DNA of 64,000 nt from Eledone cirrhosa (Eukaryota), in assembly GCA_964016885.1 (NCBI GenBank), contig OZ024744.1, forward strand, positions 55,862,001-55,926,000, in the 5' to 3' direction. Each line of letters begins with the position of its first letter. The first letter of the stretch is position 1. Both the position numbers and the translations under genes were made by a program. Below are positions 1 to 64,000 of this stretch, piece after piece. The notes beneath the pieces are model-generated. The model made no database searches and was not told where the DNA came from. It was given only the letters and a program-made list of their open reading frames with translations.

Positions 1-246
1 AATGAAAATATTGTGTACAGTGCTCAGGTGCACTACAACTCATCAAAAGTGTATGTATAGTACATAGGGTAATGTACAAATGCCAGGAAAATGAACAGAG
101 CACGAGTCATGATATACACATGTGTGCATGTGTACGGAAGGGGTACATCAGGTGTAGTTTTGGCGAATTTTGGGAAGCATGAGGGTTTTAAAGGATGCAG
201 TGTCTCGGTAGCTAACAACTGATGCAGGCAGTTTGTTCCATGCTTC
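1..246 (-). mobile_element. CR1-like LINE 3' end fragment
   Basis: Minus-strand translation EAWNKLPASVVSYRDTASFK resembles the WNxLPxxVV...FK C-terminus of CR1/L2-group ORF2, followed by 3'UTR. Confidence 0.65.
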
Positions 247-837
247 AAAAGGGGACAAGCAAAGTGGTTGTATTCTCAATAGCTTAAGAGCAGGGCTCAG
301 GACTGGAACAGACTATCTTTTTTTTAGTATCTCACTAGTATTTACATTCCAACTGTCACTCTAGGATTATCAGAAACTACAGTTGGCTTCAGTGGGGACT
401 GAACTTAGAAACATGAAGTCCTCTAGTAAGAGCTGGCACCTGGATATACCTTCTCCCAAATAAAATTATTTCAGTTTACTGTTTGGTAAACTGATGAACC
501 TAGTTTTTTTTTTACACTTCTTGCTCTTACTAAACTAAGAAAATTACTAAGCCAGCATTTACTACACCAGTCCACACTCACTCATGCAAAATCTTGTCAC
601 AGGTCGTAACAACATACAACACTACCACTTTGAATATTTCTACAATGCTGCTACATAGCAAAAGTGTCTAGGCATTGCCACTGCCACGCCATTAAGTACA
701 ACAACCATGACTTTCTTTTTTAAAATCAAGTTAGATTGGCAACTGTTTAAACTTTGTGACTGAGAATTAGAAACAACAACAACAATAAACAAATGAAAAA
801 GATAAATATATAAATAGAAAAGACATCCATTCCTTAC

Positions 838-959
838 CGACAAGAAATTTATTCATCATGACCCAACGAAGAACTCCCTTAGCATCCTTGTAACAGGAAG
901 GAAACTTGTGTTCTGGTGCCAACCGATATTCAACGCTCACTACACAACATTCTGCGTTG
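838..959 (-). CDS. HSL-family carboxylesterase/lipase, coding exon 3 (YRLAPEH motif); further exons expected beyond the left edge
   Basis: Polypyrimidine tract plus TTACAG acceptor at 960 and GTAAGG donor at 837. The 122-nt exon is phase-compatible with exon 2 (GT+C=Val) and encodes NAECCVVSVEYRLAPEHKFPSCYKDAKGVLRWVMMNKFLV. No GDSAG exon was seen in the window. Confidence 0.93.
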
Positions 960-996
960 CTGTAAGAAGAAAAGAGAAAGGAAATATACATATAGG

Positions 997-1640
997 TGCA
1001 AGCTTGGCTGTGTGGTTAAAGGAATCTGCTTCACAACCACATGGTTTCAGGTTTGATCCCACAACATGGCACTTCGGGTTGACTAATGTCTTATGAATGA
1101 AATTTGGTTGATGGGAACTGCAGAAGACCATCGCATATATCATAATCAGTATCACTACTACCATTTTATGTCTATTTTCCATGCTGGCAAGGGTTTGACC
1201 GGTTGTCACATTCTGAGATTTAACAGATCATAAGACTACATCGTACTTATATGTTCCCTTTTGGCATGGTTTCTATGGCTGGATGCTCTTCCAAATGCCA
1301 ACCATTGTACAGTGTGAACTGGGTACATATTGTCATGGCACTGACACTAAAACCTTATAAGTTAGACAGTGTGCATTTTATTGTGACACCAGCACTATGA
1401 TTTTACAGAAAGGGCTGGATGTATTTTATCATGATGCCATAACTACTAGATATATAAGCATATATATGTGTGTGTGTGTGTTTATCCATGCCTGTGTTTA
1501 AATTTATATGTGTGTGTATATCCCATAACTTAGTAGTTTGGCAAATAGAGATTGATAAGATAAATACCAGACATGAAAAAATAAGTACTGGAGTTGGTAT
1601 GATTTACTAAATCCCTTTAAAGGATGTGTCCCAGCATGAA
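997..1640 (+). mobile_element. tRNA-derived SINE (family S1), interrupted by an RTE 3'UTR fragment (~1141-1450, minus) and a TG microsatellite
   Basis: A-box-like GGCTGTGTGGTTAA and B-box-like GGTTTGATCCC. Homologous heads lie at ~24710-24866(-), 32005-32180, 47775-47930 and 58701-58866; homologous tails at ~48030-48180 and 62050-62190. Confidence 0.7.
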
Positions 1641-1994
1641 ATACCAAAATAACCCCCCCCCCCCCCACACACACACACACCAATAATTATATTTTTCTCT
1701 GCAAACTACCAAAACATCTATTTGTATATGCACTACAATTTATGTACATGTTATGTTTATTACATATCGAAATTTTAAAAATCTTGGTTAATATTTGATA
1801 ATAGCTAAACTAATCACAACTAAATTGTCCAAATTTGCAAAGCCCCCTCTACCCCACCCCAATTCAGAAATACTTCCACTACCCCTGAGGACAACTCAAC
1901 ATGGTCACTGGACCAGCTAGAAATAGCAACCAAATCTCCCTCAAAACACATCCTACCATAAAAAATGGATTCATTTGGATAATGTAGTCTAGAG

Positions 1995-2335
1995 CAGGGG
2001 TTCTTAACCTGGTCCATGTGGACCACTAGTGGTCCACAGGAAAATTCAGATGGTCCACAGAAAATTTTCAATAGCAAATTCTTTTTTGATCCATGCATTT
2101 GACTTAAAGCGCTGTTCTTATTCTTCGCATAAGTACAACTTCAGCTGTTTATTTGCATAGATTTTTAGGCACTGTGACATGATAATAGTATTTTCTAATT
2201 CATTGAAAAAAAAAAACATCTACTGATGCTTATAAGTAGCAGTTCTATTACAAAAGAGTTAAAAGTTTAGGTGGTCCACAGGAAAAAATTACTTATTTTG
2301 GTGGTCCACAGCGAAAAAAAGGTTGAGAACCCCTG
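1995..2335. mobile_element. hAT (Charlie-like) MITE
   Basis: TIRs CAGGGGTTCTTAACCT / AGGTTGAGAACCCCTG; 8-bp TSD GTCTAGAG (1987-1994) / GTTTAGAG (2336-2343); subterminal GTGGTCCAC repeats. Confidence 0.9.
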
Positions 2336-2630
2336 GTTTAGAGTAGACTATTCCTGAAAATAAGACAGGATAGCTATAACTGAAATACCTTTGAACACAG
2401 GTCCGATTGGTCAAGAATAATATGGAGCCAAACAATAACAACCAGAACAGTTACATGTTAGTATACGAGGGAGAGGTTTTTTTAAAACCCTTTTGATATC
2501 AAACTGAATGAAGCTACCACTAGCTCTAAGATACTAAGCTCTATTTCAAAGTGTTCATATTTATCTAAAAACTTTCCAACATAATCTTGTGTAAGAACCA
2601 GAAAAATGAGATAGTTTATTATATTTTTAA

Positions 2631-2822
2631 TCCTTTAACATTTCAATTACTCTATATTTACTATTATATTTTCATGGTAAAATAATATCGAATCTATGAG
2701 ATATTGATATTTATTTTGAGAACAATACCTTAACATCGGTATGAGCAGCCAGTTATGGCTGGTTTGAACAGAAAGAGTTGAGAGAATTCTGGCCGGATAC
2801 AGTCGGTTTAAATGCTAAAGGG
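2631..2822. mobile_element. piggyBac-like MITE (TTAA TSD)
   Basis: TTAA|TCCTTTAACATT ... AATGCTAAAGGG|TTAA. A second copy lies at 43731-44422. Confidence 0.75.
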
Positions 2823-2871
2823 TTAAATCTCCCGAAATTTGGAGTGATTTAGTAATATTACTAAATTACTC

Positions 2872-2989
2872 AAACCTGCCAGATAGTCCTATACGAGCGA
2901 GACAGTCACCCGACCAATCTTGCCTCAAGTGGGACAATTCCAGTCTAAACCCATGCTCGCATGGAAGATAGACGTTAAACGATGATGAT
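2872..2989 (+). mobile_element. RTE-A LINE 3' terminal fragment
   Basis: Matches the last ~120 bp of the RTE-A copies, including the terminal stem-loop and GATGATGAT tail. Confidence 0.85.
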
Positions 2990-3321
2990 CTTCATTAGAA
3001 AGGGTTAAATATTTATAATTGTTCTTATACAGAGTTGTTGATGGCAGAGTTGTTAGAGAGTTGAATATTTCTTCCAGTTCTCTGAGTTCAAATCTCAGTG
3101 AAGTCCACTTTGGTTTTCATCCTTTCAGAGCATAGGTCAATTCATATTAGATTCAAAAGATGCAGGGGCATATATGTTGATGTGTTGCATATGAGTGCAT
3201 AATAGTGAGTTTTTTTATTAGATGAGAGGGTACTTAAAAAGTAGGATGTTTGAGTGTTACACCCTAATGTAAAACAAAATGTTATGTCCATCTCATGCTC
3301 AGCATAGAAAAGCATACATAA

Positions 3322-3720
3322 AATAACAATGGTGATGGTGGTGGTGGTGGCAATGATGATGATGATGATAATGATAATTATAACAGTGACAATGATGATA
3401 TTGGAGAAATGATGGTGATGGTGCTGGTGGTGGGTGCTGGTGGTGGGGGCAATGATGATGATGATGATGATAATGATTATAACAACAGTGGAGATGACAA
3501 TAATGACAATGCTGATGAAGATGATGGTAATGACGATATTGGTGATGGTGTTGGTGGTGGGGGCAATGATGATGATTATAACAGTGATAATGATGAAAAA
3601 AGTGACAATTATGATGAAGATGATGATATTGGAGACGATGTTGATGGTGATGACAGTGACAATGATGGTGATGATAATGGTGACAATGATGGTGATAGTG
3701 ACGTTGAAAGTAATAGTCAT
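3322..3720. repeat. Degenerate (GAT/GGT)n low-complexity repeat with internal block duplications
   Basis: GATGATGAT and GGTGGT runs; the block GCAATGATGATGAT...ATTATAACA recurs three times. Confidence 0.9.
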
Positions 3721-5714
3721 ATCAGGCAATCAGTGCTTTAATCAAAAGTCTACCCATGATTGAAATAACCTTATGGTTTCTGTTTCCCAGTAGTGACCAC
3801 CCCAACCTTTTAATTTTGCTCAAAACATAGAATATCAAAGAACTTGGCAAAAATCAAGAGAGATTTGGTTGTTACTACTAGCACGCTGAATAATAAGTTT
3901 AGAGGCAATAATTCTGACAGGGAGATGTTACTTCATAGTGAAAGTTAAGTCTGGATAGAGAGTATTTAAAGTAGGTCGTGTCTTTACAAGCTATATCCTA
4001 TTTCTATTTCCTTATATAACTTAGTAACACCCATCTAAAGTGTTGCAATTCAGACAGTCACAATTGACAAATTTATTGTCATCATTAACTCTAAACATCC
4101 TGTACCACATGAAACCACATTAGTAGAAGATTCTTGAAAAGTACAATACAGTATTATTAAAAAAAACAACAACAACAAAAAAAAAAACCAGTAAATTTTC
4201 ACAATTTGTCAACTAGTAAAAATAATATAAACATATGAATTAGCACACTTGTTTTTTAGATATTTATAGGCTAAATCATTACAGGATGTTAAGTGTTAAC
4301 CAAGAGATTGCCATAGGATCAAAACATTTTTTTTATGGATTAGACATACAAGGAAGGTAGTCCTTATAATACTTTTTCAAGACTTCTTAGGTGAATGGAA
4401 GTTTTCAGACTAAATACTGACATTTCAGGTAGATTTGGCACATATTTCTAGCAGGTTAAATGAACATAAAGACTCTTTTGTTGGCTCAGGTCCATGATAA
4501 TGTTGTGGGTTCTTGTCAGTGCCAGATTTAGGACAAATGAGGCCTTGTTAGTTAAGTTATGAAGGAGATGAAACATTTTTTTTACAGTAAGATGCACCCA
4601 TTCCCACCCCAACAGGGCCCTGTGTTAAAGCACACCTAAGCACAATGGTAAATCTGGCACTAGTTCTTGTGTATTACTTCAGATATACTTGTAGTATTTG
4701 AATACAAATGAGAATTTTATGGAATTTACTAAACTGAAAGCAGGACTACTCTGCTGACAAAACTAGTTTGTTGTTGAGTTGGAGAAGATGAGATACAGGA
4801 TTGGGATCACCCCCCCCCCCATCACCACCACCTTTCTATACTTATCAAGGGTTAGGAGGGTTGTTATGTCTTGATTATGCGCGCCATTTTTCCCATAGTT
4901 TCTACAGCTATGTTTTTCCTAACACTAAACCACTTTGCAGAGTGTATTGGGTGCATTTTATCATGCCACCAATACTAGAGAGATTGTCATGCCCTTGACG
5001 GGACTAAAGGGCTCTGGTTCATTCACCAACCACTTTACAGACTGTACTAAGTGCATTTTATTGTGGCACCACAGTCAGTGAGGTTGCCTTGTATACCACT
5101 AGAAAAGAGTAGCCACTAATCTCCACTTTCTCTGATCATTTATGCTTCTTTGCCCACTTATTCCAGAGAGGGTCATGGGGGGAAGAGTCCTCAAACACAC
5201 CTTCCAGCAAGTCCTGTCAGAAGCAACCGTCTCCAACTGATCTGGCTGGATCCCCAAGCGTAACCAACCAAGCTCATGGATATTATGCACTATCAAGTAA
5301 TGTTACTCCAAAGACCCCTCAGAGGAATCCCATTTCGGCTGCTTGTATTCATGATCATACTCTTTTGGTCATTACCCAAGATGCATGACAAAGAATAGAA
5401 GAGAAAACAATGTCAAAAGAAGAACAGGAGTATGATGATGATTGCAGTGACAGGACAACAGAAGTAAAAGTTGCGTGAATTAGACATTTCTGCAGTCGCT
5501 GTACTGGATCTTTAAACCTTTAAACACCAACCTGCTCAAAATCAGCTCTATTAAAAGTTATTTTTTATATTCAAATGTTGAACTGAAATCTCTTTATTAT
5601 AAGACAGATAATATAAAATTTCTGTATGTAAATATTTATCTTTTTATGGTGGATCAATAAAATTGTTCTAGTCAGACAAAATACTTTGCTACATTTAGTT
5701 ATAACCCATTACAC

Positions 5715-6085
5715 TCTGAGTTTAAATTCCACCAAAGTTAACCTTGCATTTCATCTTTCTACGGCAGATAAAATACAGTACTAGTGAAGCACTGAGGTCA
5801 ATATAATGGACCCCCCCCCCTCCAATTGCTGACCCTGTGCCTAAATCAGAAACAAGTTAGTTGGATAGTGGATTGGCAGAACTGGTAGAGCATCAGGCAA
5901 AATGATTTTCAGCATTTAGTTATGGCCCTTCATGTTCTGATTTCAAATCTTACCGAGGTCAACTTTGCTTTCCATCCTTCCACGGGCCAAAATAAAACAA
6001 CAGCAGCAGTAAAGTACTGACTTTGATATATTCATCTTTCCCTTCCCACAAATTGCTGGTCTTCTGCCTAAATTACAAATCCTTA
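5715..6085 (+). mobile_element. Two adjacent SINE copies (family S2)
   Basis: Motif GAGTT(C/T)AAAT..ACC(G/A)AGGT(C/T)AACTTTGC.TT(T/C)CATCCTT. It recurs at ~3040-3140, 20950-21072, 26190-26378(-), 32505-32720(-), 55515-55620(-) and 60190-60375(-). Confidence 0.7.
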
Positions 6086-6382
6086 ATATTGTTGAAAGTT
6101 AGTTATTTCACTAAAACTCTTATAATTCTTAATTATTTCAAGAACCAAAATACAAAGCCAGTGTATTCTTACTAGAAATGTGGTCACAAAAAGGTTAAAT
6201 GACCACTGCAACCTCTACCAGTCTCTTTTATTAAGCTTTCTTTGTTTCAGAAGCCTAGTATGTAGGTAGAGGTGTGTATCAATTGAATCCAGGGCAGGTA
6301 GGTAGTAGGTTAGGAGGTGTGTATGTAGGTGGGTTGGTAAGTAGAGGGGTATGTAGGTAAGTAGGTAGAGTGATAGATACGT

Positions 6383-6920
6383 TTCTTTATTAGCCACAGG
6401 AGCACAAAAGAAGGGGACAAATACAAAGAGGGAAGTTTACATACAATAAAAACGTGGAAAATATCACAAATACAATTTAAAAGTTAATCGATTTTCACCA
6501 ATAGGGGGAGACATTACATATGGGTAACACATACCCCCCCCCCCAAAAAAAAATGTGCAACCCTCATCTCCAGGAGAACGAAGAGTTTGTACCCCTTTCC
6601 TCTCCTCTTTTTCCTCAACCTACAGGCTGATATAGAGAGAAGGCCCATTCACTCGGGCCATTCTTGCCACTTTCACCCACCTTTCATAAAACTTGCTGGG
6701 GTACAGCACCTCTCTCTCCATCTTGATTCTTCTTCCAAAGTGGTATTTGAAAAAAAGAATCAGTTGTTGGCCAGAGAGAAAGGTGTCTGACCTCAGCCCT
6801 TTCAACCTTGTCCACCCTACAACCTCTTTCGCCATAGCTATCACACAAAGGAAAACCGCCTCTCCTTCGTTTTTGAAGGAGGGTGGCGGTTTGATCATGA
6901 CAATGGACTCGGTGGCCAAC
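6383..6920 (-). mobile_element. Tx1/L1-clade LINE 3' fragment
   Basis: ORF 6620-6919 ends LILFFKYHFGRRIKMEREVLYPSKFYERWVKVARM, resembling the Tx1-type ORF2 C-terminus (R.xLERE....F..RW). The 3'UTR ends GGCTAATAAAGAAA, and the fragment sits in a (TAGG)n-like tract. Confidence 0.55.
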
Positions 6921-6974
6921 CGGTAGATAGGCAGAGAGGTAAGTAAATGCAGACAATTACTAACTCCACAGGTA

Positions 6975-7420
6975 AAAATCCATCACCATCACCCATACCA
7001 ACATCAACGCCAACACAAACCAACATCACTATCAACACCACCACCACCAACCACGTCTCCAACATCACCACCACCACCAACAACATCACTATCAACAACA
7101 ACAACAACCACACCAACACCCACCTAACCCACCACCAACAACATCACTATCAACAACCACACCAACACCCACCTAACCCACCACCAACAACATCACTATC
7201 AACAACCACACCAACACCCACCTAACCCACCACCAACAACATCACTATCAACAACCACACCAACACCCACCTAACCCACCACCAACAACATCACTATCAA
7301 CAACAACAACAACCACACCAACACCCACCACCAACATCACTAACAACAACAACAACAACAACACTGCCATAATCATCAATAACAACAGCATTGCCATCAA
7401 CATTAACAACAGCAAACACA
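6975..7420. repeat. (CAA/CAC)-rich repeat with a 49-bp tandem unit
   Basis: ACATCACTATCAACAACCACACCAACACCCACCTAACCCACCACCAACA repeats at 7141, 7190 and 7239, with variants on both sides. Confidence 0.9.
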
Positions 7421-7498
7421 ACAGAAGGTGTGTTTGTACAGAAATTGATACAGGTAAAAAATCAACAGAACAAGAAAGAAAGAAAGAGCAACACTCAC

Positions 7499-7631
7499 AC
7501 AGCTAATATTTTACAGGTATCTTCACAAGTTTTTCTTGACCCCATTATAAATCCCCCACCGTGAAAGTAAACCATTATTGGAGAGACAAGCGGTGATTTT
7601 GCAGGGATATAAATTGATATTGGAATTCCAA
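7499..7631 (-). CDS. HSL-family carboxylesterase/lipase, coding exon 2 (HGGG oxyanion motif)
   Basis: Acceptor TTTTCAG at 7632 and donor GTGAGT at 7498-7493. The 133-nt exon encodes GIPISIYIPAKSPLVSPIMVYFHGGGFIMGSRKTCEDTCKILAV. Confidence 0.93.
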
Positions 7632-7752
7632 CTGAAAATGAAGAAAACAGAGATGTATATATATGTAAATACATGTATATATATGTGTGTGTGTGTATAT
7701 ATATGAATAAATATATATAAATGAATAGATATAATAATATATATATATACAT

Positions 7753-9818
7753 GACCCAATAGAGGGACCAGCAGTGTTAGTCGAAGGTAGTATAATAAGT
7801 AAGGCAATCAAAGATATGAAGACGGGTAAGGCAGCTGGGCCTTCGGAAATAGTTGCTGAAATGCTGAAAGCTTCTGGAACGGTGGGACACACCATGGTCA
7901 CCCGGATAGTAAACCAAGTCATACAGAATGGGGTTGTTCCGAAGGACTGACGTAGCAGCATCATCATTAACTGCTACAAGGGTAAAGGAGATGCCCTAGA
8001 TAGGAGTAACTATAGAGGCATTAAATTAATCAACCAGGTCATGAAGGTCACAGAAAAAGTAATAGAGCAACTAATCAGAGAGAGAATTGATCTAGATGAA
8101 ATGCAGTTTGGGTTTGTGTCAGGCAAAAGTACCACAGATGCTCTTTTCATTGTACGACAACTACAGGAGAAGTACCTAGCTAAAAGTAAACTCCTATACT
8201 TAGCTTTTGTCGACTTGGAGAAAGCCTTCGACGGAGTCCCCCGTTCCATTATCTGGTGGGCTCTTAGAAAACTAGGTGTTGATGAATGGCTTGCGAGAGC
8301 TATACAAGCCATGCATAAAGAAACAGTCAGCAAGGTTAGAATTAACAACGAATATAGTGAAGAGTTTAGCGTAAAAGTTGGTGTTCATCAGGGCTCCGTT
8401 CTTATCCCCCTACTATTTATTATTGCCCTTTAGGCTATAACAGTGGAGTTCAAGACCGGCTGCCCATGGGAACTCCTATACACAGATGATCTAATGCTCA
8501 TAGCTGAATCAATGGCCGAACTAGAGAAGAAATTCCAAACATGGAAGCATCGCCTAGAATCAAAAGGCCTTAAAATTAACCTGTCTAAGACTAAAGTTCT
8601 AGTTTGTAGGAAGGAAAATAGGGCGCCGGTCCCATCCGGGAAATGGCCATGCTTAGTGTGTAGGAAAGGAGTAGGTAGAAACTCCATTTTATGTCCCAAA
8701 TGCAAAGTATGGGTGCATAAAATATGTAGTGGGATCACAGGTTAGCTAACTAAGAACATAGATTTTATATGTGGCCGGTGCTCTGGTGCAATAAGTAGCA
8801 GCAAGTGCCCATTGAATACTAGCTCTTTCAATTGCACAGATGGTTCTATAGAAATAGTGGACAGCGTCCGTTACCTGGGTGACAAAATAAGCAGTCGGGG
8901 AGGGTGCTCTGAAAGTACAGTAGCTAGAGTCAGAACTGGATGGAAAAAGTTCAGAGAGCTTATACCACTATTAGCCGCTAAAGGGTTCTCCCTAAAAATG
9001 AAAGGTAGGCTGTATGATGCCTGCATACGAACAGCAATGTTGCATGGCAGTGAGACCTGGGCATTGTGTGCAGAGGATATACGCAGACTAGAGAGGAACG
9101 AAGCTTGCATGCTCCGTTACATGTGTAATAGTAATATACGTGAACGGCAAAGCATAAACGAACTAAGGGAAAAATTAGAAATAAGAGGGATCAGATGTTG
9201 TTTACTCGAGAGAAGGCTACGTTGGTATGGTCACGTGATGCGCAAGAAAAACAACAGCTGTATAAAAAAGTGCAGGGCAATAAGAATAGACGGTAGCCAC
9301 GGAGTAGGCAGACCCAGAAAAACCTGGGACGACTTGATAAATTCCGACCTCACACACTTACACCTCTCCAAGACAATGTCACTGTACCGAGATCTTTGGT
9401 GCCACACAGTAATAGAGAAGACCCGCCTTACCTAAATACATAGTAAAACCTACTACAGTCAGTAGGCACCTCTAACAAAATACACCCCGTCCCACTATCC
9501 CCACCCCATCCACACCACCCCTTTCAATGTAAAGCTATGTTGGTACCAACATCCAGGCCGAAACAAATGAGGTCGTGTAGGTGTCACGACAAAAAAACAC
9601 AGTCCACGCTGTAATGAGGCCGTGTAGTTAACACGGTAAAAACCTCCCAGTTCCACACTGTAAATGTGGTTGGTGTTAGGAAGGGCATCCAGCTGTTGAA
9701 AACCCGCCAGACAGTCCTATGCAAGCAAGAGAACCACTCTTGCCTCAAGTGGGAAAACCCCCGTCCAAACCCATGCAAGCGTGGAATATGGACGTTAAAC
9801 GATGATGATGATGATGAT
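7753..9818 (+). mobile_element. RTE-clade LINE family A, 5'-truncated copy 1 (disabled RT)
   Basis: RT motifs NYRGIKL, QFGF, FVDLEKAFD, GVHQGS and YTDD, with in-frame stops (e.g. 7948, 8431). The 3'UTR ends in (GAT)n, and both flanks are TA tracts. Confidence 0.95.
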
Positions 9819-9838
9819 ATGTATATAATGTATATATA

Positions 9839-9997
9839 ATCATCATTTTACGTCCGCTTTTCCCTGCTTGCAAGGGTGGGACGGGTCTTATTCAGCACAG
9901 CATCTCTCCACTCGTCACGGTCCCTCGTCATCTCCACCGTGAGCTTCAATGATCTGAGGTCTGTTCTCACCATCTCCGCCCATGTTTTTCCTGGTCT
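9839..9997 (-). mobile_element. RTE family B 3' fragment
   Basis: RPGKTWAEMVRTDLRSLKLTVEMTRDRDEWRDAVLNKTRPT plus tail; nearly identical to the end of 53005-54212. Confidence 0.9.
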
Positions 9998-10102
9998 ATA
10001 TAAATATATATATACATTATATACATATATAAATATATATATATACATTATATACATATATAAATATATTCATATATATATACACAAATATATATATATA
10101 TA

Positions 10103-10424
10103 CACATGGATTAGTGGTTAGAGCATTGGCCTTGCAATCGAAAGGTTGCGAGTTCAATTCTCAGACCGGGTGATGTTTCCTTGAGCAAGACACTTTATTT
10201 CACATTGCTCCAGTTTACTCAGCTGTAGAAATGAGATGATAGGGACTGGGGTCCCTATCATTCCACAGCAAAGTGGTTGTGGAGGTGCCACGGCAAAAAA
10301 GCACCCAGCACTCACTGTAAATGAGGTTGGTGTTAGGAAGGGCATCCAGCTGTAGAAATCAAGCCAGAATCAGTTCCTGTCCACCCTTGCAAGCAGGGAA
10401 AAGCGGACGTAAAATGATGATGAT
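10103..10424 (+). mobile_element. tRNA-derived SINE (family S3) with RTE-derived tail
   Basis: A box TAGTGGTTAGAGC, anticodon-like arm CCTTGCAATCG and B box GAGTTCAATTCTC. The 3' half matches RTE 3'UTRs and ends in (GAT)n. A second copy lies at 41726-42033(-). Confidence 0.88.
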
Positions 10425-10617
10425 ACATTATATATACATTATATAAATATATATATACATTATATACATATATTTATATATATATTTATATATATGTATA
10501 TAATATATATTTATATATATGTATATAATATATATATATATTTATATAAATGTATATAATATATATATATATTTATATATATGTATATAATATATATATA
10601 TATTTATATATATGTAT

Positions 10618-11259
10618 ATAAACGAACTAAGGAAAAAATTAGAGATAAGAGGGATCAGATGTTGTTTACTCGAGAGAAGGCTACGTTGGTATGGACACGT
10701 GATGCGCATGAAAGTCGATAGCTGTATAACAAAGTGCAGGGCAATAAAGATAGACGGTAGCCACGGAATAGGCAGACCTAGAAAAACCTGGGACGAGCTG
10801 ATAAACTCCGACCTCACACACTTACACCTCTCCAAGACAATGTCACTGGACCGAGACCTTTGGCGGTACTCAGTAACAGAGAAGACCCGCCTTGCCAGTA
10901 GGCATCTCTAACAAAATACACCCCGTCCCGCCACCTCCCCCACCCATCCACACCACCCGTCCTATGTAAAGTTATGTTGGTGCCGCGCCATCCAGGCCGA
11001 AACAAATGAGATCGTGTAGGTGTCACGACAAAAAAACACACAGTCCACGCTGTAATGTGGCCGTGTAGGCAACACGGTAAAAACCTCCCAGACCCACACT
11101 GTAAATGTGGTTGGTGTTAGGAAGGGCATCCAACTGTAGAAAACCTGCCAGACAGTCCTATGCGAGCAAGACAATCACTCTTGCCTCAAGTGGGACTACC
11201 CCCGTCCAAACCCATGCAAGCGTGGAACACGGACGTTAAACGTTGATGATGATGATGAT
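10618..11259 (+). mobile_element. RTE family A, 5'-truncated copy 2
   Basis: INELRKKLEIRGIRCCLLERRLRWYGHVMRM...GRPRKTW followed by the 3'UTR and GAT tail. Confidence 0.95.
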
Positions 11260-11665
11260 TATATATATATATATATACACATTATATATATATATATATA
11301 TACACATTATATATATATAAATACATTATATATATATAAATATATATACATTATATACAGAAACCCAAGAAGCTAGATTTACCATCTTTCTAGCGGTTCC
11401 GGGTATGCTTTTTACATTCATTTGTTTTATTGATTTATTGATATTTTATCTGAGTGTCCCGAATCTTCCATATCGCAATTTTTCGGTCGTATGGTTGATT
11501 GTAGACATATTCTACGCGTGAGGGTATTTTAACGATAGTTATAGCTCTGATTTATCTGAATTATGGAGCCCTCTGCCGCTCATCTCGAATTTTGTTTATC
11601 GTGAACTCGTGCGCCGAATTTTCGATACTCGATTATTCTACTACATTATATATATATATATAAAT

Positions 11666-11910
11666 ATCATCATCATCATCATCACCGTTTTACGTCCGTT
11701 CTTCCACGCTAGCATGGGTTAGACGGGTTGTCCTGTTGTGGGCAGTGTCTGGTCGGCTGACCATGCCTTGCTCATACAGGAACTGATCTGGCTTGATTTC
11801 TACAGCTGGATGCCCTTCCTAACACCAACCTCATTTACAGTGAGTGCTGGGTGCTTTTTCGTGGCGCCTACACGTCCACTTTACAGTGTGGGCTGGGTGC
11901 TTTTGTGGGC
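11666..11910 (-). mobile_element. RTE family C 3'UTR fragment
   Basis: Reverse complement of ~14845-15075, with a (CAT)n tail on the plus strand. Confidence 0.9.
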
Positions 11911-11984
11911 TATATATACATATATATATATATAAATATATATACATATATATAAATATATATACATATATATAAATATATATA

Positions 11985-13800
11985 CATCATCATCATCATC
12001 ATCATCATCAGGTTTAGCGTCCGTATTCCACGCTTGCATGGGTTTGGACGGGGGTTTTCCCACTTGAGGCAAGAGTGGTTGTCTTGCTCGCATAGGACTG
12101 TCTGGCGGGTTTTCTACAGTTGGATGCCCTTCCTAACACCAACCACATTTACAGTGTGGGGCTGGGAGGTTTTTACCGTGTTGCCTACACGGCCACATTA
12201 CAGCGTGGACTGTCTGGCGGGTTTTCTACAGCTGGATGCCCTTCCTAACACCAACCACATTTACAGTGTGGGGCTGGGAGGTTTTTACCATGTTGCCTAC
12301 ACGGCCACATTTACAGCGTGGACTGTGTGTTTTTTGTCGTGACACCTACACGATCTCATTTGTTTCGGCCTGGATGTTGTGGGACCAACATAACTTTACA
12401 TTGAAAGGGGCGGTGTGGGTGGGGTGGAGGTGGTGGGACGGGGGTGTGTTTTGATAGAGGTGCCTACTGACTGTAGTAGGTTTTTACTTTGTATTTAGGT
12501 AAGGCGGGTCTTCTCTATTACTGAGTACCGCCAAAGGTCTCGGTCCAGTGACATTGTCTTGGAGAGGTGTAAGCGTGTGAGGTCGGAATTTATCAGCTCG
12601 TCCCATGTTTTTCTGGGTCTGCCTACTCCGTGGCTACCGTCTATCTTTATTGCCCTGCACTTTGTTATACAGCTGTCGTCTTTCATGCGCATCACGTGAC
12701 CGTACCAACGTAGCCTTCTCTCGAGTAAACAACATCTGATCCCTCTTTTTTCTAATTTTTTCCTTAGTTCGTTTATGCTTTGCCGTTCGCGTATATTACT
12801 ATTGCACATCCAGCGGAGCATGCAAGCTTCGTTCCTCTCTAGTCTGCGTATATCCTCTGCACACAATGCCCAGGTCTCACTGCCATGCAGCATTGCTGTT
12901 CGTATGCAGGCATCGTATAACCTGCCTTTCATTTTTAGGGAGAACCCTCTAGCGGCTAATAGTGGCATAAGCTCTCTGAACTTTTTCCATCCAGTTCTGA
13001 CTCTAGCTACTGTACTTTCAGAGCACCCTCCCCCACTGCTGATTTTGTCACCCAGATAACGGAAGCTGTCCACTATTTCTATAGAACCCTCTGCGCAGTT
13101 GAAGGAGCTAGTATTTTGTGGGCACTTGCTGCTACTTATTGCACCAGAGCACCGGCCACATGTAAAATCTATGTTCTTAGTTAGCTTACCTGTGATCCCA
13201 CTACATCTTTTATGCACCCATACTTTGCATTTGGGACATAAAATGGAGTTTCTACCTACGCCTTTCCTACACACTGAGCATGGCCATTTCCCCGATGGGA
13301 CCGCCGCCTTATTTTCTTTCCTACAAACTAGAACTTTAGTCTTAGCCAGGTTAATTTTAAGGCCTTTTGATTCTAGGCCGTGCTTCCACGTTTGGAATTT
13401 CTTCTCTAGTTCGGTCATTGATTCAGCTATGAGCGTTAGATCATCTGCGTATAGGAGTTCCCATGGGCAGCCGGTCTTGAACTCCTCTGTTATAGCCTGA
13501 AGGGCAATAATAAATAGTAGGGGGCTAAGTACAGAGCCCTGATGGACACCAACTTTTACGCTAAACTCTTCACTATATTCGTTGTTAATTCTAACCTTAC
13601 TGACTGTTTCTTTATACATGGCTTGTATAGCTCTCACAAGCCATTCGTCAACACCTAGTTTTCTAAGAGACCACCAGATAATGGAACGGGGGGCTCTGTC
13701 GAAGGCTTTCTCCAAGTTGACAAAAGCTAAGTATAGGGGTTTACTTTTAGCTAGGTACTTCTCCTGTAGTTGTCGTACAATGAAAAGAGCGTCTGTGGTA
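11985..13800 (-). mobile_element. RTE family A, 5'-truncated copy 3 with an uninterrupted ~435-codon RT C-terminal frame
   Basis: ORF 12495-13829 contains GVHQGSVLSP, YADD, the PHD-type insert and RLRWYGHV with no stops. The first ~10 aa of the ORF call come from the TA flank. The 3'UTR has a ~110-bp internal duplication (~12097-12320). Confidence 0.95.
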
Positions 13801-13904
13801 CATATATATATATATAAATATATATACATATATATAAATATATATATATATACATATATATAAATATATATACATATATATAGAAAGAATAGACTAGATA
13901 TATA

Positions 13905-15080
13905 GACTAGAAAGAAAGGGTCTCAAAGTCAACATGACAAAGACTAAGATCCTTGTAAGTAGACGAGAAAACAGAATCTAGATCCCCTCAGGGAAATGGC
14001 CTTGCTCAGTATGTAGGAAAGGTGTAGGTAGGAACTCCATTCTCTGCCCCAAATGCAAACAATGAGTCCACAAGAGATGTAGCGCTATCTCAGGAAACTT
14101 AAGAATGTAGGCTTCACATGCAGCAGCTGTGCTGGGACAGCAAGCAGCAAACAGTCACAGGAAACAAGTACCACCAATCTCTGGGAAGGCTCTGTAGAAA
14201 CAGTAGACAGCTTCTGCTACCTAGGTGACCGAATTAGCAACGGAGGGGGGTGCTCAGAAAGTACAATAACTAGGGTAAGAACGGGATGGAAGAAGTTTAG
14301 GGAACTACTACCACTGCTAGCTGCAAAAGGCTTCTCCCTCAGAATGAAAGGCAGACTGTATGATGCGTGTATCCGAACAGCGATGTTGTATGGTAGTGAG
14401 ACCTGGGCACTGAAGGTGGAAGACTTACGTAGATTAGAGAGAAACGAAGCCTGCATGCTCCGATGGATGTGTAACAGTAATATACGTGAACGACAAAGCA
14501 TAAATGAATTGAGAGAGAGACTGAGCATAAGAGGAATCAAATGCTGTGTGCAGGAGAGGCGGTTGCGCTGGTATGGACATGGACATGTGATGCGTATGAA
14601 GGATGACAGCTGCATAAAAAGAAGTCGATGGAAACCGCAGAGTGGGGAGACCCAAGATGACCTGGGATGAGGTGATAAAAGCCGACCTTACCCAATTACA
14701 CCTCTCAAAGGCAATGACACGCGACCGTGACCTCTGGGGTCACGCAGTAATACAGAGTACCCGACCTCCCATGGGTACAAGCTGAAGCATATAGACAATA
14801 TGCCCCCACACCTCCCACCGCAAGGTGGTCGTGGAGGTGCCACGGCAAAAAAGCACCCAGCCCACACTGTAAATTGGACGTGTAGGCGCCACGAAAAAGC
14901 ACCCACTGTAAATGAGGTTGGTGTTAGGAAGGGCATCCAGCTGTAGAAATCCAGCCAAATCAGTTCCTGTATGAGCAAGGCATGGTCAGCCGACCAGACA
15001 CTGCCCACAACAGGACAACCCGTCTAACCCATGCTAGCATGGAAGAACGGACGTAAAACAGTGATGATGATGGTGATGAT
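13905..15080 (+). mobile_element. RTE family C, 5'-truncated copy
   Basis: Homologous to 40345-41491; frameshifted RT C-terminus and GAT tail. Confidence 0.92.
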
Positions 15081-18000
15081 ACATTACATACATATATAAA
15101 TATATATGCATTATACATATATAAATATATATGCATTATACATATATAAATATATATGCATTATACATATATAAATATATATGCATTATACATATATAAA
15201 TATATATGCATTATACATATATAAATATATATGCATTATACATATATAAATATATATGCATTATACATATATAAATATATATGCATTATACATATATAAA
15301 TATATATGCATTATACATATAAATATATATACATTATACATATATAAATATATATACATTATACATATATAAATATATATACATTATACATATATAAATA
15401 TATATACATTATACATATATAAATATATATACATTATACATATATAAATATATATACATTATACATATATAAATATATATACATTATACATATATAAATA
15501 TATATACATTATACATATATAAATATATATACATTATACATATATAAATATGTATACATTATACATATATAAATATGTATACATTATACATATATAAATA
15601 TGTATACATTATACATATATAAATATATATACATTATACATATATAAATATATATACATTATACATATATAAATATATATACATTATACATATATAAATA
15701 TATATACATTATACATATATAAATATATATACATTATACATATATAAATATATATACATTATACATATATAAATATATATACATTATACATATATAAATA
15801 TATATACATTATACATATATAAATATATATACATTATACATATAATATATATACATTATACATATAATATATATACATTATACATATAATATATATACAT
15901 TATACATATAATATATATACATTATACATATAATATATATACATTATACATATAATATATATACATTATACATATAATATATATACATTATACATATAAT
16001 ATATATACATTATACATATAATATATATACATTATACATATAATATATATACATTATACATATATATATGCATTATACATAAATAAATATGCATTATACA
16101 TAAATAAATATGCATTATACATATATAAATATATATGCATTATACATATATAAATATATATGCATTATACATATATAAATATATATGCATTATACATATA
16201 TAAATATATATGCATTATACATATATAAATATATATGCATTATACATATATAAATATATATGCATTATACATATATAAATATATATGCATTATACATATA
16301 TAAATATATATGCATTATACATATATAAATATATATGCATTATACATATATAAATATATATGCATTATACATATATAAATATATATGCATTATACATATA
16401 TAAATATATATGCATTATACATATATAAATATATATGCATTATACATATATAAATATATATGCATTATACATATATAAATATATATACATTATACATATA
16501 TAAATATATATACATTATACATATATAAATATATATACATTATACATATATAAATATATATACATTATACATATATAAATATATATACATTATACATATA
16601 TAAATATATATACATTATACATATATAAATATATATACATTATACATATATAAATATATATACATTATACATATATAAATATATATACATTATACATATA
16701 TAAATATATATACATTATACATATATAAATATATATACATTATACATATATAAATATATATACATTATACATATATAAATATATATACATTATACATATA
16801 TAAATATATATACATTATACATATATAAATATATATACATTATACATATATAAATATATATACATTATACATATATAAATATATATGCATTATACATATA
16901 TAAATATATATGCATTATACATATATAAATATATATGCATTATACATATATAAATATATATGCATTATACATATATAAATATATATGCATTATACATATA
17001 TAAATATATATGCATTATACATATATAAATATATATGCATTATACATATATAAATATATATGCATTATACATATATAAATATATATGCATTATACATATA
17101 TAAATATATATGCATTATACACATATATGCATTATACACATAAATATATATGCATTATACACAAATATATATGCATTATACATATAATATATATGCATTA
17201 TACATATATAAATATATATGCATTATACGTATATAAATATATATGCATTATACGTATACAAATATACATGCATTATACGTATATAAATATATATGCATTA
17301 TACGTATATAAATATATATGCATTATACATATATAAATATATATGCATTATACATATATAAATATATATGCATTATACATATATAAATATGCATTATACA
17401 TATATAAATATGCATTATACATATATAAATATGCATTATACATATATAAATATGCATTATACATATATAAATATGCATTATACATATATAAATATGCATT
17501 ATATATATATATAAATATGCATTATATATATATAAATATGCATTATATATATATAAATATACATATATAAATATATATGCATTATACATATATAAATATG
17601 CATTATACATATATAAATATGCATTATATATATATAAATATGCATTATATATATATAAATATGCATTATATATATATAAATATGCATTATATATATATAA
17701 ATATGCATTATATATATATAAATATGCATTATATATATATAAATATGCATTATATATATATAAATATGCATTATATATATATAAATATGCATTATATATA
17801 TATATATATGCATTATATATATATATATATGCATTATATATAAATATATATGCATTATATATATATAAATATATATGCATTATATATATATAAATATATA
17901 TGCATTATATATATATAAATATATATGCATTATATATATATAAATATATATGCATTATATATATATAAATATATATGCATTATATATATATAAATATATA

Positions 18001-19498
18001 TGCATTATATATATATAAATATATATGCATTATATAAATATAAATATATATGCATTATATAAATATAAATATATATGCATTATATAAATATAAATATATA
18101 TGCATTATATAAATATACATATATGCATATATACATATATAAATATATATGCATTATACATATATAAATATATATGCATTATACATATATAAATATATAT
18201 GCATTATACATATATAAATATATATGCATTATACATATATAAATATATATGCATTATACATATATAAATATATATGCATTATACATATATAAATATATAT
18301 GCATTATACATATATAAATATATATGCATTATACATATATAAATATATATGCATTATACATATATAAATATATATGCATTATACATATATAAATATATAT
18401 GCATTATACATATATAAATATATATGCATTATACATATATAAATATATATGCATTATACATATATAAATATATATGCATTATACATATATAAATATATAT
18501 GCATTATACATATATAAATATATATGCATTATACATATATAAATATATATGCATTATACATATATAAATATATATGCATTATACATATATAAATATATAT
18601 GCATTATACATATATAAATATATATGCATTATACATATATAAATATATATGCATTATACATATATCAATATATATGCATTATACATATATCAATATATAT
18701 GCATTATACATATATCAATATATATGCATTATACATATATCAATATATATGCATTATACATATATAAATATATATGCATTATACATATATAAATATATAT
18801 GCATTATACATATATAAATATATATGCATTATACATATATAAATATATATGCATTATACATATATAAATATATATGCATTATACATATATAAATATGCAT
18901 TATACATATATAAATATATATGCATTATACATATATAAATATGCATTATACATATATAAATATATATGCATTATACATATATAAATATGCATTATACATA
19001 TATAAATATGCATTATATATATATAAATAAATATGCATTATACATATATAAATATGCATTATATATATATAAATAAATATGCATTATACATATATAAATA
19101 TGCATTATATATATATAAATAAATATGCATTATACATATATAAATATGCATTATATATATATAAATAAATATGCATTATACATATATAAATATACATTAT
19201 ATAAATAAATATGCATTATATATATATAAATATGCATTATATAAATAAATATGCATTATATAAATAAATATGCATTATATATATATAAATATGCATTATA
19301 TATATATAAATATGCATTATATATATATAAATATGCATTATATATATATAAATATGCATTATATATATATAAATATGCATTATATATATATAAATATGCA
19401 TTATATATATATAAATATGCATTATATATATATAAATATGCATTATATATATATAAATATATATGCATTAATATATATAAAATATATGTATATATATG
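15081..19498. repeat. ~4.4-kb AT-rich minisatellite (25-bp unit TATACATATATAAATATATATGCAT, with 21- and 22-bp variants)
   Basis: Period read directly from the sequence; homogeneous blocks of GCAT or ACAT variants and of shorter units. Confidence 0.97.
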
Positions 19499-20371
19499 TT
19501 AAGTATTTCCATAGAAAAGGTAAAGGAAAGAACAGTGCTCTATGTATAGTACAGAGCTATTTATTATATAATAAACATGATAAACATTTAATTATATAAT
19601 AAACATATGATTATGTATAAGAGAGAGAGAGAGCAAGAGAGAGAGGAGAGAGAGAGAGGGAGAGGAGAGAGAGAGAGTATAATGAGAAAAATGAGAAAAC
19701 TCAACATAATAACTTAAAAGAGCAAAATGCCATCAATGACTGTCGAATAAAATTACCTCAAAGGACAGAAATCAGAGAAGAAAGAGAAAGGTCGGAAGAA
19801 GAGGAAAAGAAAAGAAGCAGCTTCTTTTCTTTTCCTAATCTTCCATTCTTACTCTTTCTCGCCCACTTTTCTCATCCCCCTTCTCCTACCCACCACTCCT
19901 GCTTGCCACTTCTGACACTCCAGGGCTTTTGTTGTCCTTTCTAGCAGCGACTTGGTGCTAATAGGATGCACTTTACTCCTCTCTCTGATCTGTCTGCCCG
20001 ATTTGTTTATTTTATCATGCTCACATCATACCAACAGAAATATTTATTTTTCTGTTGGACGAGCCAGCAATTTTATGTGGTACTCTCAATTTAAATTGTG
20101 CAAAACCACAGCCGGTATGAGAGCTGATGAAGTAAAAAGATCCCTTCTATCCACTGATTTCTATCCTTTGAAGTACTTTTACCCGATGCTGTCATTGGTG
20201 GCACTTTGCTGTTTTAACAGCTATTCTTACATTGGGTTTTCTCTTTATTCTATGTATTCTAATATGCTTACGCTCCTTCTCAGCCTTTGACAACATTGTT
20301 TATTTATATATACATACATACATACACACACATATATATACACACACAAACACAAACACATACATACGTGC

Positions 20372-20420
<49 letters not shown>

Positions 20421-22224
20421 ACAAGGATAGATATTCAAGTAATATGATGTCTGTAATATTTCAAGCTCAATGTATCATAATTCCACAATCAGCAAAATAA
20501 GATTGATCTTATGAAAAATCCAAAGGCATTAATGAAATAAAAAAATCCAAATTTACGTAAATCCAACAAGTTGTATGAATGTAAGTGGTACAGAACACTT
20601 AAGATATTAATGTAGAAAAAGCAAAGATGAAAAATTATGTTATTTTATTCTTCTGACATACCAGGTGTGTCAGAAAAGTAACAGGCCTTAGTGTTCTATG
20701 AGGTGTAGGGATTAACGGGTTGCATTACCATGTAATGTAATATCCGGGGAGCTCTCTAGCCATTGTATATTTTTTCATACTTTCGTTAACAGCTCCTCAA
20801 TTTTAGGCCATCAAGCAATGGACACAGAGCAACAAACCAACCTCAAGACCACACTACACCAAAACGGGCCGACAGATTTTTCCTTATTTAAACCTTATCT
20901 ATAACTTTCATTAATAAGCAGATATTTAGAACAGGAGTTATGTCCCTTTATGATCCGAGTTCAAATCCCGCCGAGGTTAAATTTGCCTTTCATCCTTATG
21001 GGGGTCGATAAAATAAAGTACCAGTAATACACTGGGTATTTGCTGGCCTTGTGCCAAAAGTAGAAACAATTATTTAACAAAATTATTATGAAAGGATTTA
21101 ATATGAGGATAAACATTTAAAAATCGGCAGTGTATATCCTAAATCAGAGGGGTTGGTATAAAAAGGGTTAAAATCCTCCACTAGAATGAGATACAAACCT
21201 GACCCCCATGACAAAGTTTTTAATATGCATAACTGAAAAATAAAGAGCAATCAATACAGAAGCCAAGACACAAACTAAGTATCATTACTGACACTATAGG
21301 ATTCATATGAAGATCTATCTGAGACAACTGCAGCTCTCTAAGCCACCATAAAAGGCTGCAGATGCTATTGTTTTCACCTACACTTTCTAATTACACCACA
21401 AGAAATATAACAGGAACCTACCGTGGCAATAACAGATACCAAGCAGGACAGTCATCATAAAAGACTTTTGAAATGGTAGAACCGTATGTTGTGACAGAAA
21501 GCACTCATAGAAACTTATTAAACATTTTTGTTACCATATTACTGATGAAATACATCAACTATAGTTTTCAAATAATTTTGAAAAAAAAAAAAAGTATTTG
21601 GAGAGATTTAGTTAAGTAACTTTGTTATTAAGCTGGTGTTTGGAATAAAACAAACATTCTTACATAAAATTGGTTTTGATAATGAGTGTTCAATCAAAAG
21701 AACACCCTGCTCATGATAGTCATGTAAATGACTGAGCATTCTACAGGATGAATACCCTTAATGTAATTTTCAGAGATATACAACTGATACAGTATGTGAT
21801 AAAGCTGGTCCTTTTAACCACCTATACACACACTATCCAGGGTCCCCATTTAGCCTCTATTTCTACTCTAGATCACCCCCTTTTAAATCCTGATACACCA
21901 GTCATGACCCTCTACCTCCCAGTAACTGTTATCACCACAGTACTTTCCCTTCAGCCTAATGCCTCCTATCCCATCCACCACACCTTACCCTGTCAAGTCC
22001 TCCCCTTCACATTTGGCACCTGCCAATAGGGAAGAGAGGGCTCTTCAGCTGAGTCAATGATGACAACCTCTCTAGTGCCAGTGCACCGATAAATGCACCC
22101 AGTACACTGTAATGTGGTTGGCGAAAAGAAGGGCACTTGCCTGTAGAAATCATGCCAAAAAGAGTCAAGTGGACTCTTTAGTTGTGCTAGGGACCTGATA
22201 ACCTCTCTAATGCTGGTGGTCTAC

Positions 22225-22440
22225 ATACATCATCAACCTCCACACTTGCATGAGTTAGAGGGGTTGTCACATTATGAAATAAGTTAGGTCAAGTGACCAC
22301 ATCATGCTCATACAGATCTCTATTTCAGCTTGGTTTCCACAGTTGGATGTGCTTCCTAACACCAACCACTTCAGTGTGGATTGGGTGCTTTTTATTGTGG
22401 CACCAAAATAACCATCTAACAGGGAGGACTGTCTACACAC
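22225..22440 (-). mobile_element. Older RTE-related 3'UTR element; an inverted partner copy lies at ~23650-23935(+)
   Basis: CACACTTGCATGAGTTAGAGGGGTTGTC here is the reverse complement of GACAACCCCTCTAACTCATGCAAGTGTG at 23881. Confidence 0.75.
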
Positions 22441-25057
22441 AACAATCAATAAACACACCCAGTTCGTTCTGTAAAGTAGCTGGTGACAAGAAGGACACCC
22501 ACTGTAGAAAATCTGCCAAACAAATGGTTGGCAAGACTCTTTAGTTGCACCATAAACATGACAACCTCCCAAGTGTTGGGGATTTACATGATAAATACTC
22601 CTAGTACACTCTGTAAAGTGGGTGGTGATAGGAAGGACATCCAACTATAGAAAATTTATCAGAAAAAGGATCAGGAAAACTCTTCAGCTATGCCAAGAAC
22701 ATTACATGTTTTTTAATGTTGGTAACATGATAAAATGCACACAGTCTGTGATAACATGTCTAATACTTGCTAGCAGGGAAAATGGATGATGATGATAACT
22801 TTAAAAAAAAAAAAAAAAAAAAAAAAAGCTTGTATATTCCCGGCGTTTGCAGTCTCGATTATCACAGCATTTTCCTCAGAACCTAACTAATAATTGTTCG
22901 TGGAAACCACCACATATTCGCGGAATCGTAAATATCTTCTATGGTTATTTTATGGCTTTTTTCATGGCAAAATATATTTTTCACTCTTTTTAACACTAAA
23001 TTATTTATAACAATATACAGCATTTGCCAGCCTGTATTTTAGTTTTGATGTTTATAGGCATTTTTATGAACCACGTCTAATATTCGCAGTTTTTCACTCT
23101 TCGCGGGTGCTCTAGGAACATAACCCCTACAATTACCGGGGGAGGGGGAAAGACATGAAAAAAAAAAAAAAAAAAAAAAAAAAAACAGCTTGGTATATGT
23201 AAAAAAAAAAAAAAAAAATAAAAAAAATAAAAAAAAAAAAAAAACAGGAGTGGTTTCAAGTGATTTGATATTGAAAGAGTTAAAATATGCTGAATTCTCT
23301 CTCCTACTTTCCTACCTCAGATCTACTTTTAACGTCATAATATGATCGATTTGACCTTGGGGAAGTGATAATTGTTTTATTATATTGCACTGAAATGATA
23401 TGAAAGAACAGTAAGGAACACCTGCAGATATATATTCCCAATACAGCAAGTGTATCTTTCCATATTCATTCTTTAAACCTCTTTGATACCAATTGGCCTA
23501 AAATCACCCATTTAAAAAAAAATCTTTCAACATAACTTGCTATAAATTAATTTACAAATACAATCTTAGAAATGAAAATAATTTTAGTAAATCCTTCCAA
23601 ATACTTTAATAATTAATTCAAATACAATATATTTGAAATTAAAATTACAATTAAACAAAAAACAAAGCACCCAGCCCACCCTGTAAGGAGGTCAAGCTGG
23701 TGACAACCAAAAAAGTACACAGTCCTCCTGGTTAGATGGTTGTTTTGGTGCCATGATAAAAAGCACACAATCCACACTGTAAAGTATTGGTGTTAGGAAC
23801 ATCCAGCCCTAGAAACCAAGCCAAAATACAGATCCATGTGAGCATGATGTGGTCACCTGACCTAACTCGTTTCATAATATGACAACCCCTCTAACTCATG
23901 CAAGTGTGGAAGAATAGATGTTAATGGATGATGATATCTGTCATTAGGAATATGGTCATGAAAGGGTTCAAGTATAACACTACTCAGTGTTGATTCATAT
24001 AAATCCTATTCCCCCAAAGATCTATCAGTAACAGTTAGACCAAGGTTCACTAAGGAGATCCAATAATACCAAAACATGCCTGGAGTTGTCCCCACACTGC
24101 TTAAAAAACAAACTCACTCTCCACGGCATTGTATATTTAAATAGATTTAATTTAAATTCCAAGTTTGTCTGCCTTGCTTTTCTTGACCAGAGTTAATTTA
24201 AAATAATGATTTGTTCTCATCTCTAAAGGTGTAATTTTAATTAATTAAAATTTCTTGGCTTAATACATTAACTATGTTAATGATCACTTAATTACCCAAT
24301 TGCAGATGTGCCAATAAAGAGGGGTAGGGGGCTCTATGTGGTTGATCAAACTTTGAAAAATAGGTAAACGCTTCCTTTAAATCACACCATATTGTCTAAA
24401 GTAAATAAACATGTTAGATATTGTCCTAGATAATCTCAAAAAGATAGGATAGGGACAGCTGGAATAACTTTGAACATATGTCAACTTAATCAAGGCTGAC
24501 CTAGGGCTAAACAATAACAAGAAGGAAAGAAGGGATGGACCTATGTTTTGTATTCTAGTTGTTTGATCAACAGGACAGCCTGCTCATGAAATTGACAAAT
24601 AGTTAAGTATTCTACATACATGTGTATCCTTAACATAATTCGCAGAGATATACAACGTGACACACAATGTGAGAAAGCTGGCCCTCTGAATTACAGGTAC
24701 AATTCATTCGATGAGATTCCATACAGTTTCTGCCTACCCAATTTCACTCTCAATGAGTGGATCAACACAGGGCTATGGTAAATGACATTTTCCCAAGATG
24801 CCACACAGTGGGATCAAACCTCATACCTTATGATTGCAAAGTGAGCTTAACCATTCAGGCATGCTGCATCCCAAAAGAATAACATGATAAATACCCTCAT
24901 TACCAACATTCAATTCAATTCACAGTTTAACTTTAATATCCTGTACCACATGAAACATCACTATGACTACATTACACTAAAAATTAAAATCTTTCCTCCT
25001 ATGTGGTAAACTTTCAAAATAATCAGTCAATTAGGAAGAATAAAGACCCCCAAATGA

Positions 25058-25360
25058 CCATGGGATTTGCACCTAGAAAGTTTCCCTCCGAGGCACAAGT
25101 CCAGGCAAGCTTGTTTATGGAAGACCAGCAGTCACCCATGCTTACTAGTTTCTCCTCTCCACACCACCGATGTTGTCCTTGGGAAAGGCAATGGCTGATA
25201 CAGCTTGACACCAGTGACGTCGCAACTCATTTCTACAACTGAGTAAACTGGAGCAATGTGAACTAAAGTGTCTTTCTCAAGGACACAATGCATCACCTGG
25301 TCTGAGACTTGACCTAACAACCTCCTGGTTGCAAGCCCAATGCTCTAACCACTAAACCAC
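25058..25360 (-). mobile_element. tRNA-derived SINE with the S3 head and core but a different tail
   Basis: Head and core (GTGGTTAGAGCATTGGGCTTGCAACC...ATTGCTCCAGTTTACTCAG.TGTAGAAATGAG) are shared with 10103-10240; the downstream sequence is unrelated. Confidence 0.8.
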
Positions 25361-27599
25361 ACCTTCAAATGATACTATAAACATTTGAATTAACTCAACA
25401 TCCTGTGATACATGAAACTGCATTAACAAAACAGCACTATGACTACATCACATTAAAAATTCACGACTTGACTAATATTACATATTCTCAGAACACTCTA
25501 ATAATAATGATCCTATAACCTTTTGAATTAACAAACACATTTTTAGATATCTTCTAGATTCAGGATGTTAAGAGTTAAAAATTAAAAGTCTTTACTTTAA
25601 TATTGCAAATTTTCACGATCTGACTACCAGTAAAGGTCCTAAAAACATTTGGATTAACAAACACGTTTTTATATATCTTCTGCTACAGTTATGCAGTTGA
25701 TCATTAAATAAGAACAGTAAAGAGACAGTGGTGGTGGTGATGGTTAAGTGGTAGACTTCCATAAGTTATGTTACACAGTGCTGTGTTGTGTTGCTTGGTA
25801 TTTTATTACATGAGAGCAAAGAAGGCTTGAGCCAAGATAAAAAGGTCAGGCTATTATTGAAATATGTCAGTGCAAAGTTACAAACAGAGAACAGAGTGTC
25901 AACATATATTAGATTATTTTACATTCCTAAACAGACTTGGAAATAATCTAATCTCACCAACCAACTCATCAGTCAACATTTTTTAAACTGAAGCCATAGA
26001 CTTTCTGTTACACAATCTGGTTTCACACACACGGACACAGAGTTTAAAGTATAATACACACACACATGCACGGAATGTGTGTTCAGTGTTCAAAATACAA
26101 CTCTACACACACATGCACACATTATGTGTTCAGAATTTAAATATACATAACACATTTTCTTTCACCCCTGTTTCTAGAATTGAATATATAATTGTTTCTA
26201 CTTTTGGCACAAGGCCAGCAATTACCCAGTACATTACTGGTACTTTATTTTATCGACCCCGTAAGGATGAAAGGCAAAGTCAACCTCGGCGGGATTTGAA
26301 CTCAGACCGTAAAGGGACATAACTATGCTGCAAAGCATGGCGTCCGACTCTCTACTGATACTGCCAATCCACCGCCCTAGAATTGAACATTAATAAATAT
26401 CAAATATACAATCTGTGTCTGGATTGACTTACTTTCAAGAGTAACAGATGCTACATACTGCACTGCTACCACCACCTTGCACTAAATGCATTCTTACTAC
26501 AGTACTGTACTGCATTGAAATGAAATGATATTTACAACTCAAACCTATGTTAAGTTTAAATGGGTGGTTTAATGATAGGGGTTCCCAGCCCTATCATAGA
26601 AAGCAATGTAGTAAAATTAAGTGTCTTGTTCAAGAACCATATGCTGCCGACTCAAGGATTTGAATGCATGACCTTATGATCGTGAGTCCAACACCCTACC
26701 TATTAGGCCATGTACCTTCACCTATACTATATTGTCTTCAACTTTTTATGAAAAATCAGATGTTTCAGATTTGATCCAGCATTTGGAATTCTGAGATAAA
26801 ATACACTTTAAATTAAATACTTGCAAACTACTGTCTTTTTATTCAGAGATCCCAAACCTAATATATTACTATATTATTGTTTTATGCCCAAATTCCCATG
26901 CTTGTATGGGTTGGACATGTGTTTTCCAGTACAGCGTCACTCTACTCATTGCAGACCTTTGTTAACCTGACTGAGATTGAGAGATTTGAGATCAACTCTC
27001 ACAACCGCAGCCTAGGTCTTCCTTGGTCTCCCTCTACATGGCATTTCTTCACCCAATGAATATCATCTATCTACATCACATGACTATACCATCACAGTCT
27101 TCTCTCAACATTACATTCGATTCATCTTATATTCAGCTATTCTTACAGCTAATCCATGCTTTGTCATTCAGAGACATTAACACTTTACATCCATAGGAAC
27201 ATGCTAACCTTCACACTGACACACTGCCTTGCAATGCAGAACACCTCATGTCTCTGATCTTCATGTCACAAGACATTGACAAACCTCCTACTTTCAGCTT
27301 CTTTGTATACTATGTGTACCTGTCATCTAGCTACTCGATGTTGATCTTTGCTGCCTCCATTTTTCCAGTCATTACATGCCTGCCTCTTTTCTGTAACAGA
27401 TCTATCCGCAGTGTTGTTCAATCACCAGATCACCTTTGTTAGGAGGGTGCTTTGCTCAAGCCACACATCTCATCTGTTGCTTTCAGTAGGTTGTCTCGTA
27501 GAAACTTCTAATTGTTCTATATGTCATATGTATTTAATGTGTCGCCAGCTATGATGATGAATAACTAGAGATAATTGTCATTCTATTTACTATTAACTT

Positions 27600-28768
27600 G
27601 TTTAAGACTGAAGTTCTAGTATGTAGAAAGGAAAATAGGGCACAGGTTCCCTCTAGGAATGGCCTTGCTCAATGTGTAGGAAAGGATTAAGTAGAAATTC
27701 TATTTTATGTTATAAGTACAAGCTACAAGTACATAAAAGATGTAGTGGAATCATAGGCAGGCTATCAAAGAATGTAGGTTTTATATGTGGCTGATGCTCA
27801 GGTGCAGTAAGTAGCAAGTGCCCACAGGATACTAGCTCCTTCAACTGCCCAGATTGTTCTATAGAAATAGTAGAGACACTTTCGGTTACCTGGGTGACAA
27901 AATTAGCAGTGGAGGAGGGTGCTTTGAAAGTACAGTAGCCAAAGTAAGAATGGGATGGAAAAAGTTCAGAGAGCTAATATCACTGTTGGCCACAAAAGGT
28001 TTCTCTAAAAATGAAAGGCAGATTGTATTATGCTTGTATACGAACAGCAATGTTACATGGTAGTGAGACCTGGGCATTGTGTGCAGAGGACCTGTGCAGA
28101 TTGGAAAGGAATGAATCATGCATGCTTCGATGGATGCGTAATAGTAATATACATGAATAGCAAAACAAATGAACTAAGTGAGAAAATAGGAATAAGAGGG
28201 ATCAGATGCATTATACCAGAGAGGAGATTGCGTTGGTATGGTCATATGATTTGTATGAAGGATGACAGCTGTATAAAAAGTGCAGACTGATCAAAATTGA
28301 TGGAAGCTATGGAGTAGGAAGACCTGGGACGAGGTGATAAAAGCTGACTTGGCACATTTGCACATCTCTAAGATAATGCCACAGGATCAAGATCTTTGGT
28401 GTTACACAGAAGAGCCACCTTCCCTTATGCATGGACTTAAACTCAGTAGCCACCTCTTAATCCAATATACCCCCACACACCCCCTTTACTCTGTAAAGTT
28501 ATGTTAGTACCACAAAATATCCAGCCTACACTGTAAAGTGGTTGTGTAGGTATTACAACAAAAAGCACCCAGTCCTCATTGTAAAGTGGACGTGTAAAAG
28601 ACACAGCAAAAAGCACCCAGCACACACTGTAAATGTGGTTGGCGTTAGGAAGGGCATCCAGCCAGAAACACTGAGACATGGTCACCCGACCCAACTTGCC
28701 TCTAATGGTATAAACCCGTCTAATACATGCTAGCGTGGAAGATAGACGTTAACGATGATGATGATGAT
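27600..28768 (+). mobile_element. Degenerate RTE copy (A-related)
   Basis: YLGDKISSGGGCFESTVAKVRMGWKKFREL and RRLRWYGH remnants, a 3'UTR with 48-bp modules, and a GAT tail. Confidence 0.9.
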
Positions 28769-30222
28769 TCTGTGCTTGATAATTCTGTCACTAACCACCT
28801 CAATTACCTTATCTATCCACTTCTCAGCTAATGGAATACCTACTCCTCCTATTCCATCATCACTTCTTACTTAGAAAAGCATCTATTTATGCTGTTTACC
28901 TGTACAGAGTCATGCTGAGGTGCCTCTTCATCTCACCACTTGAACACAGCATTAGCCACTTGTCGCTTCTCAAGCAACTCCATAATTTCTCTGGATCTAC
29001 ATGCCAAAGTGCCCACATTGAGAGTGGCAGCCTTGAGATGTGCTACCCGATATGATGATTAGGTCTGTTTGTAGTATGGGTGTGTGATTGCTTGATGACG
29101 ATCGAGGAGTTCTAGCATATGGCTAGGTTAACCACCCCACTACCGTGCACAGCACTAACTTAATTAGTGTTAGTCCTGTATACACAGTTAGTATGAATCT
29201 GATATTCTGCACTGGTCATAGTGTTTGGCAAAGTTTTTCTGGCTAGATGCCCTTCCTACTACCAACCACTTTACAGCATTGACAGTATTTCACCGTGCCA
29301 CCAGCTCTAGAGAGTTTGTCTGACAAGACTGAAGAGTCCTCTCTACTCTGTTCATTATAATTTAAAACGACTGTTTTCATAGACGGGCTGCCTTCACTAA
29401 GACTTGAAGGGCCTATGTCTACCCCATGCTGTATTTGATGTGACTGTTGTCCTAGACACTTGTCCTTCACTGTGGCTTATAGAGCCCATGTCTATCCTAT
29501 GTATACACATGTATAGATTTATATTTTTACTGTATCCATCATGGCATTTCAATTGGCCTTAGAAATGCTTGGAGGTGCACATCTTTCCCAGCATCTTTTC
29601 CCTCACTAAGTTTAGCCTGCAAGTTATAGGCAAGTGACTGAAAAAATGTCCCAGAGCTAAAAGTGAGAATCATGTGAAAACCGGTGAACCTGTCTAACAC
29701 TAAGAATGCTGTTGCCAGACATTAAGGTATTCTGTGTAGCTAAACACCACAGTTTTGAGATAATGTTTCTTCAAATCCTGGATAATGTTATGTCCAAAAT
29801 TACAATAATGTTTCTTCAAATCATTTCACTTTAGTTTCAAAGGAACATTAGACAACACTATGTCCAGTATAGAAATAACATTTCTTTAAATAGTTTTACT
29901 TTACTTCCAAAGAGACAGCAGGTAATGGCATGTCTAGTTTACTCATGACTGTCCTAGACAAATAGATATTTAGAGGGAGTGGGAGAGAGAACGAGAGAGA
30001 AATCAGTAGTTATATGAAATGTACAGCGTCGTAGAACAATAAAGTAAGTTAAGTGATAGAAGGATGGATGGATAGATTGGGTGGCATGACATAATTACAG
30101 AGTACAATAGTAAGGTATAGTAAATAGGTTTAATGAAGTTAAATTATATTAACTAACAAATAACTCTAGACTTTGAAACTTGCTGTTGGATAGGTTGTTC
30201 ACTTTCGGATTGTGTATATGTG

Positions 30223-30273
<51 letters not shown>

Positions 30274-30290
30274 ATATATATATATATATG

Positions 30291-30396
30291 GAACTTGTTT
30301 TGGCAATACATATACTAAAATTGAAACGATACCGAGAAGATTAGTATGGCCTTGCACAAGGATGACACACAAATTCGTGAAACGTTCCATATTTTT
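30291..30396 (+). pseudogene. U6: Full-length U6 snRNA retro-pseudogene
   Basis: GAACTTGTTTTGGCAATACATATACTAAAATTGAAACGATACCGAGAAGATTAGTATGGCCTTGCACAAGGATGACACACAAATTCGTGAAACGTTCCATATTTTT aligns end to end with metazoan U6. The ACAGAGA box is mutated to ACCGAGA and the AGC triad to AGT. The upstream sequence is (TA)n rather than a PSE/TATA promoter. Confidence 0.95.
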
Positions 30397-31866
30397 ATCA
30401 CAACAAAAAAGCACCCAGTCCACACTGTAAAGTGGTCATATAGGTGTCATGACAAAAAGCATCCAGTCCACACTGTAAAGTGGTCATATAGGTGTCATGA
30501 CAAAAAGCATCCAGTCCACACTGTAAAGTGGTCATATAGGTGTCATGACAAAAAGCACCCAGTCCACACTGTAAAGTGGTCATATAGGTGTCATGACAAA
30601 AAGCATCCAGTCCACACTGTAAAGTGGTCATGTAGGTGTCATGACAAAAAGCATCCAGTCCACACTGTAAAGTGGTCATATAGGTGTCATGACAAAAAGC
30701 ATCCAGTCCACACTGTAAAGTGGTCATATAGGTGTCATGACAAAAAGCATCCAGTCCACACTGTAAAGTGGTCATGTAAGTCTCATGACAAAAAGCATCC
30801 AGTCCACACTGTAAAGTGGTCGTGTAGGTGTCATGACAAAAAGCACCCAGTCCACACTGTAAAGTGGTCATATAGGTGTCATGACAAAAAGCATCCAGTC
30901 CACACTGTAAAGTGGTCATGTAAGTCTCATGACAAAAAGCATCCAGTCCACACTGTAAAGTGGTCATGTAGGTGTCATGACAAAAAGCATCCAGTCCACA
31001 CTGTAAAGTGGTCATATAGGTGTCATGACAAAAAGCATCCAGTCCACACTGTAAAGTGGTCATGTAAGTCTCATGACAAAAAACATCCAGTCCACACTGT
31101 AAAGTGGCCATATAGGTGTCATGACAAAAAGCATCCAGTCCACACTGTAAAGTGGCCATGTAAGTGTCATGACAAAAAGCATCCAGTCCACACTGTAAAG
31201 TGGCCATGTAAGTGTCATGACAAAAAGCATCCAGTCCACACTGTAAAGTGGTCATGTAGGTGTCATGACAAAAAGCATCCAGTCCACACTGTAAAGTGGC
31301 CATGTAAGTGTCATGACAAAAAGCATCCAGTCCACACTGTAAAGTGGCCATGTAAGTGTCATGACAAAAAGCATCCAGTCCACACTGTAAAGTGGTCATG
31401 TAGGTGTCATGACAAAAAGCATCCAGTCCACACTGTAAAGTGGCCATGTAAGTGTCATGACAAAAAGCATCCAGTCCACACTGTAAAGTGGCCATGTAAG
31501 TGTCATGACAAAAAGCATCCAGTCCACACTGTAAAGTGGTCATGTAGGTGTCATGACAAAAAGCATCCAGTCCACACTGTAAAGTGGCCATGTAAGTGTC
31601 ATGACAAAAAGCATCCAGTCCACACTGTAAAGTGGCCATGTAAGTGTCATGACAAAAAGCATCCAGTCCACACTGTAAAGTGGTCATGTAGGTGTCATGA
31701 CAAAAAGCATCTAGCCCACACTGTAAAGTGGTCATATAGGTGTCATGACAAAAAGCATCCAGCCCACACTGTAAAGTGGTCATGTAGGTGTCATGACAAA
31801 AAGCATCCAGTCCACACTTAAGTGGCCTAGGAGGTGACATGACAAAAAGCACCCAGCACACTGTAA
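30397..31866 (+). repeat. 48-bp tandem array (~30 units) derived from an RTE 3'UTR module
   Basis: Unit GACAAAAAGCATCCAGTCCACACTGTAAAGTGGTCATATAGGTGTCAT. The same module occurs in 2-3 copies in RTE 3'UTRs (e.g. ~28510-28635, 41270-41350, 52730-52870). Confidence 0.97.
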
Positions 31867-32005
31867 CTGTGGTTGGCGTTAGGAAGAGCATCCAGCCATA
31901 GAAACCTAGCCATAAACAGTTCTATATAATCAAAATATGGTCATCTGACCTGACTTGCCTCAAATGGGCGTTAAATGATGATGATGATGATGATAATGAT
32001 GATGA
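31867..32005 (+). mobile_element. RTE 3'UTR terminus with (GAT)n tail, closing the U6 chimera
   Basis: GGTTGGCGTTAGGAAGAGCATCCAGCC...CGTTAAATGATGATGATG; part of the terminal stem-loop is deleted. Confidence 0.88.
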
Positions 32006-33186
32006 CACTGGCATGACAGAGCCAAAGAAGTTTGCTTTGCAATCATGAGTTCTCAAGTTTAATACTACTGTGTGGCATCTTGAGCAAGAGTCTTCTTTTA
32101 CTATATTGCCTTGGGTTGACCAAAACCTTGTGGGTCAAACTGCTTAGATAGAAACTGTTTTGAAGGAAGCCTTTCAGATGTATGGTACCAGTAATACAAA
32201 TATCCGCCTTTATCACAAATTATTGTCATGCTGATTTAGATTGAAAATTATGTTACGGGTACATATGCCTGTGGAATACTCAACCAGTTACACTTTATTT
32301 AATTCATGAGTTGGATACTTAGTTGATCAAACAGCTGAATACTCATCACCAAAAGCAACAAAAGATTCATTACGTTTAAATTCATGTGTTTATGCATGTG
32401 TGTATATGTGTTTTTATGTACATATATATGTGCGCGTATGAACTTCTTTATGCATTGGCATTGTGTGGCAATAAAAAAAAAATATCTACCCAACCTCACT
32501 ACATAATTGTTTCTTTAGGCACAAGGCCAGCAATTTGAAGGGATGGGGAAAGTCGATTAAATCAACCCCAGTGCGTTACTGGTACTTTATTTTATCACCC
32601 CGAAAGGATGAAAGGAAAAGCTTACCTTGGTGGGATTTGAACTCAGAACGTAAAGTGCCACAACTCTACGCGCAAAGCATATTGTTTGACGTTCTACCAA
32701 CTCTGCCAATCCACCGCTCTAACTTCACTTTATAATAACTATTAACTTTGGTCAACAGTAATGTCGGCCCTGTGGTGGGTTGCAACAAACCAACATTAGA
32801 CATACAATTAGAACTTATTGAAAGAATATACACACTAATATACACACTTTCAATTTCATACTTAGAATATATTTCTTTTTTAGAGTGCTACCCGATTCCA
32901 TATGAATTGAAATACAATTAATTCTGTATGAATATTGAATAGCACATGCTCTACCTTGACAGGTGTTGAGTATTTTACTTTGTATCTGTAACCCTGCTAA
33001 CATATATTAGATTGAGGCACCAACTTAAAGACTTTTTCTAGTTGATCATTTCCATTTCAATACTAATGTTTTAAAGTCCAGTACTCATTTTATCAATCTC
33101 AATTTTTAGGACTTAAGTAATGGGACACAAACGTGCGTGCGTGCGCTTATGTCCCATTACTTAAGTCCTAAAAATTATATATATAT

Positions 33187-36100
33187 AATTTTCTTTTTTT
33201 TTCTTGTCTCTCCACCTTCCCGGTCCATCTCAATGCTATTCTATAATTCTGTCAGGTTGTTCTAAATATTATTCGCTTATTATTGTTATATGCTTGTCCA
33301 ATTATGCCCAAAATTCGAGGATTTTATTTAAACCTTCTCGCTAACTACCCTATACCCCTCCCACTCGCCACCATTATTATTTCGACCAATCATGAGTCAG
33401 CGGCCTATGCTATCACTTTTTCCAGTTACCTTTCGATATGATGGATGGTCTAAGGAATTCTGGAGAGCCTGAAAAATCTGGACACTCAGTGACAATGCCA
33501 AAGATAAAGACAAATTCACCTCATGCTGCCGGACGAAAAGGCAAGGACTCCTCTTTGTTTCGGCCGCGGATGGCCAACATAACCCCAACCCCCTCATCGC
33601 GCCCCACTGTTCACACCCACCAAACGCAATCCAAAACTTTAGAGTTGGTACCATGAATGTAGGCACCTTAAAAGGTTGCTCTAACGAGGTTGTAGAAATG
33701 CTTGAACGTAAGGAGGTTGATGTTTGCTGTATCCAAGAGACCAGGTGGAGGGGGTGGGTCTGCTAGATTCATTGTGGGTAAAAAACGATGCTATAAGCTT
33801 TTGTGTGTGGGAAATGACAATGGGCTGGGTGGGGTAGGAATCATGTTAGCAGCAAAATGGGTAGATAAGATAATAGACGTAAATAGAGTGAACGACAGAA
33901 TTAAAATAAGACTTGTCCTAAATAGAACTACTGTGACAGTAATATCTGCGTACGCACCCCAATCCGGACTGCCTGGCGTTATAAAAGACAGATTCTATGA
34001 GACATTGATGCTCACTACCTCCCAAATAACTGACAGTGACTACATAATTATTGCTGGCGACCTAAATGGTCACGTTGGACAACATTGTGATGGCTATGAC
34101 GGAATCCATGGAGGCTATGGGTTTGGTACTAGAAATGAGGAAGGCTCCAGAATCCTGGAATTCTGTGACACAAATAACCTAACTATCTGTAACACTAACT
34201 TCAAAAAACGAGACAATCACTTGATCACCGATAGATCAGAGGAACACGCCAGTCAGATAGATTATATCCTTACCAGAAGACGTGATAGAGTGTCTGTTGT
34301 AAACACTAAATCCCTCCCCCATGAAGAATGCACCTCCCAACATACTCATAGTCAGCAACCTCGTAGTCAGGACGAGACGTACTCGACAACAGAGGAGGAT
34401 TATCCCCAGGAGAAAAATATGGAACTAAAGGACCCCACAGCCAGTAATAAATTTAAAAGCATATTACTTGATGCTTTTGATAGTAAGGAAGAGCAATTAG
34501 AGTCGTACAATATAGAGGAACAGTGGGAATTCCTGAAAGCTAACCTGCTGAAGGCGGCAGATGTTTGTGGCTGGAGCAGGCCTATAGGCGAGAGGAGAGT
34601 AACGTGGTGGTGGTGGAACAGTCAGGTGGAGGAGTCAATTAAGGCCAAAAAGCAGGCTTGGAAAGTATGGCGGGATGGGGGAAGTAGAGAAGACTATCAA
34701 GTGGCCAGGAGGGAAGCTAGGAGACAAGTGTACTTCGCAAGAAGGGAAGCAGAGGAAAGAAAGTTCATGTTCTACAACGCGAGGACCAAAAACGTGAGGT
34801 GTTCAGGATTGCTAGGCAATGTGTCAAGGAAAACAGTGATATTGTCGGGGAGAAGTGTGTCCTTAATGATGATGGTATACTTGCCATCACTGACGCTGAT
34901 AAGAAGGTAGCTTGGAAGTGTCACTACGAAAGGCTACTAAATGAGGAGAATAATTGGGAGAAAGTTTCTCCCACATCAATCCAATAGAGGGACCAGCAGT
35001 GCTACTTGAAGGTAGTATAATAAGTAAGGCAATCAAAGATATGAAGACGGGTAAGGCGGCTGGGCCTTCGGAATAGTTACTGAAATGCTGAAAGCATCTG
35101 GAACGGTGGGACACACTATGGTCACCCGAGTCATACAGAATGGGGTCGTTCCAAAGGACTGACGTAGCAGCATCATCATTAACTGCTACAAGGGTAAAGG
35201 AGATGCTCTATATAGGGTAACTATAGAGGCATTAAATTAATTGACCAGGTCATGAAGGTCACAGAAAAAGTAATAGCGCAATTAATCAGAGAGCGAATTG
35301 ATCTAGATGAAATGCAGTTCGGGTTTGTGTCAGGTAAAAGTACCACAGATACTCTTTTCATTGTACAACAACTACAGGAGAAGTACCTAGCTAAAAGTAA
35401 ACCCTTATCCTTAGCTTTTGTTGACTTGGAGAAAGCCTTTGACAGAGTACCCCGCTCGATTATCTGGTGGGCCCTTAGAAAACTAGGTGTTGATGAATGG
35501 CTTGTGAGAGCTATACAAGCCATGTATAAAGAAACAGTCAGCAAGGTTAGAATTAACAACGAATATAGTGAAGAGTTTAGCGTAAAAGTTGGTGTTCATC
35601 AGGGCTCCGTCCTTAGCCCCCTCCTATTTATTATTGCCCTTCAGGCTATAACAGAGGAGTTCAAGACCGGCTGCCCATGGGAACTCCTATATGCAGATGA
35701 TCTAACGCTCATAGCTGAATCAATGGCCGAACTAGAGAAATTCCAAATATGGAAGCATGGCCTAGAATCAAAAGGCCTTAAAATTAACCTGTCTAAGACA
35801 AAAGTTCTAGTTTGTAGGAAGGAAAATAGGGCACCAGTCCCATCTGGGAAATGGCCATGCTCAGTGTGTAGGAAAGGAGTAGGCAGAAACTCCATTTTAT
35901 GTACCAAATGCAAAGTATGGGTGCATAAAAGATGTAATGGATCACAGGTAAGCTAACTAAGAATATAGATTTTATACGTGGCTGGTGCTCTGGTGCAATA
36001 AGTAGCAGCAAGTGCCCACAGAATACTAGCTCATTCCATTGCACAGATGGTTCTATAGAAATAGTGGACACCTTCCGTTACCTGGGTGACAAAATCAGCA

Positions 36101-37003
36101 GTGGTGGAGGGTGCTCTGAAAGTACAGTAGCTAGAGTCAGAACGGGATGGAAAAAGTTCAGAGAGCTTATACCACTATTGGCCACTAAAGGGTTCTCACT
36201 AAAAATGAAAAGCAGGCTGTATGATGCCTGCATACGAACAGCAATGTTGCATGGCAGTGAGACCTGGGCATTGTGTGCAGAGGATATTCGCAGACTGGAG
36301 AGGAACGAAGCTTGCATGCTCCGCTGGATGTGTAATAGTAATATACGTGAACGGCAAAGCATAAACGAACTAAGGGAGAAATTAGGAATAAGAGGGATCA
36401 GATGTTGTTTACTCGAGAGAAGGCTACATTGGTATGGACACGTGATGCGCATGAAAGACGACAGCTGTATAAAAAAGTGCAGGGCGATAAAAATAGACGG
36501 TAGCCACGGAGTAGGCAGACCCAGAAAAACCTGGGTCGACTTGATAAATTCCGACCTCACACACTTACACCTCTCCAAGACAATGTCACTGGACCGAGAT
36601 CTTTGGCGCTACGCAGTAATACAGAAGACCCGCCTTGCCTAAGTACAAAGCGAAACCTAGTCAGTAGGCACCTCTAACAAAAATACACCCCGGCCCCACT
36701 ACCCCTTCCAATGTAAAGTTATGTTGGTACCACAACATCCAGTCAGAAACAAATGAGGTCGTGTAGGTGTCACGACAAAAAAACACAGTCCACGCTGTAA
36801 TGTGGCCGTGTAGCTAACACGGTAAAAACCTCCCAGTCCACACTGTAAACGTGGTTGGTGTTAGGAAGAGCATCCAGCCGTAGAAAACCCGCCAGACAGT
36901 CCTATACGAGCAAGACAACCAATCTTGCCTCAAGTGGGAAAATTCCCGTCCAAACACATGCTAGCGTGGAAGATGGACGTTAAACGATGATGATGATGAT
37001 GAT
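33187..37003 (+). mobile_element. Near full-length RTE family A LINE (APE endonuclease + RT), frameshifted
   Basis: APE motifs GTMNVGTL, CIQETRW, SAYAPQ, AGDLNGHVG and SQIDY; RT motifs FVDLEKAFD, QGSVLSP and YADD; GAT tail. The 5' boundary is approximate. Confidence 0.95.
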
Positions 37004-37439
37004 ATATACATATATATATATATCAAGACCAGAGGTTTACCTGATGTATGAAATTTGAAGCCCTTCTTTAAAAAAACTTCAATAATTATACATGATTATT
37101 ATTTTTAATATTAATGTTAATGATAAAGAATAAAGAGTAAATAATATATATGTTTGTATTCCAGAGTCAGGCTAGATTGATACAGATCAAAAGTTAAGCT
37201 GATCAATAGCGAAACGTGCGTCACTACTCAATAAACGTAATGAAGACATAACAAATCATCCTTTTATTATTATATTATATAATGCACTGGGTAATTGCTG
37301 GCCTTGTGCCTAAAGTAGAAACAATTATTATATTATATTTACACTGCTTAGTTCTACACCTCTTTACAGACTGGAAACTACGCATTAAGTGCTCACTCGG
37401 GTGAACGTTACATTCCCTAGATTATATATATATATATAT

Positions 37440-37628
37440 AAATTCAGCGAGAATCGCATTTCGGCGGGTAGAAAAAGCGAAACGAAACGCAAAAATATGA
37501 GTTATGCTGGCAAGCGCTCCATAGTTAAAAAAAAAACAGAGCTAAACAATATGTTAAAACACCGTACAAACTGAAAAGTGGTTAAGAATGCATTAACCAC
37601 CTAAGCCAAAAAGTAAATCAAGCTAAAT
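37440..37628 (+). repeat. Unclassified ~190-bp interspersed repeat in TA context; second copy at 51352-51545 (inverted)
   Basis: AGCGAGAATCGCATTTCGGCGGGTAGAAA...CCACCTAAGCCAAAAAG...AAGCTAAA matches the reverse complement of 51352-51545. Confidence 0.75.
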
Positions 37629-37659
37629 AGGTCAAAACAATATATATATATCTATTTTA

Positions 37660-40600
37660 CACCACACTGGTTATTAATTAGGCTTCTCCCTTAACCCATC
37701 ACATCCCGTTCTCTCTCTCTCTCATTCCAGTGGTTCAGAGCCAGACAGATTTCTGAAAGGCTACATGGATTCCTAAATACTTTCAGTCTGTCCCCAGTTC
37801 ATTCATAGATATTACTTCTCTCTTGCAGGTATCTGCCTTCCTTCCTCATCAATTACAAAATGCCCCGTTCACATCGTTTATTTTTATTGTTGTTATTCCT
37901 AAATCTCCTATGATGATATATGTGTGCTGGCTGCCTATCTCACTATTTCCCTCCCTCGCACCCACCACAATAGGCTATTCGACCAATCAAACCTCAACCC
38001 ATTATCAGCCCCAACAAACACTGCCACTACTACTACTACTACTACTGCACTCCTAGCCCTTACCAGCCCCAACAAACTGACATTACTACTACTGTCCTAA
38101 CTCTGCGCTAAATAATAATTCCTTTACTGATATCTATGGATGAGCTGAGGATAAATGGAACAACCCCGAATTAATAAATTAATATGAATCCACGAGCTAC
38201 CAAACACCCATGCAAAGCTTTAATCCAGAGACAGGAAGCATACACACCCCTGCAAAAATTCACCCCATCCTACAAGTGATGGCAAATGTCCAAAACTCCA
38301 AGTTGAAACCATCAATGTAAGCACAATGAAAGGAAGAACAGGATAAATTGTAGAGATGATAGAGCGAAAGTAAATTGATGTATGCTGTGTGCAAGAGACT
38401 AGATGGAGAGGAGAGTCCACTAGAGTCCTTGTAGGCAAAAGTCAGTGCTACAAATTTTTCTGGGTGGGAAATGACAATGGGATGGGAAGTGTAAGTATAC
38501 TATTAGCTGACAAAAGGTAATCTCAGTGAACAGGGTGAATGCAAGAATCATTAAACTCAGACTAGTCCTGAATAAAACAATTGCCACAATAGTATCAGCT
38601 TACGCACCCCAATTGGGTTGCCAGATGACCTTAAAGATAGGTTTTACAAGTTCCCAATGCACACTACTGCCCTAACAAACGACAATGACATCCTAATCAT
38701 TGCAGGAGATTTTAACGGACACATTGGTAAACATTGTGACGGCTTCTATAGAGTCCATGGAGGCCACGGGTTTAGCACAAGAAATGAAGAAGGCTTCAGG
38801 CTTCTGGAATTCTGTGAGGCCAATGACATGTTGATATGTAACACAAACTTCAAAAAACCCGACAAACATCTGATCAACTATAGATGGACGGTTGTAAACA
38901 CAAAAGCCTTCCCTTGTGAGTAATGTACCTCCCAACATAACTTAGTTGTCAGCGACCTCACTGTCAAACTAGACAGACTTGAAAACAGAAGGCAACCTGG
39001 AGAAGAAAGATCTGGAAGCTGAAAGACCCCTCAGCCAGTAACAGATTTAAAGATATCTTCTTCAATGCCTATTACAGTAAAGCAGAACAGATAGAGACAT
39101 TCAATGTAGAAGAGCACTGGGAGTTCCTAAAAAATAACTTAAAGACGACAGACGCGATCTGTGGTTGGAGCAAGACCACAGGCAGAAGGAGAGAGACTTG
39201 GTGGTTAAATAATAAGGTAGATGAGGCAGTTAAGGCCAAGAGACAGGCATGGAAAGAATGGAAGAACGGGGGAAGCTGGGTACATTACATAGAGACCAGG
39301 AGAGAAGCTAGGCGACAAGTATACTTAGCTAGAAGGGAAACAGAGGATAGAAAATTCAAGCATGTTTTGCAACATGAGGACCAGAAACAGGAGGTGTTCA
39401 AGATTACGAGGCAGTGTGTCAGAGATAGTTGTGATGTCATTGGAGAGAAGTGTATCCGGAATGATAATGGTGAGCTTGCCCTCGCAAGTGCCGAGAAGAA
39501 AGCTGCATGGAAGAGCCATTATGAAAGATTACTAAATGAGGAGAATGCATGGGAAAAAGAGACCCTACCCCAAGCGGACCCTATAGAGGGGCCAACAGTA
39601 CAAGTCAGCAGCAGCGTAGTAAGTAAGGCAATCAAAGATATGAAGACAGGGAAGGTAACCGGTCCATCGGATATAGTTGCCGAGATGCTGAAGGCATCTG
39701 GGTTGGTAGGTCACACTATAACCACACGAATGTTAACCAGGTGTCATACCAAAGAATTGGTGCAGCAGCATCATTGTCAACTGCTACAAAGGTAAAGATG
39801 GTGCACTAGATAGAGGAAACTAAAGAGGTGTAAACCTGATGGACCAGGTCATGAAAGTAACAGCTGATTAGGGACCGGGTGAAACTAGATGAGATGCAAT
39901 TTGGGTTTGTACCAGGAAGAGGCACCACTGATGCTCTCTTCCTTGTGAGGCAGTTACAGGAAAAGTACCTAGCTAAAAGTTAGCTGCTCTACCTGGCATT
40001 CATCGATCTGGAAAAAACCTTCAACAGAGTCCCCCGTGCTATAATCTGGTGGGCTCTTAGACAACTAGGAGTAGATGAATGGCTTGTGAAAGCTGTACAA
40101 GCCATGTATAGAGGAGCAGTCAGCAAAGTTAGGATTAGCAATGACTATAGTGAGGAATTTAGCATACAGGTTGGTGTCCACCAGGGCTCTGTTCTTAGCC
40201 CTCTCCTGTTCATCATAGTCTTGCAGGCAATAACGGTGGAGTTTAAGACCGGATGCCCATGGGAACTCCTATATGCAGATGACCTCGCACTTATAGCTGA
40301 ATCTATGGTGGAACTAGAGAAGAAATTCCAAACATGGAAACAGGGACTAGAAAGAAAGGGTCTCAAAGTCAACTTGACAAAGACTAAGGTTCTTGTAAGT
40401 AGACGAGAAAACACAATCCAGATCCCCTCAGGGAAATGGCCTTGCTCAGTGTGTAGGAAAGGTGTAGGTAGGAGCTCCATCCTCTACCCCAAATGCAAAC
40501 AATGGGTACACAGGAGATGTAGTGGGATCTCAGGAAGCTTAACTAAGAATGTAGGCTTCACATGTAGCAGCTGCACTGGGATAGCAAACGCTCACAGGAA

Positions 40601-41491
40601 ACAAGCACCACCAAACTCTGTAGAAACAGTAGACAGCTTCTGCTACCTAGGTGACCGAATTAGCAGCGGAGGTGGGTGTTCAGAAAGTACAATAACTAGG
40701 GTAAGAACGGGATGGAAGAAGTTCAGGGAGCTACTGCCACTGCTAGCTGCAAAAGGCTTTTCCCTCAAAATGAAAGACTGTATGATGCGTGTATACGAAC
40801 AGCAATGTTACATCATAGTGAGACCTGGGCGCTGTCTGTAGAAGACTTGCGCAGATTAGAAAGAAACGAAGCTTGCATACTCCGATGGATGTGTAATAGT
40901 AATATACTCGAACAGCAAAGCATAATCGAATTGAAAGACTGAGCATAAGAGGAATCAAATGCTGTGTGCTGGAGAGGAGGTTGCTTTGGTATGGACATGT
41001 GATGCATATGAAGGATGACAGCCGCATAAAAAGGTGCAGAGCACTAGAAGTCGATGGAAGCCGCGGAGTGAGGAGACCCATGAAGATCTGGGATGAGGTG
41101 AAAGAAGCCGACCTTACCCAATTCCACTTCTCAAGGGCGATGACACACGACCATGACCTCTGGCATCATGCAGTAATACAGAAGACCCGACTTCCCACAG
41201 GAACAAGCCGAAGCATATAAACAATATAGCCCCACCCCCTCCCACTGCAAAGTGGTTGTGGAGGTGCCATGACAAAAAAGCATCCAGCCCACACTGTAAA
41301 GTTGACGTGTAGGCACCATGGAAAAAAAAGCACCCAGCACCGACTAAATGAGGTTGTAGAAATCAAGCCAGAATCAGTTCCTGTATGAGCAAGACAAGGT
41401 CAGCTGACTGGACACTGCCCACAATAGGACAACCCATCTAACCCATGCTAGCGTGGAAGAACGGACGTAAAACGGTGATGATGATGATGAT
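37660..41491 (+). mobile_element. Near full-length RTE family C LINE, degenerate
   Basis: APE remnants from ~38290 (CCVQETRWRG, AGDFNGHIG); RT ORF 40086-40841 with QGSVLSP, YADD and the PHD-like insert; GAT tail. The 5' boundary is approximate. Confidence 0.92.
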
Positions 41492-41725
41492 ATATATATA
41501 TAATTTTTGATGATTTAGTGTTAAAGAATAAAAACTAATGATAAAATAAAAATATATTCTAAAATGAGGCCCCTGTGGGTACACCAATAAGATATTTAAG
41601 TCTATTAGTAGATCTCATTCTTTTTTTTTTTAGCCCTTTTTTGGCTCTTGTAGATTCAATATTATGCGAGATAATTATGTGAAATAAAGTGTTTACCATG
41701 AAAATACAATAGTATATATAGAGTA

Positions 41726-42033
41726 ATCATTTCATTTCACGTCCGCTTTTCCCTGCCTGCAAGGGTGGGATGGGAACTGATTCTGGCTTGATTTCTACAG
41801 CTGGATGCCCTTCCTAACACCAACCTCATTTACAGTGAGTACTGGGTGCTTTTTTTCCATGGCACCTCCACGACCACTTTGCAGTGAAATGATATGGACC
41901 CCAGTCCCTATCATCTCATTTCTACAGCTATAAAGTGTCTTGCTCAAGGAAACAACATCACCTGGTCTGAGAATTGAACTCACAACCTTTCGATTGCAAA
42001 GCCAATGCTCTAACCACTAAGCCGTGTGCCTCC
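41726..42033 (-). mobile_element. SINE family S3, second copy
   Basis: Reverse complement of 10103-10424 with a small internal deletion. Confidence 0.88.
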
Positions 42034-43531
42034 ATGTAAATGCATTTATATCTATCTAGGAACTTTCCAACAATTTTATGTAAAGAAGCTTTGTTAAATT
42101 ATACTCCAAATACTAACTTAGTTATATTACAAAATCCCTGCAAATTCTTGATTTTTTAAATTATTTGGATCTCACAAGCATTGTCTTTTATTAGAAATAT
42201 GATAATGAAAGGGTTCATTTGTTTTTGCAAAACAGGCCACATAGCTTAGTCAAAATAATTTATTTCATACTGTAAAGTTGGATGCTTATTTATCTATTTT
42301 TTTAACTGCTTATATAGAAGCTCAACAAATAGTTTTTTTTTTAATTTTTAGTGGATGTATTTAATTTCTTAAATTGAATTTCTGTGCAATAGGAAAGATA
42401 TTGTTGCAAAGGAAATAAAACCAAAGGGTGTTGGTGCTGAATAGGATAAAAACTTCAGAAATGAAATTGTAGCCTACTAAAAGGAATATGTATGGTGTGT
42501 AACTTGAGAGAATTAAGTAAACATGAAATTCTTGGAGAATAAAATTAATTTCTACAGCATGTGTTTTGTGTGTTGGCTGTGGCAGCAGCATTACATTTTG
42601 GAAGGATATATGGGGCAATGGAAAATGTTTGGTTATGTTGTAAAGTGAATTGTAAATTATTTACACACATTTTTTTCTTCTATCTAATATTATTAGTTTC
42701 TGTTATATAAATACATCTAGACTGAGTTGTATATGTGAGAAGGGTGAAGGAAGTTAGCATTCCATATTTATATTATTTTTGGATTATTCTATATAAGGCC
42801 ATATGAAGCTTGTGCAGGGGTTGGGGCAAGGCAAGGGTGGTGGTGGTGTGTATAGCATGTGTTATAGAGGGAGTGGAAAGACTGAATATTTTGTTCTTTT
42901 TTATAAAATCCTATTTCATTAAATTATAATTATTTCAATGTATTCAGTTGTATGTTTGAAGAATCAATGGGTATAAAGATCAGCTGGCTGGAATGGAAGC
43001 ATAATCAAAATAAATACAAGGGTTCCATTACATAAAGACATGTGGACTAGTGGTGTGGTTTCATGAGGTTGTGAGTGATTCCTGAACCTGGCAACACGTG
43101 TCTTTCAGCAAGAGGCTTCATTTCACGTTGCTCCAGTCCACTCAGATGAAAAAAATAGAAAAAAAATAAAGGATAACAATCACCAGCTGTAATAGCTAGA
43201 TGTTAAGCCCTGCAACAGAATTGGCATCTGGTTAAGAGATGGTGAGCAGGGGGGATTTAGACTGTCTTGCCAATGTGGTTTCATGTGGTATAGGACGTTA
43301 AAAGTTATCAATCCTAAAACCACAAAACTTAAATCGTACATTACATGAATTCACAATTTTATAGCATTGTTATTTAAGCAACTAAGATGTTCAAATTAAA
43401 TATTTCCTCCTAATAACATATCAAAGTTAATGACTGAAACACTTGCATTTCTTTGCTGAAGACCTGCTATCCAGCTCTCCTCAGATTTTCTTACCACTAT
43501 AACAAAGTGAATGTGTTTTTATGGTCTAATG

Positions 43532-43696
43532 CAGTCATAGGCAAACTGCAGCCCGCAAGCCACATGCAGCCCATTTGGCTTTCTGAATGGCATGCTGAAA
43601 TTTCAAAATTGCTTTGCATTTTTTAGTAGTGTGGCCTGCCTTACTAAGAACCACATCCTCTGTGGCCCACTACTTGAAAAAGGTTGCCCATGCCTG
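43532..43696. mobile_element. hAT (Charlie-like) MITE
   Basis: Termini CAGTCATAGGCAAACT / AGGTTGCCCATGCCTG; perfect 8-bp TSD GTCTAATG (43524-43531 and 43697-43704). Confidence 0.85.
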
Positions 43697-43730
43697 GTCT
43701 AATGTTAAAAACATAACTATATCAATTTAA

Positions 43731-44422
43731 CCCTTTAGCATTTACATTATATTTACTATTGTATTTTCACAGAAAAGGCTTTAACTCACATAATAATCTC
43801 ACAACTGATGGATCAGGTTATGAAAGTGGCAGAAAGAATATTAGCGCAACTAATTAGAGAAAGGTTCAAATTAGATGAGATGTAGTTTGGTTTTGTGCCT
43901 AGGAAAAGTATAACAGATGCCCTCTTCTTAGTGAGACAACTACAAGAGAGGTGCTCCGTTGGATGTGCAATGTCAAAGTGCATGAACAACCAAGCATAGA
44001 TGAGTTGAAAGAGAAACTGTGTATAAGAGGGATAAGTTGTAGTGTGCGGGAGAGAAGACTGCGATGGTATGGACATCTGATGTGCATGGAGGATGACCGC
44101 TGGGTAAAGAAGTGCCAAGAAATCCCAGTAGAAGGAAGGCCACGAAAAACATGGGCAGAGATGGCGAGAGCAAACCTCAGAAGCTCACAAAGGAGATGAT
44201 GAAGGACCGTGACAAGTGGAGAGATGCTGTGCTGAATAGGACCTGTCCCACCCTTGCAAGCAGGGAAAAGCGGACGTAAAATGATGATGATGATGAATAT
44301 CGAATCCACGAGATTGATATTTATTTTGAGAACAATACCTAAACGTTGGTATGAGTCGCCAGTAACGACTGGTTTGAACGGAAAGAGGTGAGAGAATTCT
44401 GGCCAATTTAAATGCTAAGGAG
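43731..44422. mobile_element. piggyBac-like MITE interrupted by an internally deleted RTE-B copy (~43775-44295, +)
   Basis: TTAA|CCCTTTAGCATT ... AATGCTAAGGAG|TTAA; the two halves match 2631-2822. The insert jumps from VRQLQE directly to LRWMCNV. Confidence 0.8.
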
Positions 44423-45471
44423 TTAAACTTGTTATGGACACTAGTTTTACTTAACAGCACAAGGTAAAAATAAACAACTGTACACAATAAATGTCTCTTA
44501 TTTGATTAAACCGTTCCTGACCACATTTCTAATAAAAGCCACTGCTCTCATGGTATCCAAATAATTTAGAAAATAATCAAAAATTTGCAGAGATTTAATA
44601 ATATAACTAAGCTGGAGTATGGAGCATAACAAAGGTTTTTACATAAGATTTGATGGAAAGTGTTTAGATAAATATAAGCATTTTAAAATAATTTTGAATC
44701 ATAGAACCAGCAGTGATTGCAGGTGCAGGAATTTAGTAATAAGATAAAACTTTCTCAAGTTGGTATTTAGAATGCCTTATCAAAAGTTCTTATGTAAAAT
44801 TATATTAGAAGATTCAAATTTTGTTATTGTTGCCAGCTGTGGAGAAGTTGTTCCCATCGTCATCATTTTTGCTGTTGCTGTCATCAATATTGTTGCTTTC
44901 CTCATTGTTATTGCAGTTTAGTTTAATCAATGGTCCTTTCCATCTAATTCCATTCAGTTGCACTCGTAAAACAAGGTACTTAGTTCAACTTACTTCAGTT
45001 TGATTACAGCTCTATCATACTTTATAAGATTTTATCTATACATAATTTTGAGCAACTTCCGTCAGTGTGTGTGTGTGTTTGTGTGAATGTACGTGTGTGG
45101 TGTGTGTAAAAGGAAGGAAGGGGATGGTGAAGAAACTATAGTGAAACAGCAGCTGGCGTTCCATTTGCTACACTATGAGAGTGTATGTGTGTGTTTGTGT
45201 AAATGTATGTGTGCGTTTGTGTGAATGTATGTGTATTTGTGTGAATGTATGTCTGTATGTGCGTATTTTTGTAAGTGTGTCTGTGTTTATGCATTTATAT
45301 TTATATATCCATACATATAAATGTATACACATACACACATACATACGCATCAGCATGTCGAAAAAAATCCTAGTATTCTAAATCTGAAACTGTAGATGAT
45401 AAATAATTTCTAAACTGATTACATTGAGGTAATGTCTGATGTCTGTCATATATCTAAAATCTATAGATATA

Positions 45472-46227
45472 CGAAGGCGGCCTGAAGAGTTCATAGGCTG
45501 GCTATGAAGGGATGATGCTAGAGCTGTGAAATCTTGCCTACATTAATTTCAACTCTTCTTAATAAATACATTATTTCTTTCCAGGTAAATTGACTTTAAA
45601 AATAACTAGTAACAACTTCTCCTGAAAATAGAGAAAATTTGGCATCATGGTGTTATCAAGTAACTGTAGAAAAAGGATTTAGCCCCCTAGGACATTCATG
45701 CTGATATGGTTGCTACATTAGGGGATGACATTCCAGCTTTATAAATAGTGAAAAAATGGGTAGGCGAACTTAAGAGAAGGGAGTCTTGAAGATGACCCAA
45801 GGTCTAAACATCCTGCAACTGCCGCCACCGAGGAAAACAATAGTGTTCACCACATGGTGATGGTTGACAGGCAATTGACTATAAATCATACAGCCAATGT
45901 TATTAGTATATCCCTATGAGCAAGTTGAGAATATTTTGCACAATGAATTTGGCTTGATAAAGGTTTCTAGTTCCTGATGTGGCCCCATCTGACTATCATC
46001 TGTTCCACAACAGAGAAAGACACTTGGCTAGGAACCAGTATTACAGTGATGATGATGTCATATCTGCTGTTCATGACCTTTTTTACCAACAGGATGAAAG
46101 CTTCATCACCAATGGGATCCGATAAAAGAAGTGTGTGGACTGCCATGGGGATTTTGTTGAAAAATAAACTTCATTTGGCCACATGAGAGTGTCTTGGTCA
46201 GCCTATGAACTTTACAGCCAACCCTCG
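45472..46227 (+). mobile_element. Internally deleted mariner transposon
   Basis: TA|CGAAGGCGGCCTGAAGAGTTCATAGGCTG ... CAGCCTATGAACTTTACAGCCAACCCTCG|TA, with transposase remnants DIHADMVATLGDD, SLEDDPRS and PDVAPSDYHLF. Confidence 0.88.
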
Positions 46228-46489
46228 TATTCTATAGCACAGTTTAGCATTGAATCAATATATATAAATAAGGTATTTACATCAGCCACTTTCCACTATC
46301 GTTTTTTGTTTTCTCTTTAAAAATAATTTGCTATTCCACTTCCCATATATATATTTCTTAATTATATTGCTTAATATTTTACAACAGAAATAAACATGCT
46401 CCTGACTTGGCAACTGGCCCGACTGATGCCACATCCCAACCACCTGCCCTCCTTTCTATCCTCTTCCTGTCAGACAAACAGGAAGGTGG

Positions 46490-47200
46490 TAGATAGACTA
46501 TCTACTACCATGGGAACCTCTGTATGCCAATGATTTAGTGCTTATAAACAAATCAGCAGAAGAGCTAGAGAAGAAATTCCAGATTTGGAAACAGAACTTA
46601 GAGCCAAACGGGCTGAGAGTAAACTTAGGAAATGCTGAAGTTTTGGTAAGTAAAAAAGATGATAGAACCCTGATCCCATCATGAAAGTGATCCGGCTCAA
46701 TATGTAGAAAAGGAGTAGATAGTAACTCTATACAATGTACACAATATAAATCTTAGAGACACAAGAGATGTAGTTGGATCACAGGCAGACTAACAGACAA
46801 AGTAAACATTGTATGTCTATCCCAGGGAGAGTCCATGGAAATAGTTGATAGCTTCTGCTACTTAGGCTATCAAATTAGTGAGGGATGAAGTTGCACCAAT
46901 AGCATAGGAGCTTGAGTAAGAGCAAGATGGAAAAAGTTCAGGGTGCTACTGCCTCTTGACAATAAAAAGCTTCTCTCTATGAAAGAAAGGCCAGTTGTAC
47001 GATGCCTGTGTGTAAAGGGTGATGTTGCATGGTAGTGACACATGAGCAGTAAATGTGAAGGATATGTGAAAGCTAGAGAGAAATGAAGTGAGTATGTTCT
47101 GATGGATGTGCAATGTTAATATGAGCAAAAGACAAAATATAGATGAGTTAAGAGAAAAGCCAGATGTAAGAGGAATCAGATGCAACACTATACAGAATTC
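46490..47200 (+). mobile_element. Old degenerate RTE RT fragment
   Basis: PWE.LYANDLVL, EIVDSFCYLG and WKKFR remnants with many stops. Confidence 0.8.
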
Positions 47201-48887
47201 AATTTCTGCCAATGACTGGGTGTATAACCCTTTCATGATTACATTTCTCATGAAATACACAAAGGGCATTTACTAAAATTATTTACCCTTTCAATACCAA
47301 CCTACATGTAACTACCCCTGATTCTATGATGAAAAACTATTTGTTTTAAAGTGATCACCCTCATCATCACTTAATGTCTATTTTCTCTGTTAGCAATTGT
47401 TTTACAGACTAGTCAGTACTCAAGCAGAACCTCTGATCTGACCTACAATCCCACACTCTACTAAGTACATTTTATTGTGGTTCCAATAGTAAGGAAGAGG
47501 TCATGTCTTTGACACAGCTGAAAAGTCATCCCAGCCCTGTCTGGCAAATTTTCTATGGCTAGATGACCTTCCCACTACCAACTACTTTACAGAGTGTACT
47601 GAGTATGTTTATAATGTGTGTATATATATATATGCATGAAAGGATAAGCTGACCTCAGTGGGATTTAAATTCAGAGTCAGAACAAATACCATAAAGCATT
47701 TTGTATTACACTAACAACTGCCAATTATAATCAACAACAGCTCATCTCGCCATTGATATTTCCAGAGTTAGGTGACGGCATGGCTGTGTGGTAAAGGAGT
47801 TCACTTTGCAGCCACAGGGTCTCAGGTTCACTCTCAGTGTGTGGCACTTTGGACACTTTACTATAGCTTCAAGTTGACCAATGCCTTGTCAGGGAAATTT
47901 GGTGGACAGAAACAGCAGAAGACCATCATATGTGTGAACATATAATCATTGTTTTACTACTGTTTGCTATGTCGGTATGAGTATATATGTGAGTGTGATT
48001 GAGTGTGCATGTCTGCGTCTGTGTTTATGTCCCATAATTTAGCAGTTCAACAAAGAGAGATTGATAAAATATGTACAAGACTTGAAAAACAGAGTCCTGG
48101 AATCGACAAGATCGACAAAATCTCTTTAAAGTGGTGTCCCAGGATGCCCAAAGACAAACGTCTAAAATCAGTAAAAGAATAAAGTTGATATTCCTAAGAA
48201 ATAAGCTGTCAATACTGAATACAAAGATGATGTAGCCTTACTAAGCTTGAACAATGCTCTCATATTTCGGAAATTAAAATTAAACAAATCAAATAACGTC
48301 ACAGAAAACTATGATAGAATGTACATGTTCAAAGTACAAAAATATCAAAAGTAAAATTAAATTAAGGCAATGAAGACATACATTGTGTAACATCTTCAAA
48401 CATTCATTTATTATCACTGTTTACACATCACCAACACCATTGACAAAAACTGATTCAAATTTTTGATGAAAAATGTATTTATTCCACCACAGATTGATCT
48501 GAAGATAGATGGTGATGATGATGGTAGTGATAATGATGGTAGTGATAATGATGGTGATGAATTATTACTGTGTATATGTGAGCGAGACAGAGATTTAAGA
48601 TAACTGTTGATATTTTAAATGAAATTCTGTCTACTCCCTAATATCAGATGTTTCCAGTTAGGGTGTGTTAGCATATTTAGAAATCTTTGTCATAATACTG
48701 AATGCAATGTAGTATATGCATGCGCGCGCGCACACACACACACACCACACACATCCAGGATGTGTAACGCGAAGTTACTGTTGGTTCATCCAGGTGAGCA
48801 CTCAATGTTTAGGTTCATGTCAGTATCGAGATGTAGAGCTAGACAGAGTGTATTATGTATATCATCATCATCATCATTTTACATCTC

Positions 48888-49087
48888 GGAAAAAAAGCAC
48901 CCAGCACTCACTGTAAATGAGGTTGGTGTTAGGAAGGGCATCCAACTGTAGAAATCAAGCCAGAATCAGTTTCCATATGAGCAAGACATGGTCAGCCGAC
49001 CGGGCACTGCCCACGACAGGACAACCCGTCTAACCCATGCTAGCGAGGAATAATGGACGTAAAACAGATGATGATGATGATGATGAT
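48888..49087 (+). mobile_element. RTE family C 3'UTR fragment
   Basis: Matches 14895-15080 and ends in a GAT tail. It is preceded by a short inverted (CAT)n TTTAC tail remnant at ~48861-48885. Confidence 0.88.
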
Positions 49088-50826
49088 AATATCCCTTTAC
49101 CACAGCTTTTCAGTCTTTGGGCAGCACAATATCGGCTGGATTCAGGGGTTGGCTGACTGCCATCCTACTAGTATAAGCAAGGGAGGGGGATGATCATCCC
49201 TAAGATAATTTGCTATGGTTTATAGTAGTGTTCAGTTATATATTCTACTTTTAGACATGTGCAGACCTGTTGGCATGAACTGAAGCTCACAGGGGAACAG
49301 GCATTCGATTCATTTCATGAACATCGCTGTTTGTCCGTTCCCTTGTCACCTCAATTTTGGATTACCTCCTTGATTGTAATTTTATTATGTAAGACGCTGT
49401 CTGATGACAGCATGGCAGTAGCTTCTACACTGAATTGTGTAGACAATGTCGTCCTGGAAATATGTATAACGGCCTTATTAATAAAGGTCTTTATCTTCTA
49501 AACTTTGTGTTTCCTTCGTTTATATATATATGTGTGTATATATATATATATAAATATATATATACACACACGTGTATATTCACACACACACACACTCATA
49601 TAGACATACACACACACACACACGTGTATACATATCTACAAACAGACAGAAGAAATAATGCACACCCCATGAAATGCACTCCATCTATAAAAACAACAAC
49701 ACCAATGACACCCCCCCCACTCCCAGATGCTGAACTACTCACCATCCCCAGCCTTCTTAAAACTTTTCTTCTCAACTCCAATGTTCCAACTCTCTCTCTC
49801 TGAACTCTCAATTTCCTGAAGAAGCACTTATATGCAAAACATCAAACCTTCTACTTCCTCCTAAGCGTAATACTAATAAGACTGTGGTTTTGTATCTCTG
49901 TATTTGTCTTGTTATTTCTTGAACTATATGTATATACACGTATATATATTGTTTTATATACTATTTTTGCATTTATATTTTTCATAGAATGCAGAGACTA
50001 TACCCCTGAGGAGTGTGCAGAGTCTCCTGTAATTTAATCATAATCGATTACATACATTGATTTTACTTATGGTCTACTGAACACAAAATAGTGCTACAGG
50101 GAACTCTACTGATTCCATCTTGAGTACATATTCCTCTTTGAAATATGTGCTTTATATATATATATATAATATTGTGTATTCCCTATAATATATGCCCCCC
50201 CCCCCCTCTCTCATATATATATATAATATAAGATCAAAAGATGGTTAAAAGAATTCCAAGTATTTTATGCGCATTTCAAAAACAAATATCATGGGATGAT
50301 ATCTGCGTTCTCATCAGATAAAATAGGGAGACATGATATGAAGCTTAAAAAACACTTGTAAATAGTGAAGTTTTAAATCAACATATGAAAAATAGATTAA
50401 GATTGATGTATGAGATTGGGAAAAAGTGAGGGGAGGGGTGGAAAAAGTAAGGAAGAGATGAGAGTAAAGGATGGTGGGGGAGGAGGAATGAGAAGGAAGG
50501 ATGAGAGAAGAGGAGAGATGGGTGATAGAGAGAGAGAGATAGCCTTTACAACTGAGAAAAAATATACATTGTCTCACAGAGAGAAATTAAAAAGCTGTTG
50601 GAAGATAATAGATAATTTAAAAGATTTTGAAATTAAAAGTTAATGAGGTTTATGCATGAAGAAAAACGAATTAAGAATAGTATTAAATTAAGGTTTGTAT
50701 ATTGAAGGGTTTAATAATATGTGCGAGGAAAAGAATTTATTAATATGTATTATTAAAATTAAAATATTAATGTTATTAAGGATATGTGAAAAGAAGGAGA
50801 AGAATGAATGAGTTATGAATTTAGAG

Positions 50827-51185
50827 GAATTAGTTAGGGTTTAAGTTTGTTTTTATGTAATGTAATATGTGTACGTAAATAGTTTAAAATGAGTGCGGAA
50901 GGAAAGAAGAAAAGAATGTTTAAGGAAGAAAATATCTAACATCAAAAAGTATATATGTTTACGAAATATTTTCTAATAGTAATAATATAATATATTAAAA
51001 GAAATTAGTTAGGGTTTAAGTTTGTTTTTATGTATTGTAATATGTAAAAGTCAAATTAAGTAGTAGTTTAAAACGAGCATGAAAGGATGGAGGAGATAAG
51101 AAAAATTTAAGGAAGAAAAGAAATCTAACGTCAAAAATCATGTTTACGAAGGACTTCTAATGGTAATACTATAATATATTAAAAA
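50827..51185. repeat. Imperfect tandem duplication of ~175-180 bp
   Basis: AATTAGTTAGGGTTTAAGTTTGTTTTTATGTA.TGTAATATGT at ~50828 and ~51003; both copies end TAATA.TATAATATATTAAAA. Confidence 0.8.
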
Positions 51186-51542
51186 AATAATTTTTATGGC
51201 CAATGATATGAGGAAAGATGGAAGAATGGATAATGTGGTGAGTAATAAGAATTGAGAAGTAGTTGGGAGGGTCATGCACTCATATTTGCATTGCTTTATT
51301 GTGCTACAATAAAACTCACCTCCCATATATATATATATATATATATATATAGTTTAGCTTGTTCGCTTTTTTGGCTAAGGTGGTTAATGGCTTCTTAACC
51401 ATCGTCTCAGTTTGTATGACCATTTTAACTTAACTTATGTTTATAGCTCTGGTATCTTCATGTACATGGAGCGCTTGTCTGCACAATACAGAAGTTGCGT
51501 TTCGCCAATTTCTACCCGCCGAAATGCGATTCTCGCTAAATT

Positions 51543-51624
<82 letters not shown>

Positions 51625-51628
<4 letters not shown>

Positions 51629-52529
51629 ATGCGATTGGCATTAGGAAGGTCATCCAGCCATAGAAAGCCAGCCAGAAACTCTCCTATATGAGCAAGATGC
51701 AGTCACCCGACCCAGCTTACCTCTAAATGGGACAAACCCGTCTAACTCATGTTAGCGACGATGATATTTAAATCAAGTGATAAATCAAAGTTGATACTTC
51801 AAATCATTTTATTAACATCTATGCACATTTCAATTTTAATATAAACAGGTAATACTATAATATCCTGAGGACATCAATGTAAGATCTAGAGAATGCAAGT
51901 CCCAATGAAAAACAGAAGTCACGGTCAATAAAGTTAGATACTGAAATGTTTTTTTTTCTACAGACACGTGTGCAAAACAGTTGATTAATTGGGCTGACCT
52001 CGCTTGTCTCACAACAGTACAACTCATCTAACCCATGCTAACATGGAAAAATGGATATTAATCGGTGATGATGATATTTATACATATCATCAACATCGTT
52101 TAACGTCCATCTTCCACGCTTGCATGGGTTTGGACGGGAGTTTTCCCACTTGGGGCAAGATTGGTTGTCTTGCTCGTATAGGGCTGTCTGGCGGGTTTTT
52201 AACGGCTGGATGCCCTTCCTAACACCAACCACGTTTACAGTGTGGACTGGGAGGTTTTTACCGTGTTACCTACACGGCCACATATATATATATTTCGTTT
52301 TTTAATTTGTTTTGCAAGATTTCTTATCTGAAAACGTATGTTGAAACATTGTTATACTTTGGTAAGGTCATGCTGCCAATAAAAACACATGCACCTGTTA
52401 GTTTTCACTTCAATTTATTATAAATCTCCAGTTTGGAAATTTATAATAAATTGAAGTGAAAATCAACTGGTGCATGTGTTTTTATTGGTAGCATGACCCT
52501 CCCAAAGTATAACAATATATATATATATA

Positions 52530-52562
<33 letters not shown>

Positions 52563-52872
52563 TCAGCATCATCACCACCATTTAACATCCACCTTCCACG
52601 CTAGCATGGGTAGGACGGGCTGTCCCTTTGTGAGAGATCAGGTTGGAAGACCGTATTTTGCTCACGCAGAACTATTTTTCGCTTGATTTCTACGGCTGGA
52701 TGCCCTTCCTAAAGCCAACCACATTTGCAGTGTGTGCTGGGTGCTTTTTGTCAAGACACCTACATGACCAGTTTACAGTGTAGGCTGGGAACTTTTTGTT
52801 TTTCGCCAACATGACCACTTTACAGTGTTGACTGGGTGCTTTTCTCATGACATCTACATGGCCACTTTATAT
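51625..52872. mobile_element. Cluster of RTE 3'UTR fragments in TA tracts (~51625-51766 +, ~52020-52076 +, ~52086-52283 -, ~52561-52872 -)
   Basis: GGATGCCCTTCCTAA.CCAACC core and/or terminal stem-loop, with GAT/CAT tails. Confidence 0.85.
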
Positions 52873-53004
52873 TATATACACATACATATGTAACGAAGGG
52901 TATTAGTAGTGGTTGTTAGTTGAAATAACAAGAATAGCTTATTTACTTTATATATGTAAAGGTTTACTTCACTTCAGTCAAAAATAACAACAAACAAGTT
53001 ACCA

Positions 53005-54212
53005 CGAGTCTGGTGGTCCCTAAGGAAACTAGGTGTTGAGGAATGGCTTGTGAGGACAGTGCAAACTTTGTACAGAGGTGCTGTCAATAAAGTCAGGGTA
53101 GGAATGGAGTTTAGTGAGGAATTCTAGATACAAGTAGGAGTCCATAAAGGTTCGGTCCTCAGCCCACTCTTGTTCATTATAGTCCTCCAAGCCATAACAG
53201 AGGAGTTTGAAACTGGCTGCCCATGGGAACTTCTCTATGCTGACGATCTGGTCCTTCTAGCAGAATCAGTAGAGGAGCTAGAGAATAAATTCTGGCTATG
53301 GAAACAGCAGTTGGAAGCAAGAGGACTGAGAGTGAATCTAGCTAAGACAAAAGTGTTGATGAGTAGAAAAGAGGACAAAACTGATTCCGCCAGGGAAATG
53401 GCCATGTTCGATATGCAGAAAAGGAACTGGCATAAATTCTATAAAATGCACACAATGCAGATCCTGGGTACACAAAGGTGTAGTGGGATAGCAGGTAAAC
53501 TAACAGGTAGGGAGAAGTACGTATGCAATAGATGTACAGGGAATTTAGACAGCAGAAGTCGCATTGATAGACATATTTTTCCAATGCAGGCGGGTGCTAT
53601 AGAAGTGGTGGATAGCTTCCGGTACCTAGGAAATCAGATTAGCATGGGAGGGGGGGGGTTCCGAGCCCATAGTATCTAGAATAATAACGGGTTGGAAGAA
53701 GTTTAGGGAGCTGCTTCCTCTGCTGACGAAGAAGGGTTTTTCCCTGCGTACGAAAGGCCGGTTATATGATGTCTGTGTGAGGAGCGCTATGCTGCATGGT
53801 AGTGAGACATGGGCAGCAACTGCAGAGGATATGCGACGGCTGGAGAGAAATGAGGCAAGCATGCTCCGTTGGATGTGCAATGTCAATGTGCGAGAACGAC
53901 CCAGCATGGATGTGTTGAGAGAGAAACTGTGTCTGAGAGGGATAGAATGTAGTGTGCGGGAGAGGAGACTGAGGTGGTATGGACATCGAGGATGACCGAT
54001 GGGTGAAGAAGTGCCAGGAAATGCCAGTTGAAGGAAGACGTGGCAGAGGTAGACCTCGAAAAACATGGGCGGAGGTGGTGAGAACAGACCTCAGATCGCT
54101 GAAGCTCACGGTGGAGATGACGAAGGACCGTGACAAGTGGAGAGATGCTGTGCTGAATAAGACCCGTCCCACCCTTGCAAGCAGGGAAAAGCGGACGTAA
54201 AATGATGATGAT
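53005..54212 (+). mobile_element. RTE family B, 5'-truncated copy
   Basis: TGCPWELLYADDLVL, frameshifted PHD-like insert, RLRWYGH and GRPRKTW; very short 3'UTR with a GAT tail. Confidence 0.93.
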
Positions 54213-54354
54213 ATATACACACACACACATAAATATACACATACACACACATATATATATACGCACACACGCACGCACATATATATATATATATATATAT
54301 ATACGCACACATGCATATACACACATATATACACACGGACACAATTATACACAT

Positions 54355-54405
<51 letters not shown>

Positions 54406-54711
54406 ATCAGGCCGTCTACCAGCATTAGGCTGCACAGTCCATCCACTCCTTTCTTTTTATCAATGGTATGGCTGATGAATATATTGCAATGGTAGTTGTC
54501 AACCTAGCAAAATTCTCCTTTACAGTAGCAGAAAATATCAATAATACCGCAATTGGCTAGCTATACTGCACCTTGTGTGTGTGTGCATAGATATGCCGAT
54601 ACTTGTGTAAACGTAGATAGAATGCGCACATATATGAATGCATATTAAACGCAGGTATTAGTGTACTGATTACATCCTTTAGCATGTATATATTAACACC
54701 TGTATATGTGT

Positions 54712-54747
<36 letters not shown>

Positions 54748-54925
54748 GCATACATATATGCATGTATACACGCATACATATATGTACACACACACACGTG
54801 TGTGTGTATCCCGGGTTGAATGTATACACACACATATGCATATATATACACATACATGTATACACATACACGCACACATATGTATACACATACACACACA
54901 CATACAGTGTGTGTGTGTGTGTGTC
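54213..54925. repeat. Compound (TA)/(CA)/(TG) microsatellite region
   Basis: Direct reading. Confidence 0.9.
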
Positions 54926-56810
54926 AATCTATTTCTGCACCTCTCGCTAAATGGTGTCCAAACACCTTGACCACAATGACACTCGTAACAAAGAAGGTTT
55001 TAGTAATAATTTGAAAATCATTGACAATATCATCTCCTTTGATGAAAATGAAAGCATCTCGTTTAATTCAGAGGAACCAGTACTTATATGATGTGCCCTT
55101 GTCGGCTCGTGTGATAATTTGTTTGAGCGGACCATACGAAATGAATGCGTTCAATCAGACAAAATATTTATATTTTCTTCCGAGATCTATATTGTCAATG
55201 ATAGATACCTAACAATTGAAATATCTATTTCCATCTTGTGTTTAAATCATAGCAGAAGTTATAGAATGGAATAAAGCTAATATACTAAACAATTTTTCTT
55301 TCCCATTCTCAAGAAGTATCCTCCCTCCCTCTCGTTCATATTTATAAACTTCCACTACTATAAACAAGCTTGTGTCATTCACCCCACACAAACTACTCAT
55401 CCTCATATAGTGGTTTCTTCTTCCCCTATCTACTAAGCCACAACAGTTCAAACTAAACATATTACCTAATCAATCGCTGTTTATTCAGCTATCCCTCCCA
55501 TTCTAAGAATAATTTATTGTTTCTACTTTTGGCACAAGGCCAGCAATTATCCTAGTGTATTACTGGTACTTTATTTTATCGACCTCGTAAGGATGAAAGG
55601 CAAAGTTAACCTCCGCGGGTAAGAATAATTAATGAATGAAGACAACTTTAGCCCTAATAAGTACCGAAAAAAATACAGCCGGTCAACAATTATGGCCACC
55701 ACTTCTTCCTTTTCGTAACGGCTTAAAAAATAGATTAAATCATGTCGCAAATACTTTTAATTTAAGGGCGGGAAATATATATGATATAAAAGATATGGGT
55801 AATCTAGAAGAAAGATTCTGATAACCGAATGCTGAGAGAAATGTGATTCGTTTTTGACATGTTGCATGTAAAAATGCAATAAAAATGAGAAAGCAGCTAC
55901 AAGTGGAAATATTTTCAGAGAACCATATAAGATTAGGAGACAGGTTCCCGGCGTGCATAAATCGCAGCGACACAGTTAATCTCTTTCTCAGGGCATGAAC
56001 ATATTTCTTTCTCATATTGGCACAAGATTATCAATGGAGGGGGGGGGGGGGATTACTTAACTTGTGCTTTATCTTATCGGGCCCGGAAGAATGAAAGCCA
56101 AAGTTGACCTCAGCCGATATGGCATGAACATTTGTTGTAGCCAAAATAAACCACTATTTCAAAACATTTAAATGGAATTAATACGCTGCTTGTGGCGGAA
56201 TGTTTAAGTTAAGGAATACCAACAGATACACGATATCTACTTGTGTATTGATAGAATCATTAGACAAGACAAGTCTTGTCATAATAAAGAATATTTAAAC
56301 TCTACTTCAGTATTGAGTACTCGTTCCCACATCCGTCAATATTACAAGAATATATATATATATATATATATATATGCATGTATGTGTATAACGTTTACAG
56401 GTATCCGAAACCTATGCACATAAATTTATTTACAACTTAGACAAAAACACGCTATCTCAGCACTCTGGTTAATTCAAACATGCATGTATATACATGCATG
56501 TATATACACACACATGTGAGAGAGTACAGTTGAAAATAGTTATGGGTGTAAAGACAGACAAATAGATATGTATAAACTAGACACACGCACAATAAATATA
56601 CATATTAAACAGACGAAGGGTGGAATATAAAGGTTGATATAAATATATTTAGAGACAAATAGAAATACGAATATAGACATACATATATGGAAATTACTAC
56701 CCTAAGTATTGAGTACTTTGGTGCGTTATGGTCCACCTGGTTCCTTACCACATTTCCTTCGTTATATATATATATATATATACATGAAATAATTGTCAAA
56801 TATAACTCAC

Positions 56811-57036
56811 CTTCTGTATCTACGGTGGGTACAGTCATTTCGTGAACTGATGCTCCATATTTCATGTTTTGTCGGGGCGCTACCTCGAAATAGAAACGGT
56901 CGAACTGTTCGCGGTTCTCACTGACCGATAATTCGTAGGCTGGTTTCATATTTCCCTTCACCATTAGCTCGAAACAAGCTTCGGACTCCGTGAGCCCAAC
57001 AGTTTTCTTAGCATTCTCACTAATGTTCGTGTTCAT
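56811..57036 (-). CDS. HSL-family (Abhydrolase_3) carboxylesterase/lipase, coding exon 1
   Basis: ATG at 57036-57034 opens MNTNISENAKK...EMTVPTVDTE-G, followed by a GTGAGT donor at 56810-56805. The exon is 226 nt (phase 1) and joins exon 2 in frame (G+TT=Val), giving ...TVPTVDTEVGIPISIYIP..., typical of the cap-to-core transition of family IV esterases. Confidence 0.8.
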
Positions 57037-57363
57037 CTTTCTCAAATCGTTCCTGCTGCAGTACTAGTTCGTAGTAGTAGCCCTAACAGAAGCAGCAGTA
57101 GTAATTGATGGCCAACTAGATTCGAAACCTTCCTCTCTCTCTTCTGTGTCTTTTATGTGCTGGTGTTTATTATTTTCTCTTTCTTTTTCTTCAGCCCTCC
57201 TCTTTTTTTTTCTTTCACTTTACCTCACTGTCATTCTCCCTCTCTCTTTTTCTTTTATCTGTCTATAATCTCCCACCTCTTTTCTCTTTTTTTTATCCTT
57301 CGCTTCGGAGAGCTAAATAAATAGTGATAAAGAAGAAAAAAATTCTTCTCTATCACTATTTAT

Positions 57364-58131
57364 GGCGATATCCAATTTTAGCTGTCTAAATGCCGCTTAC
57401 TTGCTGCAGTTGCTGCTTACTTCAATGTATGAGGCTATTCCAACAAATTTACATTCCCCCTTTTCTGGATTTTTTTTTTTTTTTTTTTTTTTTGCGATTT
57501 ATTTGCCACTGGGGCATAGATTTCTTTATTTGCCCCTTTTTTGTTTGTTTGTTTTTTTGCGATTTATTAGCCTTTTGGGGTCACACACACCCCCGTAGAA
57601 AGTGTGTGACCTTTCTGCCAGGGAGTACAGAGAGGGGGGTGCTCCCTTCTTCTCTTACCTGTACAAGCCGATATAGAGAGATGGCCCACTTACACGGGCC
57701 ATTATTGCTACTTTCACCCATCTTTCATGGAATTGGCTGGGACTGAGTGCCTTTTTCGGGTGAAAGTAGCAATAATGGCCCGTGTAAGTGGGCCATCTCT
57801 CTATATCGGCTTGTACAGGTAAGAGAAGAAGGGAGCACCCCCCTCTCTCTGTACTCCCTGGCAGAAAGGTCGCACACTTTCTACGGGGGTGTGTGTGACC
57901 CCAAAAGGCTAATAAATCGCAAAAAAACAAACAAACAAAAAAGGGACAAATAAAGAAATCTATGCCCCAGTGGCAAATAAATCGCAAAAAAAAAAAAATA
58001 AATAAATCTATATTTCTTTTAACGGCTAAAAAAAAGGGGAATGTAAATTTGTTGGAATAGCCTCATACATTGAAGTAAGCAGCAACTGCAGCAAGTAAGC
58101 GGCATTTAGACAGCTAAAATTGGATATCGCC
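57364..58131. mobile_element. 768-bp foldback/MITE with ~360-bp inverted arms and an 8-bp TSD (Merlin- or MULE-like termini)
   Basis: Termini GGCGATATCCAATTTTAGCTG / CAGCTAAAATTGGATATCGCC; TSD CTATTTAT at 57356-57363 and 58132-58139; 38-nt spacer at 57720-57757. Confidence 0.9.
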
Positions 58132-58896
58132 CTATTTATTTAGCTCTTGATCTCTGTTGACCGCTTTTTTATTTTTCTTGGGGAAAGCCGCTATTTCCAG
58201 TTGATTATCATCAATACTGAAATATAGAGATTGACTAAAGAAAGAAAATAGAAAATAAAGCAGGCAAAATTGAAAATCAGAGTATGATTTTGTATGAGTC
58301 TGAGTAAGAAAAACAGGGATGAAGAGAGCGAGATAGAGATGCAGTAAGGAAAAGAGAAGAAAAATACAGATACGTATTTATCGTTTATCTCATCTGGTTG
58401 GTGCGAGTTCTTGGCTATCATACAGTTGATCTTACAATAATAAACATGATTTTCATAGACCTTGCGATCATGAACAGAACACCCCCAACCATTAAGCTAC
58501 GTGCCTTCGCATTATATTTTTATATATTGTGATTAGCTGACCAGAGCAGAATAATGGTGATGGGGATGAGAAAGGGCGAAGTTTCGTGTAGGTTAGTTGT
58601 CATGGACCTATGATTTTGAAGACTGAGGTCTATTCGCTTCAAATCTTAGCTCTTTTATCCTGTTCTGTTAATTTTAAGTACATCATATACACTGTATATG
58701 CGCAAGCATGACTGCGGTTAAGAAGCTCACTGCACAACTATATGGTTTTGGTATCAGTCCCACTGTGTGACATCTTGAGCAACTGTCTTCTGCTATAGCC
58801 ACGGGTTAACCAATGCCTTGTCAAAGAAATTTGGTTGACAGGAACTGTGCGGGAGACCATCGTATAGGCATGTTTACGTGTATGTATGTTTGTATA

Positions 58897-60560
58897 TGTC
58901 AGATCACTCTTGAGTGCTACTGGTAACATGTATCCCAGTACAACCTGTCTCATGGTCGGTCGTTGGCGACTAAACTGGCAACCCCACCAAGGTTTCTTGG
59001 TGAGGAGGGTGACTTTGGACATCCTGCAGGACTAAAAACAAAACCTGTCAAAGGGCAAAGGAGCTCTTAAGAGTCAATGGTCATCCAAAATCACCGGGAG
59101 AGATGACCCCTTAGCCTTTGTCAAGGCAGAATTCTAGGAGAAGGAAAACTCTGATATAACACCTGCAACCCTGATGGTATCCAATGATGTTGACTTGTTC
59201 TTCTTTTTGGTAAATATCATCTTGGTTAAGAGAGTTGGACTGCCTTTGCTCACTATAAAAGCTTCACGGCACAGGCATTGCTTTATATCTGGTACCATGG
59301 GCCCAGCACTATGTGTCAATAATTGTCACAAGTGTAGTGTTTGTACCAGAGTTTTTAAGTCGCTGGCTGGACTAAAAAGTCACACTCGTTCAGCGCATCG
59401 GTAGGGGTTCTCCTACATGGATATAAAGTAGCGGCCGTACTCGAAAACGAGTTGGCAGCCACCATATATATATATATGTGTGTGTGTGTGTGTATACATG
59501 TATGCATGTGTATGAATATGCGCGGGGACATAGAAATAGTCGGACTGGACACCCAATCACGTGGTTAAACCACTGGGAGTGAAGGACCCTAGCCTTTGTC
59601 TGGGCATTCTTCTGGGAGTAGGCAACTCAGGAAACTGGGATAACTTCGACATAAAACCTGCGGCTCAGTAGTTACCGATGATGTTGATCTTTTCTTCTTT
59701 TTGGGTTATAGCTACTGTCGCTCAGAGAGTGGGATTGGCTCAGTGCACAGTCTTTCCTCACTTAAAAAAAAAATCTTCACGTACACGCATTGCACGATAG
59801 AATTAATTAATTATTAATAATGGTATATCGTGCAATGGCCATACTCGATATTGAGGGGGAAGCCATCATGTATGTATTTAGGTATGTATGTATGGTCGCT
59901 CTTCAGCTATACTGATAACATATAGCCCAGTACTACATGTGCATTGTCTGGTCGTCTGCGGCTAAACTAGCAACCCAACTAAACTTGCTTGATGAGGAGG
60001 TTGATTTTGGATACCCTGTGGGATGAAAAACAAAATCCGTCAAACGGTGGAGGAACTCAAGAGAGTCAACAGCCATCCAATAAAGTATTCAGGGTGGGGG
60101 CAGTGGAGTAAGAAACTCCTAGCCTTCATCAAGGCATATCTCTAGGAGAAGGTCACTCTGATATAAAACCTCCAACTTCGTTTGCATCCAATAATTGTTT
60201 CTACTTTTGGCACAAGGCTAGTAATTACCCCAGTGCATAACTGGTGCGTTATTTTATCGACCCCGTAAGGATGAAAGGCAAAGTTAACCTCAGGGGGATT
60301 TGAAATCAGAACGCAAAGGGCCATAACTCTGTGCTGTAAAACATGGTGTCTGATACTTTACTGATACTGCCAATTTTTCCCAATAATGTTGACCAGTTCC
60401 ACTTTTTGGATAAATGCATTCAATGTTCAGAAAGTTGAATTCGTCCTTTGCAAAACCTTTCCTCACTTAAATAAGCTCCAAGCACAGGCATCGCTTGATA
60501 TGTGACATTTTTGCGTTGCGTTGCATGGCATGGCTGGCCATAGCCGAAAAAAGGAATACC
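58897..60560 (+). mobile_element. Three tandem non-autonomous bipartite RTE-type elements (~58897-59464, ~59570-59872, ~59894-60560; the last is interrupted by an S2 SINE)
   Basis: The segment TAGCCTT...TAGGAGAAGG(A/T).ACTCTGATATAA (RTE 5'UTR-like) recurs. The first copy ends with a C2H2 remnant CSVCTRVFKSLAGLKSHTRSAH* and a GGCC.TACTCGA...GAG..GCCA 3' end that the second copy shares. Confidence 0.55.
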
Positions 60561-60644
60561 ACATTGTAACACCTACTGTGAGAGGCCTCCTACATTGCAA
60601 CAAAATCGAGTTTCAACTATCATATATGTATGTATGCATGTATA

Positions 60645-61962
60645 TTTCTCTTTCTCTTAATTTCATGTACATTTTTGACCGGCCACCTTCCTGGTAGCAA
60701 GGTTGTAAAAGAAAAGAAATTGTCATCCTTTGAACCACAAGAATGTTTTGCAAATTTTGAAGATGCCAGCTATCACAGCCATTTGTAGTCTACGAATTAG
60801 GGAGCTGCACTCTTTGTCCACAAATCCAAGTGCAGTCATACTTTGGTCCAAGTGGGTTGGTATATAACTTGTAGCTCCAATAATGAAGGTGTATCTTCGA
60901 TAGTGGATCTGCAAACTCCTCATCAATGCTCCATAGATGTCCTCCTTCTCCTTTTTCTTACAATGTTGACATCAAGTGGGCAGCTGATCTCTATAACAGA
61001 GCACGTTTTCAATGTGTGGTCCCAAACAGCAATATCAGGCCAGTTGTGCTTTAATTTGGTGTCAATTTTTATTTTCAGGTTCCACCAGTATTCTTTAGTG
61101 CCATCTGTCTCAACATATTCCTCCTCATTTGTTTTTAATTTTGTTTTCCTAAGTGCGTTCCAGATGGTTCTAGCTATCACATCGCGTCTCATAGGAAGGT
61201 AGTAGCGAGACGACATTCTTTCACAGTTGGCAACAATGTGGCTTACATATTCGATCTTTGTTTTACATAGCCTACATTTATTGTCGATGGATGGCCCTCC
61301 TCTTTTGTGTAGCAGATATTTGGTAGGTATTTCTTGTTCTTGTATTGCATAGAGATATCATTCAAGGTTTGATGTCAAAAGCTTGTTGGAACATCATGCC
61401 AGGATTTTTGAATGATTTATCCCCATGCACAACTTTCTCTGTAAATTGGTCCATTTTTTTTATCTTGTTCCAGCATTGAATAGGATCTTCTAATGTCCCT
61501 GGGAGAAAGATTTATATCAAGCCTTATTCCATATCTCTCCTCCAGATCAGTGGCTATCCTAATAATATTATTTCCTTCATGTTCATAAACCTAGGCAAGA
61601 TGGTTGCTGGCCTTTTTCTTCTGTTGAAGATGTTGCTTCAGTGTTACTATCCGGGTCTTGTATGATGTTAATATGGATTTTAGACCCAGCCACCTTCCTT
61701 GCGTGAGAAGTATAGCCTATCCACATCACCATTGATGTTAAAGTTACCAGTAACACAGAGAAGCTTGCGAGTTCTTACATCCATCTCACTTAGTTCTTGC
61801 AATGACCAGTTCAGCAGACCAAATGTTGGTGTTAGGATTGGCACAGCATAAGTATTGTGGACATGTATTTGTTGTACGCTGATAGTTCTGATGACCATAT
61901 TTTCTGTAACTCTCCTGAGGTATTCAGTTTTGGTTCTCTCCTTATTTATGGGTCCATCATAT
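60645..61962 (-). mobile_element. R4/Dong-clade (restriction-like endonuclease) non-LTR retrotransposon, 5'-truncated and degenerate
   Basis: NTYAVPILTPTFG..W...EL..MD..TRK, DVDRLY..RKEGG, CCHC knuckle CRLCK...SHIVANC, and RLE motif HN.PDIAVWD...CSVIEISCP.D.N. Both flanks are (TATG)n. Confidence 0.8.
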
Positions 61963-62859
61963 CTGTATGTATGTATGTGCATACGTACATATGTATGTAT
62001 GCCTGACCATGTCTGTTTAACAACTGGTGCTGTTTGTTTATGTCCTGCAATTTAAATGTTTGTCAAATAGAAATTGATAAAATAAATACAAATTTTTTAA
62101 AATATTCAAGTACTGGTGTCGATATCATTATCTAAACCCTTTAAGATGATGTCCCAGCATGACCGCAGTCTAGTAACTGAAACCAGCCAAAGGGTATGTA
62201 TACATCTGTAACCCACTCATAAATCTTATTTATTTAGCAATGATTACTAAAATACGTAATGAGCACTTAAGATGGTGCATATATTCCACATTTGGCCTGG
62301 AACTATTGCCAGCTCTGCATTAACCTGTTAATCAATGCAGTAACACCTGCAAGGGTTGCAGGGTAAACTGCATTACTAATTCCCCTTGCTCAAATACTGA
62401 GTTGTAAATTAGGCAGTCATGATCCAGTAGAATGTCATGAAGATGAGCATCCAAGCATGTCTGTTTGCTTTTATGGCTCCATCATCTACACTCTCATTCT
62501 ATCAGTGTCACTTTCTGTCTTGCTGGGACGTTTCTCTAACCAGTCACCACCTTCTGCCTGGTTGCTGCAAATATATTTGATGTAGAAATGTATGGCAGGT
62601 GAGCTGGGTTGAAACAGAGGAACATGAAGAAAAGAAAGGGAATAATGTAGGAGAACGTGGTGGGGTGCGGTGGTGATGAAAATGGTACTAAACAATGATA
62701 GGGTTGAGTATTGACAGGTCATATATCAGACCCTGCTATATGATTGTGGTGCAGAGGGTTCATTAGATAAATGAGAGGATGGAGTAAAGGAGTATATAGG
62801 TGCAATATACAATACAGTAGAAATGGAGAAAGGTTGAAATTAATAAGTGTATATTGGGT

Positions 62860-63050
62860 GTCTTGCTTACACCAATGGATGGATCAGCTCTAGCACAGCA
62901 TGCCATCAATCATTATTTTCCTTTGTCATCTCCATTGTGAAGTTCAGCTTTCTAAGGTCAATCGTCATCACTTCATCTCTTGTGCTTAGTTTACACTGTG
63001 TACACCCTATGGATTTTCTGTCCACCCTTTTTTGCATATCAAGCAAAGCT
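62860..63050 (-). mobile_element. Internally deleted RTE fragment
   Basis: KRVDRKSIGCTQCKL (PHD-insert remnant) joined directly to DEVMTIDLRKLNFTMEMTK (C-terminus). Confidence 0.6.
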
Positions 63051-63935
63051 ACTTCCTGGACCTCGCTGACAAGATCCTCATCAAGACAGCTGAACCTGAT
63101 GTGGCCCCAGATCTTGAGTAGGCTCTGGCCGATTAGACAGATGAAGGCCACTCTGTCCCCCAGTATACAAACATCCAACATAACTGGGATGACATCGAGT
63201 GCAGGTCTTCCTTCAGGCAGATCGAGTCTGGCTTGGACCATCACTGCCTCACTGGCCTCCGATCCGCTTCACAGTCAAACAATGGTGCATGGCTCAATTC
63301 GGTGCCCTCCTCATCAACCGGTACCCTTCTTAATGATGAGTGCACACGCATCAGAGTGGCCCAATGCCTCAGCCTTTGCATGTGTGAGCCACACAAATGC
63401 CATTGTGGGGCTGTCATTGATAAGTTTGGTCTGCATCCACTGTCATATCACCAGAGCGCGAGCTGGATCCTCTGACATGCCGCTCTCAATAACATATTAA
63501 GAAGGAGCCTAGATGCAGCTGGCTTCCCATCACAACTGTAGCTAGTAGGCCTCATCTGCAAAGACAGTAATCGCCCTGACAGAATCACCCTCTTCCCATT
63601 TGAAGAAGGTAGATCCCTCATTTGGGACGCCATATGTTGTGACATGTTCTCTGCCTCCATCTTAGTTGCTTTAGCTACAAACCCCAGTACTACGGCCCGC
63701 AATGTAAAGGACAGGAAGAGAAACGAATACTGGGGCTCGTCTGGTCGCTTCCTCTTTGCACAGTTTGCCATCGAGACCTCAGGCGTCCTTGGACACTGTA
63801 TTGCCAAGCTCCTCCAAGAAATAAGAACATCAGCAGCTCATCTGAGGGAGGGGCCCCGCAACCTTGGGTGGCTGTTGCAGAAGGTGTCACTGGCCATTGT
63901 CAAGAGATATGCCTGGTCCACGGCACGTAGTCCAA
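63050..63935 (+). mobile_element. CRE-like (RLE-type) non-LTR retrotransposon 3' region, degenerate
   Basis: QHNWD...GAWLNSVPSSSTGTLL, CHCG...GLHPLS, HAALNNIL, RPD.ITLFPF..G..LIWD..C.D and FAIETSG.LG. Confidence 0.72.
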
Positions 63936-64000
63936 ACACTGCAGCCCCAGGCCCAGAGCCCATCACTCTCTCCCCTTCTCCTTGCCTTTCTTCTGTGGCC

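What the first reader, a model, noticed from the sequence alone, without database searches (positions are those of the whole stretch)
30291..32005. U6 snRNA-RTE LINE chimeric retrocopy (U6 head + RTE 3'UTR + GAT tail) in an invertebrate
Seen: a complete U6 copy ends in exactly five T's and is fused without a spacer to RTE 3'UTR sequence. That sequence runs through the 48-bp array into the RTE terminus and (GAT)n tail, and the 5' flank is a (TA)n tract like those of the RTE insertions here. Established: mammalian U6/L1 chimeras have this geometry (full U6 joined at its U-tail), attributed to RtcB ligation of U6 or to RT template switching. Inference: the same process operates with an RTE-clade LINE here. 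If the structure is multi-copy it would be a U6-headed SINE-like family. I am not aware of U6/RTE chimeras in molluscs, but cannot check.
Basis: partly seen in the sequence, partly recalled or inferred. Interest (0 to 1): 0.8.

Follow-up and report, generated by a model that had tools for sequence, protein, structure and literature searches.

The report
U6 RNA fused to RTE retrotransposon
A decayed copy of the splicing RNA U6 is joined directly to the tail end of an RTE-like jumping gene, likely pasted in as one piece when the element's copying enzyme picked up U6; dozens of similar fusions with several jumping-gene families lie in this probably-octopus genome, a known kind of accident in a host where I found no report of it.

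Summary
The structure is real. A full-length, decayed U6 copy (30291-30396, five terminal T's) is joined without spacer to the 3'UTR of an older RTE-like subfamily, then a 30-unit 48-bp array and a (GAT)n tail. It is not a SINE: this junction is single-copy. It belongs to a recurrent class: 69 of 107 dispersed U6 copies examined have a LINE or SINE directly after the U-tail, all 69 in sense, against 5 of 606 after random T-runs. Partners: RTE 15, two CR1-like families 30+5, an REL-type LINE 4, tRNA-like SINEs 15. Heads come from two U6 gene types, and some siblings have target duplications; this locus has none. The array likely grew after insertion; 2 of 29 U6-free relatives carry similar arrays. 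U6/RTE chimeras are already reported in lizard and opossum (PMC4476161), and this scan noted snRNA-LINE chimeras in a tunicate and fungi; I found no mollusc report. Mechanism: one-step chimera about 0.9; template jump favoured over RtcB ligation, unresolved at this locus. New member of a known kind.

The parts
30215..30290 (.). (TA)n tract abutting the U6 5' end; replaces the octamer and TATA-like elements seen upstream of intact U6 genes
   Evidence: a TA run abuts U6 in 18 of 52 chimeras scored
30291..30396 (+). Full-length, decayed U6 snRNA retrocopy ending in five T's; closer to the C9/C5 gene type (11 substitutions) than to the C19 array type (14); ACAGAGA box and AGC triad each carry a substitution
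30397..31842 (+). RTE-like 3'UTR starting at the first 48-bp unit, expanded to 30 units with a higher-order pattern; likely expanded after insertion
31843..31974 (+). Unique part of the RTE-like 3'UTR (88-91% identical to the 29 closest genomic relatives over 31868-31968), with a deletion of about 36 nt near 31967 between two short identical words; the missing part is present in nearly all relatives
31975..32005 (+). (GAT)n tail of the RTE-like element
   Evidence: a contig of run X1 joins this repeat to the 3' flank

Best explanation
A full-length U6 copy is fused in sense to a 5'-truncated RTE-like 3'UTR, and was likely inserted as one chimeric retrocopy, most likely because the RTE reverse transcriptase reached the end of a broken RTE RNA and jumped onto the U-tail of a mature U6 RNA. 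Inferred steps: priming at the (GAT)n tail; copying of roughly 300-450 nt of 3'UTR; jump to U6 and copying to its 5' end; joining to the target at a TA-rich site. Later, and also inferred: point decay, loss of about 36 nt before the tail, and growth of the 48-bp unit from a few copies to 30. The copy is predicted to be inert: it has no U6 promoter and mutated catalytic motifs. One-event chimera about 0.9 in all; template jump 0.55, RNA ligation 0.33.
For: Shown: exact spacer-free junction. 69 of 107 dispersed U6 copies have a sense partner within 15 nt, 0 antisense (Fisher p 1e-40 against distal flanks). T-run is 5 in 40 of 69 and 4-6 in 59 of 69, whereas three intact genes have 7-10, fitting trimmed RNA. 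None of 107 copies shares upstream sequence with the genes. Non-TA target duplications of 6 bp or more around U6 plus partner in 10 of 52 chimeras against a shuffled mean of 2.7, maximum 7. U6 and partner divergence correlate (rho 0.64, n 19, p 0.003). For a jump rather than ligation: 13 of 15 SINE partners start at their 5' end, where a Pol III transcript would not carry the 5'-OH that RtcB needs (requirement in PMC6789731); 15 of 26 CR1-like junctions with a readable anchor carry 1-6 extra bases (counted by eye), and an R2 reverse transcriptase needs non-templated additions to jump (PMC8857657); 28 of 30 U6 junctions on that CR1-like family lie where 14 of 30 U6-free copies also end.
Against: No target-site duplication at this locus (best 3 bp), so a single event here rests on the class. 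This junction and at least 11 of 15 RTE junctions are clean, and full-length U6 with five T's is the geometry that PMC6789731 attributes to RtcB ligation in human cells. Single extra bases could be mutations or flanks of the source transcripts. Some of the 10 duplications overlap SINE-tail sequence. The sample holds only U6 copies with an intact 3' end, and 38 of 107 had no library partner within 15 nt. RTE-clade status rests on architecture, not on a tree.
Confidence: 0.55

Rival explanations
1. RtcB-type ligation joined U6 (2',3'-cyclic phosphate end) to a cleaved RTE RNA with a 5'-OH, and the chimeric RNA was then retrotransposed as one template.
For: Clean junction, full-length U6 and five T's at this locus; at least 11 of 15 RTE junctions clean; three RTE chimeras share one exact junction, as a preferred cleavage site would give; shown for U6/L1 in human cells (PMC6789731 passages).
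Against: 13 of 15 SINE partners joined at their 5' ends and extra bases at 15 of 26 CR1-like junctions fit ligation poorly; the 3' end chemistry of U6 in this animal is untested. The two routes may both operate.
Confidence: 0.33
2. Two independent insertions: an RTE inserted at the T-run of an existing U6 pseudogene, or U6 landed at the 5' end of a truncated RTE.
For: No target duplication here; RTE 3'UTRs are dense in this window (38 sense hits of 600 random positions).
Against: 69 sense to 0 antisense; only 5 of 606 random T-runs are followed by a sense partner; on the U6 5' side only 9 of 107 have a neighbour; U6 (about 11%) and tail (9-12%) are similarly diverged.
Confidence: 0.07
3. The element is a copy of a U6-headed SINE family with a master locus.
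For: 28 of 30 U6/CR1-like chimeras join within a few bases of one point, and 3 of 15 RTE chimeras share an exact junction; an Octopus vulgaris repeat annotation lists one 'U-L1' SINE family of 52,753 bp (sequence not seen).
Against: This junction occurs once in the genome. CR1-like chimeras have heads of both U6 gene types, 9 and 7, varying T-runs and junction bases, and sit on a truncation point shared with 14 of 30 U6-free copies; 2803 exact copies of that tail exist. No promoter travels with the copies.
Confidence: 0.04

Closest known systems
Group IV snRNA/non-LTR chimeric pseudogenes of non-L1 clades: U6/RTEX-2 (Anolis), U6/RTE_Mdo and RTESINE1 (opossum), U6/L2 and U6/Mon-1 (platypus), U6/CR1 (turkey); PMC4476161, sections 10 and 11 read
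   Same: U6 3' end fused in sense to the 3' part of a LINE or its SINE; many heads 5'-truncated; short or no target duplications; several clades in one genome.
   Different: Invertebrate host (probably an octopus, inferred); larger set (15 RTE plus 4 RTE-tailed SINE chimeras against 3 in lizard); an REL-type partner not listed in those sections; many near full-length heads (32 of 69 start at U6 nt 1-18); expanded 48-bp array.
Mammalian U6/L1 chimeras (PMC6789731 passages; PMC11838501 passages)
   Same: Full-length U6 ending in a short T-run joined to a variably truncated LINE in sense (98.3% sense in human).
   Different: Partner is RTE-like with a (GAT)n tail, not L1 with poly(A); no 6-19 bp target duplication at this locus; RtcB route untested here.
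SINEU (U1/U2-headed SINEs of crocodilians; PMC4494074, section 19 read)
   Same: snRNA-derived 5' part on a retroposed element.
   Different: SINEU has master copies and no abundant LINE sharing its tail; here the tails belong to abundant LINEs and the junctions are independent.
RTE-2_OV of Octopus vulgaris (PMC9115989, section 6 read)
   Same: Endonuclease, RT and zinc finger in one reading unit, with a 3'UTR made largely of repeats, as in the LINEs of this window.
   Different: Its sequence was not seen, so identity with the subfamily here is untested.

Membership tests
Group IV U6/non-LTR chimeric retropseudogene | U6 copy with intact 3' end and short T-run | tested here: met
   Whole Rfam model, five T's
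Group IV U6/non-LTR chimeric retropseudogene | Direct sense fusion to a 5'-truncated LINE 3' end with its tail | tested here: met
   Exact junction to first 3'UTR unit; (GAT)n tail
Group IV U6/non-LTR chimeric retropseudogene | No flanks of the source gene | tested here: met
   No upstream similarity to three intact genes
Group IV U6/non-LTR chimeric retropseudogene | Target-site duplication around both parts | tested here: inconclusive
   None at this old, TA-flanked locus; 10 of 52 siblings have one, shuffled mean 2.7
Group IV U6/non-LTR chimeric retropseudogene | Empty orthologous site lacking both parts | tested here: inconclusive
   No listed piece from the two other organisms covered the unique 3' flank
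RTE-clade LINE (partner) | AP-endonuclease plus RT upstream of this 3'UTR, simple-repeat tail | tested here: met
   Exo_endo_phos_2 (E 7e-6, just under cut-off), RVT_1 and PHD in window LINEs; 7 of 29 closest tail relatives have the C-terminal coding region upstream on the same strand
RTE-clade LINE (partner) | RT phylogeny inside the RTE clade | not tested
   No clade-labelled reference among the hits; the label rests on architecture and recalled motifs
snRNA-headed SINE (SINEU-like) | Many copies sharing one junction and a master | tested here: not met
   Junction single-copy; siblings from two U6 gene types
snRNA-headed SINE (SINEU-like) | No abundant LINE sharing the 3' end | tested here: not met
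   2650 candidates for this tail; 1782 and 2803 exact motif copies for two sibling tails
Functional U6 gene | Intact ACAGAGA box, AGC triad and upstream promoter | tested here: not met
   Both motifs substituted; octamer and TATA-like elements absent
RtcB-ligated U6 chimera | U6 cyclic-phosphate end, 5'-OH partner, chimeric RNA before insertion | not testable with these tools
   Needs RNA chemistry or RNA reads

The most novel reading that the evidence does not exclude
In this genome U6 is a general acceptor for nearly every retroelement enzyme (RTE, two CR1-like families, an REL-type LINE and perhaps Penelope-like elements), caught by end-to-end jumping without RtcB, and the U6 plus 65-nt CR1-like tail fusions or the three identical U6-RTE junctions are a U6-headed SINE lineage being born.
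Probability: 0.12. Interest if true: 0.7.

Novelty: new member of a known kind. Interest (0 to 1): 0.38.

Why it matters
The single locus is an inert fossil. The set it belongs to extends U6/LINE chimera formation to an invertebrate with RTE-like, CR1-like and REL-type partners, and gives a natural sample of 69 junctions on which template jumping and RtcB ligation make different predictions (full-length SINE partners, extra bases, a fixed short CR1-like acceptor). Such fusions are the proposed route by which stringent LINEs give tails to new SINEs.

Tried and rejected
SINE family with this junction: 1 match genome-wide. Target duplication at this locus: none above 3 bp. Array as part of the chimera's origin: rejected, 2 of 29 U6-free relatives have 32 or more units and most have 0-7. 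Sequencing runs: no RNA holder listed; X4 and X5 hold a small share only; laying the 3' side was swamped by repeats, gave one X1 contig across tail and flank (X1 may be the assembly's own sample) and no orthologous piece; the U6-side junction was not checked against reads. Rfam scan of 16 loci for hammerheads: none among the 150 of 188 rows shown. Folding of three LINE 3' ends and the window's tail: z from -0.5 to -1.9, not significant. Pfam gave no family for the REL-type ORF; that label, and 'CR1/Zenon-like', 'tRNA-like SINE' and 'Penelope-like', are read from recalled motifs. Bacterial promoter scan is irrelevant. Two near matches (L196, L197) are not U6 and were dropped. Literature searches without a mollusc or cephalopod U6 chimera: (0 papers); the library lacks most subscription papers.

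Full report
Observation. Rfam finds one RNA family in the window: U6 at 30295-30396, + strand, 88.2 bits, whole model. Against an intact gene of the same genome the copy starts at U6 nt 1 (30291) and differs by 11 substitutions (9 transitions, read off the alignment) and one deleted base; the ACAGAGA box and the AGC triad are each hit. It ends in five T's. A (TA)n tract lies upstream (30215-30289), a 48-bp array of 30.5 copies downstream (30406-31866), then a (GAT)n tail (31975-32005).

The partner. The unit and the tail match the 3' ends of many LINE copies in the window. Those LINEs encode an endonuclease, an RT and a PHD-like finger, the layout described for the octopus element RTE-2_OV (PMC9115989, section 6). 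The closest 29 tail relatives fetched are 88-91% identical, and 7 of 29 have the C-terminal coding region directly upstream. In that subfamily the first 48-bp unit begins with the bases that follow the U6 T-run here, so the junction has no spacer. RTE-clade status is inferred from architecture; no tree was made. The host is probably an octopus: 3.0 Gb assembly, and of the two animal-named RT hits the closer is Octopus vulgaris at 71%. This is inference.

Genome-wide test. A U6 3'-end pattern gives 200 matches at up to one mismatch, at least 33 of them in a tandem gene array on C19. I fetched 110 loci from the listed rows: three intact genes and 107 dispersed copies; unlisted rows were not seen, and 3'-truncated copies are excluded by design. 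Against a library built only from U6-free repeat copies, 69 of 107 have a partner starting within 15 nt of the T-run, all in sense: 30 CR1/Zenon-like, 15 RTE, 11 tRNA-like SINE, 5 of a second CR1-like family, 4 REL-type LINE, 4 of a SINE with an RTE tail (family names from recalled motifs). Controls: 9 of 107 on the U6 5' side; 41 sense and 30 antisense of 636 distal positions; 5 sense of 606 after random T-runs. Of the other 38, three look like older RTE tails aligning from 19-26 nt and many are palindromic TA-flanked elements.

One event from RNA. T-runs are 5 in 40 of 69 chimeras against 7-10 in the genes; human mature U6 typically ends in five U's (PMC6789731 passages). None of 107 copies carries gene upstream sequence. 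Non-TA duplications of 6 bp or more enclose U6 and partner in 10 of 52 scored chimeras, against 2.7 on shuffling; some overlap SINE-tail letters, and this locus has none. U6 and partner divergence track each other in the CR1-like set (rho 0.64, n 19).

Not a SINE. The window's junction is unique. The 15 RTE chimeras use 13 junctions, about 50-530 nt from the tail; three share one exact junction, where 1 of 30 U6-free copies also ends. The CR1-like chimeras cluster at one point (28 of 30), but so do 14 of 30 U6-free copies, and their heads derive from both U6 gene types, 9 and 7. By the criteria used for SINEU (PMC4494074, section 19) these are independent chimeras. An O. vulgaris annotation lists one 'U-L1' SINE family (PMC13282606 passages and one supplement row); its sequence was not seen and may be such a set.

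The array. Its units differ by 4.3% on average and show a repeating three-unit pattern, against about 11% decay of the U6. Most relatives have 0-7 unit hits, while 2 of 29 without U6 have at least 32. The array is therefore likely a later expansion of an unstable 3'UTR repeat, unrelated to U6. About 36 nt before the tail are missing; I infer that this removes part of the end that the RT recognises.

Mechanism. Template jump (0.55): 13 of 15 SINE partners are joined at their 5' ends, where RtcB's need for a 5'-OH would not be met; 15 of 26 readable CR1-like junctions carry extra bases, and jumping by an R2 RT requires non-templated additions (PMC8857657 passages). RNA ligation (0.33): this junction and at least 11 of 15 RTE junctions are clean, with the human U6/L1 geometry. 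The genomic data do not decide between them for this locus, and both may operate. Two separate insertions 0.07; SINE copy 0.04.

What is known. PMC4476161 (passages and sections 10, 11) reports U6 chimeras with RTE-like elements in lizard (3) and opossum, with L2 and Mon-1 in platypus (40) and with CR1 in turkey. PMC11838501 was seen in passages. Buzdin 2002, Bibillo and Eickbush 2004 and Malik and Eickbush 1998 were seen only as reference entries. Eight searches found no mollusc case; subscription papers are not covered. Earlier notes of this scan describe snRNA-LINE chimeras in a tunicate, fungi and a mammal-like genome (unchecked).

Verdict. Real, correctly read, and a new member of a known kind; the broad, countable set of partners in an invertebrate is the part worth following. 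Interest 0.38.

Noticed in passing
G000:C19:31778857-31840331 (L011-L030): Tandem array of at least 33 intact U6 genes at about 1.8-kb period with a variant 5' stem; this type is the head of many chimeras.
   Followed up: partly
L091-L120; 2803 exact motif copies: A CR1/Zenon-like LINE whose copies often stop about 65 nt from the 3' end (14 of 30), at the 5' foot of two predicted hairpins; suggests a discrete short RNA mobilised on its own.
   Followed up: partly
L006, L033, L045, L049-L051, L053, L055, L064, L066, L077, L082, L149, L156, L165, L166, L168, L173, L179: U6 pieces joined to palindromic, TA-flanked elements, several with an inverted second U6 piece; a hammerhead-like motif (by eye) precedes the junction point in U6-free copies L099 and L112, and a Penelope-like RT fragment lies beside one family in L213:2470-3027 (one search gives only RT-type leads). 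Possible U6 capture by Penelope-like elements.
   Followed up: partly
L039, L158, L171: Three U6-RTE chimeras at unrelated sites share one exact junction; hotspot or small master lineage.
   Followed up: partly
L235, L238: U6-free RTE copies whose 48-bp 3'UTR unit has grown to 32 or more copies: the RTE 3'UTR seeds minisatellites.
   Followed up: partly
window 10095-10430 (+) and about 41770-42036 (-): tRNA-like SINE whose 3' part is RTE 3'UTR with a (GAT)n tail; also found as a U6 partner.
   Followed up: partly
window 15088-19496: AT-rich 25-bp tandem array of 185 copies right after an RTE tail.
   Followed up: no
L145, L062, L004, L073: U6 chimeras sitting at or close behind the tail of another RTE or SINE copy, giving three-part look-alikes; nested insertion or double jump.
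   Followed up: no
P0001: The closest RT homolog (79%) is labelled as from a Herbaspirillum metagenome bin on a 1.5-kb contig; likely animal DNA in that bin.
   Followed up: no
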